A DNA stretch of 63,811 nucleotides, filler included, from Nemertoderma westbladi (lineage: Eukaryota; Animalia; Xenacoelomorpha): NCBI GenBank assembly GCA_032718475.1. It is 3 parts of 3 records of this genome, joined end to end, with 100 filler letters (N's around TTAATTAATTAA, not from the genome) between each part and the next. Parts side by side here need not be neighbours in the genome. Positions count along the whole stretch, not along the records: positions 22,990 to 54,571 come from JAUCBJ010007540.1; 2 more parts are not named here. One strand, written 5' to 3'. Within the stretch, counting starts at the first letter, position 1; each line of letters starts with the position of its first letter. Under the pieces are notes generated by a model. That model made no database searches, was not told the origin of the DNA, and worked only from the letters and a program-made list of their open reading frames with translations. The translations under genes and the position numbers were made by a program. Shown here in pieces: positions 1-63,811 of this stretch.

Positions 1-790
1 GCTAAATAACATTGGATTCAATACACACCACATTAATATAAATCGCAATTGTTATATATAGCCGGTCTCTCTAACCTGTAGTGTTATCAAGAAAATTGGG
101 AATTGGGTGATTTATCCGTATTATCCAAATAGCAATATTTCCATCAACAAATATTTACAATTAATAACTGACGGTAAAATAACAGTACAAACAATATGAT
201 TAATGAGTTAGGTGATATTCGATTCGTGAGATTAGTAAGATGCGGTAACAGTTTATACTTTCGATAATTCAAGCAGTTCTGCAGTTCACGGTACAGCAGT
301 ATCTATACAAAAAATGCCGGTGTTTCTGGCTTAGACAGCAATAACAACAAAAGTAACAACTCTCTCTCAAGTAACAACTCTCTCTCTTATTTTCCAAGAA
401 TCCCGTTCAACACATGTAATCAGCAGTGAGACAGGATAATTTCAGTTCAGTAGCTCGGGATTGGTCGAAATCAGAACTAACTCAACGCAGGGCTATGGGT
501 AACTGGGGCAACCTTCCCAAGCCGGCTGGCCAATCGAACAGCTCAGATCCCTCCTAAAGGATTCCAACGCTTTGGAGGGGGGAACTGGTTAGCAAAGAAA
601 ACAAATCAGTCATATCCCAGAAAAACCTTTACAGTAGGTTTCAGAGTATTTTAGCGTATGGGGGAAAAACTGGGTTGCGGGGCGAAGGGCCAGTTACATC
701 CCACAGAAGCTTTTACAGTAATGGTGATGGATTTAAGTATAATAATCAAATTTGTTGGTATAATGATAATATTATAAATACAATAACCTT

Positions 791-1050
791 ACTTCGCCGT
801 AGCTCGCCCCACAACTCATTAATGGCGCCCATATGCTAAGGCTTCACTCGCTTCATGGCTCGCCCCATTTTTTCAATGTTGGAAAGGAATGAAGGGGATG
901 TCGGGTGATGGTGGTAGCGGTAATGATGTTGTGGATGAGGAAGAACTCACTTCATGGCTCGCCCCCATAGGTAGAATAATCAAATTAAAATAATATTATA
1001 AATACCTTATTCTCACTTCGCGGCTCGCCCCCCACAACTTATTGCTTGAC
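791..1050. repeat. Cluster of short degenerate motifs CTTCRYGGCTCGCCCC (probable non-autonomous element remnant)
   Basis: Motif variants at about 791, 851, 950 and 1015. Related copies at about 56612 and, inverted, at about 58520. Confidence 0.4.
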
Positions 1051-1134
1051 AATATTGGTAGCCGCCGTTAGTCTGTGTTTATTCACCTTTTTTTAGTCGT
1101 TGCGTCTGTAATAGTCTATCATGTTAAAGACTTT

Positions 1135-1183
1135 ATTAAATAAATTGGAGATGAGCTGTTGCAACTGTAATTAAAGGTGTAAT
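1135..1183. repeat. Dispersed 49-bp fragment of the 340-bp hammerhead repeat unit
   Basis: ATTAAATAAATTGGAGATGAGCTGTTGCAACTGTAATTAAAGGTGTAAT is identical to 53407-53455. Confidence 0.9.
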
Positions 1184-1528
1184 TTATAACAAACGTCTGC
1201 AACCCACTTACTATATTGGGTTTTACCTATTGCGGTTCAAGGTCAAACGCCGACCGGTAGACACGAATTAATTAAATTACTTCCGTCTGTGGACTGGCCT
1301 TATACCGCATATGTCACATATACACAGTGGTGACATATGTTACATATGCACAATGGTAACCATAGTAACCATGGCGGGGCAAGAATGGTAACCATGGTAA
1401 CCATAGTAAGTGGGTGGGGCAACAATAGTAATTATAGTAAGTAGGCGGGGCAAGAGCCGTTCGGCAAATTCTTTAACATGGTAGACTATGGCAGACACTG
1501 TCTTAATCCCGGTGTTTAGCATACTACT

Positions 1529-2147
1529 AGTATGAGATAGTAGTGAATATTGCACAAAACGAACTTACTACAGTACAACTTATTACTATTACACCAAATA
1601 AACACATAAATGAAATTACCTAACTACAGTATAATCACAACTATATAGCACACAACATAATATAATCTACCAAATAAACACATATGAAATTAGTAGAGGA
1701 GAATTATGTCCCGTTATTCCATAAGGCCAAAGTAATAGGACGAGAAAGTAGGTTGTACTCCCGTTTAGTTCTCGAGAGTTTACATATAAAGAAGTTAGGA
1801 CATCAAGCAATAAACAAACGGGTTTCAGTTGAGGTTGATAACTTTAGCGCAGGAAAAATTAATAAAATCCAATTTAATGATTGACGATAGGAAAAAAAAT
1901 GGTGTGTGTGTGTGGGGGGGGGGGGGTGGTTGTAGATTATATTATGTTGTGTGCTATATAGTTGTGATTATACTGTAGTTAGGTAATTTCATTTGTGTTT
2001 ATTTGGTAGATTATATTATGTTGTGTGCTATATAGTTGTGATTATACTGTAGTTAGGTAATTTCATTTATGTGTTTATTTGGTGTAATAGTAATAAGTTG
2101 TACTGTAGTAAGTTCGTTTTGTGCAATATTCACTACTATCTCATACT
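1529..2147 (+). mobile_element. Penelope-like element 3' remnant flanked by a ~164-bp inverted repeat
   Basis: 1529-1692 is the near-exact reverse complement of 1984-2147. The right arm is built from an internal ~75-bp tandem unit that extends left to about 1932. The arms enclose a GIY-YIG C-terminus-like ORF. Confidence 0.65.
1693..1884 (+). pseudogene. C-terminal fragment of a Penelope-type GIY-YIG endonuclease
   Basis: FHKAKVIGRESRLYSRLVLESLHIKK...AIN fits the PLE endonuclease tail pattern F-x2-AKVI-x2-E-x5-R-x3-ESLHI...IN. The listed ATG comes from the inverted arm. Confidence 0.65.
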
Positions 2148-2354
2148 GTATAAGAATTTATATTTAAGCAACAGAAGTACCACTACCGGTTACCAATTCA
2201 TAATCTGATTCAGTGATTGATAATGGCTGCAATCTGCAGTTGAAATATATTTCTTTGCCTAGGCCCTACCGTACTGCCGTACCGATTCGAATTGTATATA
2301 TAGTACCTAATATACTGCTTGACAATTATATTTTATACTCCGAATTAAACTTAT

Positions 2355-2465
2355 TAATAATTATAATAAAAAACATACAGTATAATAGCAATGTTAGGCA
2401 TCAATATGACACAGATGCAATAGGGTTAGGTTGAGTAACTATGAAAATATGACAATGTGTACGTG
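2355..2465. repeat. Dispersed repeat shared with ~12068-12196
   Basis: TACAGTATAATAGCAATGTTAGGCATCAA..ACAGATGC..TAGG.TTAGGTT.AGTAAC...TGACAATGTGTACGT occurs at both places. Confidence 0.75.
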
Positions 2466-2826
2466 TATGCATAGCGGGATTTCAAGTCTCATATAATACT
2501 CACACTGGCATTGGTTGGTAACAGCGGTCGAGTAGCGGGTAAATCGTTGAGTTGGCAATCATTATAATAGCATAGCGCAGTATATGCGTGTGTGTGGAAG
2601 AGGGAGAGGTCCACGACTGACTATCGTAAAGAGTATGAAAATGTGACCACGTGTACGTGTACACATAGCGGGATTTCAAGTCTCATATAACACTCACACT
2701 GGTGCTGGTTGGTAAGAGCGGTCGAGTAGCGAGTAAATCGTTGAGTTGGCAATCAATATAATAGCATAGCGCAGTATATGCATATGTGTGAAAGAGGGCA
2801 AGGTCCACGACTGACTTTCGTAAAGA
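2440..2826. repeat. Two diverged tandem copies of a ~194-bp unit
   Basis: Units start with TATGAAAAT at 2440 and 2634. They share CATAGCGGGATTTCAAGTCTCATATAA and GGTCCACGACTGACT. Confidence 0.85.
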
Positions 2827-3089
2827 TGAGGGGATACTATATTAGATCATTGTCGTCATTGTCATGGTAGCGAGGCAAAAGGGAGAGTAACTGGGGCTAG
2901 GCATGCATCGCGAGGTTGGGCTATGCTTTTTTGAATATTGATCATTGGTTGATGCAACGATGCAAATCAATACTGGCGGCAGATGGTCGTTGAAATCAAT
3001 AAAAATTGAGGATTTTCAATAGCCCTCCGAGATAAGCTCATAGAACAACATAGGGAGGGCTTGTCGGAGGGACCCTTTCTTCCTACTAC

Positions 3090-4894
3090 TGATGTCTCTA
3101 CCATTGAAAATGAGTTAGAACGAGTGTGGTTAATGAAGAGTATTGGGGAGCGGTTAGATTTAGGAATATCGTTGGCTAGTTTAGGTCCTATGGTAGTAAA
3201 GTGCAGGTTGAAAGCTTTAGCAATTTGCTTTGGGTCGGAGATGGTTTTGGCAGAATTATCAGTATGGATAGTTAGTTTTTTTGGAGTATTTAAATGTTTT
3301 GTTTTATTTAATGCAGAGTTTATAATTATCCATGTTTTGCGTATGTCACCTGAGTTAGTTTCGAATTCACTAGAGTAATAGGCCTTCTCGGCAGCCCGTA
3401 GAGTAGAAGTTAATTTATTCCTATAGGTTTTGTAAGCAAGAGTATTAGCAGCGGTAGGATTCCTAATGTAAGTTCTGTATAATTTGTTTTTATTAATGAA
3501 GCTTTTGATAAGATTGTCAGTCATCCAGGGTTTAGATAATTTTTTACAGGGTGGAATAGATTTCTTAGGTAAATGTTTGTCACGGATAGAATTAAAATCG
3601 GAGTAGGAAGAGTCTAGTTTGTCCTTGTCGGCTATAGTTGGAGTTAGATAAGACCAAGATTTACTACTGGCTATGTCTCTTAGAAATTGATCCTTGTTAA
3701 AACGTGAGTAATCGAATATTGTATGTAGAGCTGCTGGATGAAAAAAACAGGAGTATTTCTGGAGGAAAAACGAATGTAGCATAGTGATCAGAAGTGCCTA
3801 TTTGTGAGTTAAAGTACTGGCTGTAGTAGTATAATTAGTAATGTTAGTAAGTATATGATCTATAAGAGTTTCAGAATGTATTGTCTGATCTGGTAGTTCA
3901 TTATGAAAAACACGCGTTGGTTGGTTGATAAGTTGTATAAAACCGTAGGAATTGATGAGATCAGTATAGGATTTGGAAGTAGTGGTTGATTTTATAAGGT
4001 TGATATTAATATCTCCTGTGATAATTACATCATAGTTGTTTTTAGTAAGTTCAGTTAGAACTAGATCGAGTAATTCAAGAAAATCAGTTGGGAGTACAGA
4101 ATGTCTACGGTAAATAGTGCCTATAATTAAGGGCTTGGCATTTTGTGGTCTTTTGATTTGCACCCATAAATTTTCAAGGCCATTCATTTTTAAATCAGGA
4201 CGTGGGGACACATCCAGGGATTCCTTGACATAGATAGCAGTACCACCACGATTTAATTTGTCGCCTTTTTCCGAATGTCAAGATAAGGGGTGTGAAAACC
4301 GGGAAAAGTGATTTCATTTAAATTCGAGTTACTGTCTAAAAAAGTATCTGAAAAAGTGATGACATCGAATTTGGTAGTTAATGTTAAGAGAAAAGTTTCA
4401 ATATCAGATTTATTTTTGGGTAAGCTGCGAGCATTAAGATGGAATATTTTTAGGCCTGTATTATCTAAATTTTTAAAGTCATTGTTAAAAGTATCTTCTG
4501 TAAAATAACCATTATTTATATTAAATGATACTGTATTATTTTCGGGGTCAAGCTGGCTAAATGTTTGGTTTAGAATGTTTGAGTCTGTGTCATCATTTAT
4601 TTCAGGAGATAAATAGTGAAAAATGTCACTGTCATTATTGTCTACAACGGAAAACGGAAATATATCGAAATTGCAGAATAAACAGTAAACATAGGACATT
4701 ATTGGGGTGGCTTCTATCTCAGAGCTGGATTGGTAAGATCCATAATGTGCATGATATGAATGGCCACAAATATTACATTTAAAGTAGTAGTCCAAGGAGA
4801 TAAATTGAGAGAAGCAGAACGTGCATGAAGGGGTAGAAGGTTCATGCATGGGGCGTTTAGTAAAGTGGGTGAGATGGCATGAAATGATGAGCAA
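3090..4894 (-). mobile_element. Degraded CR1/L2-group LINE ORF2 fragment (Cys-rich PHD-like N-terminus, AP endonuclease, linker; no RT)
   Basis: Three frameshifted ORFs carry CxxC...CxxC..H...CxxC..FPF, IFHLNARSL, IIGTIYR, ITGDINI, QPTRV, LIDHILTN, KPWMT, YKTYRNKLT and IAKAFNLHFTTIG. Similarity ends before the RT domain. Confidence 0.85.
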
Positions 4895-5059
4895 ATGATG
4901 TTAGTAGTAATATTAACCACTATAAATCATGACATATACACCTGACTGAAATGACATAATATAACAATTAATAATAAGAAATATTTTAGAACTAACAGTA
5001 ATATATATAAAAACAGTATTAATTTAAATTAATTTTTTTTTTAATTAATTTAAATTTAA

Positions 5060-5257
5060 TAAATTTTAATACCTTTTTATAATGACAAATATTTCTAAAT
5101 TAATGAGGGGTCAATTGTACGTTACCTTTTAGAACATTTAATGCAGTATTTACAATGAGGCGTATTAATTCGTTACTCGCAGTATGGTTAATAAAATAAG
5201 TTCTTTTATAGAACTTACTTCCAATTCGTTATAATATTTCTGCACAAGTCTATTCAT
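5060..5257 (-). pseudogene. Small conserved Polinton protein of the ALNVLKGNVxL type
   Basis: Manual translation gives MNRLVQKYYNEL, a frameshift, then ASNELIRLIVNTALNVLKGNVQLTPH*FRNICHYKKVLKF. It lies just downstream of the ATPase. Recognised from memory of Polinton ORFs. Confidence 0.55.
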
Positions 5258-5317
5258 TGTTGCAAAATTATTGAAAATTTTTACAAAATATTAATTATCA
5301 TTATTATTATAATAATT

Positions 5318-5751
5318 TAATAATTTAAAACTAATATATGGCTATTAATTGATCTTGTACAGTTATGCTTCCCACCGTAAAACATGTTTTGCATTATGAA
5401 ACAAATAAATATATTGGAATGATGAGCAACCTTAGTAAACAATACAGTTAAGGCTGTACTGGACTCGGTTTCTGTTAATAAATCATCTATAATTAATAAA
5501 TCTCAACTATTTACTAAACTGTCTACATTTTCAGGCAAACCTTTGTAAAGGTGAGTAATACCAGGAATAGTTGGGGGATTGCTCCCGTAACAATACAATA
5601 CTCGCAAGGGGGGTTCGTTGAAGCAACCATTCTTGTGTTTAATTAAGTTGCCAACAAAGGTAGATTTACCTGAACCAGATGGATCAGATATTATCATACT
5701 CGTTCCCATTTGAAAGTTTAAATTATATGGACCTGAATTAAAGTCAGCCAT
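5318..5751 (-). pseudogene. Polinton-type A32/FtsK-like DNA packaging ATPase
   Basis: Walker A IISDPSGSGKST, then RVLYCYG and GLP. Past the TGA at 5503-5505 the frame continues DLLIIDDLL (Walker B), LFTKVAHHSNI, IMQNMFYGGK and RSINSH. Confidence 0.85.
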
Positions 5752-6172
5752 TTATTATTATTATTAAGATATATCAACAATACAATATAATATAATATAA
5801 CATAAAGAACCATCACCATTACTATGTATATAACAATAATTGATGCAACTATAATATTAGTACTGTATATTTAATAAACATGTGTCGCAACTGTCTCCCA
5901 ACTATAGGCGCTATTTCCAATTGTTGTATAGACTTAATCAATGTAATTCAATGAATATTAGCATCTTTAAACGCGAGATAATAATAGGTAATATTAGCAG
6001 CCCTGAAATCACTTCCCTGGAATTTTGCGCTAATGATTTTTCTATGTTCGCTGCTGAAAAAATAAGGGACATAGTAGCAACACCTTCGTACTATATTTCT
6101 ATAAAAAATATTCTCCAATATTGTAAATAAATCACCAGGATCATTACTTTGTGTGGAAATATAAGTTATATT

Positions 6173-6397
6173 TCATAGCTCTTTCCAATAATAGGGTTCG
6201 TATCCTGCTAACTTCATATTTAACTTAGATATGGGTGCGCGACAAATAGGACAAATTTTAGAACAATAATTATTCATTTCAGAATATTGTACAATACATC
6301 TCACGCAAGTTCTATGTTTATTTTAACATTTATAATAATCTTGATGTTGCAATAATTTAGAATAGCAAACTGGACATTTTTTGTTTAAAATATCCAT
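6173..6397 (-). pseudogene. Small C3HC4 RING-finger gene with one internal stop
   Basis: Manual translation: MDILNKKCPVCYSKLLQHQDYYKC*NKHRTCVRCIVQYSEMNNYCSKICPICRAPISKLNMKLAGYEPYYWKEL*. All eight zinc ligands are present. Confidence 0.8.
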
Positions 6398-7281
6398 TTT
6401 CCAAACTACTACTTCCAACAAACTTCCACTACTACAAACTTCCATACTACTACAATTTTCGATTATTTAAAATTTGATTTTTTTCATAGTTAAAAAAATC
6501 AAAATTTTAAAAATAATCATAAAATATTTATAATATAACGGAAAAAGTCAAGAATCGATGATATTATCAACAAATTCAACATTATCTGTTGATTCTTCAG
6601 TCTCGAAAAAGGATTCGTTTGAAATCATTACAATAAAGAAAGACATAATTTCGTAGGGATTATGCTGATTTAGCTGTATTTCAAACTTTTCACCACCCTC
6701 GTTTTATTGTGTAATAACAATTAACCCATCTATCATTGATAATAGTAAGATGTTGATTAATTTTCCCTCATTATCAACTTTTAGGTTGTAATCGAAGAGA
6801 TGAATGGTATTTTCAGAAGCATCAATATCAATTGTGCTTAAAACTTTCCTGGCTTTTTAGAAAAATCAATTTTATATTTATTATCTCCCCGGCGGTAAAT
6901 TGTATAATCAATAATAATATAGGGCTCGCCATCTTCTGCAAAAAATGAATGTCTTACTATCGGCATAACCATATGCTGGGCTCTAACTGCTGAGGACACC
7001 AAATCTCTAGATGGCACATTCCCAAGAATGCTATGCTGGGTTTATTGTATCATATTGATTTTACTCGTTGAGCGCAGCGAGGCAAGTAAAGTAGACGAGT
7101 AGGCCCTGCTACTGTAATGTAATTTTACAGTTTTATCAGCGTGATATACTGCACTGTACTGTAGCAGTACAGCTGTCAGGCTGTACTGCTGTAGGCCTAC
7201 CGCTACCGGCTGACCGGTACCGGTACCTGAACTACGCTTACTGTCCGAATGATTGTATTTTGTGAATCCTTATAGTTGGAA

Positions 7282-8130
7282 ATGGCGACCAGAAATAAAA
7301 ACAGAAAATCGCAAGGTGATATCAGATTGGAATCGATACAGGATGTACGTTGCTTGACTGAAGCACAACTCAATAAACTACCTAACGCTCAACTAAAAGC
7401 CGCACTAGGTCTATATCGCCAAGTAGATACTGTTGAACAAACCGACTCCAGTGATGACGATATTACGGAGCTGGCAATAAATCGAGTGAGTTCGTCTAAC
7501 AAAGAAATCCCTAATAGTCGTTTACTCGAAGAAATTAAATTACTGCGTCAAGAAGTTAAACAAATAACGGAACTAAAATCGACGGTAACTCATCTAACAA
7601 AGGAACTAAATCGAGCTTTTACAATGATTGAAAAACAGCAGGTATTCTTGGAAAGAATGGATTCAAAGAATCGTGAACGAAACATTGTTATTTACGGACT
7701 ACCGGAAGTAAGCGACGAACGCAGCATTGATCTACTTGAAAAGGTAAAAGAAACACTTAGTGCTGCTAATGGCCCTACACCAACTGCGGTGTGGGAAGTC
7801 AAACGGGTGGGTATGCCAACTCGCACGGGACAACATGATTACCCTCGAAAGAGACCAGTGATGGTCACAGTTCCTGATAGTGATACAAGAAATATGATAC
7901 TAAAGGCAGCGCGAAACCTCAAAGATAAACCGTTGTACAAGAAGATTTACATTAAACCTGATGTACACCCTCTCATACGTATAGAAGAACAGCGCCTTCG
8001 TAAGCGAGCCTGGGAAGAAAGATCTCGAGAAGAGAATTCTGGATGCAATATTACGTAGGACTTCAGGAAGCGTCAGGTGCTACGTGACGGAGTTGTAATT
8101 GATAAATTCTCGCCAAACTACACACTATAG
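7282..8130 (+). CDS. LINE ORF1 (coiled coil plus RRM-like RNA-binding domain), with an internal TAG at 8056-8058
   Basis: A coiled-coil segment is followed by RERNIVIYGLPE, RPVMVT and IYIKPD. The frame continues past the TAG as DFRKRQVLRDGVVIDKFSPNYTL to a TAG at 8128-8130. Confidence 0.8.
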
Positions 8131-11100
8131 GGGGGGCTTACACGACGGGCTGAAATACAGAAATTAAACTTATGTACATGGAATATTGGTGGAGTTCGGG
8201 ATAAATTGAATAACTGTAGAATTTTTGCCTTCATTCATGAATATGATCTTGTATGGATCCAAGAAACTAAAACTCGTGCCAAGATTAAGGTACCAGGCTA
8301 TATGGTGTATCCCAACCCATCTAAGAATCCAAATCGTGGTGGAATAATCCTTTTGGTAAAAAATTGGTTGACAGAATATATTAAAAATGTAGACAATACT
8401 TCGGTGGAAGGGGCAATATGGGTTGAACTAGATAACTTCTCAGATATGGTTTTTGGCGGGGTTTACATTCCTCCTGTAGACTCACCATACTTCGATATTG
8501 GCTTATTTGCAGAGCTACAAAGAAAACTCACCACCCTAGAAAACTTTATACTACTTGGTGATTTTAATGCCAGAGTTGGGCGACCAAACTTGATATTTAC
8601 TGCACCAAACATTGAAGGAATGGAACCACAAAATTTACGATATGAGTCGATTAATGATCCAATAATAAATAGTAATGGCAATATTTTTAGGAACTTATGT
8701 CAATGTGCAAACGCAGTTATATGTAATAATTTGAATATAGGTCCCTTACACTTGCAGGGGGGACTCACCTATCGGAAAGGGACCAATTGGGTCTCGGAGA
8801 TAGACCTATGCGCTGTTAATATAGGATTGGTCCACGCAGTTAAATCACTTTCCCTTCATAATTCAGTAGCTGGATCAGATCACGCACCTGTATCGGTATG
8901 TTTAGAGCTCAAAATACATAATAAACTGGGTAATATACAAAAACGTGTAGAACTTCTAGGGAAAACTGACTTCGAAAGTCGCACATCGTTCGATACAAAT
9001 GGAGTTAAGAAAGGAAAATGTTTCCAAAAGGTAGATATGGATAAATTTATGTCCAAAATGGAAAGAATTGACCCCCCTATAGTTACAGAGGACAATTTAA
9101 ATCAACAGGACATACAAAGAATCATAGATGAATGGTTTAATACTGTGGATGACACCGCAAGTGAATGCAGCCTACTGCTTGATGATAAGCGCATTAGAAA
9201 CCAGGATCAAAATATTTCCCGTTGGATAAAACTTCTAACCTCCCATGATAGCAAAGAAATATGGAATGCTTTAGACTGGAACGGTTGTATAGATGAAGTT
9301 AATAAATCAGTGGGTGAACAACATGATAGTCCAAGCGACGATCAGTTCAAACATCATTTCGAAACACTCTTAAATCCAGATAATGAGTCGATTGGCATGG
9401 ACGAGGTGGATACATCAGATGGACCTTTCATTCCTTTATTGGACAACCCCTTTTCGGAAAGAGAGCTAGTGGAAAGTCTCGCGGATCTGAAACCTGGGAA
9501 AGGCTATATCGGCGTTAGTCCAGGTCTTATTACGCGTCTACCAGGATCCTGGTTGTTATTTATTCTCTCTATGTTTAACGCAATATTCTTAAATACGGTT
9601 TTTCCTGCAACATGGGCAATCAGTAAACTTATCGTATGCTTCAAATCTGGTACACGATCCGAGTGCGGTAACTACCGTGGATTAAGTATTATGTATACAC
9701 TTGCTAAGTTATTTGATATACTTTTATACAATCGTTTAAGGGTATGGGTTAATATAGATAAATGCCAAGCAGGAGCGCAAAAAAATAGAGGTTGTCTGGA
9801 ACAGATAATGAGTCTACGCCTTTTGATAGACTTCGCTAAGTTTAAAAAGTGTAAATTGTTTATAATATTCATTGATTATAGCAAAGCCTATGATCGGGTA
9901 CCGAGACAAAAATTAATAGCGGAACTCAAACTACTGGGATGCGGAGCTGTAATGTTATCAATAATAAAGGCCCTGTATTCTGGGACAAAATCAATACTGA
10001 AATCAACAGTGATTTTTACAGCGATAGGAGTAAGGCAAGGTGCTCCGACTAGCGGACTGCTATTTTGCTTATATCTTAACAGACTAATTAGAATGTTAAA
10101 AGATGCAGTCCGACAAGATGGCTTTTTGGGGGGATTAGTGGCTCTCCTGTTTATGGATGATACAGTAATTCTTTCAACAACTCGAGATATAAGTGTAATT
10201 AAATTAAAACGGTTGGCAGAATTTTGTAGAATTTCAGGGATGGTAGTAAATGAAAAGAAAAGTAAATTTTTTGTAATAAATGGGAATAACTCAGATAGAT
10301 TACCGTTTCAGATGGATATTTTTACTATTCGTGCATGTGAATCTTATGTATATTTAGGGTCTATATTTTCAGCAGATGGTAGAATTTCTACAGTATTAAA
10401 GCTACATGAAATCAAATGCGAGCACATTGTAAATAAATTTACCATATTTTGTATGAGAAATTCCGAAATACCTTTTGCATTAAAGAGACGAGTTTTTGAT
10501 GCTTGTGTAGTTAGCGCTCTTTTATATGGTTCTGAGTCATGGTTAAGTAATAATTTGAGAAATATTGAGAAGCTATATAATAGACTAGTTAGGATATTAC
10601 TTTCTGTGCGTACACAAACCCCAATAGATATATGTTTAATAGAATCAGGTATCCCGCCATTGAAACACTGGATTTTAACAGCTCGTAAACGTTATGTGAA
10701 ACAACTATTATTATTATGTGACAATGAATTACCCATAGTTAAGGTTTTTAATATGTGCAATATGAATAACACCCCTGGTTATAAATTACTAATGGAATCC
10801 CTCGACTATAATAATAAGGACCCTCTAGATACTATTAGAACGAAGATAATAAATAAGCCAATGACAGCGACTAAATTTAATACGTACAGAACTACAATGA
10901 ACCCCGACTTGGAACCACACCCCATTTACTCCTGTTTAAATCCGCTGATCCCCGACCACAACAGAAAACATTTCACTAAATTGCGTCTAATGTCCCACAG
11001 ACTTAAGGTTGAAACGGGTCGTTGGAGTCGCATCCCTCCTGAGCAACGTATCTGCTGCTGTAACACAAACCTAGTACAAGACGAGCCTCACGTACTATTA

Positions 11101-11244
11101 TTTAGTCACCTGACGGATGATATACGAATAGAATACGGACTAAAATATAATAGTTTGATAGACTTGTTTAAAGAAACGTACAGTGCAGCGGTACTACTAT
11201 GTAAATTTATTGAAGCAGTATTAAAAGTTTTTTCGAATAATTAA
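8131..11244 (+). CDS. LINE ORF2: AP endonuclease, reverse transcriptase and C-terminal Cys/His motif
   Basis: Uninterrupted frame with CTWNIGG, IQET, GDFNAR, SDH, FIDYSKAYDRV, GVRQG, LFMDD, YLGS, LLYGSESW and ETGRW..RICCC..DEPH. No ATG precedes the first endonuclease motifs. Confidence 0.93.
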   Translation, partial: GGLTRRAEIQKLNLCTWNIGGVRDKLNNCRIFAFIHEYDLVWIQETKTRAKIKVPGYMVYPNPSKNPNRGGIILLVKNWLTEYIKNVDNTSVEGAIWVELDNFSDMVFGGVYIPPVDSPYFDIGLFAELQRKLTTLENFILLGDFNARVGRPNLIFTAPNIEGMEPQNLRYESINDPIINSNGNIFRNLCQCANAVICNNLNIGPLHLQGGLTYRKGTNWVSEIDLCAVNIGLVHAVKSLSLHNSVAGSDHAPVSVCLELKIHNKLGNIQKRVELLGKTDFESRTSFDTNGVKKGKCFQKVDMDKFMSKMERIDPPIVTEDNLNQQDIQRIIDEWFNTVDDTASECSLLLDDKRIRNQDQNISRWIKLLTSHDSKEIWNALDWNGCIDEVNKSVGEQHDSPSDDQFKHHFETLLNPDNESIGMDEVDTSDGPFIPLLDNPFSERELVESLADLKPGKGYIGVSPGLITRLPGSWLLFILSMFNAIFLNTVFPATWAISKLIVCFKSGTRSECGNYRGLSIMYTLAKLFDILLYNRLRVWVNIDKCQAGAQKNRGCLEQIMSLRLLIDFAKFKKCKLFIIFIDYSKAYDRVPRQKLIAELKLLGCGAVMLSIIKALYSGTKSILKSTVIFTAIGVRQGAPTSGLLFCLYLNRLIRMLKDAVRQDGFLGGLVALLFMDDTVILSTTRDISVIKLKRLAEFCRISGMVVNEKKSKFFVINGNNSDRLPFQMDIFTIRACESYVYLGSIFSADGRISTVLKLHEIKCEHIVNKFTIFCMRNSEIPFALKRRVFDACVVSALLYGSESWLSNNLRNIEKLYNRLVRILLSVRTQTPIDICLIESGIPPLKHWILTARKRYVKQLLLLCDNELPIVKVFNMCNMNNTPGYKLLMESLDYNNKDPLDTIRTKIINKPMTATKFNTYRTTMNPDLEPHPIYSCLNPLIPDHNRKHFTKLRLMSHRLKVETGRWSRIPPEQRICCCNTNLVQDEPHVLLFSHLTDDIRIEYGLKYNSLIDLFKETYSAAVLLCKFIEAVLKVFSNN

Positions 11245-11414
11245 TTAATAAATTAGAAATAATAATATTAGTAAGTGTTATTTACTTTTATATTTACTTA
11301 GTTTGTGCAAAAATATACTGAATATATTAATATTGCTGTTTGTTGCGATCGTAATGCATTACTATTACGCTATACTGTAGTGTGCAAAATATGATTTTGG
11401 CGAAAATTAAAGGC

Positions 11415-11455
11415 TGAACGGGCCAGTAAACCGTTCACTACTACTACTACTACTA
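11415..11455 (+). other. LINE 3' terminal stem-loop and (CTA)6 tail
   Basis: TGAACGG-gccagtaaa-CCGTTCA (7-bp stem) is immediately followed by CTA repeats. Confidence 0.75.
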
Positions 11456-12684
11456 TCAAGTACAATGCACACATCTCCAACCAGACACTATATAACATTG
11501 GAGGTGCCTTATTGGTTCCCCCAAGCTTGACACTAGAACAAAATTGCCTCCGCTTTGCAGGACATTGCTTTCGCCGTGAGGACCAGCCAGTGCATAATCT
11601 TGTACTTTGGCAGCCTCATGGAGTGAATAAGCATGGTGGACAGCCCATGACTTTCTTGAGACGCATCTTAAAGGACACTGGCCTTAAAGATGCAGATGAT
11701 CTAGCAAATGTCATGGGTGATAGGGAGTTGTGGCGGTGCAATTTTGTTGACAAGCCGGCACAGCATTCTTAAAAATGCAGCTGCAATGCAGTATGCGGAT
11801 CCTAGTAGTAATAACCATATCGGAATCGGAAGACATTATTTAATTTATTTTATTGTAAATCAAACAAACAAAGTAAAACTTTTAAACTAAAACCATTATA
11901 AATGATTAATTGTGATTAAAGCAAGAGATTATATATAAGATATTTTCAAAAATAATACAGGTCTTAAACCATGAAATAAGAAAATAGCATAAATACGGTT
12001 TATTGGTTGGTTGGGAAATACAGTACAAATGAGAATCATTGGGTTGTGCGTAATAATAATAATAATCAATAATTATAATAAAAACGTACAGTATAATAGC
12101 AATGTTAGGCATCAAAATGGCACAGATGCGATAGGATTAGGTTAAGTAACCATGGAAACGCGTTCGCTTAACTGCGTAATGTGACAATGTGTACGTAATA
12201 ATAATAAAATAATAATAAAACTTCGTATATTTCCGGTACTCATATATAGGTAAAATACATGAGGCAGCACCGCACATTGAAGTACTTCAGCTGATAATAG
12301 AGGAAATACGTGTCAAAGTTCCACAGCAGGGTCAGGCCCGCCAAACTACAGTACACAATACTACAGTAGACCGGAAAATAACTACTGTACGACTTGGACA
12401 GGGACACAGAATCAACAGTTCTTGCATGAGCCACTACAGATCATGTTGATTTAATTAATTTCCTCATATCGATGAATGACTGGTGAGAGAAATTATAGGG
12501 TAGTTGGTAAATAAGTTTTATTCCAAAATTGTAACATTACATAACTAATGGGTACATAACTTAACACCGTCATTGGATACCCCATAAACAATAGGTGGAA
12601 ACTTGCCTGACAGCCAGATAGGCCAACTGCATTATCTACCGGTAGGCGCGGTATAGCTTTAAAAAACCAGTAGGGCCTAGCTAT

Positions 12685-15363
12685 TGGCTAAGGGCAGCAT
12701 TGGACAAAATAGACCAAATCTCTAACCGCATCATCCGTTGCCACTTCTCATGTTCTGGAAGATTGGCTAAGAAGTTTCCTAAGGTGGTTCTGATTGTGTG
12801 CTACTCTCCAACTAGTGTTGCCCCTGTAGAGGAGGTGGAAAATTTCTACCAGAATCTACAAGCAGCTACTGATGGAGTGGATCAGCATGCATTCTTAACA
12901 TTCCTGCGAGACTTTAATGCAAGTCTGCATCAATCACCTACATCACCCTGGGTTTATAGCAATAGTGTTAACCGAAATTCTGTCCATCTTCAGGATTTTA
13001 TCTCTGGAAATGGATTGTTTTCGGCTGGAACCCAGTTCAAGAAGCGAACTGGAAAGCTATGGACTCATAGTGGACCCAGTGGTCACAAGTCCCAGATAGA
13101 CCATATCCTGTTTCGTAGGAAATACAGGAGCTCTATACAAGACTGTAATGCATTTACACTATGACCCTTCTCCAGTGATCACCGCCTTATTGTGGCCAAG
13201 GTAAGATTTAGTCTGCGTGCTAGCAGAACAACGAAATCTGCCTTGCCGCGGCATGACTGGTCCTCTCTGTTGCAACAGCCAAGTGTGAGATCCAGCTTCA
13301 CACTACAGCTGAGCAACATATATGAGGTTCTTGCCTCTGAGGCGGCAGATCACTGTGAGGGCTATACTGCCTTCACAGAGGCAGTTAAGTTAGCAGCTGC
13401 AGAAACAGTTCCTGTATACCCTCAAAACAGGATGCAAACCCCCTGGAGTGACAACAAAATTCAGAAGTGCCAAAATGACCTCTACAAGGCGCAGAAAGAG
13501 TCCCAACTCAAACAGACTACAGCGGCCAAGAATGCAGTTAAGGCTGCATCTAGGTCCCTGAACAGGCAGTACTCTGTTAATTTACAGGAGCTAATAAACC
13601 AACAGGTTGATGCCATCAATGATGCTGGCGACAGCAGGCAATCATCCCAGGCATGGAGATCGATCAACTTGCTTGCTAGTCGAAAAAGCCAACCTACCAC
13701 CAAGGTTAAGGCTGAATCACCAGCCGATCGCCTCAATGGTTGGAAGGCCCACTTTGAAAAGCTCCTCAATAATGACAGGGTATTGCCTGATAACTTTATA
13801 GAAGTAAAAGTGTCTGAGTCTGTACTCCCAGATATTCCCATTGGTGATATCTCCATTGCAGAAATGAATGCTGCTGCAAAGAGCATTAAGACCAATCGTG
13901 CCAGTAGAGTAGATGGTGTTCCCCCTGAGGTATTTAAAATACCTGAGTGTTTAAAGCTCATCTATCCCATCATAGTAGACATGTACCGAACAACAAGAGT
14001 CTCACAAGAAATGAAAACAAATAAGTTGGTGCCAGTTCCGAAGAAGGGCAACCTAACACTCTATGGTTCTTTTCAGGGAATCTCATTGATCTCGATTGCC
14101 ACAAATCTATACAAAAGAATTCTATTAAATCGCATCAGGGATCCCATTGAGAGACTGCTCCGTGGAAATCAGAATGGGTTCCATAAAGGTTGTGGGACCA
14201 TGGAGCCCATTTTGGCACTTAGAAGGATAATTGAAGAGTTATCAAAAAAGAAAGACAGGCATCTGACTGTTATCTTTGTTGACTTCTTCAAGGCCTTTGA
14301 TTCAGTCTCTCGCTCACGTATGTTCAGCATCCTTTCATTATATGGGATTCCTGATGAAATTATTGCAGCAATCAGATCAGTATACGATGATTCGATGTTA
14401 TGGGGCATCCTCCATGGAGACACACTTGTACCATTCTTGTTCATAATTGTTGTTGACTATGTTCTACACATGTCCTTAGATCATCATGATGATGATGGGG
14501 TGATGATAACTCCACCTACTGGCTCCAAAAATCGATGAAATCCTGCCAAGTACCTAACTGATCTAGACTTTGCTGATGACTTAGGAGTACTCTCAGAATC
14601 ACTAGAGGGAGCCCAACAGTCCTCCGCTCATTAGAACATGCTGCTTCTAGTGTTGGTTTTTTTATTAACTCCAGAAAGACCACAATTTTGACAGTTAACT
14701 TTGAAAGTCCTCAGTAAGTCTCTGATCGGATGAGCATAAGCTCAAAAGATGGTATGCTTGAGCATGTGGATGACTTCTGTTACCTGGGATCATTGATCCG
14801 GAAGTCAGGTGAGGACCTTCGAATACGTAAGGGAAAGGCATGGGTAGCCTTGAATAGGCTTTCCAGGATTTGGAAGTCACCGACAATTAATCGGAAACTT
14901 AAGGTCGATTATTTAGAACAGGAGTAGTTCCAGTACTCCTCTATGGCCTAACTGCTGAGGACACAAAATCTCTGGATGGCACATTCACAAGAATGCTACG
15001 CCGGGTTCATTGTGTCAAGTACAATGCACACATCTCCAACCAGACACGATATAACATTGGAGGTGTCTCATTGGTTCCCCCAAGCTTGACACTAGAACAA
15101 AATTGCCTCCACTTTGCAGGACATTGCTTTCGCCGTGATGACCAGCCAGTGCATAATCTTGTACTTTGGCAGCCTCATGGAGTGAATAAGCAGGGTGGAC
15201 AACCCATGACTTTCTTGAGACGCATCTTAAAGGATACTGGCCTTGAAGATGCGGATGATCTAGCAAATGACATGGGTGATAGGGAGTTATGGCAGTGCAA
15301 TTTTATCAACGAACCGGAACAGCATTCTTAAGCCGATCTTATGCCGATCCTAGTAGTAGTAAT
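12685..15363 (+). mobile_element. 5'-truncated, pseudogenised RTE-clade LINE copy 2 (APE-RT)
   Basis: CYSPT, DFNA, SQIDHIL, SDH, FVDFFKAFDSV, LDFADDL, FCYLGS and FAGHCFR motifs, with stops, frameshifts and deletions. (TAG)n tail. ~16-bp TSD AGTAGGGCCTARCTAT at 12669-12684 and 15364-15379. Confidence 0.9.
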
Positions 15364-15556
15364 AGTAGGGCCTAACTATATTATTATAACATGGCTCCAA
15401 ACGCCATGATAAATATAAGCTAACTTATTTATAACATAATTTATATCATTTTTACATTTACTTATACAGCAACTAATATAATTTGTGCAGTTTCTATCAC
15501 TTATAATGTATATGTACAATCATTTTGCAATGTTAAAATTTTGGAATAAAAATGCA

Positions 15557-15693
15557 TACATACTTGTTGAAAAGTACTTTACAGTGTTCCGATCCTCGTG
15601 GCTTTATTTTCACTCACTCACTAACGTTCGTTCGTGTAACAAAGCCACTCGGATCGTCACACTGTAAAGTGCTACTTTACATACAAGTATGTA
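15557..15693. mobile_element. ~137-bp fold-back (MITE-like) element
   Basis: Nested complementary blocks TACATACTTGT/ACAAGTATGTA, ACTTTACAGTGT/ACACTGTAAAGT and GTGGCTTT/AAAGCCAC. Confidence 0.7.
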
Positions 15694-16010
15694 AATAGTT
15701 ATTACTTAGATCCGATGTTATCATGGTATTATCACGAATGTTTCTGGGAATAAAGAACATAGTATAATATATAGTCTGCATATGGGGGAAACTGCTCCAG
15801 GGGGAAATCGATGAAAGTAACAGCTGATTACTACTAAAACTGAAATCTATCTTCTATTGACTCTAGTTTATTGTTTAGGTTAGAATAACGTGCCACTGAG
15901 ATAGGATTTGCATCCAATTGCCCCCATTACCTAATGAAAATAATTATTCAATTAGCCCAAGATAACTTGTATTTTATTGAACGTCTTTTAAGTTCTTACA
16001 AATTTTTACT

Positions 16011-17891
16011 CTGTTTATTCACTATTTGTACGAGCTTCCATGCGTGTATGAAGCTGTTTATTTGCTATTTGTACGAGCTCCCGTGCGCGTATGACGCTGT
16101 TTATTCACTATTTGTACGAGCTCCCGTGCGCGTATGATGCTGTTTATTCGCTATTTGTACGAGCTCCCATGCGCGTATGATACAATTTATTCGCTATTTG
16201 TATGAGCTGCCGTGCGCGTATGACGCTGTTCATTCACTATTTGTACGAGCTCCTGTGCACGTATGACGCTGTTTATTCGCTATTTGTACGAGATTCCGTG
16301 CGCGTATGATGCTGTTTATTCGCTATTTGTACGAGCTTCCGTGCATGTATGATGCTGTTTATTTGCTATTTGTACGAGCTCCCGTGCATGTATGATGCTG
16401 TTTATTCGCTATTTGTACGAGATTCCGTGCGCGTATGATGCTGTTTATTCGCTATTTGTACGAGCTTCTGTGCATGTATGATGCTGTTTATTTGCTATTT
16501 GTACGAGCTCCCGTGCATGTATGACGCTGTTTATTCGCTATTTGTACGAGCTCCCATGCGCGTATGACGCAATTTATTCGCTATTTGTACGAGCTCCCGT
16601 GCATGTATGACACTGTTTATTCGCTATTTGTACTAGCTCCTGTGCACGTATGACGCTGTTTATTCGCTATTTGTACGAGCTCCCGTGCGCATATGACGCT
16701 GTTTATTTGCTATTTGTACGAGCTCCCATGCGCGTATCACGCTGTTTATTCACTATTTGTACGAGCTCCCGTGCGCGTATGACGCTGTTTATTCGCTATT
16801 TGTACGAGCTCCCATGCGCATATGATGCAATTTATTCGCTATTTGTATGAGCTGCCGTGTGCGTATAACACTGTTTATACGCTATTTGTACAATCTACCA
16901 TGCATGTATGACACTCGCTATTTGTACGAGCTGTCGTGCGTATATGACGCTGTTTATTCGCTATTTGTACGAGCTTCCGTGCGCGTATGCCGCTGTTTAT
17001 TCACTATTTGTACGAGCTCCCGTGCGTGTATGACGCTGTTTATTCGCTATTTGTACGAGCTTGCGTGCATGTATGACGCTGTTTATTCGCTATTTGTACG
17101 AGATTCCGTGTGCGTATGATGCTGTTTATTCGCTATTTGTACGAGCTTCCGTGCGTGTATGACGCTGTTTATTCGCTATTTGTACGAGCTCCTGTGCATG
17201 TATGACGCTGTTTATTCGCTATTTGTACTAGCTGCCGTGCGCGCATGACGCTGTTTATTCACTATTTGTAGGAGCTCCCGTGCGTGTATGATGCTATTTA
17301 TTCGCTATTTGTATGAGCTCCCGTGCGCGTATGATGCTGTTTATTCACTACTTGTACGAGCTTCCATGCGTGTATGACGCTGTTTATTCGCTATTTGTAA
17401 GAGCTCCCGTGCATGTATGACGCTGTTTATTCGCTATTTGTATGAACTCCCGTGCGTGTATGATGCTGTTTCTTCACTATTTGTATGGGCTCCCGTGCAT
17501 GTATGACGCTGTTTATTCGCTATTTGTACAAGCTGCCATGCGCACATGACGCTGTTTATTCACTATTTGTACGAGCTCCCGTGCACGTATGACACTGTTT
17601 ATTCACTACTTGTACGAGCTCCCGTGCGCATATGACGCTGTTTATTCACTATTTGTACGAGTTCCCGTGCATGTATGATGCTGTTTATTCGCTATTTGTA
17701 CAAGCTGCCATGCGCACATGATGCTGTTTATTCACTATTTGTACGAGCTCCCGTGCACGTATGACACTGTTTATTCACTACTTGTACGAGCTCCCGTGCG
17801 TATATGACGCTGTTTATTTGCTATTTGTACGAGCTCCCGTGCATGTATGACGCTGTTTATTCGCTATTTGTACAAGCTGCAGTGCGCACAT
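16011..17891. repeat. 43-bp minisatellite, ~44 copies
   Basis: Consensus CTGTTTATTCGCTATTTGTACGAGCTCCCGTGCGCGTATGACG. Units start at 16011, 16054, 16097 and 16140. The array stops mid-unit at the LTR. Confidence 0.97.
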
Positions 17892-18111
17892 TGATACGAT
17901 ATCAATCTAAATGATTTAAAGTGAGCGAGAGGGAAATTCAAACTGATGAATTATATAATTATATAATTATAATACTTGTCTTAGGGAGATAGGTGGCGGG
18001 TCGTACTACCGGTATATAACTGTCAGTGTTAGTCAGTATGCTCTATCTGTCAGTGGAAATAATAATTAATTATCATGCAGAGTATTTGCTTTTATATCTA
18101 TCAACACATCA
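17892..18111 (+). repeat. 5' LTR (220 bp, TGAT...ATCA)
   Basis: Matches 22685-22889 with one visible mismatch. Confidence 0.95.
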
Positions 18112-18122
18112 TGGCGCAGTAG
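18112..18122 (+). promoter_or_regulatory. Primer-binding site, probably tRNA-Ser
   Basis: TGGCGCAGTAG lies directly after the LTR and is complementary to a tRNA ending ...ACTGCGCCA. The tRNA identity is inferred. Confidence 0.7.
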
Positions 18123-18223
18123 TGTATTGCTAAACCACTAGGCTGTGGGCCTTGGAAATATCGGAACCTTAGAATTATTCGGACAATACTGCAATACATC
18201 ATTTGCTTAATTCGAAAACCACA

Positions 18224-21200
18224 ATGCCGTCTACATTGACTAAACTAAAACAACAACGAAATGGCATTAGCTCACATACTAAACAACTAATAGTAGAGGG
18301 GAAACAATTCCTAAATGATGGCACCAATGCGGACTCCGAAAACATAGAAAACATCCGCGATAAACTATATTCATACAATATTAAAATCGAAGATTTTAAT
18401 CAACAAATCTTAGACAAAATATCTGATGACGATGAATATGAGGAAGAAATAGAAAATTCTATGAAATTCCAGGAGGTTATAATGGATGTCTCCATTAGTT
18501 TAACAAATCGACTTAAAAGACTCCAAGACAACCCATCGCCATCATCAACTTCCGACAGAAATACAACACCAACACCACGCCCTGTTTCAACTGCCAGTGC
18601 CCCACAACTGGTATCTACTACTAGTTTTGCTGACTTTTTGCATTGGGAACAAAGGTGGGCAGATTTCTATGAATGTCAACATTTAGCACGCCAATCTATT
18701 GAAACACAACGTGCAACAATACGGTCATGTTTCGATGACGAAATATTACGTTTTATTCAACGTGGCATTATTGCTATCCCAGAAGAGCCAACATTAAGTG
18801 ATTTCATAACGGCAGTCCGAGTATTTATTCGACAACAACGAAATATTCTTTTGGACCGGATGGCGTTTTACCAACGTTCACAAGAACAAGGTGAACCATT
18901 TAACGAATATTTAGCTTCTATACGAGAACTACATTTGGCTTCAGATTTTGCACTTGACGTCAATTGCCATCAATGTCAACTCCATAATAGTGAACTTATT
19001 CGCGATAGGATCGTAGTTGGCATCTGCGATGACGAAACTCAACATAAACTCCTTTCAACACCAGAACTTACCATTGATGATGCAATTCGCATTTGTAAAG
19101 CCGAGGAAGCTGCACATAAAACCTCTACTTCTTTATCTGGTACAACTGTAATTAACCGGTTTAAAAACATATCAGCTTATAAAAAACAACAAAGAAGTAC
19201 ATTTATAAAATCAGCCCAATTGGCAGGACCAGTTAAAACACCAGATGCTTCCAATAATTACGTGAACCAAAATTCTACTTGTTGGCATTGTGGTGGAGAA
19301 CGACATTTAAGAAGCAATTGTCCTGCAAGTGGCAAACAATGTCCTCATTGTGGCAGAATAGGTCATTTTAGTAATGTATGTAGGTCAAAATCATCGCAAA
19401 TAGACCATAATCCCCATCATAAAAACTTTCGCCTAAAAATGTCATATGCAAGTATACATACCCTTAAAGTTACGGAAGAAACAATTAAGATCAACCTCCG
19501 ACTCATTGGAAACCCGGAATTAGCGGTCCACTGGATTGGAGATTCAGGGTCTGATTACAATGCCATAAATTACAATTTATACAAGCGACTTGGGGGACAT
19601 CAAGATAACCTCTCACCAGACAATCACCCTGTTGAACTGGCAGATGGTCGGCCAATTCCTAGCCTGGGTATTGCTACTTGCGAACTTCTTTATAATGACA
19701 ATACTTATAACATCCAAGTCCATGTCTATAAAAAACTCACTGACCCACTTCTTTGTCGTCAAACACTACGTGACATTGGACTCTTGCATCCAAAATGGCC
19801 TAACCATCTGAATTTGGCAGTTTCAACAGCTTCTAGAACCATTTCAACAGATTCAACAAGAGAACAGTTCTTATTACAATATTCTGATGTCTTCGATGAT
19901 AGCTCATTACCACCAATGTCAGGCCCTTCAATGGCCATCCAATTAAAACCAGATTCAACCCCATATCATGTTAATGGGGCCAGGACCATCCCATACGCTT
20001 ATCGCGATCAGATAAAACTCCAACTCGATGATATGGAAGGGAAGGGAATCATTGAAAGAGTAACTCAACCTTGTAACTGGTGTCACCCTATTGTTATAGT
20101 TGATAAGCCACACTCCACTGAAAAAAGAATGACAGTGGATCTTACTCACCTCAACAATCAGGTAAATACAGTAATACATCCCTGTGTAACCCCAAAGGAT
20201 GCAATTTCAGGAATTCAACGAGGTTCTTCGTACTTTACCACAATCGATGCCAGACATGGATATTGGCAAGTCCCCTTAGATGAAAAATCAAGGGCATTAA
20301 CAACATTCATAACACCATGGGGTAGATATCGTTACCTTCGTGACCCACAAGGTTTTGTTTGTGCAGGGGATGAGTATAATCGTCGCACAGACGCAGCTTT
20401 TGAAGGGATACAAAATTTCAAAAAAGTTGTGGATGATGCTATTGCATATGATAATGATTATAATAAACATCTAGAACGCGTCCATCAGATCCTTCAATGT
20501 GCTCGAAATAATGGGATTACTTTAAGTGCTAAGAAATTCATATTTGCCAAACCAGAAGTTAAATTTTGTGGATACATTATTAATTCTGATGGTTGGAAAA
20601 CAGATCCAGACAAATTGAAAGCAATACAAGACTTTCCCATTCCCACAAATAAGACAGATCTACGTTCCTTCTTAGGTCTTACCCAACAATTTGCAGAATT
20701 TATAGAAGTAGCAAAGCTTACAGAACCACTTCGCTCATTACTAACCAAACAAGTAGAATTCCTATGGGATTCCAATCATCAGGATGCCTTTAACAAAACA
20801 TGCAAATCACTCACAGACACCCCGACCTTATCATTTTTTGACCTACGTCTTCCCACAAAATTGGAAACAGATGCTTCACGGACAAAGGGTCTCGGTTATG
20901 CCTTATGGCAATTGGACGGATCATCTTGGAAGCTCATACAGGTTGGAAGTCGATACCTTGCAGACGTGGAGACACGTTATGCAATGATCGAGTTAGAACT
21001 TCTTGCTGTGGTTTGGGCTACAAAAAAATGCCAAAACTTCCTTCTGGGCACAGAATTTCAATTAATAATTGATCATAAACCATTACTCCCATTCTTGAAC
21101 TCATATGCTCTTAATAACGTAGAAAATCCAAGACTTCTACGAATGTTGCTTAAATTACAACAGTTTCGATTTAAAGCAACCTGGGTCCCAGGCAAAGAAC

Positions 21201-22594
21201 ACAAGGTAGCGGATGCTCTATCCCGGGCTCCAATTCAACATTCCAATCCTGAAGATGAAGATGGTGAATGTCATGATACAGTTTCACCATCTATAAGAAC
21301 CCTACAAGCTGTTGATGACTTTGGTATAGTGGCCCTCCCAAATATTGGTATTGATACAATACATTCAATTGCCACCACCGACTCAGAATACAAAGATCTC
21401 CTGGAAGTCATAATCGCTGGTTTTCCAGATAATAAATCTATCCTTCCCATTGCCCTGCATAAGTATTGGGGAGTACGGGGTGAACTAACCACTGATAATG
21501 GGATCATTCTCAAAGGTGCAAGACTACTTATCCCCAAAGCACTACGCGGCAAAATATTAGAAGAATTGCATTCTTCACATCAAGGTCAAGAACGCACTAA
21601 ACGCAGAGCCCGTCAAGTAGTATACTGGCCCAATATTGATAATGATATTGACAACAAGGTTTCTAACTGCAGTAGCTGCCGCAAATATCAAAGTCATTTA
21701 CCTTCAGAGCCACTTATATCTGAACCAACACCATCATTACCATTTCAATCAACATCAAGCGACATATTTACCTTTGGAGGTAATGACTATCTTGCCTTTG
21801 TAGATAAGTTATCTGGTTGGCCCTGTCTTACCCGTTTTCATGGATCAGCTAACAGCACAAAGGTTATTCAATCATTGCGTAACTGGTTCCCGAATGTTGG
21901 TGTTCCCCAAAAGTTAACAACAGACGGAGGACCCCAATACAATTCAAAACGTTTCACTGATTTCTGCAAACGCTGGAACATACATCATGAGAAATCATCT
22001 CCATATCATCCAAAAGCAAATGGCCATGCAGAGGCAGCTGTGAAGTCACTAAAACGATTAGTTCAAAAAACAGCTCACCTACCAGATCCAGAAGAAGCCC
22101 TACAAAGAGGTTTGTTGGAGCTTAGAAACACCCCAAGAATCGATGGGCGTAGCCCAGCACAAATTCTATTTGGTAGACCTCTCTCATCATTTGTGGTGGC
22201 ACATCACCATTCGTTCACAGCTGATTATCAAATAGCTGCTGATAAAGCTGATGCAAACTATAAACAGTACCGTAATGACTATAAAGATTACTACAATAGA
22301 ACGGCTCATTCCCTTACACAGTTGAAGGTTGGTTGCCAAGTTGACATACAAAACCCACGTAACCATCTTTGGGACAAGCTCGGTGTTATTGTTGCTGTGG
22401 GGAAGCGTCGGGATTATATGGTTCGCCTCGGTAGTGGGCGCATATATTGGCGCAATCGTCGCTTTTTGCGTCCATACAATAACTCATCAAAAGAACAAAA
22501 CATACCAACAGAATTACAAAACCAAATCCTAATGACACCTCGTCGTAGTACCAGAAAACATTCCCCAGTGCAACGATTTGGAATAACTACATAA
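18224..22594 (+). CDS. Gag-pol polyprotein
   Basis: Two zinc knuckles (CWHCGGERHLRSNC, CPHCGRIGHFSNVC), protease DSG, RT (DARHGYWQ, VVDD), RNase H (TDAS, ELELLA, IDHKPL, ADALSR) and integrase (HHCC, TDGGPQ, NGHAE). First ATG at 18224. Confidence 0.96.
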   Translation: MPSTLTKLKQQRNGISSHTKQLIVEGKQFLNDGTNADSENIENIRDKLYSYNIKIEDFNQQILDKISDDDEYEEEIENSMKFQEVIMDVSISLTNRLKRLQDNPSPSSTSDRNTTPTPRPVSTASAPQLVSTTSFADFLHWEQRWADFYECQHLARQSIETQRATIRSCFDDEILRFIQRGIIAIPEEPTLSDFITAVRVFIRQQRNILLDRMAFYQRSQEQGEPFNEYLASIRELHLASDFALDVNCHQCQLHNSELIRDRIVVGICDDETQHKLLSTPELTIDDAIRICKAEEAAHKTSTSLSGTTVINRFKNISAYKKQQRSTFIKSAQLAGPVKTPDASNNYVNQNSTCWHCGGERHLRSNCPASGKQCPHCGRIGHFSNVCRSKSSQIDHNPHHKNFRLKMSYASIHTLKVTEETIKINLRLIGNPELAVHWIGDSGSDYNAINYNLYKRLGGHQDNLSPDNHPVELADGRPIPSLGIATCELLYNDNTYNIQVHVYKKLTDPLLCRQTLRDIGLLHPKWPNHLNLAVSTASRTISTDSTREQFLLQYSDVFDDSSLPPMSGPSMAIQLKPDSTPYHVNGARTIPYAYRDQIKLQLDDMEGKGIIERVTQPCNWCHPIVIVDKPHSTEKRMTVDLTHLNNQVNTVIHPCVTPKDAISGIQRGSSYFTTIDARHGYWQVPLDEKSRALTTFITPWGRYRYLRDPQGFVCAGDEYNRRTDAAFEGIQNFKKVVDDAIAYDNDYNKHLERVHQILQCARNNGITLSAKKFIFAKPEVKFCGYIINSDGWKTDPDKLKAIQDFPIPTNKTDLRSFLGLTQQFAEFIEVAKLTEPLRSLLTKQVEFLWDSNHQDAFNKTCKSLTDTPTLSFFDLRLPTKLETDASRTKGLGYALWQLDGSSWKLIQVGSRYLADVETRYAMIELELLAVVWATKKCQNFLLGTEFQLIIDHKPLLPFLNSYALNNVENPRLLRMLLKLQQFRFKATWVPGKEHKVADALSRAPIQHSNPEDEDGECHDTVSPSIRTLQAVDDFGIVALPNIGIDTIHSIATTDSEYKDLLEVIIAGFPDNKSILPIALHKYWGVRGELTTDNGIILKGARLLIPKALRGKILEELHSSHQGQERTKRRARQVVYWPNIDNDIDNKVSNCSSCRKYQSHLPSEPLISEPTPSLPFQSTSSDIFTFGGNDYLAFVDKLSGWPCLTRFHGSANSTKVIQSLRNWFPNVGVPQKLTTDGGPQYNSKRFTDFCKRWNIHHEKSSPYHPKANGHAEAAVKSLKRLVQKTAHLPDPEEALQRGLLELRNTPRIDGRSPAQILFGRPLSSFVVAHHHSFTADYQIAADKADANYKQYRNDYKDYYNRTAHSLTQLKVGCQVDIQNPRNHLWDKLGVIVAVGKRRDYMVRLGSGRIYWRNRRFLRPYNNSSKEQNIPTELQNQILMTPRRSTRKHSPVQRFGITT

Positions 22595-22674
22595 ATTACA
22601 TGGAAACAATCTACATAATTTCAATGCTTTAAGAGACTAAAAATCGAATCCACATTTTAATGCTCCTTCGACTT

Positions 22675-22684
22675 GAGGGGGACG
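22675..22684 (+). promoter_or_regulatory. Polypurine tract
   Basis: GAGGGGGACG lies immediately before the 3' LTR. Confidence 0.75.
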
Positions 22685-22889
22685 TGATACGATATCAATC
22701 TAAATGATTTAAAGTGAGCGAGAGGGAAATTCAAACTGATGAATTATATAATTATATAATTATAATACTTGTCTTAGGGAGATAGGTGGCGGGTCGTACT
22801 ACCGGTATATAACTGTCAGTGTCAGTCAGTATGCTCTATCTGTCAGTGGAAATAATAATTAATTATCATGCAGAGTATTTGCTTTTATA
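22685..22889 (+). repeat. 3' LTR (truncated by the assembly gap)
   Basis: Direct repeat of 17892-18096. Confidence 0.95.
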
Positions 22890-22989
22890 NNNNNNNNNNN
22901 NNNNNNNNNNNNNNNNNNNNNNNNNNNNNNNNNTTAATTAATTAANNNNNNNNNNNNNNNNNNNNNNNNNNNNNNNNNNNNNNNNNNNN
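22890..22989. other. Assembly gap (100-nt spacer with a central TTAATTAATTAA marker)
   Basis: N44-TTAATTAATTAA-N44, identical in form to 54572-54671. Confidence 0.95.
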
Positions 22990-23059
22990 TGTCGATAAGC
23001 CGGCACAGCATTCTTAAAAATGCAGCTGCAATGCAGCATGCCGATCCTAGTAGTAGTAG
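22990..23059 (+). mobile_element. 3' end of RTE copy 3 with (TAG)4 tail
   Basis: AAGCCGGCACAGCATTCTTAAAAATGCAGCTGCAATGCAG matches 11752-11791. Confidence 0.9.
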
Positions 23060-23584
23060 TACCTCGACTCGGATTATTCGGTGGAGGTCTGCGGTAGCTA
23101 TCGGCGTGGGTTGCCTAGCAGCGGGGACGTTGACTGTCTGGTCGCTCATCCCTCATACACCTCGCTAAATAAAAGTAAATCCAACCGTTTGTTACAGAAT
23201 ATTGTAGATAGATTATCTAGTAAGGACGAAGGTTATTTTATAACAGATAAGATATCTGAAGGAGCAGTTAAGTTTATGGGAGTATCCCGTCTCCCCACTA
23301 CTAATGTAGACGATTCTACCACAAACCATTACCGTAGACTTGATATACGATTAGTTCCCATAGATGAATTCCCTTGCGCTCTGCTTTATTTTACTGGTAG
23401 CGATATGTTCAACAAATCGATGCGGTCCCACGCATTGGAACAAGGTTTCACTCTCAACGAATACTGTCTGCGTCCCTTGGGGGACACAGGGGTCCCGGGC
23501 GAGGCCCTCCCAGTCGAAAGTGAACGGGATGTATTCGATTTTATTGATTTCCCTTATAAAGAGCCCTATGAACGCTGTTTGTAA
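23060..23584 (+). CDS. POLB: DNA polymerase beta (family X), C-terminal half; 5' part not seen, may be a disrupted copy
   Basis: LDSDYSVEVCGSYRRG..SGDVD, KFMGV, RRLDIRL, LYFTGSD, MRSHALEQGFTLNEY and GEALPVESERDVF follow pol beta closely to the natural stop. Confidence 0.88.
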   Translation, partial: YLDSDYSVEVCGSYRRGLPSSGDVDCLVAHPSYTSLNKSKSNRLLQNIVDRLSSKDEGYFITDKISEGAVKFMGVSRLPTTNVDDSTTNHYRRLDIRLVPIDEFPCALLYFTGSDMFNKSMRSHALEQGFTLNEYCLRPLGDTGVPGEALPVESERDVFDFIDFPYKEPYERCL

Positions 23585-24914
23585 GAATATTGCGAGTTTA
23601 TAATCCCGGTACTGTAATATTTTGTTCAATATTATCTTCGTTGTGTTTTATTTACCTAGCTTTTTTAACACAATCTGCATTTATTACAGTACTGTGCGGG
23701 CATTTCTACAGGAAGTACTATATTTTATTATATTCTTTCTATAAGTTTAAAAAAAAGTTTCTTTTCTATATGTTTTAACATTCCATTTCAGACTGGTCAT
23801 TAATTAATGTTAATTAATTAATCTGGTATTGTTTGAAAATAAAATAGATTAATATAAGTAGGTGGTTGTACCTGCATTATTTTCTTTATCGTATTCACAA
23901 AGCGCTAAGCGGGGGAATCTACTTTATTTCCTATACCAAACATCGGTAAGGGCAGTCACATTTTGTTGACATTATTATCAATTGAAGATATATTGATAAA
24001 CTTTGTACTTCCAAGTCGTTTTCGAAACTAATATTGTTATTATTACTTTACATTCCACATATAATTGACTCTCCTATTTATGTGGCAAATATATGTTAGG
24101 TTGTTAGCCTTAGATATTTTTTTAGCTTAAGATACTAACTTCAGTGTTTTAAGTAAAATATGTGTTAACTAAATTATGTTACCTGTATTCCAAATCTAAA
24201 CTATTTATGTGTTGAATGGTCCACATGACCAATGTGAACTAATATGAACACATTCCATCTATTATATATAAAGCTGTAATTTAGTTTATTTTAGCCCAAG
24301 TGCGAGTGTAATTTACATACAGTATCTAATATCTATAATAAAATTATATTGTAGTTAATATAACTCTTGCTGCTGATAATTGTTTTTGTATATTTATTTT
24401 TATTGAACTTGTAATTCCTTTACTATTTATTTTCGTTTAAAAACCACATCATGTAATTTAATTCGTTGACGATTGTTTTCTCACGAGCGACTGATTCATC
24501 CATGTATTTATATCTTAATAATCTAACAATGTGATTCCAAATAAACTAATATTATACTTTCTGACAAACCAACTGCGTAGAAAATATATTCTTTTAGGCC
24601 TAGACCATTATTTATTCCAAACCTTTAGAAACTGAAGGTCCTAAGAAACTCAGTTTTATAAAATATAATAAACTCATTCGATCCTTATAATTATATTTAT
24701 ATATCAGATTTTTTTTATTAGGACGACGTTATTTATTATATTATGTTTAGTTATTATAAGATCAATGGTATTGTTATTATAGATAAATATTGTTATTATT
24801 ATTTATTATATATCGTTTAGTTACATTATTATATGTTTCAGTTATTTTAACTTACCTTTGTTATTTTCGATAAGAAGATATTTATTTAGATTCACCATAA
24901 ACTACTAGCTCGGC

Positions 24915-25712
24915 ATGCCGTTATCCAATTGGCTTCCAGCGTTCCCGGGTTTGTCATGGCTACCCTACGTGGTAGCCCTGTGGATGCTACTCACCTTTTT
25001 GAGTTCCTACGTAACTGCCGTGGTTTTGGGACACGTTGTGCCGGCTCTGCCTTACATAAGCGACACCGGGACTTTACCGCCGGAGAGCTGCGTATTCGGA
25101 CAAATGTTGAACATCGCAGCGCTTCTGGTGGGTTTCCTAGGTTACAGTCGATACAAACAACTGTGTCATTACCAACCGCACCCACTCGTAAACAAACTCC
25201 TACTGTTCGTGGTGGTTATAGCTGCCTTCGGGGCTAGCCTTGTAGCCAACTTCCAAGAGAAGAATGTTATTGTGGTCCACGTAATAGGGGCTTTCGCGGT
25301 GTTTGGTGGAGGAAACCTTTATTGTCTGGTACAAACATTTGTTTCGTACCGTTTGGTAGACCGTCTCGGTACCAAACGGACCTGCCATATCCGGGCTGTG
25401 TTATCTGTGTTGCAGACAGTGCTCCTGACCATTATGTCCACGTTGACTTCCGTCTCCTTTTCCCGACTCCGTGAATGGGACCCTGACGCCGACCCCATGC
25501 ACTGGGTGAACACGTGGCCGGGCTACGACATTCATATCGCCGCTGCCACCGCCGAATGGCTTCTCGGGATTGTACTGGTTTTATACTTCCTCACTTTCTC
25601 TGCCGATTTTCGATTGTTTTCTCTCGATCTAGTGATGAGGGCGGCCAACGATGAATACGTTATGGGGGTCGGGGGAGATAGCCTGAGTTCATTGGCTAAT
25701 CGCGAAGCCTAA
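24915..25712 (+). CDS. DRAM: DRAM (Frag1/DRAM/Sfk1 family) multi-pass membrane protein, single exon
   Basis: HVVPALPYISDTGTLPPESCVFGQMLN, VANFQ, VHVIGA and AEW motifs, with about six hydrophobic segments. Intact from ATG to TAA. AATAAA at 25735-25740. Confidence 0.92.
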   Translation: MPLSNWLPAFPGLSWLPYVVALWMLLTFLSSYVTAVVLGHVVPALPYISDTGTLPPESCVFGQMLNIAALLVGFLGYSRYKQLCHYQPHPLVNKLLLFVVVIAAFGASLVANFQEKNVIVVHVIGAFAVFGGGNLYCLVQTFVSYRLVDRLGTKRTCHIRAVLSVLQTVLLTIMSTLTSVSFSRLREWDPDADPMHWVNTWPGYDIHIAAATAEWLLGIVLVLYFLTFSADFRLFSLDLVMRAANDEYVMGVGGDSLSSLANREA

Positions 25713-26817
25713 ATCTATTATATTATATAGGTATAATAAACATTGCTTGTTGGTTGTAATAACTATTTTGTAGTGTATATAAACTGTATGATTAACCAAC
25801 TATTAATTTAATTAATTATTTTATATATTTACTAATTTATTACTTCGTATTATAAGTGGTGCTATTACTTAACTAATTTGATGGCATCAAGTTACTCGGA
25901 TCGAGTATAGTATTAGGGTAATGTTATACCCGGTATTCTGTTAGTACTGTAATGTGACATATTGATGCTTAATGTGATAAATGGATGATGTGTGGATTAA
26001 ATGGATGATAAATGCACGTGACATTAATTGTGGGGGGGGGGGGGGGGGGGTGGGTAGTACCAGGGCCTTGTAGTACCCCTTTATTTTCGAAATTATGAAA
26101 TTAATTTTATGATCCTTTGCTGTGGCGAATTTAATGTAAATTTCAAATCTGTAAACTGTTTTCTCATATCTTTTCTTAAACTGATTAAAAAGAGTCTACC
26201 TAGGGTAGTCTGTTTTGTATACAAGCCTTCGAGCAGCACTATATTTTACAATCGAATAAACCAATTTTCATCAAAAAGGCTCCCAAGGTAAAGAATAGAT
26301 ATTAAAGATGAGTAAAATTGCTAAAATAATGAAATTATTTTAATTAATTTTTGACAAAGTTATTGTTGAACAACGACAAATGGTGTTATGTAAAATAGCG
26401 GGAAAATTTGAATTTTTCTTTAAAACTTTACTTTAACACATTATCTCAGGATAACTTCTTTCAAGAAAAAGGAAGTTTTTCCGCCAATTTTTACTGAAAG
26501 TAAAATAAAGTAGTTGAAATTTGGTGCACTTCTGCCGAATACCACTGTCAATAAAACTTTAACTAACTAATAAAATTAACCAATATCGTTAAAAACGCTC
26601 AGGAACCTTTATGGAAAAGTCCCCAAAATAGCTTATTTTTTGACAAAAATGTTAAGATCCATTTTGGGGCGCTGGTTAACCATTGAATAGCTAGGAATTA
26701 ATACAGTATTAGTGGGCCCTATTGACTTATTTACACTCTAAAATTATTGCTTAGACCATATACTTAAATTTATCTCATTATTCCCATAGATATTATATTG
26801 GCCAGAAGGTTTTTAAG

Positions 26818-26949
26818 GAAGCAGGAGAATTCGGTCCCGGACAATTCGGTCCCGGACAATTCGGTCCCGGACAAATCGGTCCCATTTATTTAGTGTTTTG
26901 GGACCGAATTGTCCGGGACCGAATTGTCGGGACCGAATTGTCCTACATC
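26818..26949. mobile_element. Short fold-back element built from 15-bp units
   Basis: About four copies of AATTCGGTCCCGGAC, then three inverted copies (GGGACCGAATTGTCC) across a ~15-bp spacer. Confidence 0.75.
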
Positions 26950-27025
26950 TGGTTTTTACCTGTAATATTGTAATATATTGTAGGCCCTAATTACCATCAT
27001 CACGTTAAGGAGAAATTGACTTAGA

Positions 27026-30000
27026 TGCTATCGTACGTACCCACACTACCACTTACATACCCACGCTACCACTTACATACCCACGCTATCACTTACATAC
27101 CCACGCTATCACTTACATACCCACGCTATCACTTACATACCCATGCTATCACTTACATACCCACGCTATCACTTACGTACCCACGCTATCACTTACGTAC
27201 CCACGCTATCACTTACGTACCCACGCTATCACTTACATACCCATGCTATCACTTACATACCCACGCTATCACTTACGTACCCACTCTTTCACTTACATAC
27301 CCACGCTATCACTTACGTACCCACGCTATCACTTACGTACCCACGCTATCACTTACATACCCACGCTATCACTTACATACCCACGCTATCACTTACATAC
27401 CCACGCTATCACTTACATACCCATGCTATCACTTACATACCCACGCTATCACTTACGTACCCACGCTATCACTTACGTACCCACGCTATCACTTACGTAC
27501 CCATGCTATCACTTACGTACCCACGCTATCACTTACGTACCCACGCTATCACTTACATACCCATGCTATCACTTACATACCCACGCTATCACTTACGTAC
27601 CCACGCTATCACTTACATACCCACGCTATCACTTACGTACCCACGCTATCACTTACATACCCACGCTATCACTTACATACCCACGCTATCACTTACATAC
27701 CCACGCTATCACTTACATACCCATGCTATCACTTACATACCCACGCTATCACTTACGTACCCACTCTTTCACTTACATACCCACGCTATCACTTACATAC
27801 CCACGCTATCACTTACGTACCCACGCTATCACTTACGTACCCACTCTTTCACTTACATACCCACGCTATCACTTACGTACCCACGCTATCACTTACGTAC
27901 CCACGCTATCACTTACATACCCACGCTATCACTTACATACCCACGCTATCACTTACATACCCACGCTATCACTTACATACCCATGCTATCACTTACATAC
28001 CCACGCTATCACTTACGTACCCACTCTTTCACTTACATACCCACGCTATCACTTACGTACCCACGCTATCACTTACGTACCCACGCTATCACTTACATAC
28101 CCACGCTATCACTTACATACCCACGCTATCACTTACATACCCACGCTATCACTTACATACCCACGCTATCACTTACATACCCACGCTATCACTTACATAC
28201 CCATGCTATCACTTACATACCCACGCTATCACTTACGTACCCACGCTATCACTTACGTACCCACGCTATCACTTACGTACCCACGCTATCACTTACGTAC
28301 CCACGCTATCACTTACATACCCATGCTATCACTTACATACCCACGCTATCACTTACGTACCCACGCTTTCACTTACATACCCACGCTATCACTTACGTAC
28401 CCACGCTATCACTTACGTACCCACGCTATCACTTACATACCCACGCTATCACTTACATACCCACGCTATCACTTACATACCCACGCTATCACTTACATAC
28501 CCATGCTATCACTTACATACCCACGCTATCACTTACGTACCCACGCTATCACTTACGTACCCACGCTATCACTTACATACCCATGCTATCACTTACATAC
28601 CCACGCTATCACTTACATACCCACGCTATCACTTACATACCCACGCTATCACTTACATACCCATGCTATCACTTACATACCCACGCTATCACTTACGTAC
28701 CCACGCTATCACTTACGTACCCACGCTATCACTTACATACCCATGCTATCACTTACATACCCACGCTATCACTTACGTACCCACTCTTTCACTTACATAC
28801 CCACGCTATCACTTACGTACCCACGCTATCACTTACGTACCCACGCTATCACTTACATACCCACGCTATCACTTACGTACCCACGCTATCACTTACATAC
28901 CCATGCTATCACTTACATACCCACGCTATCACTTACGTACCCACTCTTTCACTTACATACCCACGCTATCACTTACGTACCCACGCTATCACTTACGTAC
29001 CCACGCTATCACTTACATACCCACGCTACCACTTACGTACCCACGCTATCACTTACATACCCACGCTATCACTTACATACCCACTCTATCACTTACGTAC
29101 CCACGCTATCACTTACATACCCACGCTATCACTTACATACCCACGCTATCACTTACATACCCACGCTACCACTTACATACCCACGCTACCACTTACGTAC
29201 CCACGCTATCACTTACATACCCACGCTTACATACCCACGCTATCACTTACGTACCAACTCTTTCACTTACATACCCACGCTATCACTTACGTACCCACGC
29301 TATCACTTACGTACCCACGCTATCACTTACGTACCCACTCTTTCACTTACATACCCACGCTATCACTTACGTACCCACGCTATCACTTACATACCCACGC
29401 TATCACTTACATACCCACGCTATCACTTACGTACCCACTCTTTCACTTACATACCCACGCTATCACTTACGTACCCACGCTATCACTTACGTACCCACGC
29501 TATCACTTACGTACCCACTCTTTCACTTACATACCCACGCTATCACTTACGTACCCACGCTATCACTTACATACCCACGCTATCACTTACGTACCCACGC
29601 TATCACTTACGTACCCACGCTATCACTTACATACCCACGCTATCACTTACATACCCACGCTATCACTTACATACCCACGCTATCACTTACATACCCACGC
29701 TATCACTTACGTACCCACGCTATCACTTACGTACCCACGCTATCACTTACGTACCCACTCTTTCACTTACGTACCCACGCTATCACTTACATACCCACGC
29801 TATCACTTACGTACCCACGCTATCACTTACATACCCACGCTATCACTTACGTACCCACGCTATCACTTACATACCCACGCTATCACTTACATACCCACGC
29901 TATCACTTACATACCCACGCTATCACTTACATACCCACGCTATCACTTACGTACCGGTACCCATGCTTTCACTTACATACCCACGCTATCACTTACGTAC

Positions 30001-32974
30001 CGGTACCCATGCTTCCACTTACGTACCCACGCTATCACTTACATACCCACGCTATCACTTACATACCCACGCTATCACTTACATACCCACGCTATCACTT
30101 ACGTACCGGTACCCATGCTTTCACTTACATACCCACGCTATCACTTACATACCCACGCTATCACTTACCACGTACCCACGCTATCACTAACGTACCCACG
30201 CTTTCACATACATACCCACGCTATCACTTACATACCCATGCTATCACTTACATACCCACGCTATCACTTACATACCCACGCTATCACTTACATACCCACG
30301 CTATCACTTACATACCCACGCTATCACTTACATACCCACGCTATCACTTACATACCCACGCTATCACTTACGTACCGGTACCCATGCTTTCACTTACATA
30401 CCCACGCTATCACTTACATACCCACGCTATCACTTACCACGTACCCACGCTATCACTAACGTACCCACGCTTTCACTTACATACCCACGCTATCACTTAC
30501 GTACCCACGCTATCACTTACATACTCACGCTATCACTTACATACCCATGCTATCACTTACATACCCACGCTATCACTTACGTACCCACGCTATCACTTAC
30601 ATACCCACGCTATCACTTACATACCCACGCTATCACTTACATACCCACTCTTTCACTTACATACCCACGCTATCACTTACGTGCCCACGCTATCACTTAC
30701 ATACCCATGCTATCACTTACATACCCACGCTATCACTTTCGTACCCACTCTTTCACTTACGTACCCACGCTATCACTTACATACCCACGCTATCACTTTC
30801 GTACCCACTCTTTCATTTACGTACCCACGCTATCACTTACATACCTACTCTATCACTTACGTACCCACTCTATCACTTACATACCCACGCTATCACTTAC
30901 ATACCCATGCTATCACTTACATACCCACTCTTTCACTTACGTACCCACGCTATCACTTACATACCCACGCTATCACTTACATACCCACGCTATCACTTAC
31001 ATACCCACGCTATCACTTACGTACCCACGCTATCACTTACATACCCACTCTATCACTTACGTACCCACGCTATCACTTACGTACCCACGCTTTCACTTAC
31101 ATACCCACGCTATCACGTACGTACCCACTCTATCACTTACATACCCACGCTATCACTTACATACCCATGCTATCACTTACATACCCACTCTTTCACTTAC
31201 GTACCCACGCTATCACTTACATACCCACGCTATCACTTACGTACCCACGCTATCACTTACATACCCACGCTATCACTTACGTACCCACGCTTTCACTTAC
31301 ATACCCACGCTATCACGTACGTACCCACGCTATCACTTAAATACCCACGCTATCACTTACATACCCACGCTATCACTTACATACCCACGCTATCACTTAC
31401 ATACCCACGCTATCACTTACGTACCCACGCTATCACTTACATACCCACGCTATCACTTACGTACCCACTCTTTCACTTACATACCCACGCTATCACTTAC
31501 GTACCCACGCTTTCACTTACATACCCACGCTATCACGTACGTACCCACGCTATCACTTACATACCCACGCTATCACTTACATACCCACGCTATCACTTAC
31601 ATACCCACGCTATCACTTACGTACCCACGCTATCACTTACATACCCACGCTATCACTTACGTACCCACGCTATCACTTACATACCCACGCTATCACTTAC
31701 GTACCCACGCTATCACTTACATACCCACGCTATCACTTACGTACCCACTCTTTCACTTACATACCCACGCTATCACTTACGTGCCCACGCTATCACTTAC
31801 ATACCCACGCTATCACTTACATACCCACGCTATCACTTACATACCCACGCTATCACTTACGTACCCACTCTTTCACTTACATACCCACGCTATCACTTAC
31901 GTGCCCACGCTATCACTTACATACCCATGCTATCACTTACATACCCACGCTATCACTTACATACCCATGCTATCACTTACATACCTACTCTATCACTTAC
32001 GTACCCACTCTATCACTTACATACCCACGCTATCACTTACATACCCATGCTATCACTTACATACCCACTCTTTCACTTACGTACCCACGCTATCACTTAC
32101 ATACCCACACTATCACTTACATACCCACGCTATCACTTACATACCCACAATATCACTTACATACCCACGCTATCACTTACGTACCCACGCTATCACTTAC
32201 ATACCCATGCTATCACTTACATACCCACGCTATCACTTACGTACCCACGCTATCACTTACGTACCCACGCTATCACTTACATACCCACTCTATCACTTAC
32301 GTACCCACGCTATCACTTACATACCCACGCTATCACTTACATACCCACGCTATCACTTACGTACCCACGCTATCACTTACATACCCATGCTATCACTTAC
32401 ATACCCACGCTATCACTTACGTACCCACGCTATCACTTACATACCCATGCTATCACTTACATACCCATGCTATCACTTACATACCCACGCTATCACTTAC
32501 GTACCCACGCTATCACTTTCATACCCATGCTATCACTTACATACCCACGCTATCACTTACGTACCCACGCTATCACTTACGTACCCACGCTATCACTTAC
32601 ATACCCACTCTATCACTTACGTACCCACGCTATCACTTACATACCCACGCTATCACTTACATACCCACGCTATCACTTACGTACCCACGCTATCACTTAC
32701 ATACCCACGCTATCACTTACATACCCACACTATCACTTACATACCCACGCTATCACTTACATACCCATGCTATCACTTACATACCCACGCTATCACTTAC
32801 GTACCCACGCTATCACTTACATACCCATGCTATCACTTACATACCCACGCTATCACTTACGTACCCACTCTTTCACTTACATACCCACGCTATCACTTAC
32901 ATACCCACTCTATCACTTACGTACCCACTCTATCACTTACATACCCACGCTATCACTTACATACCCACGCTATC
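27026..32974. repeat. 20-bp satellite, ~297 copies
   Basis: Unit CCCACGCTATCACTTAC(A/G)TA, very homogeneous, with a few phase shifts. Confidence 0.98.
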
Positions 32975-33004
32975 CAATACGTTACCAATACGTTATAATC
33001 GTTA

Positions 33005-33740
33005 ACCAATAGGAAAAAAGTACCTACCAACTATTTGGTTTCTACTTTTTTGTTATTGGTCAGTTTATTATAGCCAATAGAAAAAATATTTTCCTATTGG
33101 CTAATGATTATCGTATTATGCCTCATGTACGTACAGTAGGATGGTAAAATAAGAAACTTGTATACAGCTGGCGAACGTGGAGATGGATACGGGGGTCCGG
33201 TGTAAATTTGATCTGACTGCAGGGCTGGAGGACTATATAATATATAATTGTATGGGCAGCAACACCGGTACCGGTAACAAATTCAGATATTGTTATGTTA
33301 GCAAGGTTGCCTAGCACCGACTAGTTGACGTTGTTTTTTTAATTTGATAATTTTTTAACTTGGTGTAAACTATTGTACAATAATATAAATTTGTAATAAA
33401 AAAAATAGAATAGCTCCTTTTATGTAGAGCAGAACAGCGTTATTTAATTATAAAATAAATTATGAAAAAGTTCTAACCTTCTAATTAGCCAATAAGAGAA
33501 AAGTAGATACCAACTACATGGTAAGTAGGTACGCTTTCCTATTGGCTAAATAGATGGTAGGTACTTTTTTCTTATTGGCAAATATCAACCGTCCAATAAC
33601 AAACAATTAGCTACCAACTAGTTGGTAGATGCTTTTTTCCTATTGGCTAAATAGATGGTAGGTACGTTTTTCCTATTGGCTAAGTAGATGATAGGTACTT
33701 TTTCGTGCCACATAAAAAAAGTAGCTACCATCTATTAGTT
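33005..33740. repeat. Degenerate direct and inverted ~32-bp motifs (TTTCCTATTGGCTAAATAGATGGTAGGTAC)
   Basis: Direct copies at about 33536, 33636 and 33668. Inverted copies at about 33005, 33072 and 33487. Confidence 0.6.
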
Positions 33741-34186
33741 GGTAGTAAGTAACATTATGGCGCTATTGGCGTGCCTTACCATATGCGCGCCATGATCCTC
33801 AATACCCACACATGTCAGCATGTTGAGCAAACTCTACATAAATTCCAACCTGGTTCGGTACCGAATTTGCCGAATTTTCTTCAAATTCGCTTCGCTTCCG
33901 GCTCGGCAAAATTTTAAATTCGTTCGATCCATACTATACTTCGTATGTATGACGTGTGCAACAGCTGAGTTCATTAAACAGTAAACTCCCTGGCTGTCAT
34001 CTAATTAATACAATAAACAATGTTTCATTTCACAAATACAAACATCGTACAATTGATAATATCTACTAGTCCTACCCTACAGTGTATCTAATGGAACGCA
34101 AAGTGCCATTAGATACATATGAGTACTGGGCCGGATTAAGCTATATCGGGGCCCGGGGTTAATATAAATTTGGGGCCCCCTTAAAT

Positions 34187-34219
<33 letters not shown>

Positions 34220-34878
34220 GTGGGGGTGTTCGCAAATAATGATCATAAATTTTAGAATTGTTTTTTATTGCATCTAGAGCAGAATTTAATGAGGATTTCA
34301 AATCTAAAAACGGCTTAGAGTGGTAACTTTTAGTCCTCGAATTATCGTGGAATATCTGTCTGGCAATCTGAATGTCAAAATGTCAAAACGTCAAAACAGA
34401 CAGACACACAACCGACCGACGGACAGACTAGATTCCATCAAATATTAAAACTGCCTTCAGAAAAGAAATCAGCGACCCCGGAAACCGCCGTGAATCTTGT
34501 TCGGTGGTGTGCTTCCTTCATGTCAGACTCTATTAATCAACCAGACCCCATACAGGTAATTTTGCGCGGGAAGGTTTGAACGTCAGGCAATTATCTCTGA
34601 ATGACATTTTTCACGCGAAAAACATTACTCCTCCGCCATTTCTTAATCGTTTTTTGCAATTTTGGATTTTTATGAAAGGTAATTTCATAAGCATTAAATA
34701 AATTTCGGCCAGTTTTCTGGATTTTATTAACGAAATTGAAATAAAACTATTGTATTCATTAATATAATAAATAAAATCCAACAGTTCTGAGTTCCATCCC
34801 ACATTAGTTGATAAAGATAATTTGCTTTGCTTGCAGAGACCTAACCGAAAGAGCCATTACAAATAACACGCAGCCCAT

Positions 34879-37800
34879 GGGGATCTCCTGCGACAAGGAG
34901 ATCGCCTGCGACAAGAGGATATCCTGCGACAAGGGGTCCTCCTGCGACAAGTAGATCTACGGCGACAAGGGATCTCCTGCGATTTCTGCTTCAGGGGAAT
35001 CTCCTACGACAAGGGGATATCCTTGCGACATGGGGATCTCCTGCGACAAGGGGGTCTCCTGCAAAAAAGGGGATATCCCGTGACAAGGGGATCTCTTGCG
35101 ACACGGAATCTCCTGCGACAATGAGATCTCCTGCGACACGGAATCTCCTGCGACAATGAGATCTCCTGCAACAAGGAGATCTCCTCTGACAAGGAGATCT
35201 CCTGCGACAAGAGATCTCCTGCGACAAGGGATCTCCTGCGACAAGGAGATCTCCTGCAACAAGGAGATCTCCTGCGACAAGGAGATCTACTGCGACAAGG
35301 GATCTCTTGCGACAAGGAGATATCCTGCAACAAGGAGATCTACTGCGACAAGGGATCTCCTGCAACAAGGTGCAACAAGGATCTCATGCAGCAAGATGAT
35401 CTCCTGTGACAAGGGGATCTCCGGTGACTTCTGCTCCAAGAGAATATCCTGCGACTAGGGATCTCCTGCAGCAAGAAGATCTACTGCGACAAGGGATCTC
35501 CTGCAACAAGGATCTCATGCAGCAAGAGGATCTGCTGTGACAAGGGGATCTCCTCTGACAAGGAGATCTACTGCGACAAGGGATCTCCTGCGACAAGGAG
35601 ATCTACTGCGACAAGGGGATCTCGTGCAACATGGGGATCTCATGCAACAAGAGATCTCCTGCGACAAGGAGATCTTCTGCAACAAGGGGATCTCCTGCGA
35701 CAAGGAGATCTACTGCAACAAGGGATCACCTGCAACAAGGAGATCTACTGCGAAAAGGGGATCTCCTGCAACAAGAGATCTCCTGCGACAAGGAGATCTT
35801 CTGCAACAAGGGGATCTCCTGCGACAAGGAGATCTACTGCGACAAGGGATCTCCTGCGACAAGGAGATCTCCTGCAAAAAGGAGATCTACTGCGACAAGA
35901 GAATCTCCTGCAACAAGAGATCTCCTGCGACAAGGAGATCTTCTGCAACAAGGGGATCTCATGCAACAAGAGATCTCCTGCGACAAGGAGATCTTCTGCA
36001 ACAAGGGGATCTCCTGCGACAAGGAGATCTTCTGCAACAAGGGGATCTCCTGCAACAAGGAGATCTACTGCGACAAGGGATCTCCTGCGACAATGAGATC
36101 TCCTGCGACAAGAAGATCTACTGCGACAAATGATCTCCTGCGACAAGGGGATATCATGCGACAAGGGGTTCTCCTGCAACAAGGAGATCTACTGCGACAA
36201 GTTATCTCCTGCGACAAGTGATCTCCTGCGACAAGGGGATATAATGCGACAAGGGGTTCTCCTGCGACAAGGGGATATCCTGCGACAATGGGACCTCCTG
36301 CGATAAGGATATCTCCTGCGACAAGGAGATTACTGCGACAAGGGATCTCCTGCAACAAAGATTTCCTGCGACAAGGAGATCTACTGCGACAAGGAGATCT
36401 ACTGCGACAAGGGATCTCTTGCGACAATGAGATATCCTGCAACAAGGAGATCTACTGCGACAAGGGATCTCCTGCAACAAGGAGATCTACTGCGACAAGT
36501 TATCTCCTGCGACAAGTGATCTCCTGCGACAAGGGGATATAATGCGACAATGGGACCCCCTGCGATAAGGATATCTCCTGCGACAAGGAGATTACTGCGA
36601 CAAGGGATCTCCTGCAACAAGGATCTCCTGCGACAAGGAGATCTACTGCGACAAGGAGATCTACTGCGACAAGGGATCTCTTGCGACAAGGAGATATCCT
36701 GCAGCAAGGGGATCTACTGTGACAAGGGAATCTCCTGTGACTTCTGCTCCAAGAGAATATCCTGCGACAAGGGATCTACTGCAACAAGGAGTTCTCCTGC
36801 GACAAGGAGATCTCATGCGACAAGCTATCTCCTGCAACAAGGATCTCAGGCAGCAAGAGGATCTCATTTGACAAGGGGATCTCCTGTGACTTCTGCTCCA
36901 AGAGAATATCTTGCGACTAGGGATCTCCTGCAGCAAGGAGATCTACTGCGACAAGGGATCTCCTGCAACAAGTATCTTATGCAGCAAGAGGATCTCCTGT
37001 GACAAGGAGATCTCCTGTGACAAGGAGATCTCCTGTGACAAGGAGATTTCATGCGACTAGGGATCTCCCTGCAACAAGGAGATCTCCTGCGACAAGGAGA
37101 TCTCCTGCGACAAGAGATCTCCTGCAACAAGGATCTCATGCAGCAAGATGATCTCCTGTGACAAGGGGATCACCTGTGACTTCTGCTCCAAGAGAATATC
37201 CTGCGACTAGGGATCTCCTGCAGCAAGAAGATCTACTGCGACAAGGGATCTCCTGCAACAAGGATCTCATGCAGCAAGAGGATCTGCTGTGACAAGGGGA
37301 TCTCCTCTGACAAGGAGATCTACTGCGACAAGGGATCTCCTGCGACAAGGAGATCTACTGCGACAAGGGGATCTCGTGCAACAAGGGGATCTCATGCAAC
37401 AAGAGATCTCCTGCGACAAGGAGATCTTCTGCAACAAGGGGATCTCCTGCGACAAGGAGATCTACTGCAACAAGGGATCACCTGCAACAAGGAGATCTAC
37501 TGCGACAAGGGGATCTCCTGCAACAAGAGATCTGCGACAAGGAGATCTTCTGCAACAAGGGGATCTCCTGCGACAAGGAGATCTGCTGCGACAAGGGATC
37601 TCCTGCGACAAGGAGATCTCCTGCAAAAAGGAGATCTCCTGCGACAAGGGATCTCCTGCGACAAGGAGATCTCATGCAACAAGAGATCTCCTGCGACAAG
37701 GAGATCTTCTGCAACAAGGGGATCTCCTGCGACAAGGAGATCTACTGCAACAAGGGATCACCTGCAACAAGGAGATCTACTGCGACAAGGGGATCTCCTG

Positions 37801-40800
37801 CAACAAGAGATCTCCTGCGACAAGGAGATCTTCTGCAACAAGGGGATCTCCTGCGACAAGGAGATCTACTGCGACAAGGGATCTCCTGCGACAAGGAGAT
37901 CTCCTGCAAAAAGGAGATCTCCTGCGACAAGGGATCTCCTGCGACAAGGAGATCTCCTGCAAAAAGGAGATCTACTGCGACAAGGGAATCTCCTGCAACA
38001 AGAGATCTACTGCGACAAGGAGATCTTCTGCAACAAGGGGATCTCCTGCAACAAGGAGATCTACTGCGACAAGGGATCTCCTGCGACAAGGAGATCTACT
38101 GCGACAAGTTATCTCCTGCGACAAGTGATCTCCTGCGACAAGGGGATATAATGCGACAAGGGGTTCTCCTGCGACAAGGGGATATCCTGCGACAATGGGA
38201 CCTCCTGCGATAAGGATATCTCCTGCGACAAGGAGATTACTGCGACAAGGGATCTCCTGCAACAAAGATTTCCTGCGACAAGGAGATCTACTGCGACAAG
38301 GAGATCTACTGCGACAAGGGATCTCTTGCGACAATGAGATATCCTGCAACAAGGAGATCTACTGCGACAAGGGATCTCCTGCGACAAGTGATCTCCTGCG
38401 ACAAGGGGATATAATGCGACAATGGGACCCCCTGCGATAAGGATATCTCCTGCGACAAGGAGATTACTGCGACAAGGGATCTCCTGCAACAAGGATCTCC
38501 TGCGACAAGGAGATCTACTGCGACAAGGAGATCTACTGCGACAAGGGATCTCTTGCGACAAGGAGATATCCTGCAGCAAGGGGATCTACTGTGACAAGGG
38601 AATCTCCTGTGACTTCTGCTCCAAGAGAATATCCTGCGACAAGGGATCTACTGCAACAAGGAGTTCTCCTGCGACAAGGAGATCTCATGCGACAAGAGAT
38701 CTCCTGCAACAAGGATCTCATGCAGCAAGATGATCTCCTGTGACAAGGGGATCACCTGTGACTTCTGCTCCAAGAGAATATCCTGCGACTAGGGATCTCC
38801 TGCAGCAAGAAGATCTACTGCGACAAGGGATCTCCTGCAACAAGGATCTCATGCAGCAAGAGGATCTGCTGTGACAAGGGGATCTCCTCTGACAAGGAGA
38901 TCTACTGCGACAAGGGATCTCCTGCGACAAGGAGATCTACTGCGACAAGGGGATCTCGTGCAACAAGGGGATCTCATGCAACAAGAGATCTCCTGCGACA
39001 AGGAGATCTTCTGCAACAAGGGGATCTCCTGCGACAAGGAGATCTACTGCAACAAGGGATCACCTGCAACAAGGAGATCTACTGCGACAAGGGGATCTCC
39101 TGCAACAAGAGATCTGCGACAAGGAGATCTTCTGCAACAAGGGGATCTCCTGCGACAAGGAGATCTGCTGCGACAAGGGATCTCCTGCGACAAGGAGATC
39201 TCCTGCAAAAAGGAGATCTCCTGCGACAAGGGATCTCCTGCGACAAGGAGATCTCATGCAACAAGAGATCTCCTGCGACAAGGAGATCTTCTGCAACAAG
39301 GGGATCTCCTGCGACAAGGAGATCTACTGCAACAAGGGATCACCTGCAACAAGGAGATCTACTGCGACAAGGGGATCTCCTGCAACAAGAGATCTCCTGC
39401 GACAAGGAGATCTTCTGCAACAAGGGGATCTCCTGCGACAAGGAGATCTACTGCGACAAGGGATCTCCTGCGACAAGGAGATCTCCTGCAAAAAGGAGAT
39501 CTCCTGCGACAAGGGATCTCCTGCGACAAGGAGATCTCCTGCAAAAAGGAGATCTACTGCGACAAGGGAATCTCCTGCAACAAGAGATCTACTGCGACAA
39601 GGAGATCTTCTGCAACAAGGGGATCTCCTGCAACAAGGAGATCTACTGCGACAAGGGATCTCCTGCGACAAGGAGATCTCCTGCGACAAGAAGATCTACT
39701 GCGACAAATGATCTCCTGCGACAAGGGGATATCATGCGACAAGGGGTTCTCCTGCGACAAGGAGATCTACTGCGACAAGTTATCTCCTGCGACAAGTGAT
39801 CTCCTGCGACTAGGGGATATAATGCGACAAGGGGTTCTCCTGCGACAAGGGGATATCCTGCGACAGTGGGACCTCCTGCGATAAGGATATCTCCTGCGAC
39901 AAGGAGATTACTGCGACAAGGGATCTCCTGCAACAAGGATCTCCTGCGACAAGGAGATCTACTGCGACAAGGAGATCTACTGCGACAAGGGATCACCTGC
40001 AACAAGGAGATCTACTGCGACAAGGGGATCTCCTGCAACAAGAGATCTCCTGCGACAAGGAGATCTTCTGCAACAAGGGGATCTCCTGCGATAAGGAGAT
40101 CTACTGCGACAAGGGATCTCCTGCGACAACGAGATCTAGTGCGACAAGGGGATCTCCTGCAACAAGAGATCTCCTGCGACAAGGAGATCTCCTGCGACAA
40201 GGAGATCTCCTGCGACAAGGAGATATCCTGCGAGATTACTGCGACAAGGGATCTCCTGCAACAAGGATCTCCTGCGACAAGGATCTCCTGCGACAAGGAT
40301 CTCCTGCGACAAGGGGATCTTCTGCAACAAGTGGATCTACTGCGATAAGGAGATCTACTGCGACAAGGGATCTCCTGCGACAACGAGATCTACTGCAACA
40401 AGGGGATCTCATGCAACAAGAGATCTCCTGCGACAAGGAGATCTTCTGCAACAAGGGGATCTCCTGCGACAAGGAGATCTACTGCAACAAGGGATCACCT
40501 GCAACAAGGAGATCTACTGCGACAAGGGGATCTCCTGCAACAAGAGATCTCCTGCGACAAGGAGATCTTCTGCAACAAGGGGATCTCCTGCGACAAGGAG
40601 ATCTACTGCGACAAGGGATCTCCTGCGACAAGGAGATCTCCTGCGACAAGGAGATCTTCTGCAACAAGGGGATCTCCTGCAACAAGGAGATCTACTGCGA
40701 CAAGGGATCTCCTGCGACAAGGAGATCTCCTGCGACAAGAAGATCTACTGGACAAATGATCTCCTGCGACAAGGGGATATCATGCGACAAGGGGTTATCC

Positions 40801-43800
40801 TGCGACAAGGAGATCTACTGCGACAAGTTATCTCCTGCGACAAATGATCTCCTGCGACAAGGGGATATAATGCGACAAGGGGTTCTCCTGCGACAAGGGG
40901 ATATCCTGCGACAATGGGACCTCCTGCGATAAGGATATCTCCTGCGACAAGGAGATTACTGCGACAAGGGATCTCCTGCAACAAGGATCTCCTGCGACAA
41001 GGAGATCTACTGCGACAAGGAGATCTACTGCGACAAGGGATCTCTTGCGACAAGGAGATATCCTGCAACAAGGAGATCTACTGCGACAAGGGATCTCCTG
41101 CAACAAGGTGCAACAAGGATCTCATGCAGCAAGGGGATCTACTGTGACAAGGGAATCTCCTGTGACTTCTGCTCCAAGAGAATATCCTGCGACAAGGGAT
41201 CTCCTGCAGCAAGGAGATCTACTGCGACAAGGGATCTCCTGCAACAAGTATCTTATGCAGCAAGAGGATCTCCTGTGACAAGGAGATTTCATGCGACTAG
41301 GGATCTCCCTGCAACAAGGAGAGCTCCTGCGACAAGAGATCTCCTGCAACAAGGATCTCATGCAGCAAGATGATCTCCTGTGACAAGGGGATCTCCTGTG
41401 ACTTCTGCTCCAAGAGAATATCCTGCGACTAGGGATCTCCTGCAGCAAGAAGATCTACTGCGACAAGGGATCTCCTGCAACAAGGATCTCATGCAGCAAG
41501 AGGATCTGCTGTGACAAGGGGATCTCCTCTGACAAGGATATCTACTGCGACAAGGGATCTCCTGCGACAAGGAGATCTACTGCGACAAGGGGATCTCGTG
41601 CAACAAGGGGATCTCATGCAACAAGAGATCTCCTGCGAGAAGGAGATCTCATGCGACAAGCTATCTCCTGCAACAAGGATCTCATGCAGCAAGAGGATCT
41701 CATTTGACAAGGGGATCTCCTGTGACTTCTGATCCAAGAGAATATCTTGCGACTAGGGATCCCCTGCAGCAAGGAGATCTACTGCGACAAGGGATCTCCT
41801 GCAACAAGTATCTTATGCAGCAAGGGGATCTCCTGTGACAAGGAGATCTCCTGTGACAAGGAGATTTCATGCGACAAGGGATCTCCCTGCAACAAGGAGA
41901 TCTCCTGCGACAAGGAGATCTCATGCGACAAGCTATCTCCTGCAACAAGGTGCAACAAGGATCTCATGCAGCAAGGGGATCTACTGTGACAAGGGAATCT
42001 CCTGTGACTTCTGCTCCAAGAGAATATCCTGCGACAAGGGATCTCCTGCAGCAAGGAGATCTACTGCGACAAGGGATCTCCTGCAACAAGTATCTTATGC
42101 AGCAAGAGGATCTCCTGTGACAAGGAGATCTACTGCGACAAGGGGATCTCCTGCAACAAGAGATCTGCGACAAGGAGATCTTCTGCAACAAGGGGATCTC
42201 CTGCGACAAGGAGATCTGCTGCGACAAGGGATCTCCTGCGACAAGGAGATCTCCTGCAAAAAGGAGATCTCCTGCGACAAGGGATCTCCTGCGACAAGGA
42301 GATCTCATGCAACAAGAGATCTCCTGCGACAAGGAGATCTTCTGCAACAAGGGGATCTCCTGCGACAAGGAGATCTACTGCAACAAGGGATCACCTGCAA
42401 CAAGGAGATCTACTGCGACAAGGGGATCTCCTGCAACAAGAGATCTCCTGCGACAAGGAGATCTTCTGCAACAAGGGGATCTCCTGCGACAAGGAGATCT
42501 ACTGCGACAAGGGATCTCCTGCGACAAGGAGATCTCCTGCAAAAAGGAGATCTCCTGCGACAAGGGATCTCCTGCGACAAGGAGATCTCCTGCAAAAAGG
42601 AGATCTACTGCGACAAGGGAATCTCCTGCAACAAGAGATCTACTGCGACAAGGAGATCTTCTGCAACAAGGGGATCTCCTGCAACAAGGAGATCTACTGC
42701 GACAAGGGATCTCCTGCGACAAGGAGATCTCCTGCGACAAGAAGATCTACTGCGACAAATGATCTCCTGCGACAAGGGGATATCATGCGACAAGGGGTTC
42801 TCCTGCGACAAGGAGATCTACTGCGACAAGTTATCTCCTGCGACAAGTGATCTCCTGCGACAAGGGGATATAATGCGACAAGGGGTTCTCCTGCGACAAG
42901 GGGATATCCTGCGACAGTGGGACCTCCTGCGATAAGGATATCTCCTGCGACAAGGAGATTACTGCGACAAGGGATCTCCTGCAACAAGGATCTCCTGCGA
43001 CAAGGAGATCTACTGCGACAAGGAGATCTACTGCGACAAGGGATCACCTGCAACAAGGAGATCTACTGCGACAAGGGGATCTCCTGCAACAAGAGATCTC
43101 CTGCGACAAGGAGATCTTCTGCAACAAGGGGATCTCCTGCGATAAGGAGATCTACTGCGACAAGGGATCTCCTGCGACAACGAGATCTAGTGCGACAAGG
43201 GGATCTCCTGCAACAAGAGATCTCCTGCGACAAGGAGATCTCCTGCGACAAGGAGATCTCCTGCGACAAGGAGATATCCTGCGAGATTACTGCGACAAGG
43301 GATCTCCTGCAACAAGGATCTCCTGCGACAAGGATCTCCTGCGACAAGGATCTCCTGCGACAAGGGGATCTTCTGCAACAAGTGGATCTACTGCGATAAG
43401 GAGATCTACTGCGACAAGGGATCTCCTGCGACAACGAGATCTACTGCAACAAGGGGATCTCATGCAACAAGAGATCTCCTGCGACAAGGAGATCTTCTGC
43501 AACAAGGGGATCTCCTGCGACAAGGAGATCTACTGCAACAAGGGATCACCTGCAACAAGGAGATCTACTGCGACAAGGGGATCTCCTGCAACAAGAGATC
43601 TCCTGCGACAAGGAGATCTTCTGCAACAAGGGGATCTCCTGCGACAAGGAGATCTACTGCGACAAGGGATCTCCTGCGACAAGGAGATCTCCTGCGACAA
43701 GGAGATCTTCTGCAACAAGGGGATCTCCTGCAACAAGGAGATCTACTGCGACAAGGGATCTCCTGCGACAAGGAGATCTCCTGCGACAAGAAGATCTACT

Positions 43801-46800
43801 GGACAAATGATCTCCTGCGACAAGGGGATATCATGCGACAAGGGGTTATCCTGCGACAAGGAGATCTACTGCGACAAGTTATCTCCTGCGACAAATGATC
43901 TCCTGCGACAAGGGGATATAATGCGACAAGGGGTTCTCCTGCGACAAGGGGATATCCTGCGACAATGGGACCTCCTGCGATAAGGATATCTCCTGCGACA
44001 AGGAGATTACTGCGACAAGGGATCTCCTGCAACAAGGATCTCCTGCGACAAGGAGATCTACTGCGACAAGGAGATCTACTGCGACAAGGGATCTCTTGCG
44101 ACAAGGAGATATCCTGCAACAAGGAGATCTACTGCGACAAGGGATCTCCTGCAACAAGGTGCAACAAGGATCTCATGCAGCAAGGGGATCTACTGTGACA
44201 AGGGAATCTCCTGTGACTTCTGCTCCAAGAGAATATCCTGCGACAAGGGATCTCCTGCAGCAAGGAGATCTACTGCGACAAGGGATCTCCTGCAACAAGT
44301 ATCTTATGCAGCAAGAGGATCTCCTGTGACAAGGAGATTTCATGCGACTAGGGATCTCCCTGCAACAAGGAGAGCTCCTGCGACAAGAGATCTCCTGCAA
44401 CAAGGATCTCATGCAGCAAGATGATCTCCTGTGACAAGGGGATCTCCTGTGACTTCTGCTCCAAGAGAATATCCTGCGACTAGGGATCTCCTGCAGCAAG
44501 AAGATCTACTGCGACAAGGGATCTCCTGCAACAAGGATCTCATGCAGCAAGAGGATCTGCTGTGACAAGGGGATCTCCTCTGACAAGGATATCTACTGCG
44601 ACAAGGGATCTCCTGCGACAAGGAGATCTACTGCGACAAGGGGATCTCGTGCAACAAGGGGATCTCATGCAACAAGAGATCTCCTGCGAGAAGGAGATCT
44701 CATGCGACAAGCTATCTCCTGCAACAAGGATCTCATGCAGCAAGAGGATCTCATTTGACAAGGGGATCTCCTGTGACTTCTGATCCAAGAGAATATCTTG
44801 CGACTAGGGATCCCCTGCAGCAAGGAGATCTACTGCGACAAGGGATCTCCTGCAACAAGTATCTTATGCAGCAAGGGGATCTCCTGTGACAAGGAGATCT
44901 CCTGTGACAAGGAGATTTCATGCGACAAGGGATCTCCCTGCAACAAGGAGATCTCCTGCGACAAGGAGATCTCATGCGACAAGCTATCTCCTGCAACAAG
45001 GTGCAACAAGGATCTCATGCAGCAAGGGGATCTACTGTGACAAGGGAATCTCCTGTGACTTCTGCTCCAAGAGAATATCCTGCGACAAGGGATCTCCTGC
45101 AGCAAGGAGATCTACTGCGACAAGGGATCTCCTGCAACAAGTATCTTATGCAGCAAGAGGATCTCCTGTGACAAGGAGATCTACTGCGACAAGGGGATCT
45201 CCTGCAACAAGAGATCTGCGACAAGGAGATCTTCTGCAACAAGGGGATCTCCTGCGACAAGGAGATCTGCTGCGACAAGGGATCTCCTGCGACAAGGAGA
45301 TCTCCTGCAAAAAGGAGATCTCCTGCGACAAGGGATCTCCTGCGACAAGGAGATCTCATGCAACAAGAGATCTCCTGCGACAAGGAGATCTTCTGCAACA
45401 AGGGGATCTCCTGCGACAAGGAGATCTACTGCAACAAGGGATCACCTGCAACAAGGAGATCTACTGCGACAAGGGGATCTCCTGCAACAAGAGATCTCCT
45501 GCGACAAGGAGATCTTCTGCAACAAGGGGATCTCCTGCGACAAGGAGATCTACTGCGACAAGGGATCTCCTGCGACAAGGAGATCTCCTGCAAAAAGGAG
45601 ATCTCCTGCGACAAGGGATCTCCTGCGACAAGGAGATCTCCTGCAAAAAGGAGATCTACTGCGACAAGGGAATCTCCTGCAACAAGAGATCTACTGCGAC
45701 AAGGAGATCTTCTGCAACAAGGGGATCTCCTGCAACAAGGAGATCTACTGCGACAAGGGATCTCCTGCGACAAGGAGATCTCCTGCGACAAGAAGATCTA
45801 CTGCGACAAATGATCTCCTGCGACAAGGGGATATCATGCGACAAGGGGTTCTCCTGCGACAAGGAGATCTACTGCGACAAGTTATCTCCTGCGACAAGTG
45901 ATCTCCTGCGACAAGGGGATATAATGCGACAAGGGGTTCTCCTGCGACAAGGGGATATCCTGCGACAGTGGGACCTCCTGCGATAAGGATATCTCCTGCG
46001 ACAAGGAGATTACTGCGACAAGGGATCTCCTGCAACAAGGATCTCCTGCGACAAGGAGATCTACTGCGACAAGGAGATCTACTGCGACAAGGGATCACCT
46101 GCAACAAGGAGATCTACTGCGACAAGGGGATCTCCTGCAACAAGAGATCTCCTGCGACAAGGAGATCTTCTGCAACAAGGGGATCTCCTGCGATAAGGAG
46201 ATCTACTGCGACAAGGGATCTCCTGCGACAACGAGATCTAGTGCGACAAGGGGATCTCCTGCAACAAGAGATCTCCTGCGACAAGGAGATCTCCTGCGAC
46301 AAGGAGATCTCCTGCGACAAGGAGATATCCTGCGAGATTACTGCGACAAGGGATCTCCTGCAACAAGGATCTCCTGCGACAAGGATCTCCTGCGACAAGG
46401 ATCTCCTGCGACAAGGGGATCTTCTGCAACAAGTGGATCTACTGCGATAAGGAGATCTACTGCGACAAGGGATCTCCTGCGACAACGAGATCTACTGCAA
46501 CAAGGGGATCTCATGCAACAAGAGATCTCCTGCGACAAGGAGATCTTCTGCAACAAGGGGATCTCCTGCGACAAGGAGATCTACTGCAACAAGGGATCAC
46601 CTGCAACAAGGAGATCTACTGCGACAAGGGGATCTCCTGCAACAAGAGATCTCCTGCGACAAGGAGATCTTCTGCAACAAGGGGATCTCCTGCGACAAGG
46701 AGATCTACTGCGACAAGGGATATCCTGCGACAAGGAGATCTCCTGCAAAAAGGAGATCTACTGCGACAAGGGGATCTCCTGCAACAAGAGATCTCCTGCG

Positions 46801-49800
46801 ACAAGGAGATCTTCTGCAACAAGGGGATCTCCTGCAACAAGGAGATCTACTGCGACAAGGGATCTCCTGCGACAAGGAGATCTCATGCGACAAGAAGATC
46901 TACTGCGACAAATGATCTCCTGCGACAAGGGGATATCATGCGACAAGGGGTTATCCTGCGACAAGGAGATCTACTGCGACAAGTTATCTCCTGCGACAAA
47001 TGATCTCCTGCGACAAGGGGATATAATGCGACAAGGGGTTCTCCTGCGACAAGGGGATGTCCTGCGACAATGGGACCTCCTGCGATAAGGATATCTCCTG
47101 CGACAAGGAGATTACTGCGACAAGGGATCTCCTGCAACAAGGATCTCCTGCGACAAGGAGATCTACTGCGACAAGGAGATCTACTGCGACAAGGGATCTC
47201 TTGCGACAAGGAGATATCCTGCAACAAGGAGATCTACTGCGACAAGGGATCTCCTGCAACAAGGTGCAACAAGGATCTCATGCAGCAAGGGGATCTACTG
47301 TGACAAGGGAATCTCCTGTGACTTCTGCTCCAAGAGAATATCCTGCGACAAGGGATCTCCTGCAGCAAGGAGATCTACTGCGACAAGGGATCTCCTGCAA
47401 CAAGTATCTTATGCAGCAAGAGGATCTCCTGTGACAAGGAGATTTCATGCGACTAGGGATCTCCCTGCAACAAGGAGATCTCATGCGACAAGGAGATCTC
47501 CTGCGACAAGAGATCTCCTGCAACAAGGATCTCATGCAGCAAGATGATCTCCTGTGACAAGGGGATCTCCTGTGACTTCTGCTCCAAGAGAATATCCTGC
47601 GACTAGGGATCTCCTGCAGCAAGAAGATCTACTGCGACAAGGGATCTCCTGCAACAAGGATCTCATGCAGCAAGAGGATCTGCTGTGACAAGGGGATCTC
47701 CTCTGACAAGGAGATCTACTGCGACAAGGGATCTCCTGCGACAAGGAGATCTACTGCGACAAGGGGATCTCGTGCAACAAGGGGATCTCATGCAACAAGA
47801 GATCTCCTGCGAGAAGGAGATCTCATGCGACAAGCTATCTCCTGCAACAAGGATCTCATGCAGCAAGAGGATCTCATTTGACAAGGGGATCTCCTGTGAC
47901 TTCTGATCCAAGAGAATATCTTGCGACTAGGGATCCCCTGCAGCAAGGAGATCTACTGCGACAAGGGATCTCCTGCAACAAGTATCTTATGCAGCAAGGG
48001 GATCTCCTGTGACAAGGAGATCTCCTGTGACAAGGAGATTTCATGCGACAAGGGATCTCCCTGCAACAAGGAGATCTCCTGCGACAAGGAGATCTCATGC
48101 GACAAGCTATCTCCTGCAACAAGGTGCAACAAGGATCTCATGCAGCAAGGGGATCTACTGTGACAAGGGAATCTCCTGTGACTTCTGCTCCAAGAGAATA
48201 TCCTGCGACAAGGGATCTCCTGCAGCAAGGAGATCTACTGCGACAAGGGATCTCCTGCAACAAGTATCTTATGCAGCAAGAGGATCTCCTGTGACAAGGA
48301 GATCTCCTGTGACAAGGAGATTTCATGCGACTAGGGATCTCCCTGCAACAATGAGATCTCCTGCGACAAGGAGATCTCATGCGACAAGCTATCTCCTGCA
48401 ACAAGGATCTCATGCAGCAAGAGGATCTCATTTGACAAGGGGATCTCCTGCTGCTCCAAGAGAATATCTTGCGACTAGGGATCTCCTGCAGCAAGGAGAT
48501 CTACTGCGACAAGGGATCTCCTGCAACAAGTATCTTATGCAGCAAGAGGATCTCCTGTGACAAGGAGATCTCCTGTGACAAGGAGATTTCATGCGACTAG
48601 GGATCTCCCTGCAACAAGGAGATCTCCTGCGACAAGGAGATCTCCTGCGACAAGAGATCTCCTGCAACAAGGATCTCATGCAGCAAGATGATCTCCTGTG
48701 ACAAGGGGATCTCCTGTGACTTCTGCTCCAAGAGAATATCCTGCGACTAGGGATCTCCTGCAGCAAGAATATCTACTGGGACAAGGGATCTCCTGCAACA
48801 AGGATCTCATGCAGCAAGAGGATCTGCTGTGACAAGGGGATCTCCTCTGACAAGGAGATCTACTGCGACAAGGGATCTCCTGCGACAAGGAGATCTACTG
48901 CGACAAGGGGATCTCATGCAACAAGGGGATATCATGCAACAAGAGATCTCCTGCGACAAGGAGATCTTCTGCAACAAGGGGATCTCCTGCGACAAGGAGA
49001 TCTACTGCAACAAGGGATCACCTGCAACAAGGAGATCTACTGCGACAAGGGGATCTCCTGCAACAAGAGATCTCCTGCGACAAGGAGATCTTCTGCAACA
49101 AGGGGATCTCCTGCGACAAGGAGATCTACTGCGACAAGGGATCTCCTGCGACAAGGAGATCTCCTGCAAAAAGGAGATCTACTGCGGCAAGGGAATCTCC
49201 TGCAACAAGAGATCTCCTGCGACAAGGAGATCTTCTGCAACAAGGGGATCTCCTGGAACAAGGAGATCTACTGCGACAAGGGATCTCCTGCGACAAGGAG
49301 ATCTCCTGCGACAAGAAGATCTACTGCGACAAATGATCTCCTGCGACAAGGGGATATCATGCGACAAGGGGTTCTCCTGCGACAAGGAGATCTACTGCGA
49401 CAAGTTATCTCCTGCGACAAGTGATCTCCTGCGACAAGAGGATATAATGCGACAAGGGGTTCTCCTGCGACAAGGGGATATCCTGCGACAATGGGACCTC
49501 CTGCGATAAGGATATCTCCTGCGACAAGGAGATTACTGCGACAAGGGATCTCCTGCAACAAGGATCTCCTGCGACAAGGAGATCTACTGCGACAAGGAGA
49601 TCTACTGCGACAAGGGATCACCTGCAACAAGGAGATCTACTGCGACAAGGGGATCTCCTGCAACAAGAGATCTCCTGCGACAAGGAGATCTTCTGCAACA
49701 AGGGGATCTCCTGCGATAAGGAGATCTACTGCGACAAGGGATCTCCTGCGACAACGAGATCTACTGCGACAAGGGGATCTCCTGCAACAAGAGATCTCCT

Positions 49801-51033
49801 GCGACAAGGAGATCTCCTGCGACAAGGAGATCTCCTGCGACAAGGAGATATCCTGCGAGATTACTGCGACAAGGGATCTCCTGCAACAAGGATCTCCTGC
49901 GACAAGGATCTCCTGCGACAAGGGGGTCTCCTGCGGCAAGGATCTCCTGCGACAAGGGATATCCTGCGTCAAGGTGATCTCCTGCAACAAGTGGATCTCC
50001 TGCGACAAGGAGATTACTGCGACAAGGGATCTCCTGCAACAAGGATTTCCTGCGACAAGGGATCTCCTGCGACAAGGAGATTACTGCGACAAGGGATCTC
50101 CTGCAACAAGGATTTCCTGCGACAAGGGATCTCATGCGTCAAGGGAATCTCCTGCGACAAGGAGATCTCCTGCAACAAAGAGATCTCCTGCGACAAGTGA
50201 TCTCCATCAACAAGGATCTCCTGCAGCAAGGGATCTCCTGCGACAAGGGATCTCCTTCAACAAGGATCTCCTGCAGCAAGGGGATCTACTGCGATAAGGG
50301 ATCTCATGCAACAAGGAGATGATGCAGCAAGGAGATCTCCTGCGACAAGGAGATCTCCTGCAACACAGATATCTCGTGCAACAAGGGATCTACAGCGACA
50401 AGAGATCTCCTTCAACAAGGATTTCCTACAGCAAGGGGATCTACTGCGACAAGGGATCTCATGCAACAAGGAGATGCTGCAGCAAGAAGATCTCCTGCTA
50501 CAAGGAGATCTCCTGCAACAAGGAGATCTCCTGCGACAAGGGATCTACTGCGACAAGGAGATCTCCTGCGACAAGGAGATCTCCTGCGGCAAGTGGATCT
50601 CCTGCGGCAAGGAGATCTCCTGCGACAAGGAGATCTCCTGCGACAAGGGATCTATTGCGACAAGGGATCTCCTTCAACAAGGATCTTCTGCAGCAAGGGT
50701 TCTACTGCGACCATGGATCTCATGCAACAAGGAAATCCTGCAATAAGGAGATCTCCTGCGACAAGGAGTTCTACTGCGACAGGGGAACCCCTGCGACTAG
50801 GGGATCTCCTGCCGCAAGGAGATCTCCTGCGACAAGGAGTTCTACTGCGACAGGGGAACCCCTGCGTCAAGGAGATCTCCTGCGGCAAGGGGATCTCCTG
50901 CGACAAGGAGATCTCCTGCGACAAGGGGATCTCCTGCGACAAGGGGATCTCCCACGACAAGGAGATCTCCTGCGACAAGGGGATCTCCCACGACAAGGAG
51001 ATCTCCTGCGACAAGGGATCTACTGTGACAAGG
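34879..51033. repeat. 16-kb satellite of 17-18-bp units with higher-order repeats
   Basis: Unit CAAGGAGATCTCCTGCGA with the palindromic core GGAGATCTCC. Identical ORF translations recur at offsets of 1582, 3051 and 3123 bp. Confidence 0.98.
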
Positions 51034-51428
51034 AGGAAACTTGTCCATGTCCGGAAGATATGTTTCGGTTCGTCAATGGATCCAACGGATATTACCATTC
51101 TTGTATACCAGGGAGTTGGAGGTGTGATGGTTTGGATCACTGCTCGGATGGTGCAGATGTATCCGGATGTGATGAAGGACCTTCCACTGCTTCATATAAT
51201 CAAACATGTTCTGAGAACGAGTTAATATGTAGCAGTTATGGTTGACCCCCATATGGTAATTGTGTTGATTATGAAGCCCATCAATGCTATACATGCCCTG
51301 ATGATAAGTTTATGTGCCAAAAGGGATCCTTCTACACATATTCTAATCCCTGCATAACAGTTTATTGGATATGTGATGGTTTGGATGACTGTTTAGATGG
51401 AGAAGATGAAAATTTTGCTGAAATATGA
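51034..51428 (+). pseudogene. LDL-receptor class A repeat coding fragment (two near-complete modules and one partial)
   Basis: CPEDMFRF...CIPGSWRCDGLDHCSDGADVSGC, then TCSENELICSSYG*PPYGNCV, then in the same frame TCPDDKFMC...[20 protein letters not shown]. Contains an internal TGA and has lost Cys/Glu residues. Confidence 0.85.
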
Positions 51429-52652
51429 TGGTTCCTATTTACTGTGGCTGTCCTATACGGTTGTGGTGAGGGGGTTGTGATTGTTCCTATTTACTGTGGC
51501 TGTCTTATACGGTTGTGGTGCTGGGGTTGTGATGGTTCCTATTTACTGTGGCTGTCCTATACGGTTGTGGTGATGGGGTTGCGATGGTTCCTATTTACTG
51601 TGGCTGTCCTATACGGTTGTGGTGAGGGGGTTGTGATGGTTCCTATTTACTGTGGCTGTCCTATACGGTTGTGGTGATGGGGTTGTGATGGTTCCTATTT
51701 ACTGTGGCTGTCCTATACGGTTGTGGTGATGGGGTTGTGATGGTTCCTATTTACTGTGGCTGTCCTATACGGTTGTGGTTTACTGTGGCTGTCCTATACG
51801 GTTGTGGTGATGGGGTTGTGATGGTTCCTATTTACTGTGGTTGTCCTATACGGTTGTGGTGATGGGGTTGTGATGGTTCCTATTTACTGTGGCTGTCCTA
51901 TACGGTTGTGGTGATGGGGTTGTGATGGTTCCTATTTACTGTGGCTGTCCTATACGGTTGTGGTGCTGGGGTTGTGATGGTTCCTATTTACTGTGGCTGT
52001 CATATACGGTTGTGGTGATGGGGTTGTGATGGTTCCTATTTACTGTGGCTGTCCTATACGGTTGTGGTGATGGGGTTGTGATGGTTCCTATTTACTGTGG
52101 CTGTCCTATACGGTTGTGGTGCTGGGGTTGTGATGGTTCCTATTTACTGTGGCTGTCATATACGGTTGTGGTGATGGGGTTGTGATGGTTCCTATTTACT
52201 GTGGCTGTCCTATACGGTTGTGGTGATGGGGTTGTGATGGTTCCTATTTACTGTGGCTGTCCTATAGGGTTGTGGTGATGGGGTTGTGATGGTTCCTATT
52301 TACTGTGGCTGTCATATACGGTTGTGGTGATGGGGTTGTGATGGTTCCTATTTACTGTGGCTGTCCTATACGGTTGTGGTGATGGGGTTGTGATGGTTCC
52401 TATTTACTGTGGCTGTCCTATACGGTTGTGGTGATGGGGTTGTGATGGTTCCTATTTACTGTGGCTGTCCTATACGGTTGTGGTGATGGGGTTGTGATGG
52501 TTCCTATTTACTGTGGCTGCCCTATACGGTTGTGGTGATGGGGTTGTGATAGTTCCTATTTACTGGGGCTGTCCTATACGATTGTGGTGATGGGGTTGTG
52601 ATGGTTCCTATTTACTGTGGCTGTCCTATACGGTTGTGGTGATGGGGTTGTG
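51426..52652. repeat. 52-bp minisatellite, ~24 copies
   Basis: Unit TGATGGTTCCTATTTACTGTGGCTGTCCTATACGGTTGTGGTGATGGGGTTG. Confidence 0.97.
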
Positions 52653-52723
52653 CCAACTGTTTCCTATAATAAGAATCCACATTGATAGTCAAAAGTTTTG
52701 ATAAAGAAAATTTAATTAATAAG

Positions 52724-52933
52724 ATTGAATGAACAGTTGGCCTAGTTAACTAGAAGATGTTTTAGGCATATAGGATATTGAATGAACAGTTGGCCTAGTT
52801 AACTAGAAGATGTTTTAGGTATATAGGATATTGAATGAACAGTTGGCCTAGTTAACTAGAAGATGTTTTAGGCATATAGGATATTGAATGAACAGTTGGC
52901 CTAGTTAACTAGAAGATGTTTTAGGCATATAGG
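52724..52933. repeat. 53-bp tandem repeat, 4 copies
   Basis: Unit ATTGAATGAACAGTTGGCCTAGTTAACTAGAAGATGTTTTAGGCATATAGGAT, containing the palindrome CTAGTTAACTAG. Confidence 0.95.
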
Positions 52934-53171
52934 GAGTAAATATCGTACATAAGTTGCCTAATTGGTGCTAAGATTTAGTGATAGGATTTTATTATTCATC
53001 TAAGTAGCTTGTTGATATTCCTTTTAGTGGTATCAGGAACTATAATTGAAGTTTCCCCAAAGAAAAAACCATATTTAATTTTGGAGGAAACTATCATAGT
53101 TTATAATGGTGTAATATTATGGGTTTGTTCAGAAGTGGAAAAAATGGGAGCGCGTCACCGGGGGTTGAACC

Positions 53172-53217
53172 AGCGCTATACGCACGTTTCGGCCTAACAG
53201 GCCTCATCAGTAGCGCT
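53172..53217 (-). ncRNA. Type I hammerhead ribozyme, copy 1
   Basis: The minus strand reads AGCGCUA CUGAUGA GGCCU-GUU-AGGCC GAAAC GUGC GUA/UAGCGCU: full core, 7-bp stem I, 5-bp stem II and short stem III. Predicted cleavage after GUA, between 53179 and 53178. Confidence 0.93.
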
Positions 53218-53511
53218 AACCAGCTCAGCCACTAGCCCCTGACACTCGCAGTCCCACCTAATCCACTTCTATTGAACGGGCAGTCTTAAGTTGCAAATAT
53301 TCTATCTCTAACAGCGGACCTAACGGCCTCAAGTATGCTAGAGTGAAACAGGAGGGAAGTACAAATAAATAAATATTCAGCTCGGTATTGCTGCCAGGTG
53401 ATATTAATTAAATAAATTGGAGATGAGCTGTTGCAACTGTAATTAAAGGTGTAATATTATGGGTTTGTTCAGAAGTGGAAAAAATGGGAGCGCGTCACCG
53501 GGGGTTGAACC

Positions 53512-53557
53512 AGCGCTATACGCACGTTTCGGCCTAACAGGCCTCATCAGTAGCGCT
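53512..53557 (-). ncRNA. Type I hammerhead ribozyme, copy 2
   Basis: Same sequence as copy 1, offset +340. Confidence 0.93.
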
Positions 53558-53851
53558 AACCAGCTCAGCCACTAGCCCCTGACACTCGCAGTCCCACCTA
53601 ATCCACTTCTATTGAACGGGCAGTCTTAAGTTGCAAATATTCTATCTCTAACAGCGGACCTAACGGCCTCAAGTATGCTAGAGTGAAACAGGAGGGAAGT
53701 ACAAATAAATAAATATTCAGCTCGGTATTGCTGCCAGGTGATATTAATTAAATAAATTGGAGATGAGCTGTTGCAACTGTAATTAAAGGTGTAATATTAT
53801 GGGTTTGTTCAGAAGTGGAAAAAATGGGAGCGCGTCACCGGGGGTTGAACC

Positions 53852-53897
53852 AGCGCTATACGCACGTTTCGGCCTAACAGGCCTCATCAGTAGCGCT
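53852..53897 (-). ncRNA. Type I hammerhead ribozyme, copy 3
   Basis: Same sequence as copy 1, offset +680. Confidence 0.93.
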
Positions 53898-54191
53898 AAC
53901 CAGCTCAGCCACTAGCCCCTGACACTCGCAGTCCCACCTAATCCACTTCTATTGAACGGGCAGTCTTAAGTTGCAAATATTCTATCTCTAACAGCGGACC
54001 TAACGGCCTCAAGTATGCTAGAGTGAAACAGGAGGGAAGTACAAATAAATAAATATTCAGCTCGGTATTGCTGCCAGGTGATATTAATTAAATAAATTGG
54101 AGATGAGCTGTTGCAACTGTAATTAAAGGTGTAATATTATGGGTTTGTTCAGAAGTGGAAAAAATGGGAGCGCGTCACCGGGGGTTGAACC

Positions 54192-54237
54192 AGCGCTATA
54201 CGCACGTTTCGGCCTAACAGGCCTCATCAGTAGCGCT
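54192..54237 (-). ncRNA. Type I hammerhead ribozyme, copy 4
   Basis: Same sequence as copy 1, offset +1020. Confidence 0.93.
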
Positions 54238-54531
54238 AACCAGCTCAGCCACTAGCCCCTGACACTCGCAGTCCCACCTAATCCACTTCTATTGAACGGG
54301 CAGTCTTAAGTTGCAAATATTCTATCTCTAACAGCGGACCTAACGGCCTCAAGTATGCTAGAGTGAAACAGGAGGGAAGTACAAATAAATAAATATTCAG
54401 CTCGGTATTGCTGCCAGGTGATATTAATTAAATAAATTGGAGATGAGCTGTTGCAACTGTAATTAAAGGTGTAATATTATGGGTTTGTTCAGAAGTGGAA
54501 AAAATGGGAGCGCGTCACCGGGGGTTGAACC

Positions 54532-54571
54532 AGCGCTATACGCACGTTTCGGCCTAACAGGCCTCATCAGT
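54532..54571 (-). ncRNA. Type I hammerhead ribozyme, copy 5 (5' strand of stem I lost in the gap)
   Basis: The core is present and the sequence runs into Ns at 54572. Confidence 0.8.
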
Positions 54572-54671
54572 NNNNNNNNNNNNNNNNNNNNNNNNNNNNN
54601 NNNNNNNNNNNNNNNTTAATTAATTAANNNNNNNNNNNNNNNNNNNNNNNNNNNNNNNNNNNNNNNNNNNN
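54572..54671. other. Assembly gap (100-nt spacer)
   Basis: N44-TTAATTAATTAA-N44. Confidence 0.95.
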
Positions 54672-57600
54672 AAGACATTCTAATTTGGCGGGTTAAACTG
54701 CCAAAGGTCTGAAAGCGCGAACAGCCTACGAAATAAAGTAAGAGTTGTAAATAATTATATTTCCTTTCACACATTGGATTGTCTTATGTAAAATATTAAA
54801 ATAAGTCGTAATATTATAACATGGGAATTTCCAAAGGAGACCATAATGACGAGTTGTGTAAATTTTGTTTTTAGAAATAATAAAAATAATAATCGAGAAG
54901 GACCCGTCTCACACGTACATTGGTACTACTGTCCAGCTGTCCTGGGGGGAGCATACGTTGGACTAGCAAATCCCAGAATCAATTTATTGACGAACTTCCC
55001 ATTTTTCCGACAAACTTTGTGACAAATTAATTGACATCATTTATATTTTTTAAATGCAAAAATGTTTGTCTGTCCATTTAATTATAACAATTTGTTGTTA
55101 TTTAGAGCGCAAATATTTTCAAAATTTAGACAGCTAGAAGGCATTGACTGAGCATGGCGGGTGTGGACCCTAGAAGCTCTGGTGAACTCAAAGCCTTTCC
55201 TACCTAGACTAATCAGACTCTTTTAAGTTTCACAGAAGCTATAGAAGACTATGGTGCATTGACAATTATCGGCGTTTAATGCAGAATCATGAGAGAAGGT
55301 TACCGACTGAAGGAAGAGGTTGCATCATATAGGAAGCGACCGTTTTGGATGCTGTAGAAGTTGATCCAAAGGATGTGAAGAGTTTGAAATTTCGTTTCCG
55401 CTACGCTACTACCGTTACGATCGGTAGAAAACCACAACCAACCAATCTATTGGGCGCAGAAGAGGTCTAAGGTTCTCACTTTGTGGAATGTTTCCCTCCG
55501 GTGGCCCATCCCTCTGCAGTACGTATGATGGATAAAGTTGAACATGTGACCAACGTGTCACATTTGCGCGTTAAACCAGGATTAGGGTACGGTATCATAA
55601 CCAGAGATGACCAGCGTATGCAATTCCAAATCCATGCCGTGAGGTTTGTCGTGATTGGCCCCTTCGAGGTCCAGTTAATATTCCGCTCAAACAGGACATT
55701 CCGAGACAATTTGTTAATAACGAAACTCGGCATACTTTTAACTAATTTACAATGCCCTTGATAAACCTGAAGACCACTATACAAGATTCGTTCTGTATGT
55801 GGTATCCCGTGACCTATGATATCGATTCGCGCGCGTTTATTACAACTTATAATAATACTTATAATTATTTGTATTATAGTTTATTTTCAATCCATGAAAT
55901 TACCCATGTTCTAACCTCTAGGTAATTAATTGTATTTTATAATTATTTTAGTTTTGCTCGCGAGGGTGAATTATAACTAAGATGTAATTATAAATCTAAC
56001 AATCTGAATTTTTCCCATATTTCTAACAATATTATGTAAGCACAATGCATTGCTAATGAATGTAATTAACAAGAGTTATGGCATACTATTTCAACCAGTT
56101 TTGCAATATTTAACTATTAATTAGTACATTAACCGAGGTGATTTGTAAACCTATGAGTGTATTAATAATTATATGATAATTGAATCGAAGTTTAAGTTAG
56201 TTTTATTCGATATTATCTGCTCTATGATTCGATTGTTTACCTATATAATAATTGCTAACACTGCAACGGAAGTGTATTTGTGTATATGTTCGCTCGAAGG
56301 AAGTGTTATGTAAGATTTTATACTTGTTTATTTAGATATTAGTTAGTTTATTTGTAAGGTGATACGGTGAACACGGTACTGGAGGTTATTCGTTGTTATA
56401 GTAACACGACGTAACCTGGAGCGGTGTATTGATTTTGTGTCGGTACTTAATTTGCTATTAACAATAATTGCTTAATAATAGTAGAATTTTTAGGAAATGG
56501 AAATATTTGCCATGATTTATACTATATCACTTATGAATAGGAAGTGAAGTATATTTTTAAGAAACACCGAAGGATAATTTTATTTTTATCGGTATTAAGC
56601 CGTTCCTTTACTTTCGTGGCTCGCCCCACCATGTTATCTCAGATTTAATAAATTATTCAGTGCAATTTCTATATTGACCGCTGGAAGGCGTTGCCTTTGC
56701 TCTATTGATGGGACCTATACTCGCACTGATTCATGTCTTTAGAGGAGAAATACTAATATGTTAGGACAGGACCGGCAGATAACAATGTTATGATCAAATT
56801 TATTGTTTAGCCCTTCATTGTTGGATGTTTGCCACCTTTGCTTCACTAACATATGAATGCATAGGTTGCTAAGGGATACATACTAGTTAAGCTTAAATGT
56901 GATTCGATATAACGTGATTAGGTGTCAACGTTGTGGTATAAAAGGGCCCACCCCCTCTTTTGCAATAAGTTAGTAAGTTAGTCATTTAGTCAGATAGTAG
57001 GGCAGATTAATATTATATTACTTTTAGAAATATTCACAAATAGAATTTACAATCTTATAATTACCTGTATTTCGTTCGTGTTTGGAAGTAATTATTATGT
57101 GAATTTAAGTATCAGATTATACTATCTTGAGTTCTAACTTCAATTAGATCTTATTTTCAACAATGTTATCGGTTAAAACATTTACAACATGATGAGCTAA
57201 GCGTCATTTACGTGGGCCGGAAGGTTGGGAAACATGGATACAAGCGGCTGAACAACCATAGTCGCACGGATACTAATAGTCAAGGGAAGTCAGGTTAGAG
57301 TATCATTACGAGTAAATGGGAGAAACATTTGTCAGGTGTAGGTCATCAACTTTAGCTGTCTTACATTTCACCAGCCTTACAAAATTTAGGATACCCGTAT
57401 GAAAATTGAACAATCCGCACAGCGAAGCAAAAACACGCACAACGCAACAGCAGAAAATAAGCCAATAGTTATTTATAGGTAAATAATTCTATACCTCAGT
57501 TTAGCGTAGCCTTGGCAAGATATTATAGGAGCTCAATTCGTGGTAGCTATGCGTGAGCCGACATTTGATTGGTTGTTGGGTTCCAGGCAGCATCAGTTGA

Positions 57601-59095
57601 GTTCCTTTGTTACTGTGCAGGGTGGTGTAGAATTAATTTGTTTACTTATACATAATTTTGTGTTCTGGAATGTCATATTCTGGAATGTTGGAATATATTC
57701 TGCTGTGCATGACTGACAGACTGTTAGGGATTATTCTATATTAGGTGGAAATTAGTTATTTGCCACTATACAACTAACTTGCGCTATGGACAATTTAGGC
57801 ACTGTATCCTAGCTGACAAGGACAATTAGACAATTCTTGCCGAGATATTTGCAATTTTTAGAATTACGGTAAGTCTGATGTAAATTTAGTTAAACAGTTT
57901 GGCGTGAATTTATTATCCATTTATTGTTACTGTTACGTATTCAGCAATTGCTGTTCATATGGGAAATGTTTTTTATAAAAACCTGAAATATTTATTGAAC
58001 TCGAAATTATCAATAGATTATCCTAGAAAATACACAGTCTGGGGAGGCTGTTTAGTAGATCAGATAAGGACCCGCTATAGCGGTAAATTATATTCTTTGT
58101 GGAGATCTCGACCCGGGAATCGTTGACTAGTAGTTCACATATAGATCTGCCTGGTCGGAGATTCTTATGCAGATAGTTTTACAATGCTTACTTGTAATTT
58201 TCGTTCTGGGGCACTAGAATAGCACCAAAATTGGGTTTGCCTTACCAGAAATATTTAAAACTACTGTAGTTTCATCGTAATCAGCGCCCTCGAAAACACG
58301 TGCGTTCAGAATTATCAAACCAAACACACATTTTTTTATTTTGACATTTTTTTACTTGTACTTTTCATACTGGGGGACCAAAATAGCACAAAAATGATGG
58401 TTGCTTTTCCAAAAAATATTTTTAACAAGTTTTATCGTGATCAGTGACCTAGAAAACCCTATTATTTAATAGGCTCAGCCACTCTGCTTCAGTTTCCATA
58501 ATAAATTATAAACTATTAGTGTGGGGCGAGACACGAATGGCGAGCCATCAGCGAACTGATATAATTATACTATGGCTGTTTTTCAAAAGTCTGTGTGTGT
58601 GTGTGTGTCGGAAGCCATAAATGTCGGAAGCCATAATCTAAATTAATATCTTCAGCTAAATTGTATGGTTGAGTCATTTTGAACGGTCTCTCCATGGAAA
58701 TTAATTATTTAGCACCATACGATTAAAGTTATTTTGCACAGAAATTAGATATCTGGAATCCATGTACCCCATTCCATTATAGTTTTTTATTTTCTCAAGT
58801 GATTTGCGTTAATAAAGGTATTTTTCATTGATTTAAACATAATTAACATTGTAAATTTTTACGCTGATTCCATTCTCCCCCATAGAGCCTAAGGCATGGC
58901 AAGGGCAGCCGTGCCCAATAATATTTCTTGAAGTTGTACATTACTAACATGGCAAGCTAAAGTCATTGACCAAGCCAGTGCCCAGGCTAGCACACAATGA
59001 CATAACTGTAGTAGTCTTGTAGAAGGAATAGTGCTCCTTCAATACATCTCAACAGACATCAATTCATTTGCCTCTGCCTGCCATAACATAACATA

Positions 59096-60906
59096 CAGGG
59101 TGTTCCACAAAATTTGACACGTTTTTGTTTTTTTAACTTTGCGTGATGTGATCTCAACCTAATTTCCTAGTTTTGGTGGCAATCGGAAGCCGAAAGATAA
59201 ACTTAATCTTTGGTTTGGGTATGGCATGTTTTGGTTGCTATGGAAACTTAATGTTGCTATATAAAACAAGAGTTTGATTATCCACTTAATTTTACTATAA
59301 ATATAAAGGTATAAAACTGCACATATTAGTGAAATAATGAAACATATAGGTAGTGGGCTAAAATAGTTTAATATTGGGTAAGTTTACAATGAGTTTACTA
59401 CTACTTTATACTAATTTAATTTAATTAATTATAATAATTTACTACTAATACACTTCAATATGTCCTCCTCCAATATGCTGGACGTGATCCAGTCTTCTGC
59501 GCATCTCCTTGAAGCAATTAGCGAAGTAATCCTGGGACAATGAACTAAAGGCATCCCGAATTGCCGTCTTCAGTTCCTCAACATTTTGAAGATTCTGGGC
59601 GTACACTAAATTCTTCACATGCCCTCATAGACTAAAATCCAAGGGAGTCATGTCCGGTGATCGTGGCGGCCACTTTACATGAACATCTCGACCGATCCAT
59701 CGTCCCTGAAAGTTTTCATTGAGAAACTCTCTTACCAATAAGCCCCAGTGGGGTGGTGCACCGTCTTGTTGGAAGATTGCCGTGGAGAGATTTGATAACT
59801 GGGGAACAAAGTAGTCATTTAGCAAGTCTAGGTAAGAGAACCTGTTTACAGTAGAATGGGGGAAGAAATAGGGGTCAATTAGTTTGGTTTCGGACATCGC
59901 AGCCCACACTGTAAACCTTTGGGGTATCCCTAAACTTTTCTAAAATTTTATGAGGATTCTCCTTTCCCCAAATCCTACAATTCCATCTGTTTACTTGGCC
60001 GTTGATATGAAAAGTTTCCTCGTCGCTGAAGAACACGTTACTCAGGTCCTTATCATGGAGGTACTCTGCTATTTTAGAAGCGGCTTCTACTCGTGTTGAA
60101 TAATCTGAGGATTGTAGTCCATGAACGACTTGGAGTTTGTAAGCTCTAAAGTGGAGATTCTTTGCAGTCCCTATGCAAACATCCAAGACTAATATTTAGA
60201 GCCAATGATGCTCTACGTAATGAGGTTTCTGGGTGTGCGGTTAAATATTGGCCAATATTATTAACAACATTTTCACTAAGGGGCAGTCTACCGGAACCTT
60301 TCTTACGCAAAAGCGTTTTTTCGTTTCGAAATTTAATGACAATCCTAGATATGTCTTTCCTTGTAGGTCAGGTCGCCTTTCTCCAGGATATTTATGGGAA
60401 TACTGTAGTGATACAAGTTTTGCAGAAACTTACTTATGATGAAAACTTTCTGATCTCCAGAAAACATATTAGTTATTAAATTGACATCTAAATGTAACCA
60501 AAAAAGTTTATATGCTGTAATTATGTAGTGACTGTAGGCCTAACCATGAAGAAATCAATAACAGTAGACAACCAATATGCAACACATGTACCAATATGTA
60601 ACAAATGCACAATTAAAACACACTTAAAGCTACAGATAGTGATGATGTTGTCTAGAATAAATAAATTTAGATTGTTACTATGACTTCACTAATACTTAAT
60701 TTAGATCAATATTTAAAATTTGTCTTATATTCAACATCTCCCTCATAAATTATCTGAGAACATTTCATACTATTTTTCAGAATAAGTGTTAGTGTGAATA
60801 ATGTATGTTACCATAGCAACTAAAATATTCCATACCCAAAACAAAGTTTAAGTTTATCTTTTGGCTTCAAATTGCCACCAAAACTAGGAAATTAGGGAAC
60901 ACCCTG
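59096..60906 (-). mobile_element. Tc1/mariner DNA transposon, DD41D (rosa/Visitor) type
   Basis: TA|CAGGGTGTTCC ... GGAACACCCTG|TA. Long imperfect TIRs (59158-59250 against ~60810-60896). Internal transposase remnant. Confidence 0.92.
59445..60467 (-). pseudogene. DD41D transposase with frameshifts and stops
   Basis: GSGR and TSLRR HTH region, FFSDE, NCRIWG.ENPH, FQQDGAPPH and WPPRSPDMTPLDF. I counted 41 residues between the second and third Asp. Confidence 0.9.
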
Positions 60907-61080
60907 TATGTATATCCATGATTTTCATTCACCTCTCACCACAATTATTATTAGTAATTAAACGTTTCAATTCGGTTTGTCTTTCCGTTATCTGGTTATT
61001 CAGTTATTGCATTATTAATAAATAAATGTTTTAAAATATATCTTACGAAATATGGTTAATAATTAAAACTTGTCGCTAAA

Positions 61081-61790
61081 ATTCTAGCTATGGGGGTGCT
61101 GATTACATTTCTGATGTCAGTTTTCACGTTTACATAAATTTTACATTTCTGATGTCAGTTTTCACGTTTACATAAATTTAGTCTGTCTGTCTGTCGGTCA
61201 TTCTGTTAGTCAGTCTGTCAAAACATAAAAAATAATTCAAATTCACTAACATTCTCGCTATGGGGGTTTTAAGGGGTGCTGATTTCATTTCTGATGTCAG
61301 TTTTCAGGTTTACATAAATCTAGTCTGTCTGTTTGTCGGTCTTTCTGTTAGTCAGTCTGTCAAAACATAAAAAATAATTCAAATTAACTAACATTCTCGC
61401 TATGGGGGTTTTAAGGGGTGCTGATTTCATTTCTGATGTCAGTTTTCAGGTTTACATAAATCTAGTCTGTCTGTTTGTCGGTCTTTCTGTCAGATAGTCA
61501 GCCTGTCAAAACTTAAAAAAGAATACTAACTAACTAACATTCTCGTATGGGGGTTTTAATGGGTGCTGATTTCATTTCAGATGTCAGTTTTCACGTTTAA
61601 TAAATCTAGTCTGTCTGGCTGTCGGTCTGTCGGTCTTTCTGTCAGTCAGTCTGTCAAAACTTAAGAAAGTATACTAACTAACCAACATTAACGCTATGGG
61701 GGTTTTAAGGGTTGCTGATTTCATTTCTGATGTCAGTTTACACGTTTGCATAAATCTAGTCTGTCTGTCTGTCGGTCTTACTGTCAGTCT
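61081..61790. repeat. Five diverged ~142-170-bp tandem units (Helentron/DINE-1-like non-autonomous repeat)
   Basis: Repeated CTATGGGGGTTTTAAGGGGTGCTGATTTCATTTCTGATGTCAG plus (CTGT)n. A related inverted motif is at about 34400-34485. Family assignment is inferred. Confidence 0.7.
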
Positions 61791-62039
61791 GTACTACTGT
61801 ACTGTGGTTGGCATTACGCCATATACCTAACATTGATAATACAGTCTACAATACAGCCTATCTACAGTACAGAATGGATTTTTTCCCATGAAGAGCACTA
61901 AATGTCTTTAATACTGTACACCAGTATACCTAGACCAAGAGCCTTCCAATAAAACATGTATTCCAGCATGACGTCCACTTCACGTCTTAGTGTTGTCCAT
62001 GGTGACATGCACTGGACGTCATAGGCTCTAAGGGGTTAA

Positions 62040-62418
62040 GCAACACGGTCCCTACTTCGCCCTGTCGACACCCCAGCCATTTTTCACCAATCCTTTTTTA
62101 GAGTTTTTAAATTTTTTTGGTATTGGTAAAAGTTCTAGAACATTAGCAGATATGTTATTTATGATAGCTACCAGTAGTGTTTTTTGCTAGCTAGTATTTT
62201 TAGAAATTATAAAAAATGTGAAAGTCCATGATATTTCAGGTTAAACTGTTGAGGAATATATTAATGACCAAAATAATTTCTAAAATTTACGAGCTAGTAA
62301 AAAATACTAGCATTATACCATAAAAAATCTACTAAGGTTCTAGAACATTCACTAATATAAAAAAGCACTCAAAATCACAAAAAATAAAGGTTAAAAAACT
62401 CATTCGGGACCCTTTTGC
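62040..62418. mobile_element. 379-bp MITE flanked by TTAA
   Basis: TTAA|GCAACACGGTCCC ... GGGACCCTTTTGC|TTAA, with imperfect internal inverted arms (GTTCTAGAAC blocks, TAGAAATTAT/ATAATTTCTA). Confidence 0.65.
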
Positions 62419-63010
62419 TTAAGGAGTCAAAATTGTAGAAAAAATTCCCGAAATTCGCGACATTTGCGAAATTCGTGACGTTTGCGAAATTCGCGAAGAA
62501 TCCGTCAGTTTCTGTGCCCTAATGGGTTCGTGCCAAAACAATCAAATCTTACACACTTAACACACACGAACTAATTTAAAGTGGGTATTACAGTAGTATG
62601 CCTCAATAATTAAATAGAAATTAAATTAATGAACGCTATTACAACATGAAATCTACGGAATCAATACACAACACACGCACACTACTGAATTTAAAAATTT
62701 ATATAGATGCAACTTATATTTGGCTACCTTTTAATGGGTGACTAATTTAATTATTCAACCCTATATATTTGTAGCCTTTTTAATTTGTGCCTCTAATTGA
62801 ATCAAACATTAAACTAAAATAATATATGTCACAATATTGGTCTGTCTGTAGCTGGTCAATGAATCTCTCATAAATTTGTTAATTAGTCGGTGCTCAGTCA
62901 TTGAAAATTTGAACAAGTGCTGCTCGAAGACCCCACAACGTGTATTAACTTGTTTGTACAATAACTAACCGGTATATTATATACCGGTATATTACCGGTA
63001 CATTTTAAAT

Positions 63011-63333
63011 TTTTTTACTAGCTAACAAATAGTACTAGCTAACACAAAAACAAAAGTACAAGCTACCATCTCACTGTTAGACAGTCAGAATGTCAAATAT
63101 TTGTTCTAGAACAAAAAAAACTCATAATGAAAGGCATTTTTACAAGAAAATGTTGGTAAAATGTTTTTTCAATTTTTCAATTATAATTTTTTTCACTAGC
63201 TAATAAAAAGTACTAGCCAACACAAAATCAAAATTACTAGCTACCATCTTACTGGCAGAAGGTTAAATATTTGTTCTACAACAAAAAACCTAATGATAAA
63301 AGCCATTTTCATAGGAAAGATATTGGTCAAAAA
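63011..63333. repeat. Two diverged ~180-bp tandem copies
   Basis: ACTAGCTAA..GTACTAGC.AACACAAAA..AGCTACCATCT..AAATATTTGTTCTA is repeated at about 63011 and 63189. Confidence 0.7.
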
Positions 63334-63595
63334 GTGGGTACCCATAACATAGTAATGCCATAGTGCCTACTAGGCCTAGCTAGTTTTAGTGATTTTTAAA
63401 TTGTTGTTCCAGAACATGTTTGCTCGTTTATAAAAATGTCCCAGAATTTATTTCTGTAACCTTTTTAAGAGTTCTAGAAGTTTGGTATATAATAGCGAAA
63501 ATGTTCGTGAATCGTGAACAAAACATACAAATATAAAAAATGGCCAATATTATATTTATTATACATCTTGTTAAGTGAAATCCAGAATTTAACAA

Positions 63596-63719
63596 TGTGT
63601 ATAATGTACCTTTATCTCACTTCGGGAACTCGTATCAATATTTCACTCACTCGCTTCGCTCGTTTGTGTAGATATTAACAGTCGGTACCGGCGTGAGATA
63701 AAGTCCTACATTATTCACA
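63596..63719. mobile_element. ~124-bp fold-back (MITE-like) element
   Basis: Arms ATAATGTA/TACATTAT and CTTTATCTCAC/GTGAGATAAAG. The centre contains CACTCACTCGCTTCGCTCGT. Confidence 0.6.
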
Positions 63720-63811
63720 ATATAATAAATAGTTATTAATGAAAAATGAAAAAAGCAACCAAATAAGCTTTATAGTTTCTAATAAGCGTTATATAATTTT
63801 TCCATTAAAAT

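Follow-up and report, generated by a model that had tools for sequence, protein, structure and literature searches.

A tandem 340-bp hammerhead array of Nemertoderma westbladi as a probable retrozyme, with candidate Pol III boxes on either side of its predicted cut

Animal non-LTR retrozymes are an already described and widespread class of repeats. Those of coral, mussel and axolotl, together with newt satellite 2, are non-coding head-to-tail units of 150-450 bp with a GC content below 50%. Every unit contains a single type I hammerhead of the canonical form, whose helix III is short and palindromic, and the units occur at high copy, as multimers in satellite-rich DNA (comparison based on the available parts of PMC7229834, PMC7761336 and bioRxiv 10.64898/2026.07.22.740005). 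The 340-bp tandem unit of Nemertoderma westbladi considered here shares all of these traits. It differs from them in two respects. Expression and circles have been demonstrated for the described retrozymes, whereas for the 340-bp unit they are predictions; and retrozymes are said, in the accessible part of PMC7761336, to be without a promoter, whereas the 340-bp unit contains A-box, B-box and T6 motifs.

The schistosome Sm-alpha and Sj-alpha elements combine a type I hammerhead (RF00163) with a tRNA-type Pol III promoter (PMC6765202 and PMC2770079, both in extract). According to the former source, the Sm-alpha hammerhead comes after the promoter, and the cut RNA retains the promoter intact at its 3' end. 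Because the Sm-alpha promoter lies ahead of the ribozyme and survives the cut, while in the 340-bp unit the predicted cut falls between the boxes and T6 comes after the B box, the latter is not of the Sm-alpha type. Engineered tRNA-embedded ribozymes have a hammerhead lodged between the A and B boxes of a tRNA gene; these are laboratory constructs that cut another RNA, whereas the 340-bp unit would be natural and self-cutting. The TRIMs Cassandra, Helenus and Ajax are non-autonomous and carry a small-RNA-gene promoter in their repeat, as the 340-bp unit may do too. As presented in the available part of PMC10886601, they are LTR elements with PBS and PPT and without a ribozyme, whereas the 340-bp unit holds a hammerhead and has a purely head-to-tail layout. 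Lastly, the pLTRs of Penelope elements, the likely origin of the copying enzyme, hold type I hammerheads able to act as dimers (PMC4209133, in part). They flank an RT/GIY-YIG ORF, and those of animals mostly carry minimal hammerheads, according to the same extract; no such ORF is among the 11 scanned in the window, and the hammerheads of the array are not minimal.

The window, i.e. the whole stretch of 63,811 nucleotides that was analysed, is probably made of three unrelated contigs. A first-pass annotation had placed at least 4.3 identical, non-coding units at 53108..54571, and closer comparison bears this out. TRF, run on the whole window, reports a 340-bp tandem repeat of 4.3 copies at 53104-54571; units 1-4, counted from 53108, agree at 340/340 bases, and the partial fifth unit (104 bases) shows no difference from them. 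The unit has a GC content of 45% and a longest stop-free frame of 56 codons, and the layout of the array is purely head-to-tail, without an internal region. Recent insertion had been read from the identity of the units; judging from the sequence, assembly collapse or satellite concerted evolution would also give it. The array had further been described as running into a gap. N's do follow it, but they belong to a spacer, repeated identically at 22890-22989, and an artificial join is likely, as the central 12-mer, TTAATTAATTAA, carries stop codons in all six frames. In two other long contigs the match to the unit ends at 53109, just as in this array, a hint from the alignments that the 3' end near this position is fixed across the family.

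On its other side lie satellites of 20, 18, 52 and 53 bp, a block that runs back to back over ~26-27 kb, from 27034 to 52933, and ends with the array. In Xenopus, too, retrozyme multimers are concentrated at the centres and ends of chromosomes (bioRxiv 10.64898/2026.07.22.740005, in part). The ORF pattern of the 18-bp satellite shows a higher-order repeat of ~3,051 bp. Long uninterrupted frames for Pol beta (C-terminal half, 23060-23584) and Frag1/DRAM (24909-25712) adjoin the block; the Pol beta product is at most 61% identical to the best 120 of its 851 matches, which come from molluscs, crustaceans, annelids and vertebrates. Elsewhere in the window there are a long LINE-type endonuclease/RT frame (8131-11244), a broken LINE-type RT (13165-14538) and a long LTR-type pol frame (18173-22594).

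Table 1. Features of the 340-bp array and its surroundings; positions are those of the window, and unit features are given for unit 1
Feature	Position	Strand	Remarks
Tandem array, 4.3 identical 340-bp units	53108..54571	-	right end lost at assembly spacer
Spacer N44-TTAATTAATTAA-N44, likely artificial contig join	54572..54671	.	identical copy at 22890-22989
3' end of array against unique DNA, possibly a fixed family end	53104..53109	-	flank depth 23-27 in X2
Long imperfect stem with hammerhead at tip	53127..53277	-	z -4.0, 0/200 shuffles
T6, candidate Pol III terminator	53139..53144	-	16 nt 3' of B box
Candidate Pol III B box GGTTCAACCCC	53161..53171	-	part also pairs as helix I extension
Candidate Pol III A box TGGCTGAGCTGG	53220..53231	-	part also pairs as helix I extension
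Canonical type I hammerhead, unit 1	53173..53216	-	Rfam RF00163, 23.4 bits; shuffle test
Helix I, 6 Watson-Crick pairs	53216-53211 with 53178-53173	-	
Catalytic core CUGAUGA	53204..53210	-	
Helix II, 4 bp, loop UGUUA; common allele UGAUA	53191..53203	-	resembles anticodon arm of tRNA-Asn(GUU)
GAAA	53190-53187	-	
Helix III, 2 bp and loop GUGC alone; 8-bp duplex between two copies	53180..53187	-	
GUA triplet	53181-53179	-	
Predicted cleavage site after GUA	53178..53179	-	hammerhead consensus
Predicted 340-nt monomer from cut to cut; 5' end carries B box, A box lies near 3' end	53179..53518	-	

A complete type I hammerhead on the minus strand had been ascribed to every unit. Four complete copies are present, repeating at +340, +680 and +1020, but the fifth is truncated and lacks the 5' strand of helix I. 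A canonical hammerhead in at least two consecutive units, the mark of a retrozyme, is found here in four. None of 20,000 dinucleotide shuffles passes the hammerhead structure filter. Comparison with Rfam Hammerhead_1 (RF00163), the check that the first-pass annotation had proposed, gave a full-length match in a 116-base search (model positions 1-45 of 45, E 6.6e-4), but the score of 23.4 bits lies below the gathering score of 34 bits, and at gathering scores Rfam has no match in the whole window. Hammerhead_3 matches weakly (E 0.14, Rfam search of 901 bases). A relaxed scan of the window found four hammerheads, all inside the array and none outside it. Canonical animal hammerheads have 6 bp in helix I, 4 bp in helix II and 1-2 bp with a palindromic loop in helix III (PMC4209133, in part), proportions that the array hammerhead shares. 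The hammerhead consensus predicts a cut between 53179 and 53178, the same site that had been named from the first inspection. Folding of the resulting 340-nt monomer gives a z of -1.36, with 11/100 shuffles equally stable.

Sequence runs extend this picture beyond the array. Nine runs were listed and five contain the unit or part of it; as none is recorded as RNA, they have no bearing on expression. Unit contigs number 2,275 in X2, 1,173 in X4 and 98 in X5, which are DNA runs from three studies, and the earlier claim of a family in this genome is upheld by such repetition. In X2 the summed depth of the unit is ~9e4-2.9e5 against 23-27 for the flank; this is not a copy number, yet a depth so far above the flank indicates a very large family. 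Unit fragments are also embedded in long single-copy contigs, which points to dispersed copies. Of the 25 joints found, 15 are listed. Three of those listed switch strand, and six break at 53180-53183, in X2 and X4 alike (chance ~4e-7 for a 6-base window). These six breaks lie 2-5 bases 5' of the predicted cut, which is not a plain run-off end. Reverse transcriptase stalling, at either a ligation junction or the duplex of helix III, could account for them, as could a palindrome-associated DNA hotspot, and the polymorphism at 53183 can draw alignment ends to the same bases. Judged by sequence, dispersed, truncated and inverted copies are typical of retroposition.

Some further observations concern single copies or runs. 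A 57-base piece of the unit lies in other DNA of the window, at 1132-1187, and is 96% identical to 53404-53460, across the start point of the array; the sequence that directly follows it recurs in an X2 loose end, next to a fragment of the unit. At 53208, beside the catalytic core, a 4-base insertion accounts for 1,108/3,352 of the summed depth in X5, possibly a divergent subfamily. X1, a run whose RNA status is guessed and which bears another organism label, contains one 371-base contig (depth 5.5) that goes once round the unit with one inserted base. It was dropped as evidence of rings since a tandem DNA array gives the same and low-level carry-over is plausible.

We conclude that the 340-bp unit is very probably a retrozyme. 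The likeness to metazoan non-LTR retrozymes, proposed in the first-pass annotation, fits every feature visible in the sequence. It is probable that we are dealing with a new family of the known class, with a twist in the promoter layout, and this family may already be listed in the supplements of PMC7229834 or bioRxiv 10.64898/2026.07.22.740005. Read plainly, it would be one further member of a widespread class.

A copying role had earlier been assigned to a borrowed, probably Penelope, RT. This fits the available part of bioRxiv 10.64898/2026.07.22.740005 and the 3/15 listed joints in opposite orientation, but the 11 window ORFs scanned with Pfam include no Penelope-type ORF; the domains found are LINE-type endonuclease/RT, LTR-type pol, Pol beta and Frag1/DRAM. 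A closer tie to Penelope would make the unit itself the pLTR of a coding Penelope-like element, or a direct derivative, and the array a pLTR multimer. Among the 57 Xenopus retrozyme families in the same source, 24 match known transposons (21/22 Penelope-like), the strand-switching joints and the possibly fixed 3' end would suit such an origin, and the right flank lost at the spacer could hide an ORF. However, the hammerhead is not of the minimal pLTR type, which has a helix II of 7-8 bp with a bulged base and lacks helix III (PMC4209133, in part): it is canonical, with a helix II of 4 bp and no bulge, and helix III is present. Moreover, at least four units stand in a row without an ORF, the rest of the window is free of further hammerheads, and a Penelope ORF is missing from the 11 scanned. 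We regard this origin as improbable.

It appears from folding that a retrozyme of this kind would cut as a dimer. Helix III pairs with its own copy over 8 bp (duplex -8.8 kcal/mol), and the majority allele at 53183 makes it a perfect 8-nt palindrome from which both G-U pairs are gone. This allele accounts for 172,808/206,120 of the summed depth in X2 (84%), 76,109/78,545 in X4 (97%) and 2,979/3,550 in X5 (84%). With two units, a forced double hammerhead reaches -167.2 kcal/mol against -167.3 without constraint. A forced single hammerhead costs 2.6 kcal/mol over the minimum; in a single unit, a competing hairpin leaves helix I a pair probability of 0.12-0.22. Since the double fold costs 0.1 and the single one 2.6 kcal/mol, and since the hairpin competes with helix I, dimer cleavage is favoured over single-hammerhead cleavage in these models. 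In a 441-nt read-through RNA (see below) the forced double hammerhead, at -135.7 against -137.5 kcal/mol, is 1.8 above the minimum, and in a short RNA of 100-110 nt the hammerhead fold is 4.3 kcal/mol above the minimum of that RNA.

In invertebrates, a hammerhead whose helix III has 2 bp is able to cut by itself (PMC7229834, in part), and in Xenopus one of nine predicted retrozyme dimers was cut in vitro (bioRxiv 10.64898/2026.07.22.740005, in part). C11.1 reads U in 14-34% of depth, so that many copies may be weak. On such models cleavage of the array RNA is not assured. The z of the long stem with the hammerhead at its tip (Table 1) applies to a region picked after the fold was seen. Covariation in this stem is not significant, 10/15 paired-site variants keeping the pairing against 54% expected (p 0.23).

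The first inspection missed three motifs that surround the hammerhead, an A box, a B box and T6, which bear on how multimers arise. The hammerhead sits between the two boxes, which are spaced by 48 nt, and the predicted cut splits the pair. The box consensus patterns that were applied agree with the box motifs in the available part of PMC10886601. Yeast tRNA genes have A-to-B box spacings of 31-93 nt (PMC4937561, in part), a range that includes the 48 nt of the unit, and T6 is the sole run of at least four T on either strand. The combination of A box, B box and T4 occurs in 9/20,000 dinucleotide shuffles, in 14/200,000 shuffles that keep the stem pairs and core, and in 3, 19 and 10 per 100,000 with helix III and loops 1 and 2 held constant in addition; these frequencies overstate the significance, perhaps tenfold, because the motif set was chosen after looking. 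Among the 40 variant rows considered, out of 42, no variant is listed in the B box or T6, and the sole one listed in the A box, at 53224, keeps a purine. Such conservation is not distinctive on the sequence side, since variants are listed at just 12/187 positions elsewhere in the unit. Near 53290-53297 there is also a motif resembling the octamer of snRNA promoters; it was rejected, as a common allele at 53296 breaks it.

The same bases may have another explanation. Bases of one box pair with those of the other (UGARC with GUUCA), and the variant at 53224 converts a G-U to an A-U pair, so that RNA structure alone could hold them. The unit would then be a promoter-less non-LTR retrozyme, in keeping with what is said of those described (PMC7761336, in part): the boxes would be the arms of an extended helix I plus loop 1, T6 would be incidental and multimers would come from satellite read-through. 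The long stem does cover the whole box region, and it requires sequence upstream of the likely Pol III start; a tRNA is called neither by ARAGORN nor by Rfam. However, nulls that keep pairing and loops still give the A box, B box and T4 only 3-19 times per 100,000, and T6 is harder than the boxes to explain by structure. It is the one T-run of the unit, it lies at the distance of a tRNA terminator, just 2/6 of its U residues are in Watson-Crick pairs within the stem, and it is kept in the loose-end consensus of another subfamily while its neighbours change. We consider the promoter-less alternative unlikely, though it deserves real weight. By a narrow preference, the sequence argues for a Pol III promoter in the unit, either working or ancestral.

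The resemblance to a tRNA extends beyond the boxes. A pattern made from three pieces of the box segment fetched 17 viral loci, of which 17/17 are tRNA-Asn(GUU). The best alignment to nine distinct tRNA-Asn scores 41.5, a value reached by 2/20,000 nulls, or by 24/8,000 when the loops are fixed. It must be noted that the tRNA-Asn set was itself fetched with a pattern made from the 340-bp unit and that, because this pattern was picked with tRNA-Asn in mind, ~50 isotypes must be allowed for, which gives a p of ~0.005 to 0.15. With two insertions, the alignment spans the D arm, the anticodon arm (equivalent to helix II plus GAAA) and the T arm. At the GUU-like loop, GAU makes up 29% of depth in X2, 50% in X4 and 80% in X5. 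Similarity to 11 non-Asn tRNAs is at the level of chance (724/3,000 nulls). ARAGORN predicts no tRNA gene, and Rfam gives no tRNA match at E values up to 10. These alignments leave a tRNA-like frame around the hammerhead fairly well supported and a tRNA-Asn origin of the segment only suggested. It is a tentative and rather doubtful proposal that the hammerhead originated within the anticodon region of a tRNA-Asn gene, or entered it by recombination, giving rise to a Pol III retroelement whose ribozyme halves its own promoter.

We are evenly divided over a fuller reading, in which the unit is a non-autonomous retrozyme with its own tRNA-derived Pol III promoter that passes through rings to multimers. 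Pol III would start 10-20 nt 5' of the A box and mostly end at T6, yielding an RNA of 100-110 nt with one hammerhead. A fraction would read on to the next T6 and give an RNA of ~440 nt with two hammerheads; read-through from outside the array would likewise produce a two-hammerhead RNA. Terminator read-through is common in yeast tRNA genes (PMC4937561, in part), and transcription of Cassandra runs from the promoter of one LTR to the terminator of the next (PMC10886601, in part). Paired via their palindromic helix III, the two hammerheads would cut after GUA and set free a single 340-nt monomer. Its ends would lie between the two promoter boxes, so that it would open with the B box and close with the A box. 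By analogy with described retrozymes (PMC7229834, in part), the host tRNA ligase RtcB would close the ring and thereby put the hammerhead back between A box and B box. Multimers would be copied from the ring by a borrowed reverse transcriptase, probably Penelope-like, with a possible fixed starting point near 53108; arrays may afterwards grow longer and more uniform through DNA recombination within the satellite block.

T6 should stop most Pol III transcripts, at ~100 nt, and a simpler life for the short RNA can be imagined. The unit might be a tRNA-derived Pol III mini-gene amplified as a satellite, whose 100-110-nt RNA cuts in trans, with no circle and with growth of the array by recombination. 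The order of A box, B box and T6 is that of a tRNA gene, the array lies at the end of ~26-27 kb of satellites, and Sm-alpha cuts in cis or in trans (PMC6765202, in part). Nevertheless, conservation across the family extends to all 340 bp, the dispersed, truncated and inverted copies are of the sort typical of retroposition, the short RNA must pay the 4.3 kcal/mol given above to form its hammerhead, and the long stem calls for upstream sequence. This mini-gene is quite unlikely in our estimation.

To return to the promoter-bearing retrozyme, the promoter, if real, bears on which polymerase makes animal retrozyme RNA and on rings as the true template of new copies. Since cutting would split the promoter, copies with an intact A box, hammerhead and B box could come only from ligated or uncut RNA. 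If this is true, a linear monomer copied to DNA would be promoter-dead, active copies would be founded by ligated rings or uncut multimers only, and circularisation would be under direct selection. Read-through of T6 would meter the output of rings, one unit each time. The unit would then serve as a Pol III cassette for RNA rings that is both natural and self-contained, and its ribozyme may be built in part from tRNA sequence.

A natural hammerhead between A and B boxes was not encountered, by title and opening of the abstract, in the literature searched, a body outside which most subscription papers, Repbase and Dfam fall. Scans for relatives yielded viral sets of 5, 1 and 2 loci and 120 metagenome loci from 52/64 parts; no relative with the hammerhead-between-boxes layout was found in these collections, which hold little animal DNA. 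The first five viral loci contain no proper hammerhead. In the other 123 loci, nine hammerhead-like rows in seven loci pass the helix filter, all with a long stable helix III, and no A box lies beside any of the nine. Two of the metagenome loci, L043 and L091, probably bacterial or phage, each carry a pair of type I hammerhead-like motifs on the same strand, separated by ~535 bases.
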